From Antedon mediterranea (Eukaryota > Animalia > Echinodermata), in contig NC_092676.1 in the NCBI RefSeq assembly GCF_964355755.1, positions 8,409,888 to 8,473,887 on the forward strand: a stretch of 64,000 nucleotides of DNA, written 5' to 3'. Below the pieces are notes generated by a model. That model was not told the DNA's origin. It ran no database searches and saw only the letters and a program-made list of their open reading frames with translations. A program made the position numbers and the translations under genes. The number at the start of each line of letters is the position of its first letter. Within the stretch, counting starts at the first letter, position 1. Below are positions 1 to 64,000 of this stretch, one piece after another.

Positions 1-3000
1 TGCTTCCAAGTGTTTGGCAAATTCTGAGGATATACTCTAAGAAAACAATACATACTACCTGTTATTTAATCGTCTATGACATTATAGTTGTTAGATTAGT
101 ATTGGTTAAACTTAGGACTGTTCGAACAAGATGTTTTGAGTTCAATTGTTAACATAATAGTCTAATGTGCTCGAGTTTATATGAAAGCTTGAACAAATCG
201 TAAGAGAATGAATACTTTTCTATAAATAAATCGAGAAATGATTACTTACATCGGATTGTCTTTTTGATGTTCTAAATAAATCATCAGCTGATAATAAATC
301 TTGATTTACATTGGAAGGTCTCAACACTCTAGTTTGTACTGCAAATAACAGAAAAGTAATAGTAGAAATATTAATTATGTCTTACTACCACCCATTTGCT
401 CTAGTTTCATGTCAAGCCTTCGATTCCTGGTCCTCGCTCACCGGCTACTTATGGCTAATGGTGATGATGGCTTATAAATATCATTAGGGACAAACGTGTT
501 TAGAACAGATAATTAGGACACCTATTCTGTTCCTTTTCTTCTTCTTCCCTGTCTACATATTGTCGTAATCATCCCATGCCAACTTAAGCACACTTTTAAC
601 AATCATTTATTTAAGTTACGGTGCTTTTAAAGATGTGTTGTCCCCCAAAATATGAAGATTACTAAAAAGACCATTTTGTAGTTTGAATGTAGTTAATCTC
701 TTCAGTAGAAATAAATTCAGTCAAAAACCCATTGTCTGTCAGCCAATTTGACTATACAGTATTTTTCTTTGAATTACAGTTTTTTTCAGGTAAATAATAA
801 ATTTTTCCCGATCCTATTTTTTCTCAAAGTGAATAACTAATATGGGACATTAAAATGGAATGTTCAACAAACTAATTGAAAATTATTTTTCAAGGGGGGG
901 GGGGGGGGGGAGACAATATATCTTTAAGAGAAATGGCGCTCTGAAATATGATTAGTAAATATAAGGAAACTGTTTCACGATTTATTCCAGTCTATGTTTT
1001 TATCTTAATGTCTTGTGTTCTTATACATTTATGTTTATAGAAAATAATATTTTATAAATTCATATTAGCTGCTAATCGTACATGGTCAATGATCTCATCT
1101 TGCTAAGATGAAAATCAAACACATAGCGCCTTAGTTGTTATAGATAAACACACACACATTACTATGCCCTCGGGTAAAATTGATTTACTGTGTACCATGA
1201 TACTGTATTATTTTCATCAACAAATATTCCTTTCTAAGTTTACTCGATTGGAAAATGCCCTGAAACAATATTAATATCTATTGATATACCTGTGAAATAC
1301 GATACAACTTTATGTATTAGGTTCCAAGTTTAGTGTAATTTATTGGAGAAATTTTACATTATTCAATATATCAACCATTATATGAAAATAATATATATGT
1401 GTTCGGTAAATATTAATTAAGCTACATATTTAAGAGGTTAATGTACTTGTTCACCTGTTGAATGTGTAAGCGAAAATGATATTATAATTAATATTATCAC
1501 ATTTTTTTTTAATAGACACTGTTTTGTATAAAACATGTATAGAACCCGTCATTATGATTGTCTGACTCCTTATAAAACATTATTTTTTTCCTATCACGTT
1601 AAGACAGAAATCATGAATAATTCATGAGATTATAATGTTTTTAACATATACTTTTTAGTAGATTTTGAAATAGCATGTATATTCCTATCTGTTTGTAGCC
1701 GTTTACCCGGAGCGGTACCGTACATTACTTTAAATAAACTTAATTATCTCGTTAAAGTTATTAATTATGATAATTTTCTATCCCAATCATCATATCATCA
1801 ATCACCAATAAGCTAACACAGTCACAATAATATTTAAAATTGTTAAGTTTCAGATCGCGTAGTCACGTTTTCAGCGATAAAGATAAACAAGACCTAAAAT
1901 ACACTCTTGTCAGATTTAAGTGTTTAAAATATACATGGATTTAAAAGTAAATCTAAAAATAGACACGCAGTGATATGTGTACTAATGCTCTTAATGCTAC
2001 ACTGTGGAGTAACGATATTTCTTCATATTAAAACTAGTAAATCTTTATTTTTAAAAGCGTTAACAACTAATAAAATCGTATGATATGGGTCATAATTGCC
2101 GTAAGATACTGTGTCATTTTAATGGTAAGTGGTGTTGGCAAGTGGGCAAGGGCTAAGTACCTATACGTTCAGTATCTACTAATTAAATTCAATTCAACGC
2201 AACGTTTATTTCCTTTTTTCGTTTCGTCAAATATATATCCAAAGAAATCATTATAGACATTTTAAAAGAGGTGAAATTCATTCAGAGCAACAACACGGAA
2301 TTAATCGTCGATATACTGATTCAATTCCATCGTTTTCCCTTATATTTATATGAATTTTAGGAAATAGTTTTAAGCTCTGTCTAAACTATCAAACGTTATG
2401 TGATGTGCCCATACTGTATATAGACACGATGATGTCATATCACTACCATATTTTTAGCATTATCACTACCATATTTAGGCATACCACACTTTTTTTGTCA
2501 AACTAGTTTGATAGTGTAGACTGAGCTTAAGAAAGTGAAGTCTGATAATTAAATTCAATTCATTCAAAGTTGCAGATTGTAAATGTTAAAGAGACTCTTA
2601 AAGCTTGTTTCCTACTTGGACGCAACGCAAGGATGCAAGTAATCTGACCAATCACTACGTGATGAACCGTCCGTATGTCGCTTGTGATTGGTCAACTCAA
2701 TTTACTTGCGTTGCATCTACATTTTTGCGTTGTGTCCAAGTGCTTATTGTTTCTATTTTTAAGGTCTCAAACATTATTAGATTATTGACCTAATGCAAGT
2801 TTACAGTTTTAATTTACATTAGAAAAATAACGCATTTTGGTTGCGAGTAACACACAAATAGTGCACATTACATATCACCTTTACTGCGTCAGTGGCAATC
2901 GACTTGACATCGGCCTTGTTTACGCCTGTATATGTGACACAAAGTGACTACTATAATTCACAATAAATACGTAATAAGCACGCCTTCTCATTTTAAGTAA

Positions 3001-6000
3001 TCCGTAACAAGATTGTACTTGAAATTCTTAGCAGACGAAGTATAATTCGATAATAAGTCCAATATCTTGTCACGATCTGTAATTCGATTCTTTATGAAAA
3101 ATGCATCTAAGTTATAACGTATAAATCTCTCAAATATCTAAATGCTAATTCTGATTTCATGTATGTCTCAATTTGTAAGCCTAGTCATCAATGGTAATAT
3201 CTATTTGCAGAAGCTGTGTCTGGCCGGCGATGATAAAAAAAAAAGTATAGGCCTAGGCCTAAAAAGTCATTTGCAAAACCACTAATTTGCCTAATTTAAA
3301 CTATTTAAAAATGGAATAACCATTCGCTTAAAGATGTATTGTCCTCCAAAAACATGAAAAATAAAGATTATTTAGATCAGACTTTGAATAGGTTATTTTG
3401 TAGTTTTAATAAAGTTATTCATTTCCGTAGAAAAAAAACCCTACAAAATAATGTTTTCACTTATAAAATAACACAAAAAATGGTTAAATTCAACCAAAAA
3501 TCCATTGGCTAGATGCCAATTTGACCACTTTTTGCTTTAACTTACAGTTTTTTCAAGTAGATAAAATTGTTTTTAGATCCAATTTTTTTGTCAAAGTGGA
3601 TAATTATTATGTGATATTAAAATGGCATATTAAAAAAAAAAACGTTGTAAACATTTTTTTTCAGGGGGACAATACATCTTTAAGTTTAAAACACCTTATT
3701 TTGATTTTACGACATTAAGAGATACTGTTAATAAAGTTCGTAGTAATCCAATATTTACTACATTAGTGTTAATATAACAATATGAATACACCGTGGAGCA
3801 TAGTGTCACAATGTCAACAACATAATATTATCAAAGTAACAACGGTAACGATAACTGTCTACATCAAACTTTATGTGACAAAAAAAATGTGATATGCCCA
3901 TATATGGACATGATGATGTCGTATAACTAAATTGGGCATATCACTACCATATTTGAGCATATAATTCAGCGCACATGGTTCAGCGCATGTGGTTTAGCGC
4001 ACATACTTCAGCGCGCATAATTTAGCGCACATGGTTCAGCGCACGCAATTCAGTGCAGATGGTTCAGAACACGTGGTTCAGTGACATGGTTCAGCGCACG
4101 TGGTTCAGCACACGTGTTTCAGCGCACATGGTTAAGCGCATGTGTTTCAGCGCACAGAGTTCAGCGCACGTGTTTCAGCGCACAGAGTTCAGCGCACGTG
4201 TTTCAGCGCACAGAGTTCAGCGCACGTGTTTCAGTGCACAGAGTTCATCGCACGTGTTTCAGCGCACAGAGTTCAGCGCACGTGTTTCAGCGCACAGAGT
4301 TTAGCGCACCTGTTTCAGTGCACGTGTTTCAGCGCACAGAGTTCAGCGCACATTACATTAATTGAAACAATACACAATCAATTTTTCTGAATGTTCTAAT
4401 ATGCAATTTATGTGCAAAAATATTTTTACATTCTAATTACAAAAAGAAAAAAAAAACGTTTTTTTAATTTAGAAAGCAATTATCATAAACAGTTTTCCTT
4501 CATCGATTTCATTTTTAACACACTGATTATATTTTTTGACTCATAGCCGGAACATAATAGTTCGTACATTGAAACACATCAGGCCCATTCGGGATCTGGT
4601 TTTATTTAAGGAGCGTATTTGTGTACGCAACAATACTTGAACCAGGGAAGAGTGAAATTAATGTCACTCTTCCCTGCTTGAACAAATATTTTGAACAACA
4701 CTTTTGCTGCAACAGATGATACGATCATAAAGCTTCATATATATTAAATATTTTCTTCTGTAGGTTTATCATTATTAAAAATAAATTATAATTGATACCT
4801 TTTAATCGTGTTGTATAGTATAATGTTTATTTCCAACATCAGTTTATATAACATAATATATTTTCTTGTCAATAAAATGAGGAAAGGAAGGAAACAAGTG
4901 GTTGAAAACTTATAGATCATCTCTCCTTTGTTTTAAATCATTGTGTACAATTAAGTTATGACGTAAGGCAATATATAATAAAGTTCAGAAAAGAAAAATT
5001 AACTTTACTTATACAACATTAAAAACAATTTTTTCTGTTTATACATTCGTTTGAACTCAACAAGAGATTTACATTTTTTTTAAAGCCACATCGAACGAAT
5101 TCCCGGAAAGGAAAGTAGGTTTAACCTCCTCTCAAATGTGCTGTGAGCAAGCAAGACAGATTGCTCTTCTATGGATTCTTCGAGTATTTCTTTTAAAAAA
5201 AACACAAAACAAAGGGTTCTCTAAATTAAGATATGTTGAAATAATATTCAAAGAGTTTACTAGTTTTAATATTAAGCTGGTGTTACTGTGCCTGAAGTAA
5301 CTGATATCTAAATATGGGAAAGCAATACGTCTGATGTGTACGTCAGTCTGGATGCCGCGTCAAAAAAGTTGGGAAACATTAATTACATTCTTTATAATAC
5401 TGTATATTCTATACACTATGGTGTACTTTAGTTTTGTAACTACAGGTATCATTGTGTTTGGAACGACAATCAAACTAACGATAGTGTAGGCGTTATGGCA
5501 AATGAAAAGACGAAATGGTATATTGCTGCCCACACGCATGATTTAAATGCAGTTTGAAATTTAACATTCTTTTTAGACACAAAAGAACCAACTAAACTAA
5601 ATTTTTAACAGACCAGCAAAAGCGATTGCACTCCCCATCATCCGCGAGTGAGTGGCCGAGCGGTTAAGATAGTGGAACCGTAATTACGTAGCCATAACAT
5701 CGGCAAGGGTTCGAGGCTCACTCGCTTCATGGTTCTGTTGGTAGAACGAGTCTTCTCGGATAAGGACTATACAACGTAGGTCCAATGTACACATGTGCAC
5801 TTTAAATAACCTAGTACATCTTTCGATACGAGTAGGGGGTTACTAGTCCACACACACAGCCACTGTCACACACAGCCACTGTGCAATTGGAACTGGACCG
5901 TTTTTAGAGGTGTTTACCACCTGTTGGTCCCGATCCTTCACTAACAGTGTTAGTGAGAAGTTAAGACCGTAAAGGTAGTAAAAACGTCATTTCCGATTTC

Positions 6001-9000
6001 AAATAACCTGAACTATTACTCAATTGAAAGCCTTTATGGCACGTCCGATAATTATAGTATGATTCCACAGGTGAAATGCTGACGCAAAGCTATATGTGCG
6101 AAAATAATAGGGATTTATTGAAATATTGGCGACATATCCAGCTGATGATTGATTATTTCACAGGATGTGTGGCGAGTGAACCTACCATGGCCACACGTGG
6201 TCATGGCATTCAAACACATCTTTAGTTTGAAATAATATTTATAATTAACTCACTCTAATTACGATAAATCTTTTTAATTACCATGGCTACAAAGCTAAGA
6301 AGGTCGTCACACATTAGATCAATGTCTATAAGGTGATTTAGCTCACAAAATGAATATTTTTAAGCTCTGTCTACACTATCAAACTAGTTTGACAAAAAAA
6401 TAGTGTGCTGTGTCAAAATATGGTACCTAGTGATATGACATATATGTCCATATATTATATTGTATGTGCATATAGATCTCGTCAATTGTATCTATCTAAT
6501 GTTCATGGTATCATGAACAAAACTACCGATTAGGGCACATTTTTTTTGTCACATAAAGTTTGATAATGTAGACAGAGCTTTACTCAACAATGCTGTATCA
6601 TAATTTTGAAGTGGGGAACTTTGGATTTGCTACGACTTAATAGAACCTGCACAAATTCTCCATTTAATATTGCATTTTTCGCGACGACCGTATGAAAAAA
6701 AAATTGTTTCAAATGCGCATGTCAGTGATACCAGAATCTTGGACCTACAATTTACACCATTAATAATTCACCATTTGGTGAAATAAGTGTGACAATCCAG
6801 CCAATTCAGGGTCATCTATATATAAATTTTACTCATAAATGTTCAATCATTTTTATCATTTTAGGCAAATTGACAAGGATAACCACAAGTGAATTCATTC
6901 ACTATCCTTCTCAAAGGTGGCAATCCTGTTCACACAAGACAATTATACACAAGATGCTCTACATAAACAAGAACTTGTATAGTGTACAAGGTTCTAAAAC
7001 GACTACAAAACAATTCTGAAGTTTATCATGAACAGGTCATAAATACACATTATGCTTATATTATGTCTACATAAATATTTTATGCTTAATGCTGAAATGC
7101 TTAATTTTAAGCAATCAAGTTTCTTCTTAATTGCATGAACATTAACTACGTATCATGTACAGGTCAGCCAATTTCTCGTTAGATTTAGAGATTAATTTTT
7201 CAAGTACAAAGTACGTAAAATGATTTACTTACCGAAAATTAAAGTCAATAATTTGATTTTTTTATAATGGTTCATTTATATAAAATTACATTATATTTCT
7301 ATTTTTAACCCATGTACGTCAGTCTATGTTAATTAAGTATCTATTTGACGAACTTCAGGGCATTTTTGACACTGGTACGTCAAGTGAAAAAAAAAATATT
7401 GTAAACGTGATTGCCAATGATTTACAGATCACCAAAAGGCGTTTCAATATAAGTTTTATTATCGAGTTTCGACGATGTACACTAAAACTGGTTACGAAAC
7501 AGTATTACACAACGTGCCAACAGCAACGTTTCTTTGCGGAGATTACATGTGATTTATAAGCTAGTTAGATTTTACAGTCATTTGTACCATCTCTAAAGTA
7601 CAGTTTCGTGCCCCCGTGGGAAAAGGTCGATTGAATATTATGTTTTTGATTCTTGAAAATGCGTAATAACGTTTGTGTGTGTTGTGTAGTGTAATGAATG
7701 ATGAAACACATTCGGACCTCTGCTTTTAAACGACAAATAATATATGTTCATAAAATATTGATATCTAAGCACAGTAGCATGAAATTACCATAAAACAATT
7801 AGCAAGCAATTAAAATGTTACTAATAATGATTACACTATATATCAATGTTTTGACGTATAATACACATGCGTATGGTAAAACAAAATTAATAATAATCAT
7901 TATTATTATGAATACCAATAATAAAAATGGAAACAAAAGCAACTGTATTATAATAATGTAGAATAAAATCAAAGTTAAAAATATATGTTCTTAATTATTT
8001 TATTACATTTTTTACGTTTTTAACGCTATTCTGCAAATCGGTTGAATGGATAGTGCTTTCGTTTCAACGTTTTTGGATTGTTTAAAGATGTATTGTTTTA
8101 AACTGTTGTTGTTGAATATGCCATTTCAATGTCACATAATAGTTATCCACTTTGAAAAAAATTGAATCTAAAACAATCTATTTACCTGAAAAAAATTTAA
8201 AGCAAAAGAGATGGCTGCCAGCCAATGGGTTTTTGGTTGAATTTATTTTGTCATTTTACATGAGAAAACATTATTTTTTTTTAGTTTTTTGATTAACTAC
8301 AAAATAACCTATCTGATTTAATGAATATTTATTTTTCTGGTTCTTGGGGGGACAATAGTAAGAGGGAAATCACAATTTCACTCTTCTCTGATTCAACATA
8401 CAGTAACCCAATCTTCCGGTTACTTCTTGACGAACACATGAAATAAAACATAATACTGTAACATCTTCATGTTCTATTTTAGAATCAATCACATATAAAA
8501 TGTAGTCGGTAGATTAACGTATCAGATCAAATTAATCGAACCCAGACAGATAAATCCCAGTAATTTCTCTTTGTGTTGTCAATGCAATGGGTTCACGAGT
8601 TCCTGCATACGTATACAAATGGGTCTCTTAATCTAATGGTCAACTTGGGACAAGTCCAACGTCAAAATAAACCACACAAACGTAGAAGAAGTGTTAGAAA
8701 AGGCAGAAAAGCCTAACAAAGAAGCGCCCACAAATAAAGTTCCAATATTCTTTACAATATGTAGAAGATAAGGTTATTTTAAGTTGATGGAACGTACATT
8801 TATATAAGTATGAAAGTAATGGCGGTTTGGGTGGTTTTAAGATTCCCACTTTGTTTTGGTTTGTTTGGTTTAAGTTCTTTCTGTTGCCATTTTCAAAAAG
8901 CTGATGATTTATCTTTTGTGAGTATTTAAACCTTGGTTCCTATTTGCACGTAACGCAACGACGTGACACAACGTAATTGCGTTAAAGCTTGGTTCCCACT

Positions 9001-12000
9001 ACGACGCAACGCAAGGACGTAAACGCAACGCCAGCGAGTTCACCAATCACACGCGACTGTTCGAATAATATATCGCTTGTGATTGGTCAAATCACTTAGA
9101 ACACGATATTATACGTAGATCATATCCGACAATACATTGATGAACGCCATATTAAGAGAGAAGAGAAAGAAATTATTTGATAAAGAATAGGCCTAAAATG
9201 TTTTTGTTCGATGTGGGACATGCCTTTTTTCTTTTAATTTAATTTCTAATAATAGCCATGCCTTTTGTTATTGCACATGAATTTTCATTATGTTCAAAGA
9301 AAACTATGTTTTAATCAAGGTTATTATTTGAAGATGTGACTACTATCCTACTTAATAAAGAGAAATAACAAGTTATTTGACTATATTAATATGAAAAACT
9401 AATTTTTGCGAAAATGTTAACTTAAAGAGGTTTTGTTCATTTATTCACTGCAACTAAAACTAAGAAATAAGTAAAGAAAATAACTTAAAATAAAATGTCT
9501 CATAACAATGGCCATTATTTTGTCAATGCAACCACAAGCTGACTAGCACATTCAAACTCAGATTTTCTGCAATATATTTTCAACAATATCACTATAATTA
9601 ATTAATTTGGTCATTTAAGCTTATTATCCAGGTTAACATTTAAGTCTTACAAATCCAAACTTAAATCCATCAAACTATAAATAATCTGTAGGATATACAA
9701 ACTTCAGTTTTCAGAAGAAATGTGCCGGCCAAATTGATTTCAACTGTCTTTAAAGAGGGTAACCCTTCCAATTTAGCCTAGTGGGTTTTTTAAACTGATA
9801 TCCAGGGGCCATATTGTCAATATGGCCCCTGTTTTTAGGTTGTAGTGATACCACCAATTGTCTTGGTTTCAGTATTAGCGTTTGATCAATACATAATGCA
9901 GAAATTAATTTCTTTTTTTGGTCATTTAAGCTTACTAGTCAGGTAAACATTTAAGTCTTGCCAATTCAAATTTAAATCCATCAAACTAGATCGATTACTA
10001 TAATCTAGTTCGTACGCATATATGCTACCAGGGAAATTTCCAGCGTACTTTAATAGTTTAATCTACAAAGGCATTGTTTTGGAACACATTTATATTTTTG
10101 GTGTTTTTTTTTCAGTTTATATAAAAGAATCAGGTTAGGTCTGTAGAACAAAAATGTATTACATGCTCAACAGCCGACATGAAACAATAAAAGCAACGCA
10201 GACAATTTGACCAATTAGAAGCGAAGGACTATCCGAACCGTTGTTTGTGATTGGTCAAATTATTTACGTTGTACATTATTTAAATTACTATAATTGTAAC
10301 AATTTCTAATTAAAAGTGGAGTTGTTCATGAATGCTAAACAGAGTACTATGATGTCAAAATCATGGTTTCAACATTTAAATTATATTGTAGGCCTATGAC
10401 ACGAGGTGGATCTACAACTACGTAGGCGCTACGCAATCACAAGCGACATGATGATTCATCATCGACTCGTGATTGGTCAAATTACTTGCGTTGTACTTAC
10501 TAATGCTCGGTTCCTACTACAGATTCAACACGAAGATGTAACGCAACGTAAATGAGTTGACCAATCACAAGCGATGGATTATTCGGACTGTCGCTTGTTA
10601 TTCGTCAACACGCTTGCGTTGCGTTTACATCCTTGCGTTGCGTCCTAGTGGGAACCAAGCTTTACGTCCTTGTGTTCCGTTGTCTGCGTTCAAGAAAACT
10701 GTTGTAGGCCAAGTTCAGCATAATATTGGTCAAATTATTTGCGTTGCGCTTACTTACGTCATTGTGTTGCGTTTGCTGCGCACAAGAACAAGTTGTAGGT
10801 CCAGTTACACAAAGCATAATATTGGTCAAATTATTTGCGTTGCGCTTGCATACGTCATTGTGTTGCGTTTCCTGCGCTCAAGAACAAGTTGTAGGCCCAG
10901 TTACACAAAGCATAACATGATGTCTTGTGTAACGATTAGCCTACATTCATGAAACATTCAGTGCCATGTAATTCCATCTTCATTCAAGGCTTACGTTAAG
11001 TTAAAGAGATTAAATCCTACTCATGTCCACTTTTACAGTATTTATATTGACATATTGATTTCCACTTAACACATGATCTTATGGATTTTAAAACTATACA
11101 ATTATAATACCAGTAGAGGTATACATTATTATAAATTAAAACATGGAGTACCATAACATTATTGAGGCCTAGTAAACATTTGATATATTATTTTATATTG
11201 TTCTATTCGCATTACTAAATTCAATATTTAAGGTATATGTGGCAAACATAAACGTTGCAAACATACACGTAGAATAAAGAAGTGTTGTAATATTTTTTCT
11301 TCATTTATGGAAAATGTATATATATATATATATACATGTTATCATATTACATCCCAAAAAATTTACCGAATCCCTCGAATAAACCTCCCTCTCCCTAAAA
11401 CAAAATGTGTTAAAACGGTATTAACTATGACGTCACAATTCGCTTTCGTTCTTTCTGTGTACATTTGTCATTCGTATAACAGTGTGTTTACACGTATCAG
11501 AGTAATCATTCATCGGTAGAACCACACGTCATTCTTTTATTAGCAACATGAATTTAAACTGCCGATAATGAATGGCCACACAGCACTTTTAATTTCTCGA
11601 CCTTTTACACTCATGAATACTGGTAAATTGTATGACATAATCAATATCTGAGACATGATTGATATTGGTATTTTCAATTCATAAATTCGTTCAGTGTGGA
11701 CAAGTAAAATAAATGCAATGTGTTGAAATCTTGACAGCATATTAAAATCATGATCTGTTAAGTGTTTGTTAATGACTACTGATTAATAGTATGTTTCAGG
11801 GTTTAATGTAATTATGTTTCTGATTACATTATTGCCTCGTTGCTGTTAGAATAAAGAAATCATCAGTGGATTTGAGCAATGATAATTAAAAATCGTTTTG
11901 TGGAACACGCTTGTATTATTATCCAATCAGCCGTGTAAATGGACATGTCTCAGTCCGAAGGTGAACTTCCAGTAGTCACAATTATGTAAATTAAGTAGGC

Positions 12001-15000
12001 TAGATCAACAAGAATACGTTTGCAATATAACTTACGGAAAACAATTGTGGATAAAATGCATAATCTCAAAACTTAGATAATACTAATTTTAAGTCTGTCG
12101 ATAGACGATTTTGCGAAATCAATGTTTCACCCTCTACCTTAACTTTGTTATGACCCATGGTTAAAATTGTTACCAAATTGTTCCCAGGTAATTTGCCATG
12201 TATATAGAGCATTCAACGTGATTCCTAATATGTTCAGTCATCTTAAATATCTAAGGATCAGGTAATTAAAAATAAAAAACTTATGTTTTCCTTTTTCTTG
12301 ATTCCTTGTTTATCGACGTGAACGGTATGGTCTTCGGAAGTTTATTGTAATATAAAATCAAAATATAATACAATACGTAGTTTTCTTTGTAGTCTTTGGA
12401 GACCAATAATAATGCATTCAAAGTTGTCTATATTACAATTTTTATAACAAATAGTGCAAAAACTAAGATTGAAAGTAGGTTAGGTTGCGATGAATGGTAT
12501 GGATATTCAATTGTCATCTTGTTCTCTGCCTTTCTGATAGATTCAATTTTTGTAATTTGTTTCTATTTTAATGACTTTTGCGTACACTCATTTGTCTTTT
12601 TTTAATGTCATCCATTACTCTTTTCTTCATCGAAGACCTTTTCCATCTACTCTTCCTTCTTCAGTAATAATATTATTAAACATTATACAAATAATGAATG
12701 TTAATGCGTTGAATGTGGAACAAACATTGGAAGCCTCAGCAACGGTTTTATGACGTCATATCGCCATCTTGCGCCTTTAATTGTAGAACGCATGCCTGCT
12801 TCATCTCTCCGTGGAATTACATATACAATACTCATTTAGAAGGATTTTAAGAATTACTTAAATCTTATGAATTATTAGAAGCATTTAGAAAGGGTAATGA
12901 ACTAGTGGTGGTCATTATAGGAAATGAAGTATTGACATTAACCTGACGAGAATGGGAAACGGTAATAATGATTTACTTTTCAAACATTACATTTTATATC
13001 AATATTTCAGATTTAAAAACATGGATAATAAACGTTATTGAATGCTTTAATTGTCATAATGTATAAGTATAATAAATCTTATAATATATTGATTGACCAC
13101 TTTTTTCATACAAAACGGAAAATCACACTCCCATTTAGTGAAGAGATCGTTGGTTAGTTAACAGATAGTTCGTGTACACCTAACAAGATCATTTTTACCA
13201 TTCAAAACTCTTGTCTAAAACCATAGACGCACATTATTAATAAATTACTGTGCTATTGTATAATAAGTCGCAGCATGTGCAAAGTAAAAGAAGAATAACT
13301 GCACAACAGATTGTGAAAGAAGTATAATAGTAAGGCCTACCAGTCTTCTAGTATTAACCTATATCAATATTAGAAGAGCATACCAGCATACAGTAGTAAA
13401 TATTAGTAGTACATAAGTAGTACTACTAGCCGATAATAACAGAGTTGCAGCGTAATAGAAAACAAAACAGAAGTAGTAGTAGTAATGATAGTCTACACTG
13501 TATATTAGAAAATTTGCCGAAGAGACATTACAGTAAAAGTAGCGGGAAAATTAATACAAATAGTCTATTAACCAATAATAGCAAAGTAACAGAAATGCAA
13601 TACAGTAAAGGTAGCGGAAGAAGTAGTACCAATAGTCAACCAATAATAGCAAAGTAACAGAAATACAATACAGTAAAGGTAGCGGAAGAAGTAGTACCAA
13701 TAGTCAACCAATAATAGCAAAGTAACAGAAATACAATACAGTAAAGGTAGCAGAAGAACGAGTATAGTCATCCAATAATAGCAAAGTATCAGAAATACAA
13801 TACAGTAAAGGTAGCGGAAGAAGTAGTACCAATAGTCAACCAATAATAGCAACGTAACAGAAATACAATACAGTAAAGGTAGCAGAAGAAGTAGTACCAA
13901 TAGTCTATTAACCAATACTAGCAAAGTAACAGAAATACAATACAGTAAAGGTAGCAGAAGAAGTAGTACCAATAGTCTATTAACCAATACTAGCAGCATT
14001 ACAATATAGAACGGTAGCGGCAGAAGTAGCAGGCCAAGCTATTAGAAATAGAAATATCTACAATATACACATACACATAGTCTGCCAGCCTCTAATAGAA
14101 ATATTGGCAGCTCAGAGTTGTCGAATGAGCAATGGAAGACAATGGTAAAAGTATCTACAGAAGTAGTACAGTAATACAAGCAGCCTACTAGCCTCTAAAT
14201 ATTAGCAGAGTTGCAGAAGGAGCAATGGAAGACAATGGTAAAAGTATCTACAGAAGTAGTACGGTAATACAAGCAGCCTACTAGCCTCTAAATATTAGCA
14301 GAGTTGCCGAAGGAGCAATGGAAGACAATGGTAAAAGTATCTACAGAAGTAGTACAGTAATACAAGCAGCCTACTAGCCTCTAAATATTAGCAGAGTTGT
14401 CGAATGAGCAATGGAAGACAATGGTAAAAGTATCTACAGAAGTAGTACAGTAATACAAGCAGCCTACTAGCCTCTAAATATTAGCAGAGTTGCCAAAGGA
14501 GCAATGGAAGACATTGGTAAAAGTATCTACAGAAGTAGTACAGTAATACAAGCAGCCTATTAGCCTCTAAATATTAGCAGAGTTGCCGAAGGAGCAATGG
14601 AAGACAATGGTAAAAGTATCTACAGAAGTAGTACAGTAATACAAGCAGCCTACTAGCCTCTAAATATTAGCAGAGTTGTCGAATGAGCAATGGAAGACAA
14701 TGGTAAAAGTATCTACAGAAGTAGTACAGTAATACAAGCAGCCTACTAGCCTCTAAATATTAGCAGAGTTGTCGAATGAGCAATGGAAGACAATGGTAAA
14801 AGTATCTACAGAAGTAGTAGGCCTACAGTAATACAAGCAGCCTACTAGCCTCTAAATATTAGCAGAGTTGTCGAATGAGCAATGGAAGACAATGGTAAAA
14901 GTATCTACAGAAGTAGTACAGTAATACAAGCAGCCTATTAGCCTCTAAATATTAGCAGAGTTGCCGAAGGAGCAATGGAAGACATTGGTAAAAGTAGCTA

Positions 15001-18000
15001 CAGAAGTAGTACGGTAATACAAGTAGCCTACTAGTCTCTAAATATTAGCAGAGTTGCAGAAGGAGCAATGGAAGACAATGGTAAAAGTAGCTACAGAAGT
15101 AGTACGGTAATACAAGTAGCCAACTAGTCTCTAAATATTAGCAGAGTTGCCGTAGCAGCAATGGAAGACAATGGTAAAAGTAGCTACAGAAGTAGTAGGC
15201 CTACAGTAATACAAGCAGCCTACTAGCCTCTAAATATTAGCAGAGTTGCTGAAGCAGAAATTGAATACAATAGTAAAAGTAGCTAAGTAGCACGGTAATA
15301 CAAGCAGCCTACTAGCCTCCTTATAGCATGGTTGCTGAATCAGAAATTGAATACAATAGTAAAAGTAGCTACAGAAGTAGTAATTCAAATAGCATACGAG
15401 CCTCTAAATATTAGCAGAGTTGCAATGGAATGCAATAGTGAAAGTATAGCCACATAAATAGTAGTACAAATAGTCTACCAGTCAATAATAGAAATATTAG
15501 CACTCAGTTGATGAAGCAAATAGAACTATAATAAAATTATAACTGCATTTTGTTTATAGCCCATGAATAAAGGTCAGTATAAAAAGTCTTTTTGAACATT
15601 TCCAAAACTGTAACTAAACTGTCAGAATATTCTATATCTGTAATAAACTAATTATGTTGTTGAAATAAAATGGTATATTCTCTATAATTCTAGATGAAAT
15701 TAAACCCACAGATTGAGAAATTGGTTATTTCTTATTTAATTAAAAAAGACACGGTTTCGAGCAGAAAACGCCGATTTAAGGAAATATCTTATTATAGTAT
15801 TTAGTTTCAAGAGAAATATAAAAGCAATACGATGTGGAAATAATACTCAAAACTGTTTAAAAGGTTAAAATAGACAATAGTAAGAAATAAATATTAGATC
15901 ACGTGTTATTGAAACTTGATCACGTGTTATTCATATTGATTGGTTTATTCTAAAAGTGTAACTAACTCGATATTAAAAGGAAGCGGATTATTTACGAATT
16001 TTTTAATTTGTTTAAAAGATATGAAGCGATGTAATTTTAACTATATTCGATAGTTTGAGCAATTCAAATCACATTTTAAATTGACCTGTTTTGAAAGTTG
16101 GTTTTTTTTTGCATTTAGGCACATTTCCAAGGATTATGAATAGCGAATTCTTTCACTGTGTCAGGCGACAATCCATTCACAAAACAAACATACATACAGA
16201 ATGTCTAATTACAACTGATGTTGTATCAGCACCCGAATCTCTATTGTATCTCCACATTTCTGTCCAGTGTCATAGTCACAGCACAGTTACATCACATGTG
16301 TAGGCCTATCACACGTGGCCCCTGGCCACGTGTGATAGGCCTACACTATAGTTTCCCCTATGTTTCATAATTTTTGGGATTTTATTTGTGTTACACGAGC
16401 TTGTTGAAAATAAGCACTTTCATATCAGTGGGGGGATAGTTCAAATTACACAGTAAAATCTCTATTCTTTTGTACACAAATTTTGTAAATAGAGAGGCAT
16501 TTTAAAAGGCTATGAAAAATAAATGGTGTGGTAAAAAATGTTATCAGATGACCAAATATAGGTAATATAACTTGAATATTACATTTGTGATATTTTTATT
16601 CAACTTCAGATTTTTATTTTCATGCTATAGCAAAAATTATTCACCGTATATCCACCATCTTTTTTCACCGTCTAGGGAGTCACCAGACATGTTATTACAT
16701 TAAGTTAACTACCTAACTACTGAAAAAAAGTCTTCCTGGTTTTTATGGAAGAATTTTGCCAAATTTTGTATTTGACCATATTAAGGGAAATTCATGTTTT
16801 TTCGTCTCGATTTCTGTTACAAATATTTCATTAATGTACAATTAACCAAATATTATATTTAAAATTCATGCCTGTACCTGAGCTTTAAAGTTAGTGCTAA
16901 GACCTGATACAGACTGCACATGTGATACGTATATGTGACACTGTATTACCAAATGTGTTTATGATACTGGAAAAATAAATAATACAGTACCGAGAATCAA
17001 CTAGAAACAGCAGCTACAAGTACTCATTATTGCTTTTCGTATATTAAAAAAAAAATTCCTGTGGTATGTTTGAAACTTTTTAGACACGCTTAATAATAGA
17101 AGCGTTCCATCAAATTTTGTAATTATCGTTTTCTTTTCAGAGGAGATTAAAAACCTGTCGAAGGATCGTTACATTTTAGAATACCAAATTTGTGAACGTC
17201 ACTGCCAAAGTAAACACTTAATTCACCACCTGTTAATCTCTGATGTAACTTAGAATATTACAGAACCTGAGGCCAGCAAATGTCATAAGAGACGGCGAAA
17301 ACGAACACTTGATTGCAAAAGGCACACAGTAGTCAATAGCTTATAGATCGACTACAAATATAAGCGTATCTGCGACGTATATATAGAATCATCACGTTGT
17401 GTGATCAATCTCCGCGTGTAAATAGATTAAATTATTAGCGTAGACATATGAAATTCGACAAGAAATATCCGATAATTTGACATAACGTAAGGCAATGGCT
17501 TAGAAAAGGTAAACGAATTATACAGTACCCTAATTCATATATGTCAGACATTTTTTAATCACTCATAATCACTAAAAATGAATTATTAATGATAAATTAA
17601 TCAATATTTCGACCAAGAAAAATCGGAATGATTACAATTTATTTTTTTGTAATGTCGTCTGAACCCGTTAGCGATGATATTTCAGTTTGTTAAATACTTG
17701 TTTCAGCTTTTGACATATGTCCCAATTAAACCTGTGATATTTGAATTGTATTGCAATTACTGAACCATTTATTTCGCAGCTTTAAATGTTGAATTAGATT
17801 TCCTGCTTTTCTCGAGGAGAGAAAAAAAAACTCAATACAAACATCACATCAATTCGTAACCGTTTTAGTTTCGCCACCGTCTTATGAAATTAGTGAAGAC
17901 CTTTCAAATAATGATGTCGCCATTATTGAAAAAGAAAAATCAAATTTAAACAAATCCAATTTTACAAGATAATTTCCAGTTCATACAATCTTAATACGAT

Positions 18001-21000
18001 TCTATTCTATTATCTATATAGATATATATAGGTTGGAACCAGTCAACCAAGATGTGTGAAGGGTAGATATCTGGAGGTCATCGGTTCGAATCATTACTTC
18101 ATATTTGGCAAAATATCTGAACTTATTAAGTATGAACTGGAAATCATCTTGTACAATTGGATTATTTAAATTTGATTTTTCTTTTTCAATAATGGCGACA
18201 TCGTTATTTGAAAGGTCTTCACTAATTTCATAAGACGGTGTAAAACTAGAATTATTGTTACACAATTATCAGAAACATATTTTAAAGAGAAAATCTGTAT
18301 CATCTTAAATTGCAAAATAGGTTAAATCTAAACAATAAAATTATATTTTGTTACAATAATAGCGCCATCCATAAGAAATTATAGCCGATTCATTGTATGG
18401 CTTAAGTTACAATTTCATTTTTTCATTCGTAATTCTAGTTTAACATTACCTGTACCATACAAGAAAACAAAGCTATGCTTTCAGGAGAAAATTATATTTA
18501 TAATTTATTTCAACTAAAATTACTAAAATTATAAATTTTGACCAAAAACCAAACAAATTAACTACAAAAGTGTCCTGTCGAAGTATGTCCCGCCAATTTT
18601 AACAAATAATTCGAAAAAAAGCAATTTTACCCCCAAAATAAAAAAAATTATAATCGAAAACTATGTTAGATATTTTTTGATAATGTACTTTTGAAATATA
18701 TGCATTGGAAAATAAAATACTACATAAACTCTTGTAATGAAAAACAAAAACACGCTTTGGTCAATTGTTCAAAGGCTTTGGTAGATGAGCCCTTTTCTCA
18801 AAGTAGGGCAGTATATGTTTCCTTACATGCGAATAAAAAGATTTTGAGCATCTTTTTATGACAGAACTTATATCACATAGATTTATACTTAGACCACAGT
18901 AGCATGAACCTTTAAAAGACATTGGAGTTTTATCAGCAGAAATAGGATAAAAACCAATTTGAAGATTGTCCTCTAAGCGTGGCAGAACTATCCATCAAAT
19001 GGTAATTGTCTGCAAAATTAACAGCAGACAATATAAAACAAAAACAAACTGTTCCGATAGATTGATACTTAGACCACAGTAGCTTATTAGAAGAATTTTG
19101 GAAAGAGTTTTGTAAAAAAAAGCAAAATAAAAACCAATTTGTAAATTGTTTTGAGCGTGACATAAAGTCAATAGAACTATCCATCAAATGGTCAATGTCT
19201 GCAAAATTAAAAGCAGACAATAACAAATTGTCCGGGTGCCACTTCCTGAATGAGTAAGCAGTATTACGGTAATTTAGCAAACCAACGCCTGTACTCCCGG
19301 ATAAATGACGTCATTTATTATGTGACGTTTGAAATCTCATAAAAACCAATATTTGAGATGTTTTCATTCGATGAATCAAATCATTGTTTCATTAAATTCA
19401 CTTAACATTGAAACTCAATTACTACTATATTGTCAATATTAATATAAGTATCTATTCATGCTCAGGTTATTTATATACATTTTGTTTGGATAATGTGAAT
19501 TGGAAAGCGACATAATTGTGGGCTCCTCCTTCTCCTGTGTCATTTAATAGGTTTCATCAACATCATCATGTCTATATTTATCCATTAGTAAGTTTCGTAA
19601 TTCTTCATAGAAATCTGTGATCAATAGTTGTCCTGCATTCATCATAATCATCATAAAACGTCCTCATCCTTATTATTTTAAGTATCTATATATAAATTAT
19701 GCTTAATTCTGACATAGGCGGGCACAATGGAAAACTTCGGGAAAGATCTTCGCCTTGGATACTTATCTCATCTATCTTAGATGTACTGCGAAACGTAGAC
19801 TTAATTACAGTAGTTCTCACTATTACGGTATTGTTCCATATTTATCTCTAAAGCTTGGTTCCCACTAGCGACGCAACGCAAGGACGTAAAGCTTGGTTCC
19901 CACTAGAACGTAACGCAAGGACGTAAACGCAACGCAAGCGTTTTAACAAATGACAAGCGAAGTTATAGACAGTAAAGCTTGGTTCCCACTAGAACGTAAC
20001 GCAAGGACGTAAACGCAACGCAAGCGTTTTAACCAATGACAAGCGATGTTATAGACAGTTAGCAATCACAAGCGAATAAGCCATCGCTTGTGATTGGTCA
20101 ATTCACTTGCGTTGCGTTACGTCCTTGCGTTGCGTCGCTAGTGGGAACCACGCTTAACGCAACGCAAGTGAATTGACCAATCACAAGCGATGGCTTATTC
20201 GCTTGTGATTGCTAACTGTCTATAACTTCGCTTGTCATTGGTTAAAACGCTTGCGTTGCGTTTACGTCCTTGCGTTACGTTCTAGTGGGAACCAAGCTTT
20301 AGGAAGATGTCGTGGAGGGTTTTAAAACGAAATGTTGGGGTTTCATCGGTAGATTTTTAAGCGGTCGGTCAGCGGTAAAGTTAGTTCCAGGTTCACGGTG
20401 AGTCTTTTTACCCGAGTCATTATCATTCCGAGAACCATCGTCTACACTTCCTAGAGGGGGTTTATAATAAACATACTATCATAAACTAAAAACTGAATGA
20501 CGTCATTTTACAAATACAATTTACTAATCTCAATGTCGTAGCTTAATGTAGTTTGCCCAATCATTACAAATGGAATTTAATCATAATCAATGTCCTAGTG
20601 TTAATAATCATTATCTTGATTACTGTCGTAATCTCTATCAATATTTTATTACTAATTTCAGTAGGCTACGAGGAACGTATTCTCATCGGTAAAAATGTGC
20701 AGCTACTATAAAGACATGGAGTTTTTGTAGCTCAATGATTAATACATCTTACTCATGGTAACACTTTGACAGGGAGCCCGAATGAAGATGTATAGGGTCT
20801 AATTAAGAATTTAATTTCCAATAAAACATGATCTTATCTTCTTATCTTATTCACATCCAATTATATACTCCACCTTTCAACCTATTTGTTATAAAAAAAA
20901 TCTAGCACAGTAGACTTTTGTATCTAATACACCGATTTGTAAAATGATCATGATTATACGAATAACTTATTGTAACTACTTCTAATTGGTCAAACTGAAA

Positions 21001-24000
21001 TCTAACAGTTAACTATAATTCACCAGAATCTATATATAAATTTACGTAAGGGCAAAATTCGGTAAATCGCGCCTTACTTCTAGAATTTTTACTCGATGGT
21101 ATATAAAGTTGGTTCGTACTTTCGGTACTGATTTTAACCACCTGATGTAACCCTGTTTCCTAATTAAATTAAGTTAGATAATTAGTTATTGACGATTAAA
21201 ACGAATTTAGGTTCAATGATTTTCCCCAAATAGGGGTGTTTTTCGATCGTGGTATACACTGTCTAATGGATGCCCATCTTGAAAAATACCCACCACGAAA
21301 ATGCGAGGAGGCTTCGCATTTTTCTATCTCCTCCTATACGATAATTGTTTTTAATAGCTGAAAACCGGTTGAACAGCTAGAGTACAGCATCATAATGTTG
21401 AAGACAGGCCGATTTTCTTTACAAAATACTATTTTGATAGATTTAATATACGTTTATAGAAATGTATTGATTTGCAATGAATGAAGAATTCCAAATTATT
21501 GCATACCTCCATGGTTTAACACAAGTAGGTAAATTTATAGACCCTTGGAGAATAAACAGAAATAGTATTGTAATGCTATACAATACTGCAAATAGGTATT
21601 AACCACTTTTGATCGCCATTTGAATCAAAAGTGTGTTGGTACTGTTAGATATAATATAAACAAATATACTAATAAACTTTATCACTGTGAGTGTGGGTAG
21701 TCCCTACTTTTAGATTATAAACACATAATAATATAATACTTTATTACCGTCAGTTGTTTCTCAACGTTTGTATTAATTAATAATTACAAAATATAAACGT
21801 ATTAGTGGTCTTTAAATGTACTTTACTATGTCAATCGACCATGAGGCAGTGACAGTTTTAATAAGGTATTAAATCGGAAATGTTTTACTCTATTTAGTGG
21901 TATATTATTTATAGGCCTATACAAAAAATACTTCGTTAATGATTGGATAATAAAGAAATATAAAAAATAATTTAACAAAATTGGGTTTGTTTAAATGAGT
22001 CCAAATAACAAATTTCGACTCATTTTGTGACAAGTTTCTAGGTGTTAATTTTGGTTGACTACATAAATCATTGTGTCTACTTATTTGTTTCTGTAAACGA
22101 CAATGTTTTATAGTCCTGCCGTACGTACATTTGAAATCGCCAGCTTTTTACGCTGAAATTACTATGTATTCGAGAACCATCTGTGGGCACGAACTAGATG
22201 GTACGCGAGCGAAGCGAGCGTACCATCTAGTTAATAAAATTACAGTTAGAAAGAAGATGACAGTTGATTGTGCTCTGGATGTTAAGAGTATACTGTATGT
22301 TAGCTTGTCCTTCGTTCAACCATGACTACTACTAATACTGGTCTTCAAAGACTGTTCCCTAACCCTTAACATTAACCTCTAACCCCAAACTATTTTAGAA
22401 AATCCGTGGTTCAAGGTATAACATTTCATAAACGGCACTAGTATATGTGGAAGACTTGATGTAGGGTATATCATCTAATTGATTTTCCAAATATCAGAGT
22501 ATGATGTTAGAATAATGATACTTGCCAAATTTTTCATACATGATTAGCAAACATTGCGTGTAAATCGACATCTTAATTGGAACATTAAATACCATTTATG
22601 CTACACATTCATTGAAATAATTGATCGGAATGTAAGTTTAACCCTATCATTTCTCCAATCGAACATTTATACATCGCTACAGGGTGGTGACTTAACACTA
22701 ACGGGGCATGAACACATCATCACGAAGGAATAACGCATAGGATTTACTTTAAAATCGATCGAATCAAATCGTAGAGTAGCATTTAACAAGTTTATAACGC
22801 GGTCAATCACAGAACCTTCTTAATCGAATCGTTCCGCGTGGAAGTAAACTTTGTATTATTTGTGTTTATTATTCGCTACACTGACGTTGCTGTAAACTGA
22901 CTAATACGATTGTAACCATTCTGGTTGTTGATAAAGATTTGCAATCGATCGTCTTAGATAGTGTCAACGTCGTAGTAAGATACGTAAAAAATAAATCATA
23001 CATTGCTCATACGAACAAATCTAAGAAGAAATATTATAATGGAATTGTTGGTATTTCACATTTGAACGTATTATTACATCGGCGTCCTTTCGATTCTACA
23101 TTTTCCACCTTTTTGTTTTAATGTAATCCAAATAATCCTTTGACGTTTTTCAAAATCACTGAATGCAAATGATAGCATTATAAACATTGTTCTTCAATCT
23201 TCTTCCCGATAAAGATATTTTAAGCATATCCTTTATCAATAAAAGTAACGTAACTGTCTTAAAAATGTCAAATCCAGTTAATTTTAGAAGAATGTTTTGC
23301 CAAAAGGTCTTTTGCATGTCGGTAATCAATCTTGGAAACAACATTGGCCATTTGAAATCTGTTTTTGGCCAAATTATTACTTCTGTTTAAAGAGAGACCA
23401 TCACCATCAAATCAGTAATGTATACCGTATACAAATGGACATAATGAAAGAGTAGAGAATAAACATAACAAAATAAATGAAAATGATATCTGCTTGAAGA
23501 TAAAAGAAAAATCCGAACCAAAAACAAACGTGTGTAGCATAATGTCAATGTCAGTGATAGAGAAATTAACCTCACAACGGTTACGGTACTTATCATTTAG
23601 TGGCTCAAGAAGGATACCAACATTTTCAATACGTAATTTTTACCCCCTTTTTCTGTCACATCGTTGAATCTGTAAACTCAACGCAACTCAGCGCAACTTA
23701 ACGCAACTTAACGATCGACAGGAAAACAGGCTTAAAGTGCAATGTCATCGGCGTATTTTGGCCACAGGGTGGTGTAAATTTCTGGGAAATAAACTAAAAG
23801 TGGCACTAGCTTTTAAAAGAAGATAGAATGTAAGGACAGACATCAATCCTATTGTTATCGCTTGTTTTTAAGGGTCTGTTTCAAATTGATCATTTTGTCA
23901 AAGTATTTAAAAAAAACTTCTGTTCTAATTGTAGTTGGGTCTCTATATAATATCTTCCAGTGTTGTGTAAAGGATTAATTTCTTTATAGAAAAAACGCAA

Positions 24001-27000
24001 AATCATTTTCAGTGAAGTGTTTGTTTTGATTTTATATATATAAATCTCAAATACTAAACAAGATAGGACAATCTATTTTACATAAAACGTCTCAACACAA
24101 ATAATGATCTAGGAAATTCACTGACAATATACAATATCGATAAATTCAGCAATATTTTTCAAATTGTTTTCTTACCTTATATATCAAATCTATTTCATTT
24201 ATTGTCAAGTTAACTGATATGTTAAGCAATGTAATCTTTAAAACGAGTTTAAGTTATGACTTTAATCGTGTACGTTAATCGGTTCTTCAGTTACAAGTTT
24301 TTAATCGTATAACTTTTATTCGTAAATTCATGATTTTAATAGTGTTAATCTGTTTGAATTATGCGGTCTCCATGGCAATCTAACGAATAACGAGGTTGTT
24401 AGTGGACGCGAGATGTTAACAATTGCTATTATCGCGATCAGGTTTTTGGAAAATTATGTGTTTATTGCGACGCGATGACGATTAGTGCAACGTTAGTAAG
24501 TTGACCAATCACAACACAGTTCGGTTTGATTGTTCGTCGTGATTGGTCAACTCACTTGCGTTACGTGTGCGTTTTTTCATTGCGTCTTCGTGAATTATGT
24601 AAGGTTTATAATGTCTATTTACTATTAACCTTTTTGCATAATATGGTTGTACGGAAATAATAATTATTACTAAGAACTTAGGCCTAATTAATTTCGAATT
24701 TATTGACCATTGTTGAATTCAATAGGAATGATTTTAACAAAAAACAAACCTTTTTTAGAAACAGAAGGCTTAATGGTATTTTCGAAACATTAAGTTAAAA
24801 TGCCGTGGCTCGTATTACGTCAAACCGTCTATAGTAACCATTGTAGTGCTTTATTTATTGGATTGACTTATAGACGTAATGTAGAAATTAAATCCCAAGT
24901 CCCAAGTCTAATCAAATAAGGTCTCTTGGATCTATTTATATCAGTAAATATATAAAGGATTCGGGTTATTGTTTTATTGTGTCAAAATAAAAGATTATTT
25001 GTGTAAGAAAACAAACCTATTATTATTGAATTACTAATTTGGTATACAGTGTATTTGATATTCGTAGTAAAACAAGAAGAGGAAGGAAAAGGCTATGCTT
25101 GATAGATTAAAAAAATAAAAAATATATTTGGAACTAAAAGATAGAAAGAAGACTGTCATGGACCTGGCAAATGGCAGATGAAAAGGACGGTAGGTAGCTG
25201 CTATACACAACGTCATATGTGACACTGTATCCTGTAAAAAAGTTAATATGTTCTTACAGAACTAGAATCTTAAAAAGACTATGTACTTCACTACCGTACC
25301 TGATACACTGCGGTATCAGGGCTAGAGACGTTAAACAATCTGACAGCATTTTCCATCCGTTGTATACTGTAGAAAGGCCCATTTACACTAGGACGATAAC
25401 GATCGACGATAAATAGACAAATGTGCATTTTTCATACATAAAACAAAAGAAATATAAACACTTTCCATTCTAGAAATATAGAATAACCATTTATGCTTCC
25501 TTTGATGAAAATGACATTTACACACGTCCAATAAAATGACGTCATGATTAGTAAGAGCAATAATATCGTGACAATACAACGATTTTATTGTTTTTATTTA
25601 TCATGACGTCATTTGATTGGAATTTAAAAAATATTATTTTTATCAAAGACAGCAGATATGATTATCCTATATTTCTAGAACGAAAAGCTTTCTAAATTAT
25701 TTTGTTTTATGTAAAAAGATTCATGTTTATATATTTATCGTCCATCGTTATCGTCCTAGTGTAAATGGGCCTTTAGACTAAAGTTATGGATTGGATGCTA
25801 TGGTATGCGCCTGTTGCTGTCAGCAGACTACATGGTGTTTCACGTCGCTAGACGTGATACCGTAAGAGAACGGACCGAAATATATCCATTAGTCATGTTT
25901 TAATAATAAACTAAGATACGTCTGACTTTTTATCGAATACCGTCTTGATTGCAAAACAATAAAATGACACTTTCAATCAGTTAAGATCCTCAATCAAGTG
26001 TGAGCATTGTTTCACTTTGAATCGGAAAAGAACAATTTTATGTGTAAACACGTTTAGTAACAACATTAATATATATGCGATTTGTGTTAATTTTCTCTAC
26101 TTGAGTTTTGTATATTTAGCTTTTAAAATGGTTTGCAATTATTACGAAGCGTGGACGGCGTTTAATCATTCACTGGCAATCAACGGGATTTAATTACTCC
26201 TGACACTGTTCTTGCAAATTCTAGTAAATTTAATTGAAAAATCTTAATAGATTTTTTTTAAACATCGCGTAATTACATATGGCTTACTCATACATTCTTA
26301 CACATTTCCACGAACGTTGATATAAGAAATTAATGTATGATTATATTTTTAGCTGCATAAAGAGTGAGAACAAATAGAAATACATGTATAATGCAACATG
26401 TTGTCTTGACCAAACGAACAACTTATAAATGTCTTTATTGATGGCAACTACACCGAGATAATTTTTCCCATCAGTGGTTTGGAAATCTACAGGCGGATCT
26501 AAGGCTAGTCAAACACCCTCCATTATTACTCCTTCCTCCCCCTCCTGCATCCCAATTTCGAAATTTACAAAGATACGGTAGGATATTGGTTGAGTTCAGC
26601 ATTTTTTAAACAATTGTTTTCAAAATCAAGGATACGTCACTGCTACGGAGTTGTAACTCTCCTGTCTAATGATTGGTTGCCATTAGAAACGCACCACAAG
26701 GACGTAACGCATCGAAAATGAGTTGACCAATCACAAGCGATGGATTATTCGAACTGTCGCTTGTTATTGGTCAACACGCTTGCGTTGCGCTTACGTTCTA
26801 GTGGGAACCAAGCTTAAATATTATAACATAATGTATAACGTTTGAATATGCGGAAAACCACATTCTCTTTACTGATTAAATGGGTGTGTGCACGTCGTAA
26901 ATAATAAACATAATAACACTATTTTGCTTTACTTGGTACGCTTGTAATGCCGTGTATGCACCATCTCCTTAAGACCTGTTCACACAAATTGTCAAGGTCA

Positions 27001-27298
27001 TAAGGTCTAGTTCACACTAAACACATGAGTATAACTTGCGGTGTTGAAACAAATATGTCTACTTTAGGCGGACCCGTGTGTTGCTAGACGTTACAAGACG
27101 TTTTAATTGCATTATAATTTTTTTTTTTAAGTATTTAAAAGACGGACAGGTGAGAGCTAATAGTTTTTCGAAATGAATCTTATGAGCGCCTTTTTAAAAT
27201 ACATAATCTATATTCTTACCTTCTGTTGTTAATAATATCGTTACCAATGCCAAAAGTAGAATCTGTTGACAAAGCGCAAATCCCAATTCTTTCCTCAT
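1..27298 (-). CDS. Partial spliced gene for a secreted-pathway (prepro-) protein; exons 27298-27220, 338-250, 36-<1; continues beyond the left edge
   Basis: Exon 27298-27220 reads ATG..MRKELGFALCQQILLLALVTILLTTE-G|GTAAGA (hydrophobic signal peptide, phase-1 donor). Exon 338-250 has acceptor TTATTTGCAG, is open in the matching phase (VQTRVLRPSNVNQDLLSADDLFRTSKRQSD) and ends in a GTAAGT donor. Exon 36-1 follows TTTTCTTAG and reads SISSEFAKHLEA. Joining across 26.9 kb is inferred from phase compatibility; intermediate exons cannot be excluded. Confidence 0.6.
631..923. mobile_element. Non-autonomous TIR element with TTAA target (Kolobok-like MITE, family A)
   Basis: TTAA|AGATGTGTTGTCCCC...(G)nAGACAATATATCT|TTAA. 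AG..CT termini with a TTAA TSD fit Kolobok; the internal sequence is shared with 5 other copies in the window. Confidence 0.75.
2373..2527. mobile_element. Harbinger/Tourist-like MITE (family B)
   Basis: TIR AGCTCTGTCTA(C/A)ACTATCAAAC...GTTTGATAGTGTAGAC(A/T)GAGCT flanked by TTA/TAA. Confidence 0.75.
2602..2743. mobile_element. Diverged palindromic Harbinger-like MITE (family C)
   Basis: AGCTTGTTTCCTACT..ACGCAACGCAAGGA..GACCAATCAC..GTGATTGGTCA..TTGCGTTG, matching the intact copy at 30455-30633. Confidence 0.65.
3332..3679. mobile_element. Kolobok-like MITE (family A)
   Basis: TTAA|AGATGTATTGTCC...GGGGGACAATACATCT|TTAA. Confidence 0.8.
3855..3960. mobile_element. Truncated family B MITE
   Basis: CTGTCTACATCAAACTTTATGTGAC..GGGCATATCACTACCATATTTG matches family B; it breaks off into the adjacent satellite. 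Confidence 0.6.
3964..4352. repeat. Minisatellite of 14/15-bp monomers (TTCAGCGCAC core), dimeric ~29-bp unit on the right
   Basis: Repeated GTTCAGCGCACATG / TTTCAGCGCACAGAGTTCAGCGCACGTG. Confidence 0.95.
4643..4676. mobile_element. P-element-type excision footprint (17+17 bp TIR remnants, 7-bp TSD)
   Basis: CTTGAAC|CAGGGAAGAGTGAAATT-AATGTCACTCTTCCCTG|CTTGAAC. Confidence 0.75.
5645..5882 (+). mobile_element. tRNA-derived SINE (family 1; central domain resembles MetaSINE core)
   Basis: A box TGGCCGAGCGG (5653-5663), B box GGTTCGAGGC (5708-5717), body CTCGGATAAGGACTATA..CGTAGGTCC..GCACTTTAAA; an inverted second copy lies at 33669-33960. Confidence 0.8.
6363..6579. mobile_element. Family B Harbinger-like MITE
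   Basis: TTA|AGCTCTGTCTACACTATCAAAC...GTTTGATAATGTAGACAGAGCT|TTA. Confidence 0.8.
8086..8357. mobile_element. Family A MITE, opposite orientation, right end clipped
   Basis: TTAA|AGATGTATTG...GGGGGGACAATA; the interior is the reverse complement of the 3332-3679 copy. Confidence 0.7.
8930..9100. mobile_element. Family C MITE fragments
   Basis: AAGCTTGGTTCCCACTACGACGCAACGCAAGGACGTAAACGCAACG..CCAATCAC..GTGATTGGTCA. Confidence 0.7.
10190..10915. repeat. Cluster of family C MITE remnants with a ~96-bp tandem duplication (10718-10915)
   Basis: Multiple GACCAATCAC/GTGATTGGTCA and TTGCGTTGCG motifs; a right TIR CTAGTGGGAACCAAGCT near 10661; two copies of GCATAATATTGGTCAAATTATTTGCGTTGCG. Confidence 0.7.
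13560..14000. repeat. Tandem repeat, 68/72-bp unit, about 6 copies
   Basis: AATAGTCAACCAATAATAGCAAAGTAACAGAAATACAATACAGTAAAGGTAGCGGAAGAAGTAGTACC recurs at 13631, 13699 and onward. Confidence 0.95.
14100..15430. repeat. Tandem repeat, 93-bp unit, about 14 copies
   Basis: GCAATGGAAGACAATGGTAAAAGTATCTACAGAAGTAGTACAGTAATACAAGCAGCCTACTAGCCTCTAAATATTAGCAGAGTTG.. at 14129, 14222, 14315 and onward. Confidence 0.95.
16298..16346. repeat. Perfect 23-bp inverted repeat with 3-nt loop
   Basis: GTGTAGGCCTATCACACGTGGCC-CCT-GGCCACGTGTGATAGGCCTACAC. Confidence 0.95.
17866..18248. mobile_element. Foldback element, ~120-bp inverted arms with ~145-bp spacer
   Basis: 17866-17986 (CACCGTCTTATGAAATTAGTGAAGACC...) is the near reverse complement of 18130-18248; no clear TSD. 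Confidence 0.7.
18878..19225. repeat. Diverged ~180-bp direct duplication
   Basis: ATAGATT(T/G)ATACTTAGACCACAGTAGC...AGAACTATCCATCAAATGGT..GTCTGCAAAATTAA..GCAGACAATA occurs twice. Confidence 0.8.
19852..20298. mobile_element. Three nested/tandem family C MITEs
   Basis: AGCTTGGTTCCCACTAG starts at 19852, 19890 and 19976; right TIRs end at 20154 and 20298; TAA is duplicated at 19887-19889 and 20155-20157. Confidence 0.85.
25375..25772. mobile_element. Harbinger-like foldback MITE
   Basis: TIR AGGCCCATTTACACTAGGACGATAACGAT...ATCGTTATCGTCCTAGTGTAAATGGGCCT|TTA; imperfect inverted symmetry extends through most of the element. Confidence 0.8.
26690..26814. mobile_element. Family C MITE (partial)
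   Basis: GACCAATCACAAGCGATGG..TTGCGTTGCG..CTAGTGGGAACCAAGCT|TAA. Confidence 0.7.
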
Positions 27299-28682
27299 TT
27301 TTACCACCAATTTAAATGCGAATAATAACGTCAGTGAAAAAATAATTATAAACTTGTAACAACTCGTATTTGATCAAGCTGTTCGTATAATGCACCGGTC
27401 CGTCGTTTAACTTATCTCCTATTGGTCCTATCTTGCACTTGACTGTATCTTTTCATTTGCTCGTTCCGTTTTCTGTGGGAGGATCACTGCTATTAATACA
27501 ACGTTCATAAAATCCCGCCTTCCTCGACAACTCGCTAGAGAGGCGACGCCCTTGGCAATCAGATACCTTAAGTAAACACTAAATTGATATTGGAAAAGAG
27601 CTTAATGAATATTTTATTCTTTTCGAATGAAAAGAAATGGTTTGAATGACATACAGTGGCATTTTGTCGGTGAAAGTAATTCCCAATTACGCCTACTACA
27701 CATGCGTGAAATATTATCGTCTGAGCAACATGTAAACATGCGCAGACTGTTTCGGCAGGCCGACTGCGTAATATCGAACTCCAATAATACTTGATTCTCG
27801 ATGAAATTCCTGAAAGCCTCTCACTCGTTGCGATGGTAAATATAGGTGTACATAAATTGTCAATTCTGATTATAAATCATCGATTCGGTCCGTAAAAAAA
27901 TATGTTTAGTTGTGGCCGGCCAGGTTTGATATTTGATATAAGCATGATCTATTTTGGTAAAGTGTTTGATTAAATCTTGATCAACGACCAATACTAAATG
28001 TTGTTCGTGTTACTTCTCTTTATAATACGTATTTGAACACTTATAGTAGTCCTATCCTTCAGTGACCGGTAGTGAATGTTAACATATGAAGAGGTTACAC
28101 TTTACACCTTTGGTTTCAGTGATCGCTTTTAACACCTACTGTATTTGTCATGCTGATGCCTACAATACTTATTGCGCGCATTGGTGTATTGAAAAATACG
28201 ACTTAGGCTAAAAAATTTCTATTTTAAAGCTCCCTTTAATATCGTTTTCTGTCACAATGTCTATGAGTAAACCTACCACCTAGAAGAAAGAAACAAAAAC
28301 CAGAATATGTATGCGTTAGGTAGGCATACACGTGTAACCGTTTATAATATGCATACGTTTAAACGTGTATAACGTGTATGAGGAATATTCGTTTATACGT
28401 GTATTTGATAGGCATGTGTAGTATAGTATATTTATTTGAACTTACACCTTTAAATCGGTGGCACTCAAGCAATGACAATTGGTGCGTTCGTAAGTAGAAA
28501 TTACAAATTCACAAACTTAACTAAACAAATATGTAAAAAACAAAAACAAAAATGCATAAACATTAACTAAAGTCTACTATACAACAAAATAACAATTTAA
28601 AACTTAAATTAACTGATGTTCAGATGTTCAGATGTATTACATGGAAGTATTATTGTTTATACATCGAAGCATTATACGTTTA

Positions 28683-28814
28683 AGCTTGGTTCCCACTAGC
28701 AAAGCAACGTAAGTGATTTGACCAATCACAAGCGATGGATTATTTGAACAGTGGCTTGTCATTGGTCAATTCGTTTTGCGTGTACGTCCTTGCGTTGCTA
28801 GTGGGAATCACGCT
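28683..28814. mobile_element. Family C MITE (short variant)
   Basis: TTA|AGCTTGGTTCCCACTAGC...GCTAGTGGGAATCACGCT|TAA. Confidence 0.75.
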
Positions 28815-29702
28815 TAATAGGCATATGCACGTTTATACTATACAAACATACGCTACGTTTTTTGTGTAGACACACGTTTGCGTTTGTTATGGACAAATAC
28901 GTATGTGAATCTATCATCAAACTATCGAATTGAAATTATTTTGGGCATTATAGCAAGCCATGATGTTTTCGAATTTGATAAAATTGAACAATAATTACGA
29001 TCTAGACTAAAATAAAAATAACGTGGGCACATATTGTGTTCTGTTTGTGTTCAATTATCGTACCTTAACATGCATTTAAAACTTATACATTACAGAATTG
29101 AATGAACGCGACCTTGAATTTCTCGATTATTTATAGTTATTGGTAATTTGATAATTAATATCATGTGTAGGATTCAAAAGCGTTCATTTGCATTAATAAA
29201 AGCCATTTCATAAACCTTATTTTTAACAGTTATACTGATGATGGTGAGAGAAAATGCCATGTCCTTTAAAAAATAAAACCCTGTGAAATAATTGACATTA
29301 TAAAATTGCAATAATTTCAGAATTTCAAAAATATTATTACTGTAATCAAAAATGAAAATGAGTTCTATTGAATCCATTTTGAAAATCGATTAATTAAGAT
29401 AACACATTCTATATTGCAAGATTCAACTCATCCCATGTATAATGTATTTGAGGTGTTACCCACGTAATAATGTATTTGAGACGTTACAGGTCCATCATCT
29501 CTCGCACAAATAGGTTTCGTAACAGCTTTTATCCAGCTGCCATGCAAAATTGTTTTTCATTTATCTGTTTTTGTATATCTCAGAGCAAACATAATTTATA
29601 AATTTGATATGCAAATGACAAAATAAATGGAAGTAATTTTCCACTGATGAATGAGTGAAATCAATAGTTTTAATTTACTTTCTTGTTTCTGTACATTCTT
29701 GA

Positions 29703-29959
29703 ATGTGCAATTGAGCATGCGCACCATTGCACGTGGGATGGGTTCAGAATTGACTTGCACATCACCATGTGCAATTGAGGTGCGCACCATTGCACGTGGG
29801 ATGGGTTCAGAATTGACTTGCACATCACCATGTGCAATTGAGAGGTGCGCACCATTGCACGTGGCATGGGTTCAGAATTGACTTGCACATCACCATGTGC
29901 AATTGAGAGGTGCGCACCATTGCACGTGGCATGGGTTCAGAATTGACTTGCACATCACC
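29703..29959. repeat. Tandem repeat, 63-65-bp unit, 4 copies
   Basis: ATGTGCAATTGAG(AG)GTGCGCACCATTGCACGTGG(G/C)ATGGGTTCAGAATTGACTTGCACATCACC at 29703, 29767, 29830, 29895. Confidence 0.95.
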
Positions 29960-30074
29960 TGTAAATAACAACATAATTATATCTGAAATATGCTTGTATT
30001 GTCGAATTAACATTAAACCATCATTAGCGTCACACCTAATTTAATATGAACTTCCAGGATATAATTTTCTATAA

Positions 30075-30234
30075 AGCTCTGTCCACACTATCAAACTTTA
30101 TGTGAGACAAAAACATGTGATGTGCTTATATATGGACATGATGATGATCATATCACTACTATATTTTGGCATATCACGACCATTAGGTACATCACACTTT
30201 TTTGTCAAACTAGTTTGATAGTGTAGACAGAGTT
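30075..30234. mobile_element. Family B MITE
   Basis: TAA|AGCTCTGTCCACACTATCAAAC...GTTTGATAGTGTAGACAGAG. Confidence 0.8.
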
Positions 30235-30313
30235 TTAAATAACTCTGTTTGATGATTTTAAAAAAGGATTAGGCTATAAAGGTAACATTTACATATTATG
30301 CCTACAATCTATT

Positions 30314-30730
30314 GGAGCTGTAGCTTGGTGGTTAACGTGCTTGCCTTCAAATCTCAACGTCCATGGTTCAATCCTGACCTGGTGCTAGGGTTCAATCCTG
30401 ACCTAGTGCCAGCGTTGTAACTCACGATTTTTTCAGCTCCACTCCCTATCCTAAAGCTTGGTTCCCACTAGAACGTAACGCAAGGACGTAAACGCAACGC
30501 AAGCGTTTTAACCAATGACAAGCGAAGTTATAGACAGTTAGCAATCACACGCGAATAAGCCATCGCTTGTGATTGGTCAATTCACTTGCGTTGCGTTTAC
30601 GTCCTTGCGTTACGTTCTAGTGGGAACCAAGCTTATGTCTCAAATGATACTTTTATAAGCACGATAAATTATAAAATAGTTTACTCATCCTGTTGGCGAA
30701 AAACTCGCTGTTGGGTGCGATGAGAGAAAT
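30314..30730 (+). mobile_element. tRNA-derived SINE (family 2) interrupted by a family C MITE
   Basis: GGAGCTGTAGCTTGGTGGTTAACGTGCTTGCC (A box) and duplicated GGTTCAATCC (B box); colinear with 34823-35068 except for the insertion 30455-30633. Confidence 0.75.
30455..30633. mobile_element. Intact family C palindromic MITE
   Basis: TAA|AGCTTGGTTCCCACTAGAACGTAACGCAAGGACGTAAACGCAACGCAAG...CTTGCGTTGCGTTTACGTCCTTGCGTTACGTTCTAGTGGGAACCAAGCT (long perfect TIR). Confidence 0.85.
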
Positions 30731-31631
30731 AAACACAAAACTGTGTTATTCTGGGTGAGTTTCCTTCACTTTTCCGAAACGTTTTCCAGAAATTTAGGAA
30801 CAATGTCAATTAATATAACAGTATGTGTTCAGGCCTTAATATAAATACAGCCTTTTTCCTTTGTTGATCCAACAGATCGATACGTTTCGCAAACATTCTG
30901 TTTTGCTGATCCGACATTGACGTTACCCCACCCCCACTTTTTCCCTATGTCTGAATGATGTCATCGTATATATGTTAGAGGTTGTTTCCACCGTCATCCC
31001 TGTTTATTGTATCTGTAGTTTTACGTATCAAAATAGAAGATAGGAAAGAAAAATTCTCTCTTATGATATTAATAGACTAAATATAACAATACTGGTAATT
31101 GCAAATTGTATGTGAGAGCTGCGAGAAATGTCAACAAATATTGTAAGCGATGGATTCAGCCACCTTGATGATAGAATGTGAGATACGATAGATTATAAAA
31201 ATTGGTCCGCTGTATTATAGAATGTAATTATTAATAGAAGGTGGATTGTTACATAATGATATTTTCTAATTATGTTTGAGTTTATGAACTCTTTAGGTGT
31301 CGAGTTAAGGCAGCATGAAATTGAACTTATCTAAGTTCAAACAATGTTTTTTGTATTCAATTTTATACGAATGAAAATAGATACTTAGATATTTTAAATA
31401 CCAGCACTCGATTCTTTGTATCTCTACACAGTATCATAGGAAAATTCTGCAAAACAATGTCAAATTCAATTTCTATAATAATATTTAAGAAAAGGTACTT
31501 TACCATACTTAACTAGTACTGTATACTTAAACAGATAAAACAATATAATAGAAAAATAATTTTAGAAATTACAATTATTATATACAATTCAGTGCAATTT
31601 TAATATTATCCTAGTTGAAATGGACCTTATG

Positions 31632-31633
<2 letters not shown>

Positions 31634-31709
<76 letters not shown>

Positions 31710-31740
31710 ATGCGGGAGGAGAGAGAGAGAGATGCGGGAG

Positions 31741-31771
<31 letters not shown>

Positions 31772-31774
31772 GGG
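31634..31774. repeat. (GA)n microsatellite followed by poly-G
   Basis: Directly visible; interrupted twice by TGCGGGAG. Confidence 0.98.
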
Positions 31775-32909
31775 AAGGGTAGAGTGGAGGAAGCGGGAGA
31801 TCTTGCTTGGAATGAGGCTGATAGGGACATAGACGAAATGTTAATATCTTGAAATATATTCATTTGGATCCTAATATTATAGAAGAGATTTTTCTTTTTA
31901 GTTGATCCAATAGATTGAAAGTACTAAAAATTGTACTTACAACAACTTTTCACAAACTTTTAGTTTGCTTTCTTAAATAGAATGATGTTGATCTTGGTTA
32001 CAGTCTAGTAGATTTTGAAGTTATAATAGGTGGAAGAAATGGGAGGATGGTCCTAATTGATTAAACAACTTTATATAAGAATTTATTGTTAATTAACATT
32101 AAAGTGAAAACTATTTAAATTTTATTTCAGTTATTAGCATTCCTACATTTAGACAGTAGACTATATTCTGTTAAATTAATACATAAACTACCTTTATGTA
32201 GTATTTGTGATAGAAGATATTTTCCAGACATTTAAGAATAACAAATCTAGGCAAACGCATACTGCACATACACGTTAAAACAAGTGTAGGCCTACAGAAA
32301 GTTGATATAGCCACCAAAATTGTTGTTAAATTATGATAATGATTTGTTATGTAACAGCAAAGTTTTTCTACTGAGACAGCTGATATAGTAAATGTTTATG
32401 TACAATCATCAAGGGATTATAACTTTATGACAATTATATACTGATAGAAAATATGTCCAAACCAATAGTTTTTATGTTTGTTAGTAATGTCATATCACAT
32501 CACACCGGTATATTATTTGCACTCTACGTTTCTTAAAGATTAATTCAATTCAATTCAACTTTATTTCAGACAAACTGTCCATAATGAAACATAACATACG
32601 ATAATAAAAAGGAGAGAGAAATACAAAGTATGATAACCGTTATGGAGAGAGGATCAAGAGTTATTTTTTGACATATGGTGCCTCTCTCCACTTAAAATAC
32701 ATTTTGGAATCAAACAATAAATATTCATATATACAATCTAACATTTTATTTTTGCTTTTCATACTTCTGGAAAGAAAACTATAAATTGTCAGCCTCCAGA
32801 ATTCATAAAAAAATAGAACATTATATCATTATATTCCATAAACAGATTTCTTGCACTTGAGATATCGGGGTTGACCTTAGCATGCGGAAGGCATAATTAT
32901 AACATACTT

Positions 32910-33220
32910 TAAGTCTCCCAACATGAAACATGAAGATTGATAAAATCAGATTAACTAATTAATAGGCCATTTTTTATTTTTAATAAATCTAATCACTAAT
33001 TAATAACAAAAAAAAATGTTTCATTTATAAAAAGACAAAACAAACGGTTAAATTCCACCAAAATGCCAAACATTTTAATATTTTTTGCTTTAAATTACAC
33101 TTTGTTTCAGGTAAATAATTTGTTTAGCTCCAATTTTGTGTCAAAGTGAATAACTATTATGGGACATCAAAATGGCATATTCAACAAAAAACTTTTTTTT
33201 CTGAGGGGGACAATATATCT
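32910..33220. mobile_element. Family A MITE, left end degraded
   Basis: Interior matches 3332-3679; ends GGGGGACAATATATCT|TTAA. Confidence 0.7.
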
Positions 33221-33668
33221 TTAAAGGAGCCTGTTTCATCAAAAGAAATTCATCAAAGAGATTGCCGCGTATCCGTAATTTTTAATGTCGATTCTGAACT
33301 TGAAATATTCAATAACATATTATATTGAATACATCTTCATTGAAAGATAATAACGAAATACGTCATAATCAAAAACGAAAATACTATAGCCCTTTGCGCT
33401 ATCAATCGTTGATAATAATTGACTTATTATTATTCCTGCCATATAAAGCGCACTTTCTTTGCTCATGGGGCTTACAATGTTTGCCAATAAACTTTGGAAA
33501 TTATTGAGAAATATATATTATAACGATGCAATCAAATCCGCATAACTGTTTCTTCTGTGACAGATTATTAAAGGAATATTTTTAGTTTTAAAAAAATCAT
33601 CAAAAACAGTACAATAGAATCCCCATATATGGGAAACCGATATTGATTGATTGAAATATATATTTATA

Positions 33669-33960
33669 CTGGATAACCTCTTCAGTCAATGACTGGTCTC
33701 CCAGAGGGCCCAGTTGGTGATCAGTGGCTGTGATGTACTAATACACCGGGGTAACCCCCTACACGTCTCGAAAGGTGTACTAGGTTCTTTAAAGTGCACA
33801 CGAGCTAGATGTGTACACTGGACCTACGGTTTATAGTCCTTATCCGAGAAGACTCGTTCTACCACCAGAACCATGGAGTGAGTGAGCCTCGAACCCCTGC
33901 CGATGTTATGGCTATGGATTACGGTTCCACTGTCTTAACCGCTCGTCCACTCACTCACTC
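33669..33960 (-). mobile_element. tRNA-derived SINE (family 1)
   Basis: Reverse complement of 5645-5882, with A/B boxes at the right end (CCTCGAACCC, CCGCTCGTCCA) and a longer 3' part. Confidence 0.8.
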
Positions 33961-34822
33961 ACTAAGGGGACACTTTCCATAAATCTAAGGAAACCTCGGT
34001 TACGTCAGAAGGCAAGAAATGATCTTATTCACCTCTATTATTATACCTCTATTAAGGAGACATTTTAATTGGTCTTAAATGTACCAATTTTAACAGAGGT
34101 CTTACTGTATTTTGTTTAGGTTTTTTGGCTGTTTAAATGTAAACATCAAATTATGGCCTACCTCTCGTTATTGTTTTTTTTTATTTGGATTCAGTTTTAT
34201 ACTATTTTCTAAAAAAATTTAAATAATCAGTGCATCTTCTGGTTTTATAAAATGTATTATAATTTTAAAATAGTGAACCTAAAAAAAAGCGTGACTTAAC
34301 CTAAATAACACACGCGACGACATAATGCCTACGAATCACCAAACACTTCATCTACACATACTGCCTAATCCCGCCAGAGACATTTTTTTTCATAATGGTT
34401 TTTTTAATGTTCAAACTATAGCACTGATTTGCTTGTTTGTGTAGTATGAGTATGTGCTCGACACACGTCATTTACAGTGACGTAGGCTATTGGGAAAAAA
34501 GGTTCTAAAAACTGTTTGAGGGATACATTGTGTGGGATCGGAAGCTCACACCACCAACACCGATTAAGATTATTATTTATACATCAACACAAAACGGGCT
34601 GGGGTGTGCTAGTGCTGTTGGAAAATATTCAATAAATATTTATTTTTTCTATAAAATATGTGCGGAATACGAATAAACGCCTATTATATTTCTTATATCA
34701 TTAGATACAATAGAACTATCCTTTTGGTTAACCACATTTCTCATCAATTTTTTTTATGTACTATAAGTCATAATACACACTAGAAGGTGAAGTGTTCCTT
34801 TAGTGAGAATGTATCCTTAGTA

Positions 34823-35068
34823 GGGGAGCTGTGGCTTGGTGTTTAACGTGCTTGCCTTCCAATCAGAAGGTCCGGGGTTCAATCCTGATCTAGTGCCGGG
34901 GTTCAATCTTGACCTAGTGCCAGGGTTGTAACTCACGAATTTTTCAACTCCACACCCTAAGCCTCAAATGAGACTTAGTTTCTATAAGCACAATCCATTA
35001 TTAAATAGTCCTGTATAATTGGCGAATTACTCGCTGTTAGATGCGTATGATGAAATAAGAAAAAACAA
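34823..35068 (+). mobile_element. tRNA-derived SINE (family 2)
   Basis: GGGGAGCTGTGGCTTGGTGTTTAACGTGCTTGCC...GGGTTCAATCC (x2)...A-rich tail. Confidence 0.75.
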
Positions 35069-35487
35069 TAAGGATTTGAGTGTTAAAACATGAAATATAC
35101 ATTAAACACGTGTTACTGAAATATATCACTCATAATATACTTTATAACTATTATCATACTGTATAATTACTTAAGTTAGTTCTCCCAAGTGCCTACCAAC
35201 ATTTTTATTTGTCACATAAGCACTTTGTGTAGGAGAAACGTTTCGAAATAGAAATCTAATAACATACATCTTTAAAACTACAAGTTATTTCGGAAACGTT
35301 ATATTACGTTGTAAATAGTAAAGTAGTAACATTTTTAAAGGACGAATAGAATGAGATGAGAGATATAAGTTTGAGCTTGTTACGTGTAAACGGTAACATC
35401 GTTATAGTAGCCGAGAGACCCTCGAATATGACATTAGCAGTCACGTGTGGACATATACCGGAACTCACTGAGTAGCATGCAGTGTAC

Positions 35488-35812
35488 GTGTAGACAAATT
35501 CGATAACAATAGGAGCCATATAGGGCTATATGTGTAGACAAATGGTGACAGCAACGCATACGTGTAGACAAAACATTGTAGTCATGTAGTGTATAGCGTG
35601 TAGTAGACAAACTGTAACATGTAGTGTATAGATGTGGGTTGTGGTCATGTAGCTGTCATGTAGACAACCGGTAACAGGTAGTCATGTAGTGTTGACAAAC
35701 GGTAACATGTAGTCATGTAGTGTGTAGACAAACGGTAACATGTAGTCATGTAGTGTATGGGAACAAACGGTTGTAGTCATGTAGTGTATACGTGTAAACA
35801 AACGGTAACATC
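35488..35812. repeat. Degenerate ~33-bp minisatellite
   Basis: GTAGACAAACGGTAACATGTAGTCATGTAGTGT variants. Confidence 0.85.
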
Positions 35813-37420
35813 TAGCCAATATGTTTGTATAGTTACGTAGAACCTATGGCAACATCGTTACGTTAACTGAATTATCTTCCTTCAACATAATCATTATCAT
35901 CTGAAACATTATCATCATCATCGTCAAATTCACAATTAATCTCATTCAGATCGTTCGTTTTGAGGACTTACAACCGCCACCACAAAAGTCTTTGTTCAAT
36001 CGTATGCATGTACGTCACAGAGGAGGGTTCTAAATTCGTCGAGTACACCACGGAAGTATATATTATCTAGTGATCATTTTATTGAGTTAAGTTCTATAGC
36101 TAATTCAAGATTGACGATGTATTTTTAAATATTATCAAAACTAAACATCGTCTGTGAATCTGAAGAGAACACGTAATATTGCCTCGTCGTAAAATGTGGC
36201 CTAGATATTATTAATTTAGAAAATCATCATCGCTCAAAATATGCCTGCACTCGACTTCTGTGATAATGTTAGCGTCGTTAGGATGCTTAAGTGCTTACAA
36301 AATAATGAGTGCTTATTGATTGAGTTTATTATTTGGTTTTATTAATTAATTATACTCGTGTTAATTTCCGGTTTCATTACACCTTGATTTTCATCCGCAC
36401 TTAGAAATACTACCGATACTTCTTATGGTTGTTTTAGATGCTTTAGGCCATATCACTGTTCTCGTTCGTGTATTGTTGGGCCGGCTACCTTTATCTAATA
36501 GCGGGGCTTGTGTTTGTACTCTACGAGTCAATGGATAATGATGCGGAGGATGTGAGTGTTTGTGCCTACATTTTGCCTCGCTATAGAAACAGATGTAAAT
36601 TTCATGTAAACCCGCACTTAATAAAGCACTTAGATGAAGCATGGAGAGAGAGAGAGTTTAGACCATTATCATCAACGAAGAAGTGTTTATTTTTGGTATG
36701 CCTTTCCCTCTTTATTCAGAATGGTGTTGGGTGCAAAGAGTCAGTGGGGGAAGGAGAGGGCACGTGACTTGTAGTTAACTTAGCTTTCCCCTCACTCCCA
36801 TCAAAGCAGTTTAATTTAACAAAGCAGACTATCTCGAAGTGTGCCACTGTTGTAACATTTTATATTAATTAATATCCGATCAGTACGTAACCGAGTTATG
36901 TTGTATGAATGCAATAAAAACTGTTTTTATTACCAATATTACCACGAATGCCGAATTTACACACACAATAACATTTCATTTGAAATGAATTTGTGTTTAT
37001 TAAGCTACATAATTAAAGTAATAAAATGCTTGAAATTCACGTCACAAACTTAATAACTATTGAGGTCGATTATAGTAACGTTTTGCATTTTTTCGGTAAA
37101 ATTCAGCAATTAGTTCTTTTATGTTAGTGCTGTATGTTTTAATTCAATTCAATAATTCAATAAACTTTATTGTCAAACTCATGAATGGCTTGAAACTTTG
37201 GCTGAAAGTACACACATTAAAATTGTCTAAAAACATTGTCGCATAAACAGTAAAAAAGAATAAAATCACATAAAACTGAGAACAAGATGTCATATAAAAA
37301 GTTAAAAGAGGGCACAAAAAATACAAATTGAGTTTAAAATACAGCTAAGATACTTATTGCGTTTATCTTTTCCACATTAGGCCTACATTAAAATGCCTCA
37401 TAGTAGATGGGAGAAAGGAT

Positions 37421-37553
37421 CTACGTAGGCGTTCAGTGTTCCAAACGTAAGCGTTCAGTGTTCCACGTAGGCGTTCAGTGTTCCAAAAATATCCGCAGAG
37501 GTTCGAACCCAATGCTGAGAGCACTCAAACCTGAGCGTGACCCGTTACGCCAG
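37421..37553 (-). mobile_element. tRNA-like SINE head with 3 short tandem repeats
   Basis: Minus-strand TGGCGTAACGG (A box) and GGTTCGAACC (B box); no valid cloverleaf; adjacent ACGTAGGCGTTCAGTGTTCC x3. Confidence 0.5.
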
Positions 37554-37819
37554 GCCATAAAACAGTACATAATTATTGGAAAACCCGGGCCTGTTATGTT
37601 GTACCTGGTATATTAAGGGCCTAATAAGGAATTATAATATTGTTCAGTTACTTGTTTACTTGCATGTTTTTAATTTATTGCTTGCTGTTATATTAACCTT
37701 TATTTGAAATGCTTCAATACAATACTAATTGTTGCTTCAAAAGTAAGCCTAATTTTTGCTGAGAGGGGGCAGTAGACTATAATATTCCAAACGATTTTTT
37801 ATCTTTGGAAAAAAATGAT

Positions 37820-37980
37820 AACGCCCTCTTTATGTTTGCAAAAAAACAGCGCGCGAACGAATTTGGACGGATCCATTTTAATGTAGCTTAATTTTCTTAT
37901 TTAGCAGCATATCAGCAAACTTGGCTAGCGAGAGCGAGAAGCTGCATGCTCCCGAGACTCTTCCTTTCTTGCATGGTAAT
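37820..37980 (+). promoter_or_regulatory. Probable Nup50 promoter and non-coding first exon
   Basis: Locally CpG-rich stretch ending in donor ATG|GTAATT at 37976; acceptor TTTTTTAG at 38446 lies just upstream of the start codon. TSS not determined. Confidence 0.45.
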
Positions 37981-38483
37981 TCCTGACTAATCATTGTTAC
38001 TCTTTCGTTAAAGTAGGTTTCTTATTTATCTTTAAAAACATTTATCATATGGGAAGGGATACCGGTGATTAATAATGAATAGGCCTAGGCTAAGCTAGCC
38101 TAGCTAGGCTAGGCCTAGCTAGTAGTAGTAGGCCTAGTACGGTAGATCTCTCACCGTCCTAGCTAGGTAGGTAGGCGCCCGGGCCTACTAGTAGTATAGG
38201 CTAGGCCCTGTTAGGCGTGGCTAACCTAATAGGCTACCTACTAGCTAGTTAAAGTAAGGGCAGGCTGTACATACTTATTAGGCTTAGTAGGGAAGCAGGC
38301 AGATATAATTATAAGCCTTATGTGGGCTACAGTTGTTATCCCTCCAGGCTTCACAGATACACATATTAGTAATTACTTAATTTAATTCTTGGCTTCAATT
38401 GCATTTTTAAATTATTTCCTTTTTATTTCCACACAACTATTTTTAGATTTTCAATCTTGTTATATTCACTACCACATTATAAG

Positions 38484-41400
38484 ATGCCAAAACGAGAAGC
38501 AACTAACGAGCTGACTGATCGCAATTGGGATCAGGAAGATGAACCTGAAGAGGTAATTAAAATAACAAAATCATTTAATCAAGTGGAACCTCTCCTTTGG
38601 GAAACTTCTGTTAAGGGGACGCTTTCCTGTGAAAAATTAACAATAAGAAGGCCTGGCAATAATAATATACAGTGTGTTTTAACACTACGGCCAACCCCTC
38701 AATTATGAAACCCTTAAAATGATACATATATATACATTACACTACTATGTGTATGTGGTTCTGAAAGGAACTGTTGGGCTTCTTAATATTTATGCTTTGT
38801 TTGTCCTCAATAGTCCAGAAAATGGGGACACTCACAAGTAAGTTGGGTGGGTCTATGTGTGAAAACTAAAAGTATGGCAACAACAATAGTGGGAAAGGGA
38901 ATTAAAATTAGCTATATTAGCATTGTTTCTCATGGACAAAAAAAATGATAATTCATTAAAGTTTGCTTTTATCAGAGTCTGTTACAAATAATAACATAAG
39001 CCTCTGTCTATACTAGTCTATCATTCAAACTAGACAGCAAGTGTCGTGTGCCCAAATATGGTAGTGATGTGCCCTAATTTCGTAGTGATATGACGTCGTG
39101 TCCATATCACATCATATATTTTATCAAGTTGGATAGTGTGGACAGAGCTTAAGCATTTTAATTTCCATTTTTCTTTTATGTAGGCTGGTACCTTTCAAAA
39201 AGCAAATGTCGAGGATATTCAAAAACGTGTGATTAAGAAGGCAAGAAGAAAAGTAGCTGGGGCAAATGAGGTGAGAATCCTGATGTTAGTGACATCTACT
39301 AACAGTTATATGATGCAGAAGGCCATGGTTTAGCACTCCTAAAGGGCCTAAGAGACGCTGGATAGTTGCATTGGACTGCTCTGTGCCCTGGGTTTAGTCA
39401 TTTAGCGCTCGTAGCACTCCTAAAGGGCCTAAGAGACGCTGGATAGTTGCATTGGACTGCTCTGTGGCCCTGGCTTTAGCCATTAAGTGCTCATGGCCGT
39501 TACTGCCTACTAATGGTACTATCTGATTGCATTTATTCATATATATATATTCTTTTGAGGTGAGCAAGTGCGATCATTCACCTAACACACTCTTAAACTG
39601 CCCTTATGTGTGCGATTTAAAACACACTTAACTTAAAACTTCTAAGTTCTACACACCAAAATATAAACAGCACACCTACTCACCCCTGAATATATATTGA
39701 GGAGTGCAATTTGTATTTTCAAAAGACAAGGCCTGAATCCCATTGACAAAGTATACCCTCTGTTTGTTTTTAAGCCTAGTGTTTATTTCTTACTCAGTTT
39801 TAGATACTTGTTTGGAGCAATTTTTAATATTCCAGTAAATCTTGCCACAAAACCCAGTATAAAACTGATAATTACAAAAGACAAAAACTGATAATTACAA
39901 AAGACAAAAACTAGATAGTTAGTAGTGTGATGAATACATACAGTATATGAAGATAAATAATAATTAATATACATTAATTTATTTTAGGAAAGTACCGGAA
40001 CAGCGTTCAGGGCTTTCAAAGGTTTTTCAGGTTTTGGAAGTACATCTACATCAGCCCGTCCATCGCCCATGTTTAGCTCGTCAAATCCAAACGGTGATGG
40101 TAAACCTGCAGCTTCACCATTCAGCTTTAAACCCCAAACAAGTAAGCCTGCTGATTCCAAGACGTCTACAGGTAGTACCACACTTGAAACTAAATCATCC
40201 AATGGAAACCACACCACTGAATACTCAACACAGCTGAAAAGTTTAAACAAATGTGTCTTGGAATGGATTCAAAAACATATAAATCAGAATCCATTATGTG
40301 ACCTGTCTCCGATTTTTGAAGATTATAAAAAACACCTTTCAGACATTGAGAAAAACTCTAGTAAAACCGAAATTGAAGTTTCTAAAACGCCAGCCATTTC
40401 GCAGGAAACAACGGTTAAACCGAGTCCGCCGCAACAACCAGGATTCTCTGGGTTTTCATTTAATCCGGCTACCACGGAAAGTAAAACAGTGTCGTCAGCG
40501 TTTCCTGGATTAGGTAATAAAGATAACAATTCAACCGTGGGCTTATTTGGTAAAGTAGGTTCTACTGGTGGGTTTACTTTTGGACAAGGAGCAACTGAAA
40601 CAAAACCCATTGCATTTGGAACAGCAGCCAATAAAGGTGGGTTGCTTTACATATTGTATTATCATAGTGTAACATCAGGCCTTTTCTTTTGAGGTGAGTG
40701 AGTGCGATCACTCACCTAACACACTCCTAATCTGACCTTGAGGAGTGCGATTTACAACACACTTGAATTTGGTAAACTTCTACACACCAAAAAACAAAAA
40801 AGGCGCACCTACAGCACCCCTGAATATATTAAGGAGTGCAATTTGTAGCACACCTACAATTTCAAAAAGACAAGGCCTGTAACATATGATCGTATCGTGG
40901 TAGTAATCAATCACACTGAGTCTTGAAATCCGGCTTTAAACACAACACTGTATTGGGTTGTTCCAACATAACACAATCTGAAACATCAGTCTCTCCATCC
41001 TCAACACCCACAAGGTTTGAGCCCTATAGAGTCACATTCACTTACAGAGTTAGTTTTTAATGGTACAAGGCACCGTAGATATGTAATGATTTCAAAGAAA
41101 CAATCTGGCCCAGTTATGATCCAGACATCACTTGTATATGTGTCACTTGTTGTCTGTCTGTCTACTGTGACATATATCCTTGGGAAATCTCAGTTCATAT
41201 AGTAATCAATTGTTGATGTTTAGTTATTTTTGTTTTATCAATGTATACAATTTGTTTAACATTTTTCTGTGCAGAAGAAGACAAATATGAACCACCAAAG
41301 GCCGAGGTTAGGGAAATTAAAGAAAAAGATGCATTGTTTACTATCAGGTATATTCATTCTTTCAATGATTGAATGATACTTATTTTTTAACCATTGTGAT

Positions 41401-43309
41401 AACAGATTACAGCTAGAGTAAACAGTCAACAAGTCAAGCACTGTCTTTACAGAAGATTGTTTTATGCTGTACAATAACATGCCCAAATTTAACATACCAC
41501 GCCCACCCCCATCTCAACAATTATACATACCTCATTCACATGTGAGGACTGAATCCTATGTATTCAAAACTATATTTATAAGGGCGCGAGTAGCAGTGTG
41601 TTGGACTTTGGACACTTTACTTTACGTTTGCCTCTCTCCACCCAGGTGTACAAATGGGTACCGGGTAAGGTCAAGACACAACATTGCGCTGATTACTCGC
41701 TGCATTATGAGAGTATGTTTCCATACGTGTTTCACCACAAAATGACTGGGTAATAATATATACAGCGCTTAGAGGTTTCACAAGTCGAGGATATTATTTT
41801 TATGATGTTTGATTGATTTTTGTCTATGATGAGAATTCTATAGTGGTATGCACAAGTTGTTGTTATTGTTCTTTTTCTTCAGATGTAAGCTGTTCTATAA
41901 ATCTGGTGATGCTTTTAAAGACAAAGGTGTTGGTAACTTGCATTTAAAGAAGACAGGGACCGTTGCACAACTTCTCATCAGAGCTGATACAAATATAGGT
42001 AAGACTATCCTAACTAAGGTAATCATGCTTGAAATGGGTTGCCAGGATCATGCAGTTTTTTTACCCAATGTAAACTAAATTCGTTAGCTGGAAATGTTCT
42101 CTCAAGTTAACATAATTGACAGGAATTTCCAAGATCTGTGATTCAATCCTGACCTTGTGCCAAGGTTCAATCCTGACCTAGTGCCAGGGTTCAATCCTAA
42201 ACTAGTTCCAGGGTTTAATCCTGACCTAGCGCCAGGGTTCAATCCTGACCTAGTGCCGCAGCCAGAGTTCAATCCTAGACTAGTTCCAGGGTTCAATCCT
42301 GACCTAGCGCCAGGGTTCAATCCTAGACTAGTTCCAGCGTTCAATCCTGACCTAGTGCCAGGGTTCAATCCTGACCTAGTGCCAGGATTGTAACTCCACT
42401 ACTTAAGCCTTAAAAGAAACTTGTACTCTTTTCATACTTGCAAAAAGTAACAATTTGTATAAACAAGTTTATTTTTTGTAACCAGATTTGCATAATGTGA
42501 AGACAATTTTCTAGAAGGATCTCGGGAGAAAAACACAACGATGAGAGGCTTTTTTTGTTACGACATGTCCCGAGTTGTTATTGCGCGCGCTCCCTGGTAT
42601 TAAACTGAACAATCATAGTAATCAAATAGCGTGCAACTATGTTTTCTTCCGAGATCATGCGCATATGTAGCTTGTAAATTCTAACACTTTATGCAGGTGT
42701 GAAAAGCATTATATATTTTATCTATCCTGTAATTGGCAAGTTGTTTGATGTGTTGAAATAAAAAATATGCCAAACATTGTAATATAAAGTACTGCTGTTG
42801 TAGCAATGTATACTTAACAGAATTGTCTTGAAATTCTTGTAATATTTATAATATATATAAAGTTAATTGATCAGATGTTTGCCCTACTCTGACATAATTT
42901 GCTTGCGCTGATGACTGGGAGCTCAAAAAAGCAGAATGATAATTGTAAAGTAGAGCAAAATCTGACCAATTACTCAACTCCCTGATGAAAACCTACTTCA
43001 CAGTAGGTAAAATACAATTACATATATAGAATTGTTTATTCTTACACAGGAAATATTATTTTAAATATTGGACTGCCGCCAAATCTTCCACTCCAGCGAC
43101 AAGGTAAAAACAACGTAATGATGATCATTCCGCCAAACCCACCGGTCAGCAACAAATGTCCGCAGTGTAATAAGAAATATCCAAACCCTCAAGGAAGCAA
43201 CGTTTGCGAGACTGGTTGTGCCGCACAGCCCGTCCCACTTTTATTTCGGTTAAAGACAGCTGATGATGCTGATAAACTTCTTGAAGAAATAAAAAAGATT
43301 ATGAAATGA
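38484..43309 (+). CDS. NUP50: Nuclear pore complex protein Nup50; exons 38484-38552, 39184-39270, 39988-40636, 41275-41347, 41883-41998, 43050-43309 (1254 nt, 417 aa)
   Basis: The N-terminus MPKREATNELTDRNWDQEDEPEEAGTFQKA..IQKRVIKKARR is the Nup50 importin-alpha-binding motif. FG/FSF repeats follow, with a central LKSLNKCVLEWIQKHINQNPLCDLSPIFEDYKKHL. The C-terminal RanBD reads RCKLFYK..FKDKGVGNLHLK..QLLIRADTNIGNIILN..LFRLKTADDADKLL. All introns are GT-AG with matching phases; AATAAA lies near 43942. Confidence 0.96.
38999..39149. mobile_element. Family B MITE in Nup50 intron
   Basis: AGCCTCTGTCTATACTA...GGATAGTGTGGACAGAGCT|TAA. Confidence 0.7.
39331..39493. repeat. 81-bp tandem duplication in Nup50 intron
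   Basis: TAGCACTCCTAAAGGGCCTAAGAGACGCTGGATAGTTGCATTGGACTGCTCTGTG at 39331 and 39412. Confidence 0.9.
39551..39734. mobile_element. Family E MITE, left end truncated
   Basis: TCTTTTGAGGTGAG..GTGCGATCA..AAAAGACAAGGCCTG, matching 40676-40879. Confidence 0.7.
40676..40879. mobile_element. hAT-like MITE (family E) with 6-bp TSD
   Basis: TAACAT|CAGGCCTTTTCTTTT...AAAAGACAAGGCCTG|TAACAT. Confidence 0.8.
41582..41790 (+). mobile_element. SINE fragment with Nin/Deu-like core
   Basis: GACACTTTAC..CCTCTCTCCACCCAGGTGTACAAATGGGTACC and 3' AGCGCTTAGAG resemble conserved invertebrate SINE core and L2-type tail motifs (from recall). Confidence 0.55.
42139..42384 (+). repeat. 24-bp minisatellite (10 units) made of the family 2 SINE B-box segment
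   Basis: GGGTTCAATCCTGACCTAGTGCCA x10, followed by the SINE body TTGTAACTC. Confidence 0.9.
42424..42711. mobile_element. MITE (family D) inserted in the SINE remnant
   Basis: Imperfect TIR CTTTTCATACTTGCAAAAAGT / ACTTTATGCAGGTGTGAAAAG; an inverted relative lies at 51753-52058. Confidence 0.6.
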
Positions 43310-44879
43310 TCGAATGTTTGCTGAATTGTTTTAGTCCAGGTAGAAACACAAATCTAAACTATATACAATTATATTAAAATATAATAATAAATAACTAGAA
43401 AATAAATAGCTAATAATTTGAATAGCATAACTATTATTGTGAATAAACACTAGTTTAGTGTGTTGTAAACAATGTTAGATTTAGTGTGCATTTTTAATTG
43501 CAACAAAAATTGATTCTGATGTATTATTGTGGTCAGCAAACAGCATGTCAAATCTTTTAGATTATTTATCTTAAAATTTAAGATCAATTCCAAGACATAA
43601 ATTTTAAAATATTTTATCAAAAAACAAATTAGTTTTTTACTTGTAATTAAATAGTTTTTATTAACAGTTTTATGAATTAAAATCTGTATAATTGGGTTAT
43701 AGGCTTAAACTTTAAGTTTATTGAGAAATCACTTGATTTACAAAAAAACTGGTGGTTAGAATTCCATAAAAACAATTTGGGATGGTGCTTAACTTTATCT
43801 CGGAAACAAAATTGTATTTTTTTTATGTCTGTTTAATATTCATATGTTCTGTACAATTTTATTTAAATACAGTGTGCTTCCATGATTTGGTTATGTTGGA
43901 TTTTGTTAACATATTGTACAGAAGTTTTACTTTGTTGACTCAATAAAATATTATAAAATGGGAATAATTATATTGTAATAATAGAGATCAGATTTGTGTC
44001 TCTAAATTTTGAGCAACTAAATATATTTTAAGTTCAACCTGTCATTTTAATTAAAGTTTTAAATAAACATAATTTGTTGTGATGTTTGGATTTTACCGTG
44101 TAACTTATCTATTTTATAGTTGCCGCGTTTTTACGTCTGTTGGTAGGTAGACGCTCACGTGACTTTAGGGTTAGTATGACTATGACCCAAGGCAATTACG
44201 ACACTGCGCCCGGCTAAGATAGAAACGCGTGACATTCCTTTGATCTTGTGTCTGGCTGCGACAAATACAAATGGTACTGTACTATGTACATATTATCTAC
44301 AGCGCACGATGTTTGCTAAGAGGCGTGTCGCAGTCACAGATAAACACTTTGATCTCCAGAGCTCATCTTCCTGTTATATTGCCTTGGTACAACCTTCATT
44401 TGTTGATGGGAACTTTAATAACTATAAACTAAATTTTACCTTTCTGACGTTCTCATGACAATGATCATATCCCCTTTTCAACTATTTAATTTCCAAGTAA
44501 TTTTATTATACTATAGCGATTTATATATTTAAAAAATGACTAAAAGGGGGATTGAAATGTTTATTATACGTGAAATAATTGAATGTCTAAATTGCTCGAT
44601 TTTTTACAAATATTTATCTTTCGCGTCCCGTACCACGACCAATACACGTGTCAAAACTGCGCGCTATACATAGGTATTTAAAAGAAACAAAATGTGTAAA
44701 ATAACTGCGTTAAACTTTTGGCCTAATTGCGTTGTTTTATGTATTAGTTTTAGTAATGGATTTGATTGGTATGTTTTTAATTAATTTCTACCGATCGATT
44801 ACGGTTAATTTGGTACCGATATAAAATCGATAATAGGATATATAACGTTTTTCCCCATTTGTAGTTGTACTAACATTAA

Positions 44880-45209
44880 AGATGTATTTCCCCCTGAAAA
44901 ATAAGGTTTACATTTTTTTTAAATGCCATTTTTATGTCACATATCCACTTTAACCAACAGTTAGATTTAAACAAAATTTATTTACCTGAAAAAAAACCTG
45001 TAATTTAAAGAAAAAAATTGTAAAATTAGCTGCCAGCCAATTGATTTTTGGTTGAATTTAACAATTTGTTATGTTATTTTAGTGAAAACATCATTATTTT
45101 TTCCCGTTTTTTTTCTACCGAAAAGATCGACTATGATTAACTTTATTAAAAATCCAAAATAACCTATTAAAAGTCTTATTTTTTCATGTTTTGGGGGGAC
45201 AATACATCT
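44880..45209. mobile_element. Family A MITE
   Basis: TTAA|AGATGTATTTCCCCC...GGGGGGACAATACATCT|TTAA. Confidence 0.8.
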
Positions 45210-46933
45210 TTAAAAAACATTTAGTTTATAACTAATATTTACCACAATAATACTAAACAATATGGTTATAAATGATATGGTCCCTTTAGTTTAAATATCA
45301 TGCGAATGTTTTCCTTTCCTTTTTCCTTATTAAACTATATATCTAATAATTGTTTTGTTAGGGGTCTGATTGAGACAAGTTTAATACTTCTAAACCAGAT
45401 CCCAGCCAAAAGAAAATAAGTAGAAATGTTATGTTAAAATGTTTAATATTTATGTTAAATAATATGTTTTTTGGTTGAATAAATATTACGAAACTTCAAA
45501 CTTCAACTTCAATGTTGGTCCTATATTTCATAAATCGTATATATTACTTTTTATCGTTTTCTATATCCTTGCAATGTAATAAAAAATATATATTTTAAAT
45601 AAGAATAATCCTTGATATGGTTATAATTATTTTTAATTATAATTTTGTTATATATGTTATAGCGTTGGCATATATTTACCCCTTTTAATTAGCTTATTAA
45701 TAATCTACAGAAATTTGTTATTTCAGGTACATCGGGTTAAAATATTTCACTAAAATCATACAGGACGCCCTCAATTTTGCTAAGAAGTAGAGGCATGACG
45801 TCGACCACTAGCAATCCCACACGACTTAATAAAATCATTTTTAATACATGTAGGCCTACTGTACTTGTATTGAAAAAAAAAATTAAATTATTTAACAAAA
45901 TCAAACAAATTACAGTTTGGAAATTCCGATCGGGGAAGAGACTTTACAATTTAAATTTTTATAAAGAGAACGAAATTTATTTATTTTTTGGTAATAGGCT
46001 ACTTTAAATTATGAAACGACCGATATAAGATTAATAGTGTTAGTATTTTGTGTATTATTAATTAATAAATTATATACAATTTACTGCAAGATGTTGATTC
46101 ACAACGTAATTTACAATCAGTTAAATAGTTTTGTAATAAACTTAAATTGATTGTAATAAAAGATAATAAAATAGTCTTAATCTATTATTTTAGGCCCGGC
46201 TTATCGTTTTTTTTTTAACGGAAAATAGGTTTTTTTAGTAGAGATTTACATCATGAAACTTCCAACAATAAGCATTTTATTGTAGGATAAATTAGCAGTA
46301 TTTAAAAAATCTCGGCTAAAGGGATTGGTATCGGAAAAAACGTGAGTATTTTTTTTTTATCAAGCCTTTTCATCAACCACACCAACAGTATACCGTATTG
46401 AACAACTGCGCGTACCACACGAAGCTGGTGTCCTGCTGGTGGCGCTAGAAGTAGTGATTTTTACCACTTAGAAGAACCGAAAACGTCTTGACAAATTACA
46501 TTTTCTACGAATAGGACCATCTTGCTAACTAAATTGATAAATTTTCTTCATCTAACAATTGGAATCCAGGTATAAAAGAGTTACAAAACAGTTCAACATC
46601 CGGGGGTTCCAAAAAGAGGAACAAAACGAACAAAGTGTGGCGAATGTTATAATTGGAATAATTAAGTTCATCCGCCGGAGAAAGTAGGAGCAAAACTTTA
46701 TCATAAGGAAGAAATGTAATAATTCCATTACATAAAATATTAATAATTTATATTGTTTGTGTCATATTTACTACCTTTCGTTACAAAAGCAAATAAATAC
46801 CAATATTTTAGTAATATTTTATTATCAAAATTACTACGCTGATGCCACTGTACTGCGGTGATTTACCACTTTCCCGTTGTTTAGAGTAGGGACCGAACGG
46901 TCCAGTTTCATAAAAGCGGCAAAATTTTATGAA

Positions 46934-49900
46934 ATGGCGAATCCAGAGCTTGCCAAATTACAAGCCCAGCTAAGGAAAGAAATACAGAATCATCAGGTAT
47001 GTAAATGTTGTTATTTATTTCTTTTAAATTTATTTGTTGCATCAATTTACATTTTTTTAGCTGGTCGCTTCGAGTTTTTCATCGGCGGTGTGTTAGCGCC
47101 CCCATCTTTTTTTAAAGGGACAAACAAGAGAGTTCGTCCGTGTGGTGTGTGCGCGAAGCAACAACCTTTAGGGTTAGCTACTTTACAGAATAAAGGGCTC
47201 AGCTATCGAATGAATGATGGAATTTTCTCCGCTATAAATACAAATTAAAATCATAATAACTGTAAAGCAACTAACACGAAACCTGTTAATTTAACATAAT
47301 TTAATATTTAATAAAAGAAACTCCCAAGAAACAATTTCAAGAAATACACCTGCCCTGAATGAACAGTCCAGTCATACCAACCGGCAATATGAACTCTCTT
47401 CTTTCCATACTTTTTATCGTATACAGTACAAACTAATTTTTTTGTGTTATTGTGTTTTTTTAATGAAGTTAACTTTGAATTAGTTTATTAAATCACAGTT
47501 TGTTGTATTCTTGCGCTAGTTATCCCTACCATACCAGATTAATAATTTGTCTCGATTAAGAGAAATTTTGAACAGGTACCATAGTCAATACCAAATAATT
47601 TTTGCAAATTATTGTTTTAAATAATCTAATACTAATAGTATTTCATAGTAATGTATGATTGAGTATGCTTTTTAGGTGTTCACTGTATTATAATTTACCC
47701 ACATGTTTGTGATTTAGTTTTGACATGAATTTCCAAAAGGACTGATAAAATCTGAATCTGATGTAGTTTACATTTAACAATATAAAAAATACGAATATAA
47801 ATTATGATTTTATAAATGAGGTTTTTTGCAAAGGAACACGGGTGTATTTGTGCTGTGATCATTATTAGGAAATAGACCTAGGTCTATTTGTAATCATTGA
47901 CTAGAAATGGAAATTCCAAGTAAAAATCACAGTAATTTTTTTTAGTACAGGTGCAATTGTGAATTAACTTTCATGCTTATACAAGTCCTTGAAAACTACA
48001 CTTAACGGCAAAATGATGCCAAAATATTTTCTCTTTTTCCTGTTATAATAATAAAGAATAAAGAATTTTTTTGGGGGAAATTTTCGTTGCCATGGTAATG
48101 TTTCACTGTGTATTGAACGTGGCTCCAGAGTGATGTGGTTCTTAAGCTGTGATAATGTTTTGGAGTTTACTCTAGTTGTAGTATAATAACTCTATGGTTA
48201 CCAATACCACCAGTCACTGATGTTTTGTTTTTTGGATACAACCAACTTTCCCAACGGGACACATTTAAAGCCAATTTACACAAATAAGTGGTAACGATAA
48301 GCGGAAAAACCCGGAAACTGCCCGTCCACGTTATGTATGGTCATAAGGAATAACATAGATTATATGTTTTTATTACCGTTACCCCTTGTCTGTGTAAATT
48401 GGCTGTTTGGTTTTCTGAAAAGTCTGGTATTTAGAATGTGTTTTGAAATAGTGAACAAGAATGTTGTACCTTTTAGTCCTGAAGATAAGTATGATTTTGG
48501 TAGAGTTTCAGGTTTTCAAAGAGTTCGGTATTGGGAAAATTGACTGTATTATATTAATTAGCAATATGCCAAGATCACAGTGGAAATATGGTATATTCAA
48601 TGTTCACGTTTCTGTTTATACTGTACCGTCTATATATATTTTTATTTTGCAGTATGTTGTCGGAAGACTTAAGCGGGAGCCATTTGTAAGTACTCTATGA
48701 TGACCTTGGATTGTTCATCAACACATTTTAATGTTTGATGACCTTTGTAATTTGTTTGATACTCTCGCGCTTTCATTAATTCATGAAAAAGAGTGCAATG
48801 ACATGACCTTTTAAATCATTATATTTTCGGTTTAAGATCTTATTTGACACGACATGCTACACATGAGTAAGGTAGTCGTATTAGTGAATATGGCCAAGGA
48901 GTAGATGCAGGCCTTGTTTTTTTTTAATTATAGGTTTGCTACAAATTGCACTCCTCGATACATTCAGGAGTGCCGTACAGTACTGTAGGTGTGCTGTTTG
49001 TATTTTGGTGTGTAGAAGCATGTTGTAAATCACACTCCTCAAGGGCATTTTAGGAGTGTTTTTGATGAGTGATCGCACTCGCTCACCTTAAAAGACAAGG
49101 CCTATAGATGGCAAAAATTGTTAGGACTAGGGATAGATGGCAACATTTGACATGTTAAGATTAAGAGTAAGGAGTAGATTCCAAAAATAAAAGAGTACTT
49201 AAAAATACTGTATATTTCAACTGCACTGTAGCAAACCATTATACTATAGTTAGTTTTTGATCACATCGCGTTGAACAACATTTCAAAAATTGATGAAAAC
49301 CCTGGAGTAAAACCATAGAACCATTCAATCACATCCATTAATGCTCTAACTAATACTAAATGGTACATCAAATGGCACATCATGTTTATAAAAAGTACTC
49401 TGATATAAGAATGAACATCGTGCTGTCAGACCACTGACTACGGTGTAGTAAATTCAAGAAAAAAAAAGTTTTAGGAAAACCATAGACAAACATCGAAAAT
49501 GTTTCTTTAGTCTTTTGTAAATCTTTGAATTTAAAAAATTCTATTTAGCATAAAATGTCATAGCCTGAATGCATGTTTCTGTTATAAATCAATAATTTTG
49601 ACATTAAAGAATTTTTTTTCTACATTCATAGAATGCTGATTTGCGGAAGCAACTTAATGAACAACAGATGAAAATCCAAGCCTTAAGTGATAGACAGGTG
49701 AGACAAATAGTTTAATATTAAAGACCACACCCATCCAAGCCCACACCAATCCAAGACCACACCTATCCGCAACCACCACACCCATCCAAGCCCCGACACT
49801 CATCCAAGACCATGCCCATCCAAGCCCACACCGATCCAAGCCCACACCGATCCAAGCCAACACCCGTCCAAGCCCACACCCATCCAAGCCCACACCCATC

Positions 49901-52900
49901 CAAGCCCACACCCATCCAAGCCCACACCCATCCAAGCCCACACCCATCCAAGCCCACACCCATCCAAGCCCACACCCATCCAAGCCCACACCCATCAAAG
50001 CCCACACCTATCAAAGCCAACCAATTTTTAACAATTGAGTCTTTGTGTTAACTTTCTTAACACTTTAAATATTGCATGGTGAATTTAAACACTTATGAGA
50101 GTTTCGTTTTTCTTAAAAAGAAAAATGCACTTATGCCGGAGAAACTTAAATAAGTCCAGAGGGCTTTAAGGCTAGTTCCACCAGAACAAAAAGTATATTT
50201 AAAGTTAATAAAGTATGGTTGAGAGACTTATTTAATTTTGGAAAGATCACACACTTCACTATACTTAAGACAGTTAGATTAAATTCTGCTAAAATAAACG
50301 TATTTACTGCTAAACATAAATTATAAAGTGTGAGTGTGCCAAATAAGTAATTTTTTTAAAGTAAATGTTAAAGGTTTGCATGTAGGTTTTCCAAGAAGGG
50401 AAGTACTGTATATACTGTAAGTATAATTGAGAAAGGAGTATTTTTCAGAAGATGGTTGTAAAACTTTATTTCCTTCACCAGAACATTTGTTTTTATTTGC
50501 CTGTTTCATTTTTGTCTCTGTTTTGTTCAGGCATAAATTTGAATATAAAATACATAAAAAAAAACCTTGCTCCCTGGTCATGTTTGAAGCTCCATAAAAT
50601 GTGTATAATGTTGCAATATAATTTATGATTTTGTACAAATTCTGAAGAATTCATGAAACACTTTGTTTTTCCTTCTGCTTGATATACTCAATAAATAAAG
50701 TAAAGCTCTGTCCACACCATCAAACTGATGTGCCCATATATGAACATGATGATGTCAAAGCACAACCATATTTGGGCACATCACACATTTTTTGATAATT
50801 TAGACAGAACATAAGATTATTTGCTACAGTACGTTTACCTACGTAAAATGTTTAGTTCATTTTACCCCCAACCCCCATCAACTTATTAACATTAAAGGTA
50901 ATTAGGAAATTTGATTCCCACTATAGAATTTCATCTGTTGTCAATAACAGATTTAAATTTATAGTTGTTGGTAACGACAGCTCTGTACTGATAATACAAA
51001 TGCTGTAAGAATTGAATTGTGTGATTCTGTTTTATCCTTGCAGGTGTTGTTGCAAAATTATTTATCATATTCACAATTTGACTCTGATCTCTTTCTTGTG
51101 AAACATAGAAATTGAAAGTTCAAATTTTAGATTTTGACTGTGAGGATTTCAAACTCATGAAATAATTGCATGATTCAACAAATAAAATAACATTTATTAT
51201 TTGTTAAAATTATAACACACATTGTTCTAAATCAAACATATATTCTGTCCACTGCTTCCATCTTTGAAAAATAGTTAAGACAGAAGGCTAGGCCATTAAA
51301 AATGGTAGTGCTTTTTTGGCTGTAAAGTAAAAAAGAATGGGCACACTACAGGTTGGTTATTATCAATGGTGCAATAAACATTAGAAATCCTATACACAGA
51401 GATACTCTTTAACATATCATCCTCAGAGTTCCTTGTTTCTTTTCTTCCGTTTCTTAATTAGAAATAAATTCAAGATGAGATATGTAGTAAAATTATTGAC
51501 TTGGATTTTCAAAAGCTTACAGTATAATGAATTTGTAATGATTGAGTAGCGCTTAATACGATTTTGTCAGTTTATGTTGTTTCAATTTTACGTACTCTAT
51601 TCAATTGGGTGTGAAGTCCATGACTTTCTGTATCTCAATCACAATCAATTTTAGTCATGTGATCCAAAGAAGAATTAACATTCAAGCAACTGACAAAAAT
51701 CAAATCCAATTCATGAGTTTATAAACAACTGTCATCACACTGTTCTAACTCTTACCATTTTCACACCTGTAATTGTTACAACTTGTTTGTTTGATCTCCC
51801 GATCTATTACACATTTTAATACACGCATACGAACCATGAGAAATCTCGAAAGCATAGTTGCATGCTATTTGATACTATGATTGGTCTGACCAATACGCGT
51901 ACGCGCAATAACAGAATGAGCAATCTCGGAACTAAAAAACAGCCTGTCGTCAGTGTTTTTTTCTTTCGAGATTTCACAAGGGATTTCCACAACATTGTCT
52001 TCACACTATACAACAAACCTGGTTACAAGTTGTTACTTTTTGCAGATCTGAAAGTGTATTACATAATTCTTAGCAAATTTGCGTCACTGTGTCTGAGTGG
52101 GTTTAGTGCTTACTATAAAGCCACAGTTCTGTATCTGAATTTTCACCTTCACCAAATGTGATGGAACAAACTTATTGGTAATTACCGTAGTAAATTTACG
52201 GACCGGTTGGTATGAGGACTAATAACGTGTAATGAAGCTACTGACGTTGTTTTGAGTATGTTGGCGTCATGTTCTGTGTATATCAAATTACGAATTTGTC
52301 GTCATCCAAAAAGTTTAAACAGTATAAAATAGTAAATACTGTCAGTTTTCTCAGCAACAGTTTTCTTTTTTTAATTGTAAATGTTATATTTTCCTATTTA
52401 ATCACAATTCTCTATATTATATTATATTATTATCCCATATTTGGTATTTTCACCCGTTATTCATATTTGTAACCTGTAATATTTTAAACATCATTGGTCA
52501 TATTGAGTATTTTTTTTTTTTGCATTTGGAGGATCTAAGCAAAGCTTAAGTTTTCAATGTAATCTCATCATTGTAAATTCAACTATCTGATGAAATATCA
52601 AACTAGTGCGGACATACACTACCATCCCCATTTCTATGACAACCTGGGATTAGTGATGGATCTACTACTATCTCATTCACTGCTATTTAAATCTCGCATT
52701 TGACTTGGATAATTCTTTAATAGTGCTGTTAATTCAGAATTGTAAAATCTGGCAGATTTTCAGATTTTATTTAATGTTTTCTTGCCAATTCATATGACTT
52801 GCATCACTGGATATCTGAAGATTTGTAATGGGTTAATTTCTATAAATTAAACAAGTATGATTCATAATCAGGATGTTTTACATAGTAAAATGGTAAAGAT

Positions 52901-55900
52901 ATATTGTCCCCCTAACAATTTTTTTTAAATATACCATTTTAATGTCACATAATAGTTATTCACCTCTGATCTGGAAAAAAAAATTTACCTAAAAATACAG
53001 TAATTTAACGCAAAAAATGTCAATGTATTTAGTCTTTATAAGTGAAATCATTTTGTGTCCCATTTTTTTTTATTTGGAAGTGAATAACTTTGTGACAACT
53101 GCAAAAGGGTCTACGGTATTATTAAAGTCTGATTTTATAAGTCTATTTTCATAATTGTAGGGGACAATACTGTATCTTTAAGGTTTAAGTGGAGACTGCT
53201 ATCCAATTTGTATTGGAACATTCCATGCTCCTACTACAGTTATAGTTAGCAATCATTTCTACTTTAAACCACTAGAAACCCCTGAATTAAATTAATTTAA
53301 GCCTGAAAATCTTTCATTAAATTCACAACGTATCTGCCAAGAGAGAAATTGTATGAACTGTTAGTTTTATGATTTAATCCAATATTGATTTTAAATGTTC
53401 TGATGAAATACATGACCATTGAAAAGTAAATTTTTACAAGTTTCCTTTTATTGAGTGTGTGTGCTTAACTACAGTTTTTTCTGCTTTCTGTTTTTACTGT
53501 ATACAATAATAAAATTGTTATTACATGTCAGTCTTTATTTGATCTTATTTTAATCTTAGGAATTGCAATTAACAACTAAATCCTATTACTTGCTTGTATA
53601 AGAACATTGGTAATAATCTATTACGCGAGTACACGGAGTAACGATACGAGAAAATTATTTATCAAGGAGAATAAACTATCTAATTATGAGTTTACTTAAA
53701 CTACAGTATTCTATCCCCTTCTACAGTACGGTACTTATTAAATGGCTTTGTGACACAGTGCCATGGTAATTGTAAAATCATTCAAGCATGACAAGAACAA
53801 CAACCACCCAAAAGTATATCAAACCATGATAAAACCTTACTGTATACGGACAAAGAACAGCATCGTTATTATTGATTAGACTGTTTCTATGTAAAATGTT
53901 TTTCAAGTGTTTTCACCCAAAAATGTTTCTTTAGTCTATCTGTTATTATATTGAACTGTAGTGTTATGTTTAATTAGAATAGAAGTTCTTTGTTTATTTA
54001 ATTAAATCTTTAGTATTAGTATAAATTAACTGGCACAGAACAAATTTTAAATTGCTTATTGATATACTGAAAATTAATTAATTGATTTAGAAACCAGAGT
54101 TTGGTATCCACTCTTCCAGGCTGGTAATTAGTTTTTAGAAGGTTTATTCAATGTCCAATTTTTTGTTTTAGTAGTTTGTTAATTTATTTGAATAAATTAA
54201 ATTTAACATTCTCTTGAAATATTTTTCTTTAATATCTAAAAAAAAAAAAATGTTTGTGAAATAAAAAAAAAGTATTCTAGTATACATATTTACCATATTT
54301 TTTCCAAGGTTATAAGTAATGTGTACTGTATTATTAAATAACAATATAATGACTAAAATTTATGCTGCGGTACGAATTGATTATATCATAATAGTATGTC
54401 TGAAATAATTTAATTCAGAAAGGGACTATAAACATCATTTTCACAATAATAACAAAATAGAATTATTTTTCTGTAACTACAAACACCCATTTTGCAACTA
54501 CACCTTGCACTTCTAACTTGATCCCTTAAATTTTGTTTTCTTATAATATTGTATAGCAATTATAAACTTCTGACATGATCCCTTAATTGAAAGATGCAGA
54601 AATGGAATTGTGGGTAGTGTAATTGGGAGTTTATAATAATTAATAATCTCTTGTTAAACTTAAGAGGGAGTTTATTTTAACTCGGGTGATGATTTTAAGT
54701 TGTTTTTATTATCGTTATAGAAATGGGTTGTTCAGGATTTGCGGAACGAGCTTGTCAAACATGAGGAAGCTGTGGTTGGTGTGAGTAGTTTATTAAAGAA
54801 TTAATAATTGATGTATAAATAAATAATTTGATGTATATGAAATAACACTTTGATATCCATTATGTAGATGAGTTTTAATTAAATGTGATTTATTTTACAA
54901 ATGATGGAATATTTATGAACACAGCTGTTCGGATCCCATGATGCATAGCAATTGAAAATGAAAGAAAAACTTTTGTTGTTAAGCAATGAAATTCAAAGAT
55001 TTTTTATTTACAGTTCTAGATAAAGGTCATGTTTCGTCATTATTTTAAAATACCTCATTAAATTTTTCGAAAGTGAATTTCTTGTAATATTAATAATTAT
55101 CTATAACATACTGTAAGTTTTTTTATAAAATAAAAATAACTAGGTATAGCCTGAGGAAATTATAAACCATTTTTCTAGGCTACCAACATTTCTATTTATG
55201 AAATATGTATGTAGAAATGTATCATATTCAGATGTATTGCCGGACTTGATTAACTTTCGGCCTCTGGCTCCTAATTTTTGATAAACATTATATTGTAGTG
55301 TAAATTAAGCAATTATGATTTTTTTTAAATCTAAGCAAAAAATATATCTGAAATTATAAGCATGATAAATATATTTGGATAAATTATTAATGAATTACAA
55401 ATAAATAAAAGTAAAAAATTAAGAAATTGTTAACATTTTTTATAGAAAAAAAAAACTTGATACCAATACATCACATAGTACCCTGTCATTTTTGTACTTA
55501 GGCAAATGAGGACTTCATTTCCTTGTTACATAATGATATTGAAAGTTATCATACCAGGGAGTTGTTATTAGATGGAGTAACAACAAATTTATCAACTGAT
55601 CTACAGCCAATAAGCGACGAGCGGTATACAGGAACCTCAAAGGATTATGCAGTCAACTGGCACTAATTTCCTGCCTTTTGTTTGGAGTCTACTTTGCCGA
55701 CGATGCCAGGCCCTCTATCGCCGGGATTCGTCCATTTTGAGTAAAGACTTTCGATGCATTCCTGACAAACAAACATTGTAGGCATGCGCAGATGATTCCT
55801 TCTTCGTCTATAGCTTTACAATTTGTTTACGTCATTAGAGAATTCTGCAATATATATTTTACAAAAAACCGCTTTAAATTCCGACCTTTCGTTAAAAAGT

Positions 55901-58900
55901 TACGATAATTCAAAGTGTACGTTCATCTGTTTGTTTGTAGACCTTCTTTCGTGATTTTCAGAGACTTTTGGTAAGTTTTAAAGTTAATATTTGATATTTT
56001 CCGCACGTTTCTCCATTTTAACACCAGCGCTAATATTTAAAAGAGTATGTCTTCTATCATTCTCTTGATATCTTATTTTCTTACAGTTTCTTACATAATC
56101 GTAATTTTGGTTAAAATACAACATGTTTTTATAGGTGTGGGCATGTTGTCAGTAGTGATAAACGCCAGCGTGTAATCTGGGTAATTAACACCCTCCGATC
56201 GTATGTTTGTTGGCGGCTGGAATCGCCGATTCTGGTGATGCACTAGGTACACCACCAGGGCCTAGGCCTAGCCAGGGAGATGGTCTAATAACAAATCCCT
56301 GGCCTAGCCCTCTCCCATAAATAGGCCTAGGCCCCTGCACGTATGCTAGGCGGGGAATTACCTATATAACTAAGCATAGCCTATAGAATAGGCCTATATA
56401 ATTATAGGATGTCCACTATAAATAATAATTAATATTAATACAATTCTATGACTATATATGAATGTACTGACTGTAATTTATTTTGTTGTCTTCCTGTTAT
56501 TCATTATAGGAATTTGTACTGTAATAATGGAAATACAGGCTATTTGTCGTTTATGTGGGCGAGAGACTGCTGCATCTGACTCAAGACGTCTAATTTTGAA
56601 ATCTGATTATTCAGATTTAATCCAGCGTGCACTACAAGTAGATGTGAACACGGATATTCTCCCACCATACAGTTGTAACAACTGTAGAGTAAAACTTGAC
56701 ACATGGAAGAAGAATATGCGCTCTAAAAAGAAGGATGTAAAAATTGGAATAAACCTTGCTGATTTTGATTCCAGTGAAAAACAGACAGAAGAATCTTTTT
56801 TCTGTGAGGCAGCAGTAGTTGCATTGCATCTCAAATGGGATACATTCTTTGGAAAGGAGAAGACAAACACATGTTTACAAACATTGTTATTTGTACATGA
56901 TTGTACATGTATTTATTTTTAAATATGTATTCAATACAAAGAATTAAAAAATGACTCAGTATATCGATTATTTTTATTTACAGTATATCATTCATTAAAA
57001 GCCTTGGTTACATTTAGATATACAGTACTGTTCAGTACTTGATTTTTCTTCTGCACTGTAGCCCCTTTCTTCTTTGTCTGTGCAGGGAGTTCCCTGGTCT
57101 GTGCAGGAACATCTTTGTCTAGAATTGAAAAAAAAAACAATTAACATAACTCCCTGGTCATACATTTAATCAGGCGTTGTCAATTTAACTCCCGGCATTT
57201 GTTAACAAATGAAAAATACATAAATCTTCCCAATTGTCAGTAGTGACAGCCCAGGTCATAATTAATAAATGGAAATAATACTGCATCATCAGAAAGTTGT
57301 TTTTATTGGGGTAGGCCTAGCCCCTACTTGACCGTCCCTCCCTTCCTTCCTGATGAAATATTAAAGTTCAATGAATAAATACCTGTAAAAAAAAGGCAAC
57401 GTAAAAGGCCTCCTTTCTTTCCTAGAGATTCTAGCTAGGAACGGTAGGCTGCAGTAGTATCAAATATTGAATAGGCTACACCAGTTACTAACCTGTTTCT
57501 TGAGTAGTAGTACTACTACTAGGTCGCTTAACACTAGGCCTACTTGAGCCAGGCCTATGCCCAATATTATTAACGTCGTGTTGTTGACAGCATTGCTCAC
57601 AAACCCATTTGCCAGCTGGAACTTCAGAAGATGTGAGCAGTGAGCTTCACACATTCAAAATGGAACCATTCATTAGGACATGCTTTTCCTTCACAAGCGA
57701 TCATTTGATCGTCAGAACTTTCCCCACATGGGCAATACATTGGCACATTTTCATTTAGATCAACATCTTCTAAATCGCTATCATCGAAATCTAAATCGGA
57801 AAAGTCTACGTACATCGCATCGGTATAGAAGTCGTCAGTTGTCATTGTGTGTCGCGATTCGATTGTATCATCTGGCTTTCTGAAACACCATGACGATGTG
57901 TGACGTAGGCCAGAGTTATTCAAGCGAAGCGAAGCAACTTTGACTTTTCTGCGCATGCGCGTGTCATTGATTACGTCAGGGAAAATTGTTTATTTGATGA
58001 GGAACTGTTTATCGGGGATTAAGTCTTATCTATTTTACTTCCTGTCGGAAAAGTAGACTGATCAAAAGAACATACTATGATGTTACTCCATCTAATAACA
58101 ACTCCCTGATCATACTATAGCTTCCTGTTCATGTGCAAGTTTAACCCCAGAGCTCCACTCTCCCTTTTCCTCAAAATTGTTTAAGAAATTGATGTGCTAT
58201 TTGTACTAGTGATTACCTTCCCATTACTTTCAGGATATATATAAAATTGCTATGAGTTCTACTCTACTACAGTATTCCTATGTTGCATTTACAGTATTTA
58301 AGAAATTATGTAATTCATATTAAATCAGAATTATATAAAGTGGATGATTGAAACAGCAGTGTTTACGCACTCACATCACTGTACTCGTCAACTGGGTGTA
58401 ACATGCTTATAATAAAAGCAGTCAAATATGTAGTCCATACTTATTTTTACAGAAAATGGGAACTCAAACTGTGAATAATTCTAGGCCATTAACGTCCAGG
58501 AGTAATAATCAACAACACAAAGCACAGGTGCCAAAGTTATCATCAGGTAAAGTATAATGATAATAACATTTCATGTGCAAGACAAAAAAAATCCAATTAT
58601 TTTCATTTATATTTTAGGATCATGTGTAAATTATTCTATCGCAGTCATTTCTTTAACTACATTTTGTACTGTAATTACGTATAATTTAAAAAAAATGTTT
58701 ATTCAGGTATAAAAGATTTACAAAAATAGTCTGAAGATATTGTATTACAAAGATTGAAACATTAAAAATGACAAATCAAAGGAAGACAAATTCACAGAAA
58801 AACTACAAAAAAAATGTAAACATACAGAAAGGCATATAAAAAAACCCATTAAAAGCAACAGTATTCCAAGGTTATTAGATTACTTGTACCTTTTCCACAT

Positions 58901-59552
58901 ATTCATCTTAATTGTTTAATAAATTCTAGATTTTTATAATTTAATGATTTGTTTCAATTTATTTTTTTTTAAAACTATGTTTATCCACAGAAGCTAGCTA
59001 AACAATAATTGCATACGGGTGTTTAATTACTAACGTTTAGTAGATTTATTTTGCCCATGTCCTTTATACAAATTTCTCTTATTTGATCTGGGTTTGAGCA
59101 GATCTAATGTAGCTCCTCCAACTCATTGCTGTTTCTATCCAAGCAATGAAGTAGATCACAATGAGGCAACCGCAATCTTTGTATAACTAAGCAAATGCTT
59201 TACATAAACAACAACAATTTTAAGTTCTTGGGAGAGTTTTATTGTGAGATAAATTCATACAGTGATATACAATACAAACATCATAGTCCATTTTAAATGA
59301 GTAAAAAAAAAAAAACCTCTTAATAATTTTCTGTTTTTTTAAATTACAGGCTCATTTAAATTACTGCCTTCTCCAGCCAGTAGCAGCCAGCGGTCAAGCC
59401 ATCATACGTCCAGCAGTCATCATTCATCTCACTATGGAAACCCGTCCCGAATGTCAATAATGACCAATAGTCCTATCAAGGTTCCAACATTCACCACTGT
59501 AAGGTTGACCAGTGGAGGTAATAAAAGAGCGACCAGTCCAACTGTTATTCAG
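46934..59552 (+). CDS. PHF21A: PHD finger protein 21 (BHC80/PHF21A-B) 5' part; exons 46934-46996, 48653-48685, 49632-49697, 54721-54780, 58453-58546, 59350-59552; continues downstream
   Basis: The spliced product MANPELAKLQAQLRKEIQNHQ/YVVGRLKREPF/NADLRKQLNEQQMKIQALSDRQ/KWVVQDLRNELVKHEE matches the recalled PHF21A N-terminal coiled coil ([62 protein letters not shown]). The later PIKVPTFTTVRLT resembles PIKVPQF..PRLT. GT-AG sites and phases are consistent. The PHD domain is not in the window, and exons 5-6 are less certain. Confidence 0.88.
48908..49104. mobile_element. Family E MITE (inverted) with 6-bp TSD
   Basis: TAGATG|CAGGCCTTGTTTTT...AAAAGACAAGGCCTA|TAGATG. Confidence 0.8.
49727..50015. 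repeat. 16-bp minisatellite CATCCAAGCCCACACC, about 18 units
   Basis: Directly visible; starts about 30 bp after the PHF21 exon 3 donor. Confidence 0.95.
50704..50810. mobile_element. Family B MITE, internally deleted
   Basis: AGCTCTGTCCACACCATCAAAC...TTTGATAATTTAGACAGAAC. Confidence 0.65.
51753..52058. mobile_element. Family D MITE (inverted)
   Basis: TTTTCACACCTGTAA...TTTTGCAGATCTGAAAGT; interior CATAGTTGCATGCTATTTGATACTATGATTG is the reverse complement of part of 42424-42711. Confidence 0.6.
52897..53177. mobile_element. Family A MITE
   Basis: AGATATATTGTCCCCC...GGGGACAATA(CTGTA)TCT|TTAA. Confidence 0.7.
56527..56922 (+). pseudogene. Truncated transposon gene: N-terminal C2-C2 zinc domain resembling the RAG1 N-terminal/Chapaev/ZAD-type domain; catalytic region absent
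   Basis: MEIQAICRLCGRE..YSDLIQRALQVDVNTDILPPYSCNNCRVKL; acceptor TTATAG at 56509 before the ATG and an upstream donor GTAAGT at 55971; coding-like composition ends near 56862. Confidence 0.7.
56988..57845 (-). pseudogene. Transposon accessory gene: acidic stretch + ING-type PHD finger; exons 57845-57493 and 57118-56988; frameshifted by a 7-bp insertion
   Basis: MTTDDFYTDAMYVDFSDLDFDDSDLEDVDLNENVPMYCPCGESSDDQMIACEGKACPNEWFHFECVKL, then after the shift EVPAGKWVCEQC (complete C4HC3); donor GTTAGT, acceptor TTCTAG, stop TGA, and AATAAA just downstream. Confidence 0.8.
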
Positions 59553-62046
59553 GTTAGTTAATAAAATGGGATAATACTGTAAAACCTCAAAAAGAAGCCC
59601 ATCAAAGAGTACTAAAAAAGAAGAAGCCGATAGGCTTTTTTTCAAGGTTCTACGATATTTCTGCTTAGTTTTAGTTGTACTGCCCTGCATTTGAAGGTAA
59701 GTTTAAGTTGTTTTTCGTTTTTGCTGAGTGACCGTACTATATATAAGAGAGAGTTCAATGTCATTTTTGTTACTATACAAATGGGATCTAAATAACTGGA
59801 ATTATACTGTGAAACAGTGGTACAGTACTTGTAGAGTAGTTTATAAAATAGAAATGTCAAAACTGGAAACCGAATATGTTTGAGGAACTGGAAGAAAGAA
59901 AAAAAAACCAGGATGGAAGAACACAAGAAAGATGTGGAAATGAACACCGACGAGGCCCGACAAAACGTCTTGACTTGTCTGCTGTGTGATTTGAATGCCG
60001 AGTCGTCTTGAGATAGCGTCGGGAGGAGTTTTTAGGTCGTCATGAGAACTTTAAACATATTGAATTTTCTCCCGATGAGACTACTCGTCAGCAGACAATA
60101 CTGTCTGATTTGGCTCTAAGAACAAAATCAACTCACAAAACAGAATTCAACCTGCAGTAACAGATCAAATAAACAAATTTAGCCAAAAAATAGATAGTTA
60201 AATCAAAAATATTATTATTTGAAAAAGAATGAATAAATCAATATATAATTTATAAAAGAATCTTTACGGATCAGGAAAAATAAAAATACCATGTCTGATT
60301 ATATGACCAACTCATTTCACCTAAATGAAGTTGAAGAACTTCGGAAAATCGCTGACTACAGCTACCAAAGCTACTCCTAGAATCCACTAACATCCAGTCA
60401 TTGCCAGATGAAGATTTGTTGACAACAAGTCGAAACGTCGCACACACATGTTTCCAATTACGTAAAGAATTGTATACAGATATATACTTTGTACTCTTTT
60501 CTGTCATTTATTATACATTTTTCTTAAATTAACTTATACTCTGAATGCTTTTCATGAAATTAGAAAAAAATACATAATAAATATTAATAAATGTGTACAA
60601 TATTTTCTTTCTAAATATATGTCACATAATGAAATACTACAACTGTCTCATGTAAACATATCTTTAATTATCAACTTTATTGTTGTACAGTACAAAAAAA
60701 ACGAATTCTGATTATTTATTTATTTTATTTATTCAATTTCTGCCATAAACATAAGAAGACAAAACAATTATAAAAGGAGGCACGGAAAGACCAAACAGGT
60801 GCTAAACACCTATGCTAGTTGGTCAACCCAGATTAAATTATTATATCGGTATATTTTATTCACATAAAAGATCATACATGGCTGAATTGTGTATTTTCAC
60901 CAATGCAACAAATTAATTTGATTAGCACAAACATGAAACACGTTTTAGGGACGACAGTTACCTAAAAAGCACAAAACTTGGTAAACTATATTATAAGACA
61001 GGTCAGTATTCAAGTAAAGTGTAATCACAAACTATAGAGGGCGCAATCATGAATTATAGTCTTATCAATAATAAAGTTCTGTGGCTTGGGTGTATGAATA
61101 ATGAAGATGTATCCATAGTGATAGAAATTAATTAATTATGTCACTTTCCAATTAAACATGGTTGTACACCAATAGAACGGATTCATTGTGTTTGTAATAA
61201 TAATTAATTTGGAGGTAAATCATTTCTTTGTAATATTTGTATTTTAAGAAATACTGTAATACAAATGATTTTCCTGATAAATTCAAATTAATTATTACTT
61301 TACAATACATTATTATGCAGAATTTTTTAAATAGGAAGGAAGAGCAAGGTGCGATCATTATTTTCGTATTAATTGGAGACTCCTTAGCCGAAAGACAGCC
61401 GAACTACCTACAGTAAATATAACTTAACCTAACCATCTAAATAATCTTTCACTATAAAGTAAAAAGAAGTAGCTCATGGGACTTGAACCCCATACATCGA
61501 CATGTCGAGTCCATAGTCTAATCCACTCGACTAACAGGCGGCTCGATGGAATGCGTTTTTATTAGCGAATCATTTCTTATGTCACACATTCTGGATATGA
61601 CTAATGAATATTCATGACGTTTCATGAGGGGTCCACAACTTAAGTGCAAAAAGAAACATCGTGAGCAGGGTGGTGGTTAGGTTAAGACGAGGGTCTAAAA
61701 ATTGTGATGTGAAATACTGAAGCAATTAATTGAATATGATATGTGTTCCAAAAAAAGAATCAAGTCCGTAAAAAAAGTACCGAATAATTGATTTAGATAT
61801 CTAAACCATTGAATACAAAAATAAAATATTGTACTTTTTCTATGCAATTGTCAAAATATAGCCTTGGGTCTATGTGTTTAATAGCTAGGCCTAATAAATA
61901 AATGAGTGTTTACTGGTTGGAGCCAATTTAGTCCAGCAAATCTTGCTTGCCAAACCTGCTTACTGCTTGGGGAGAACACTGTATAATAATAACCTGCATT
62001 TTAAAATTGTTTGCAATTAACTTGTTAAAACTATAATCAACTCTTA

Positions 62047-62214
62047 AGCTCTGTCTACATTATCAAGCTACAGTAGTTCGACAAAAAAAGTTTGATGTGC
62101 CCAAATATGGTAGTGATACAGTACTGTATGCCCAAATGTGATATGACATCATTGTGTCCATATGAGCACATCACATTTTTTTGTCACATAAATTTTGATA
62201 GTGTAGACAAAGCT
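62047..62214. mobile_element. Family B MITE carrying TA-flanked footprints
   Basis: TTA|AGCTCTGTCTACATTATCAAG...TTTGATAGTGTAGACAAAGCT|TAA. Confidence 0.8.
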
Positions 62215-64000
62215 TAAGACTACTCACTATAGAGACATACAAAAAATTTGTACATTTTTCAATTTGCTGCACCCACCAGGAATCAACTTTCCATCACTGG
62301 AAATAACACCATTATTATAATTTAAAGTTCCAATTTGTTCATAAATTTATATGAAATCTCTCAATATGTTAACTTATAAATGTGTGTATTACTATTATTC
62401 ATAGCTCAAGAAATAAGATTTTTTATTAGGAAATCTAACTAATATTGTCCCACCGGACTACTTGATTATTAATTTTGAATATGTATTGTTAGAATAGCAT
62501 CTATAATACAAATATCTATTTTGAATACTGTATATTCGCATTAATCTTTTGTAGCTGTAGCTGTTGATAACAATAAACATACAATAACAACAAGATAAAA
62601 ACATTAGACGGAAATAAATAGCATGTAAAAATATAAAATATAAAAATCTGTGAAAAGACATCACTCAAATTCAAGCCTAGATTATGCATAATGTAATTAA
62701 TATTATTGCACAAAATGTTGCTTTATAAATGTATTTTTGTAGAAATAAATTCAATTTGAAATTATTTATACTTTTTGAAATGATATTGAATGGTAAAGAT
62801 TATTTTGATAAACTAAATATAATATCAAAGTATTTGGTTCGATAGAAAATTCTATAAAAAATGGATTTCAAAAGATCCTAATATGTTAATTTGACACATT
62901 AACACATTTTAACATCATAATGAAATGTAATGACTGTAGGAAAGTAGTACACAATATTCCATAAAAGAACTTCTGTTTTATGTTTGTGCATGTTAAATGC
63001 AATAGATATCTTCTCCTCATATCATTTACAAATTCAAGTCATAGAGAAAAAAAAAGCATTAATGTATGCATGTTGTAAGATCAATTATCTGATGAATACA
63101 GGGACTAGTCGTAAGCGTGTCGGTAATACAGCGTGATAAAGTATTTTAATATTTTACTTTAGCAGCATTACAATTCATGACAATACTCCGTATTTGCTTT
63201 TAAAGCATGAAAATTGGTACTGTGTATCCCTAGTGTGCTCGTGACATTATCAAAATCATTTGCGATGCCGTGTACATTATCCGATGTAGAACAGTGTATT
63301 GGCGGCTGATACACAATCACATACACACCTAAATGACATGAAGTGCGACATTTGCACATATCGGCTTAATTATCTGGTGCATTTGGACGTGGAAAAGCAA
63401 TTGGAATGCATCATTGGGAAGGCTATATTCCGCAGGAAGATAGTCCTTCAAAGATTTGAATGTAACACGATAGATATTTAGACTGATAGAGGGAGAAGGC
63501 CGTCAATCGTCTCATCACCTCGGAGCCGTGGCTACTCCGTCTGGAATTAAATCGTTGCACAATCAGCTGAGTTTTCTACCTGTGTAATATTTAGTGTGTT
63601 TTGCAAAATGTATGCATGATGAATAGCATTTTATAGTGTAGATTGCAAATGCAGTCGTGTTCACTTTACGCAGATTGCTTAGATTATAAACTCAGGCTAA
63701 AGTATGTTAAATTCTGATGTTAGTTATTGACTTGCTCTCTCATGTTTTGTCCTATATTATTATTTCTTATTGTTGTCAACATTTACTCACGATTTAATTG
63801 TTTTCATATTTCATGCAAGTGTTATTGTATTGCTCCTTGATTATTGTATTGCTCCTTGATTATTGTAATAATTGTTATTGTTGTTTATATATTACTGTAC
63901 TATACTATACAGTGCATTTATCATACTATTACTACTGCACCAGTAGCGGCACTGTAGCTTGGTGATTTTATCATTACTTATCAATACCACCAGTGTTCTA

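Follow-up and report, generated by a model that had tools for sequence, protein, structure and literature searches.

The window analyzed here, a 64,000-nt stretch of the Antedon mediterranea genome, contains a transposable element (55555–58108; 2,554 nt) in which two convergent spliced genes lie between perfect 28-nt terminal inverted repeats (TIRs). We consider it very probable that this is a recent, multicopy, internally deleted insert whose likely parent is a two-gene P element, with a RAG1-type finger in place of THAP and a second gene (gene 2) predicted to combine an ING-type PHD finger with a split-off P CTD. Because the NZD heads P transposases and the PHD likely joins a split-off P tail, the likeness to RAG1/RAG2 amounts to a shared module in the + gene and, in gene 2, to what is likely a parallel invention of the RAG2 PHD arrangement.

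Ends, Target Site, and Splicing

As the preliminary description had claimed, the TIRs are perfect, matching over exactly 28 nt with CA..TG ends, and the target-site duplication (TSD) is 7 nt long, with ATCATAC on both flanks and a mismatch at every other length among the 2–11 nt tried (Table 1). The P superfamily has TSDs of 7–8 nt; the TIRs of RAGL, ProtoRAG, and Transib start with CAC, and the Transib TSD is 5 nt. A joint skipping 2561 nt, corresponding to the element plus one copy of the TSD, was observed in two of the four read runs compared (X1, X5, X6, and X12). In X1 this empty-site joint has a depth of 8.6 and a 24-nt side, and in X12, which comes from another organism, it has a 220-nt side. 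The element is multicopy in read contigs, which together with the empty site rejects a chance repeat. The recent mobility proposed earlier from the identical TIRs and the intact TSD is supported.

Table 1. Features of the element, in window coordinates
Feature	Position	Strand	Evidence
Left TSD, ATCATAC, 7 nt	55548..55554	.	Sequence match; empty-site joint
Left TIR, 28 nt, first letters CAGGG	55555..55582	+	Repeat comparison
Intron in 5' leader of transposase-derived gene, GT..AG	55971..56509	+	Splice joint in X5, depth 379
Footprint within + gene intron: 29 nt (~11 nt left TIR + 18 nt right TIR) between two GCCTAGC	56266..56308	.	
131-codon ORF, P-type transposase N-terminus	56527..56922	+	Pfam, relatives, alignment
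Likely breakpoint of the internal deletion (transposase core and gene 2 exon 3 absent)	56872..56904	.	Similarity end, contig breaks
Gene 2 exon 2: short, lysine-rich, D-K start after phase-1 intron, like L008	56988..57118	-	Splice joint, L008 comparison
Footprint in gene 2 exon 2: two GTCTGTG copies around 14 nt of TIR ends; +21 nt, in frame	57076..57103	.	
Gene 2 intron, GT..AG	57119..57492	-	Splice joint in X5 and X6
Gene 2 exon 1, coding part: acidic tract and ING-type PHD finger, frameshifted	57493..57815	-	Pfam, PDB matches
Right TIR, 28 nt	58081..58108	-	Repeat comparison
Right TSD, ATCATAC	58109..58115	.	Sequence match

Splice joints in the reads confirm that two intron-containing genes face each other. 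The joint of the + strand intron was found in X5 and that of the − strand intron in X5 and X6, two of the four runs, and neither is present in X1; X5 is presumed to be RNA, none of the 16 runs listed being recorded as such. That the element is an internally deleted member of its family, also suggested before, is supported by three observations: transposase similarity of the + ORF stops near 56877, in an X12 contig, 56872 and 56884 are separated by 588 nt of other sequence, and X1 contigs are broken at 56876/56904. The + gene of the window copy is itself broken, ending after ~115 codons.

The short form could be functional in its own right, the spliced 131-aa zinc-finger protein repressing the intact element in the manner of KP, a putative role that would add to rather than replace the reading given above. 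In its favor, X5 covers the + gene well and shows its splicing, ZAD-like fingers dimerize (bioRxiv 10.64898/2026.01.24.700457), and repressors, KP among them, are encoded by deleted P elements in Drosophila (PMC7776569); X5, however, is only presumed to be RNA, and we regard this role as unlikely.

Two excision footprints that the preliminary description missed lie inside the element, one in each gene. Both contain the same TIR type as the element, each with its own 7-nt TSD, and none was obtained in 2000 simulations against the two observed. A further footprint of 17+17 nt lies at 4643–4676; 7-nt TSDs flank three footprints, and 15–19 nt of both ends are kept in 9 of the 11 footprint-type joints listed. 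P transposase cuts 17 nt inside the TIR (PMC7776569), and footprints with ~17 nt per end, as read from the sequence, are consistent with a P-type staggered cut.

Relatives of the + Gene: a P Core behind a RAG1-type Finger

The + ORF matches zf-AD (E 1.7e-4), and its finger is of the RAG1 NZD/Chapa kind in a single-zinc, ZFa/ZAD-like version, with C7, C10, C50, and C53 as ligands. The second zinc site, ZFb (N-terminal His plus His-CxxC), is absent from it and from the finger of a second locus, L008, discussed below; ZFa-only forms of the NZD are known for some RAG1L proteins. In a fold search, the nearest folds to the window finger were insect ZAD domains (Z 6.5); chain 21wb of the RAG1 NZD was absent from the output of both fold searches, whose libraries may not contain it. 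A word-index search of the + ORF against longer proteins retained 0 of 67 candidates.

Among the 19 protein matches to the + protein, five carry a P RNase H domain, two of the 19 have the GTP-binding insertion, and 14 have no catalytic domain within their length; none belongs to the RAG1-core, Transib, or Chapaev-core families. An RNase H core with a GTP-binding insertion is also present at the loci L001 and L008. A profile built from the relatives finds both the Drosophila P transposase (6p5a, E 1.8e-10) and the solved RAG1 NZD (21wb, E 6.4e-8). No THAP domain was found in the N-termini of the window protein or its relatives, which are zf-AD/RAG1_imp_bd-like instead. Membership in the P superfamily, as proposed in the preliminary description, is therefore supported by the RNase H domains, the match to 6p5a, the 7-nt TSD, and the CA..TG TIRs; a Chapaev or Transib core is rejected, since the catalytic cores in relatives are P-type. 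The claim that the + gene starts with a RAG1-N-like zinc domain likewise stands, with the window copy having ZFa alone, and the match to 21wb and the lack of THAP support the replacement of THAP through module sharing with RAG1/Chapaev.

Across the relatives, the two CxxC pairs of ZFa, on a helical core, are present, with CRLC and CNNC conserved, and the full Type I Chapa/NZD ligands (N-terminal His, two CxxC, His-CxxC) are found in 10 of 23 aligned rows; rows with a complete ZFb include the P transposases P0002, P0019, L001, and L026. The predicted model of P0019 residues 1–110 gives TM values of 0.72–0.78 against RAG1 models and 0.85 against a 59-member P-transposase cluster, and a search with P0019 residues 1–300 among 1154 candidates returned only the self-match. 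In a tree of 39 rows, one clade (100/98) holds all eight NZD-bearing rows and one 5'-truncated row. Loci were scanned with five full-length rows as seed, the 14-row alignment being too loose; genome scans gave 0 of 89 viral stretches and 0 of 83 prokaryotic stretches.

Outside RAG1/RAG1L, the NZD is said to be retained only by Chapaev transposases (PMC4411706, 2015; preprint 10.64898/2026.01.24.700457, 2026), a statement that a coherent clade of NZD-bearing P transposases contradicts. The NZD sits where THAP binds transposon ends in P elements, and this clade could serve as a system for testing what the NZD does.

The Second Gene

In the window copy, gene 2 opens with an acidic tract (D/E at 10 of the first 26 residues) followed by a PHD finger, as had been described, but a frameshift near 57633–57645, overlooked at that time, splits the PHD. 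At this site, the main contigs of the three covering runs (X1, X5, and X6) agree with the window and contain the frameshifted PHD, so that no intact PHD was seen in the window family. The splice leaves the post-frameshift frame open. The best matches of the window PHD are ING proteins (E 2e-10); the RAG2 PHD is missing among its 46 PDB matches at E ≤ 1, and the Pfam match to RAG2_PHD is weak (E 0.032).

The same pair of genes is found at one independent locus, L008, where an NZD-type P transposase on the + strand faces a PHD exon on the − strand. This recurrence rejects a one-off capture of the two ORFs and supports the earlier proposal that the transposase is paired with a separate PHD gene. 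The L008 finger is 28% identical to that of the window, and the predicted splicing of its gene 2 joins three exons in frame into 456 aa, with a phase-1 intron and a basic exon starting D-K that match those of the window; TIRs were looked for at L008 and not found. The model of the last exon (pTM 0.49) has as its top match, among 48,161 chains, the P CTD of 6p5a_B (Z 9.0, next 6.8; rmsd 4.3 over 110 of 118 residues), a helical-bundle match that lies under the tool's safe level of ~13. Searches with this CTD-like domain gave no informative Pfam family, no PDB sequence match, no Foldseek match, and only weak helical-repeat rows in the ESM Atlas; four homologues were found, two of which are query loci.

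Complete transposase cores in the relatives stop about 55–76 residues past the last catalytic motif. The CTD-like domain is convergent to the transposase in 17 of the 20 informative loci (loci with room), and no + strand match under E 0.03 places it in cis. Convergent gene pairs characterize a wider P clade, across which the head of gene 2 varies, being a PHD, a C2H2 finger, or a region in which no finger was found.

It is possible to read the PHD exons as a passenger from a host ING-like gene, lying outside the CTD protein and having no role in transposition, in a parent that is otherwise an NZD-type two-gene P element. The closeness to ING proteins, the spread of the family with a PHD broken in the covering runs, and the co-occurrence of PHD and NZD in only 1 of 64 loci (L008) would fit a passenger. 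On the other hand, L008, despite its distant finger, shares the intron together with PHD and basic exons whose frame continues into the CTD-like exon, other clade members head gene 2 with a C2H2 finger (preceded in L005 by an acidic ORF), and the window splice keeps the frame open. We find a passenger quite unlikely and favor a PHD that belongs to the CTD-like protein.

The element also invites comparison with RAG1/RAG2, ProtoRAG, and RAGL (PMC7204232, PMC4411706), with which it shares a convergent pair, an N-terminal NZD on the catalytic gene, and an acidic tract adjoining a PHD on the second. Descent from such an element or from Chapaev, a RAG1-like gene being set against a RAG2-like one with acidic hinge and PHD, would account for this layout, the finger, and the weak RAG2_PHD match. 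However, the core of the relatives is P and not Transib (RAG1/Transib core in 0 of 19), the TSD is 7 and not 5 nt, the ends are CAG and not CAC, no RING was found, and a P-CTD-like domain stands in place of the kelch propeller, L008 gene 2 having no Pfam kelch match and an all-helical model; the exon of the window copy that would correspond to this part is deleted. We regard such descent as extremely improbable. RAG2 homology is rejected for the second gene, whose PHD is of the ING type and in which searches revealed no kelch propeller. Nor is the earlier view of gene 2 as a RAG2 analogue and pure chromatin reader supported as it was put, given that its acidic tract and PHD are N-terminal rather than C-terminal and that L008 continues into the CTD-like fold.

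The Proposed Parent and Comparable Systems

Because no full-length copy of the family was seen, the core and CTD exon of the parent are drawn from its relatives, at 28–45% identity. The parent would make two proteins, the first comprising finger, coiled coil, HTH, and RNase H with a GTP-binding insertion and ending 60–76 residues past the last catalytic motif, and the second providing, in trans, the C-terminal domain that contacts DNA. Jointly, the two would make P-type cuts staggered by ~17 nt and insert with a 7-nt duplication, and putative binding of the PHD to methylated H3K4 could bias the complex toward open chromatin. The window copy cannot move itself and would be mobilized by a hypothetical intact copy at another genomic site.

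Gene 2 points to the possibility of a P transpososome composed of two proteins, with a histone reader fastened to the subunit in contact with target DNA. Such a reader would be an unrelated counterpart of the RAG2 PHD and would provide a means of testing or engineering the preference for insertion sites. Going further, one could suppose, tentatively and at somewhat less than even chances, that a widespread P lineage independently built a RAG-like design, in which an NZD-headed transposase works with an obligatory convergent subunit carrying an H3K4me-reading PHD and a DNA-contacting tail. If so, the NZD would have a third home in this lineage, which might have given RAG1 its N-terminus or received it from RAG1 and would serve as a living model of transposition guided by a PHD.

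Among the closest known designs is that of the Drosophila P element and THAP9 (6p5a; PMC7776569), which resemble the window family in CA..TG TIRs of ~30 nt, the 7–8-nt TSD class, deleted non-autonomous copies, footprints that would fit a ~17-nt staggered cut, and, in the relatives, HTH, RNase H, and GTP-binding insertion. The window family differs in having an NZD/Chapa finger for THAP and a TSD of 7 rather than the 8 nt given for Drosophila P in PMC7776569; in its relatives, the transposase ends soon after the core, and the CTD-like domain is on a convergent, PHD-headed gene. Chapaev (Chapa domain) shares the Type I ligands but not the P-type core, and N-RAG-TP, too, is short, with a RAG1-N-like gene as the only one retained (PMC4411706, PMC8355894, bioRxiv 10.64898/2026.01.24.700457). 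Kolobok elements with accessory genes (KolobokP, Kol0; PMC9587614) likewise have a DDE transposase followed by a gene on the opposite strand, as well as lineage-specific accessory modules, but they belong to another superfamily, and their accessory proteins are nucleases, helicases, or KolX rather than a split-off transposase domain.

Ends, insertion and excision marks

The element is bounded by TIRs that are perfect over 28 nt and begin with CAGGG. ATCATAC flanks it on both sides, and 7 nt was the sole matching duplication length when lengths of 2–11 were compared. These ends and the two convergent, intron-containing genes of the preliminary description were all seen again, with splice joints in X5, a sequencing run that we guess to be RNA (55971–56509 on the + strand; 57119–57492 on the − strand, the latter also in X6, from organism B; neither in X1). 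Judged by its ends and relatives, the element, which works like a P element, most likely belongs to the P superfamily. Assignments to the one-gene P/THAP9 type, to RAGL/Transib, and to Chapaev were rejected, as the element failed the tests for each.

Within the 64-kb window the element is single-copy. Four of the 16 listed runs (X1, X5, X6, and X12) were compared with the window, all as contigs. In X1, possibly the source sample, depth is 342–778 in element bins versus 14–19 in unique flank bins; because depth does not equal copy number, we take the excess solely to mean many copies. An X1 contig joint omits the element and one TSD copy (depth 8.6, short side of 24 nt), and the same empty-site joint is found in a 676-nt contig of X12, from another organism, where the shorter side measures 220 nt. 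These empty sites bear out the claim of recent mobility: the insertion is young and probably still polymorphic. Between 56872 and 56884, an X12 contig has 588 other letters, and protein similarity ends there too; this region is likely the internal deletion junction.

Short CAGG..CCTG stretches between identical 7-mers occur three times in the window (see table). The two such footprints inside the element compare with none in 2000 Markov simulations of it. Partial text of PMC7776569 places the Drosophila P cut 17 nt inside the TIR, so end remnants of about 17 nt would be expected after end-joining. Among the footprint-type read joints listed, 9 of 11 retain 15–19 nt of both ends, a count that leaves out one row of another kind; these joints have short sides and may stem from related families. 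The third window footprint marks an excision by another P-like family, whose TSD is likewise 7 nt.

Coordinates of the element, footprints, and short elements in the window
Feature	Position	Size	Remarks
Element	55555–58108	2,554 nt	
Footprint, element's own TIR sequence	56273–56301		inside element
Footprint, element's own TIR sequence	57083–57096		inside element
Footprint, other CAGGG-ended family	4643–4676	34 nt (17+17), perfect-type	between CTTGAAC copies, 4636–4683
Short element, probably MITE	17875–18240		perfect inverted ends, 56 nt
Short element, probably MITE	25373–25774		perfect inverted ends, 31 nt

Two motifs, AGTCTACTTT and GCATGCGCAGA, are common to both ends (55686–55695 and 55782–55792 versus 58050–58059 and 57948–57958). 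Their distances from the termini differ (132 versus 50 and 228 versus 151), which makes them candidates for asymmetrically spaced sites of transposase binding. The window copy has 5-nt tandem duplications at 57813–57822 and 57855–57864, both missing from the X1 and X5 main contigs; the X6 main contig reaches only the first and is without it.

The finger of the first gene

A phmmer search with the + protein gave 19 matches (E 7e-8 to 9e-4); the hosts named among 11 looked up are crinoids, a sea star, a sea cucumber, and an acorn worm. Five matches contain a P-element RNase H domain, with a GTP-binding insertion in two of these, and 14 have no catalytic domain within the available length. RAG1_imp_bd matched nine, five above its cut-off, and a domain search found RAG1-core, Transib, and THAP families in none of the 19. 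A 14-row family profile reaches Drosophila P transposase (E 1.8e-10), and a 23-row profile reaches the solved RAG1 N-terminal zinc domain (NZD; 21wb, E 6.4e-8). The proposal of a P-superfamily lineage with a RAG1-N-type finger is upheld.

The Atlas model of residues 1–110 of the relative P0019 gives a TM of 0.72–0.78 against RAG1 models and 0.85 against a 59-member P-transposase cluster. Ten of 23 aligned rows have all the ligands for both zincs; the window protein and L008, a longer metagenome relative, have the first zinc site only. The + ORF (56527–56922) has a weak zf-AD match (E 1.7e-4), and the closest fold to a model of the window finger is that of insect ZAD domains (Z 6.5, rmsd 2.9, 64 aligned).

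A metagenome scan yielded 64 loci: NZD is found in three, PHD in one, and THAP, by single-seed search, in six. In a midpoint-rooted core tree without outgroup (39 sequences: 34 of the 64 loci and five proteins, leaving out rows of <190 core residues), one clade holds all eight NZD-bearing rows and one 5′-truncated row (support 100/98). The simplest reading is that a THAP-to-finger swap happened once.

According to PMC4411706 (partial text), no transposon besides Chapaev is known to have the Chapa domain, and bioRxiv 10.64898/2026.01.24.700457 (partial text) gives Chapaev as the sole other NZD lineage, with P and THAP unmentioned; the hit table supplementing the latter may include such P proteins unrecognised. 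Our literature search, which reached few subscription journals, turned up no description of P elements that bear NZD or have two genes. A Repbase or Dfam entry for the family may exist.

The second gene

In the − ORF, a PHD follows an acidic tract in which 10 of 26 residues are D/E. The first half of the PHD runs into a stop, and its last W-x-CxxC motif lies in another frame, because of 7 extra bases near 57633–57645, where the main contigs of X1, X5, and X6 are all identical to the window. Equal in number to the TSD, these bases may be what a nearly complete excision by the same family left behind. X6 holds a near-identical spliced form of 56541–57850, with both genes on one contig, which may reflect a close relative, transfer, or contamination.

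The PHDs of the window and L008 are both ING-type (E 2e-10 and 5e-13), and RAG2 PHD is absent among 46 matches of the window PHD half. The window PHD retains the Tyr, Met, and Trp of the methyl-lysine cage of ING proteins.

L008, the sole PHD locus of the 64, is also among the three NZD loci, with a P transposase on + and a convergent PHD exon on −. In its predicted gene 2, the PHD exon is followed by a short, lysine-rich one and then by a long third exon, and all three join in frame (456 aa) across two phase-1 introns. Window gene 2 agrees in the phase of its first intron and also has a basic second exon beginning D-K; the third exon has left no trace in the window element. The main weakness of the pairing is that NZD and PHD occur together only in the deleted window family and this one longer locus, which has no visible ends.

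Twenty loci have a near-complete core followed by 600 nt or more of sequence; a third-exon profile detects a convergent ORF in 17 of them (all but L001, L035, and L048) and has no significant match on the transposase strand. Complete cores in relatives end about 55–76 residues past the last catalytic motif. When the modelled third-exon domain (pLDDT 73.5, pTM 0.49) was compared with 48,161 chains, the top match was the C-terminal domain (CTD) of Drosophila P (Z 9.0, rmsd 4.3, 110 of 118 residues, 18% identity; runner-up Z 6.8), a Z lower than the tool regards as safe for helical bundles; Foldseek and sequence-profile searches gave no match. At L005 and L017, a C2H2 finger heads the second gene in place of PHD. 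L005 (218–5657) is a complete two-gene P element with a THAP transposase, 35-nt TIR, and 7-nt TSD, whose convergent gene comprises an acidic ORF, the C2H2 finger, and a CTD-like domain. Four same-clade P transposases (L012, L016, L018, and L022) have basic, low-complexity N-termini, in which neither THAP nor NZD was found.

The core inference of the preliminary description stands, but a split-off P domain carrying a reader explains the second gene better than a counterpart of RAG2 does.

The likely parent of such a split system would encode a finger, coiled coil, HTH, and RNase H with GTP-binding insertion in gene 1, and an acidic tract, PHD, basic signal, helical domain, and CTD in gene 2. 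Since the Drosophila CTD touches transposon and target DNA (PMC7776569, partial text), the transpososome would depend on protein 2, acting in trans, for its completion, and the PHD of protein 2 would be placed near target chromatin. With its middle lost and its PHD dead, the window copy must itself be mobilised in trans. About 15 kb from the element, exons at 38373–40692 read like what is presumably a Nup50 nucleoporin gene.
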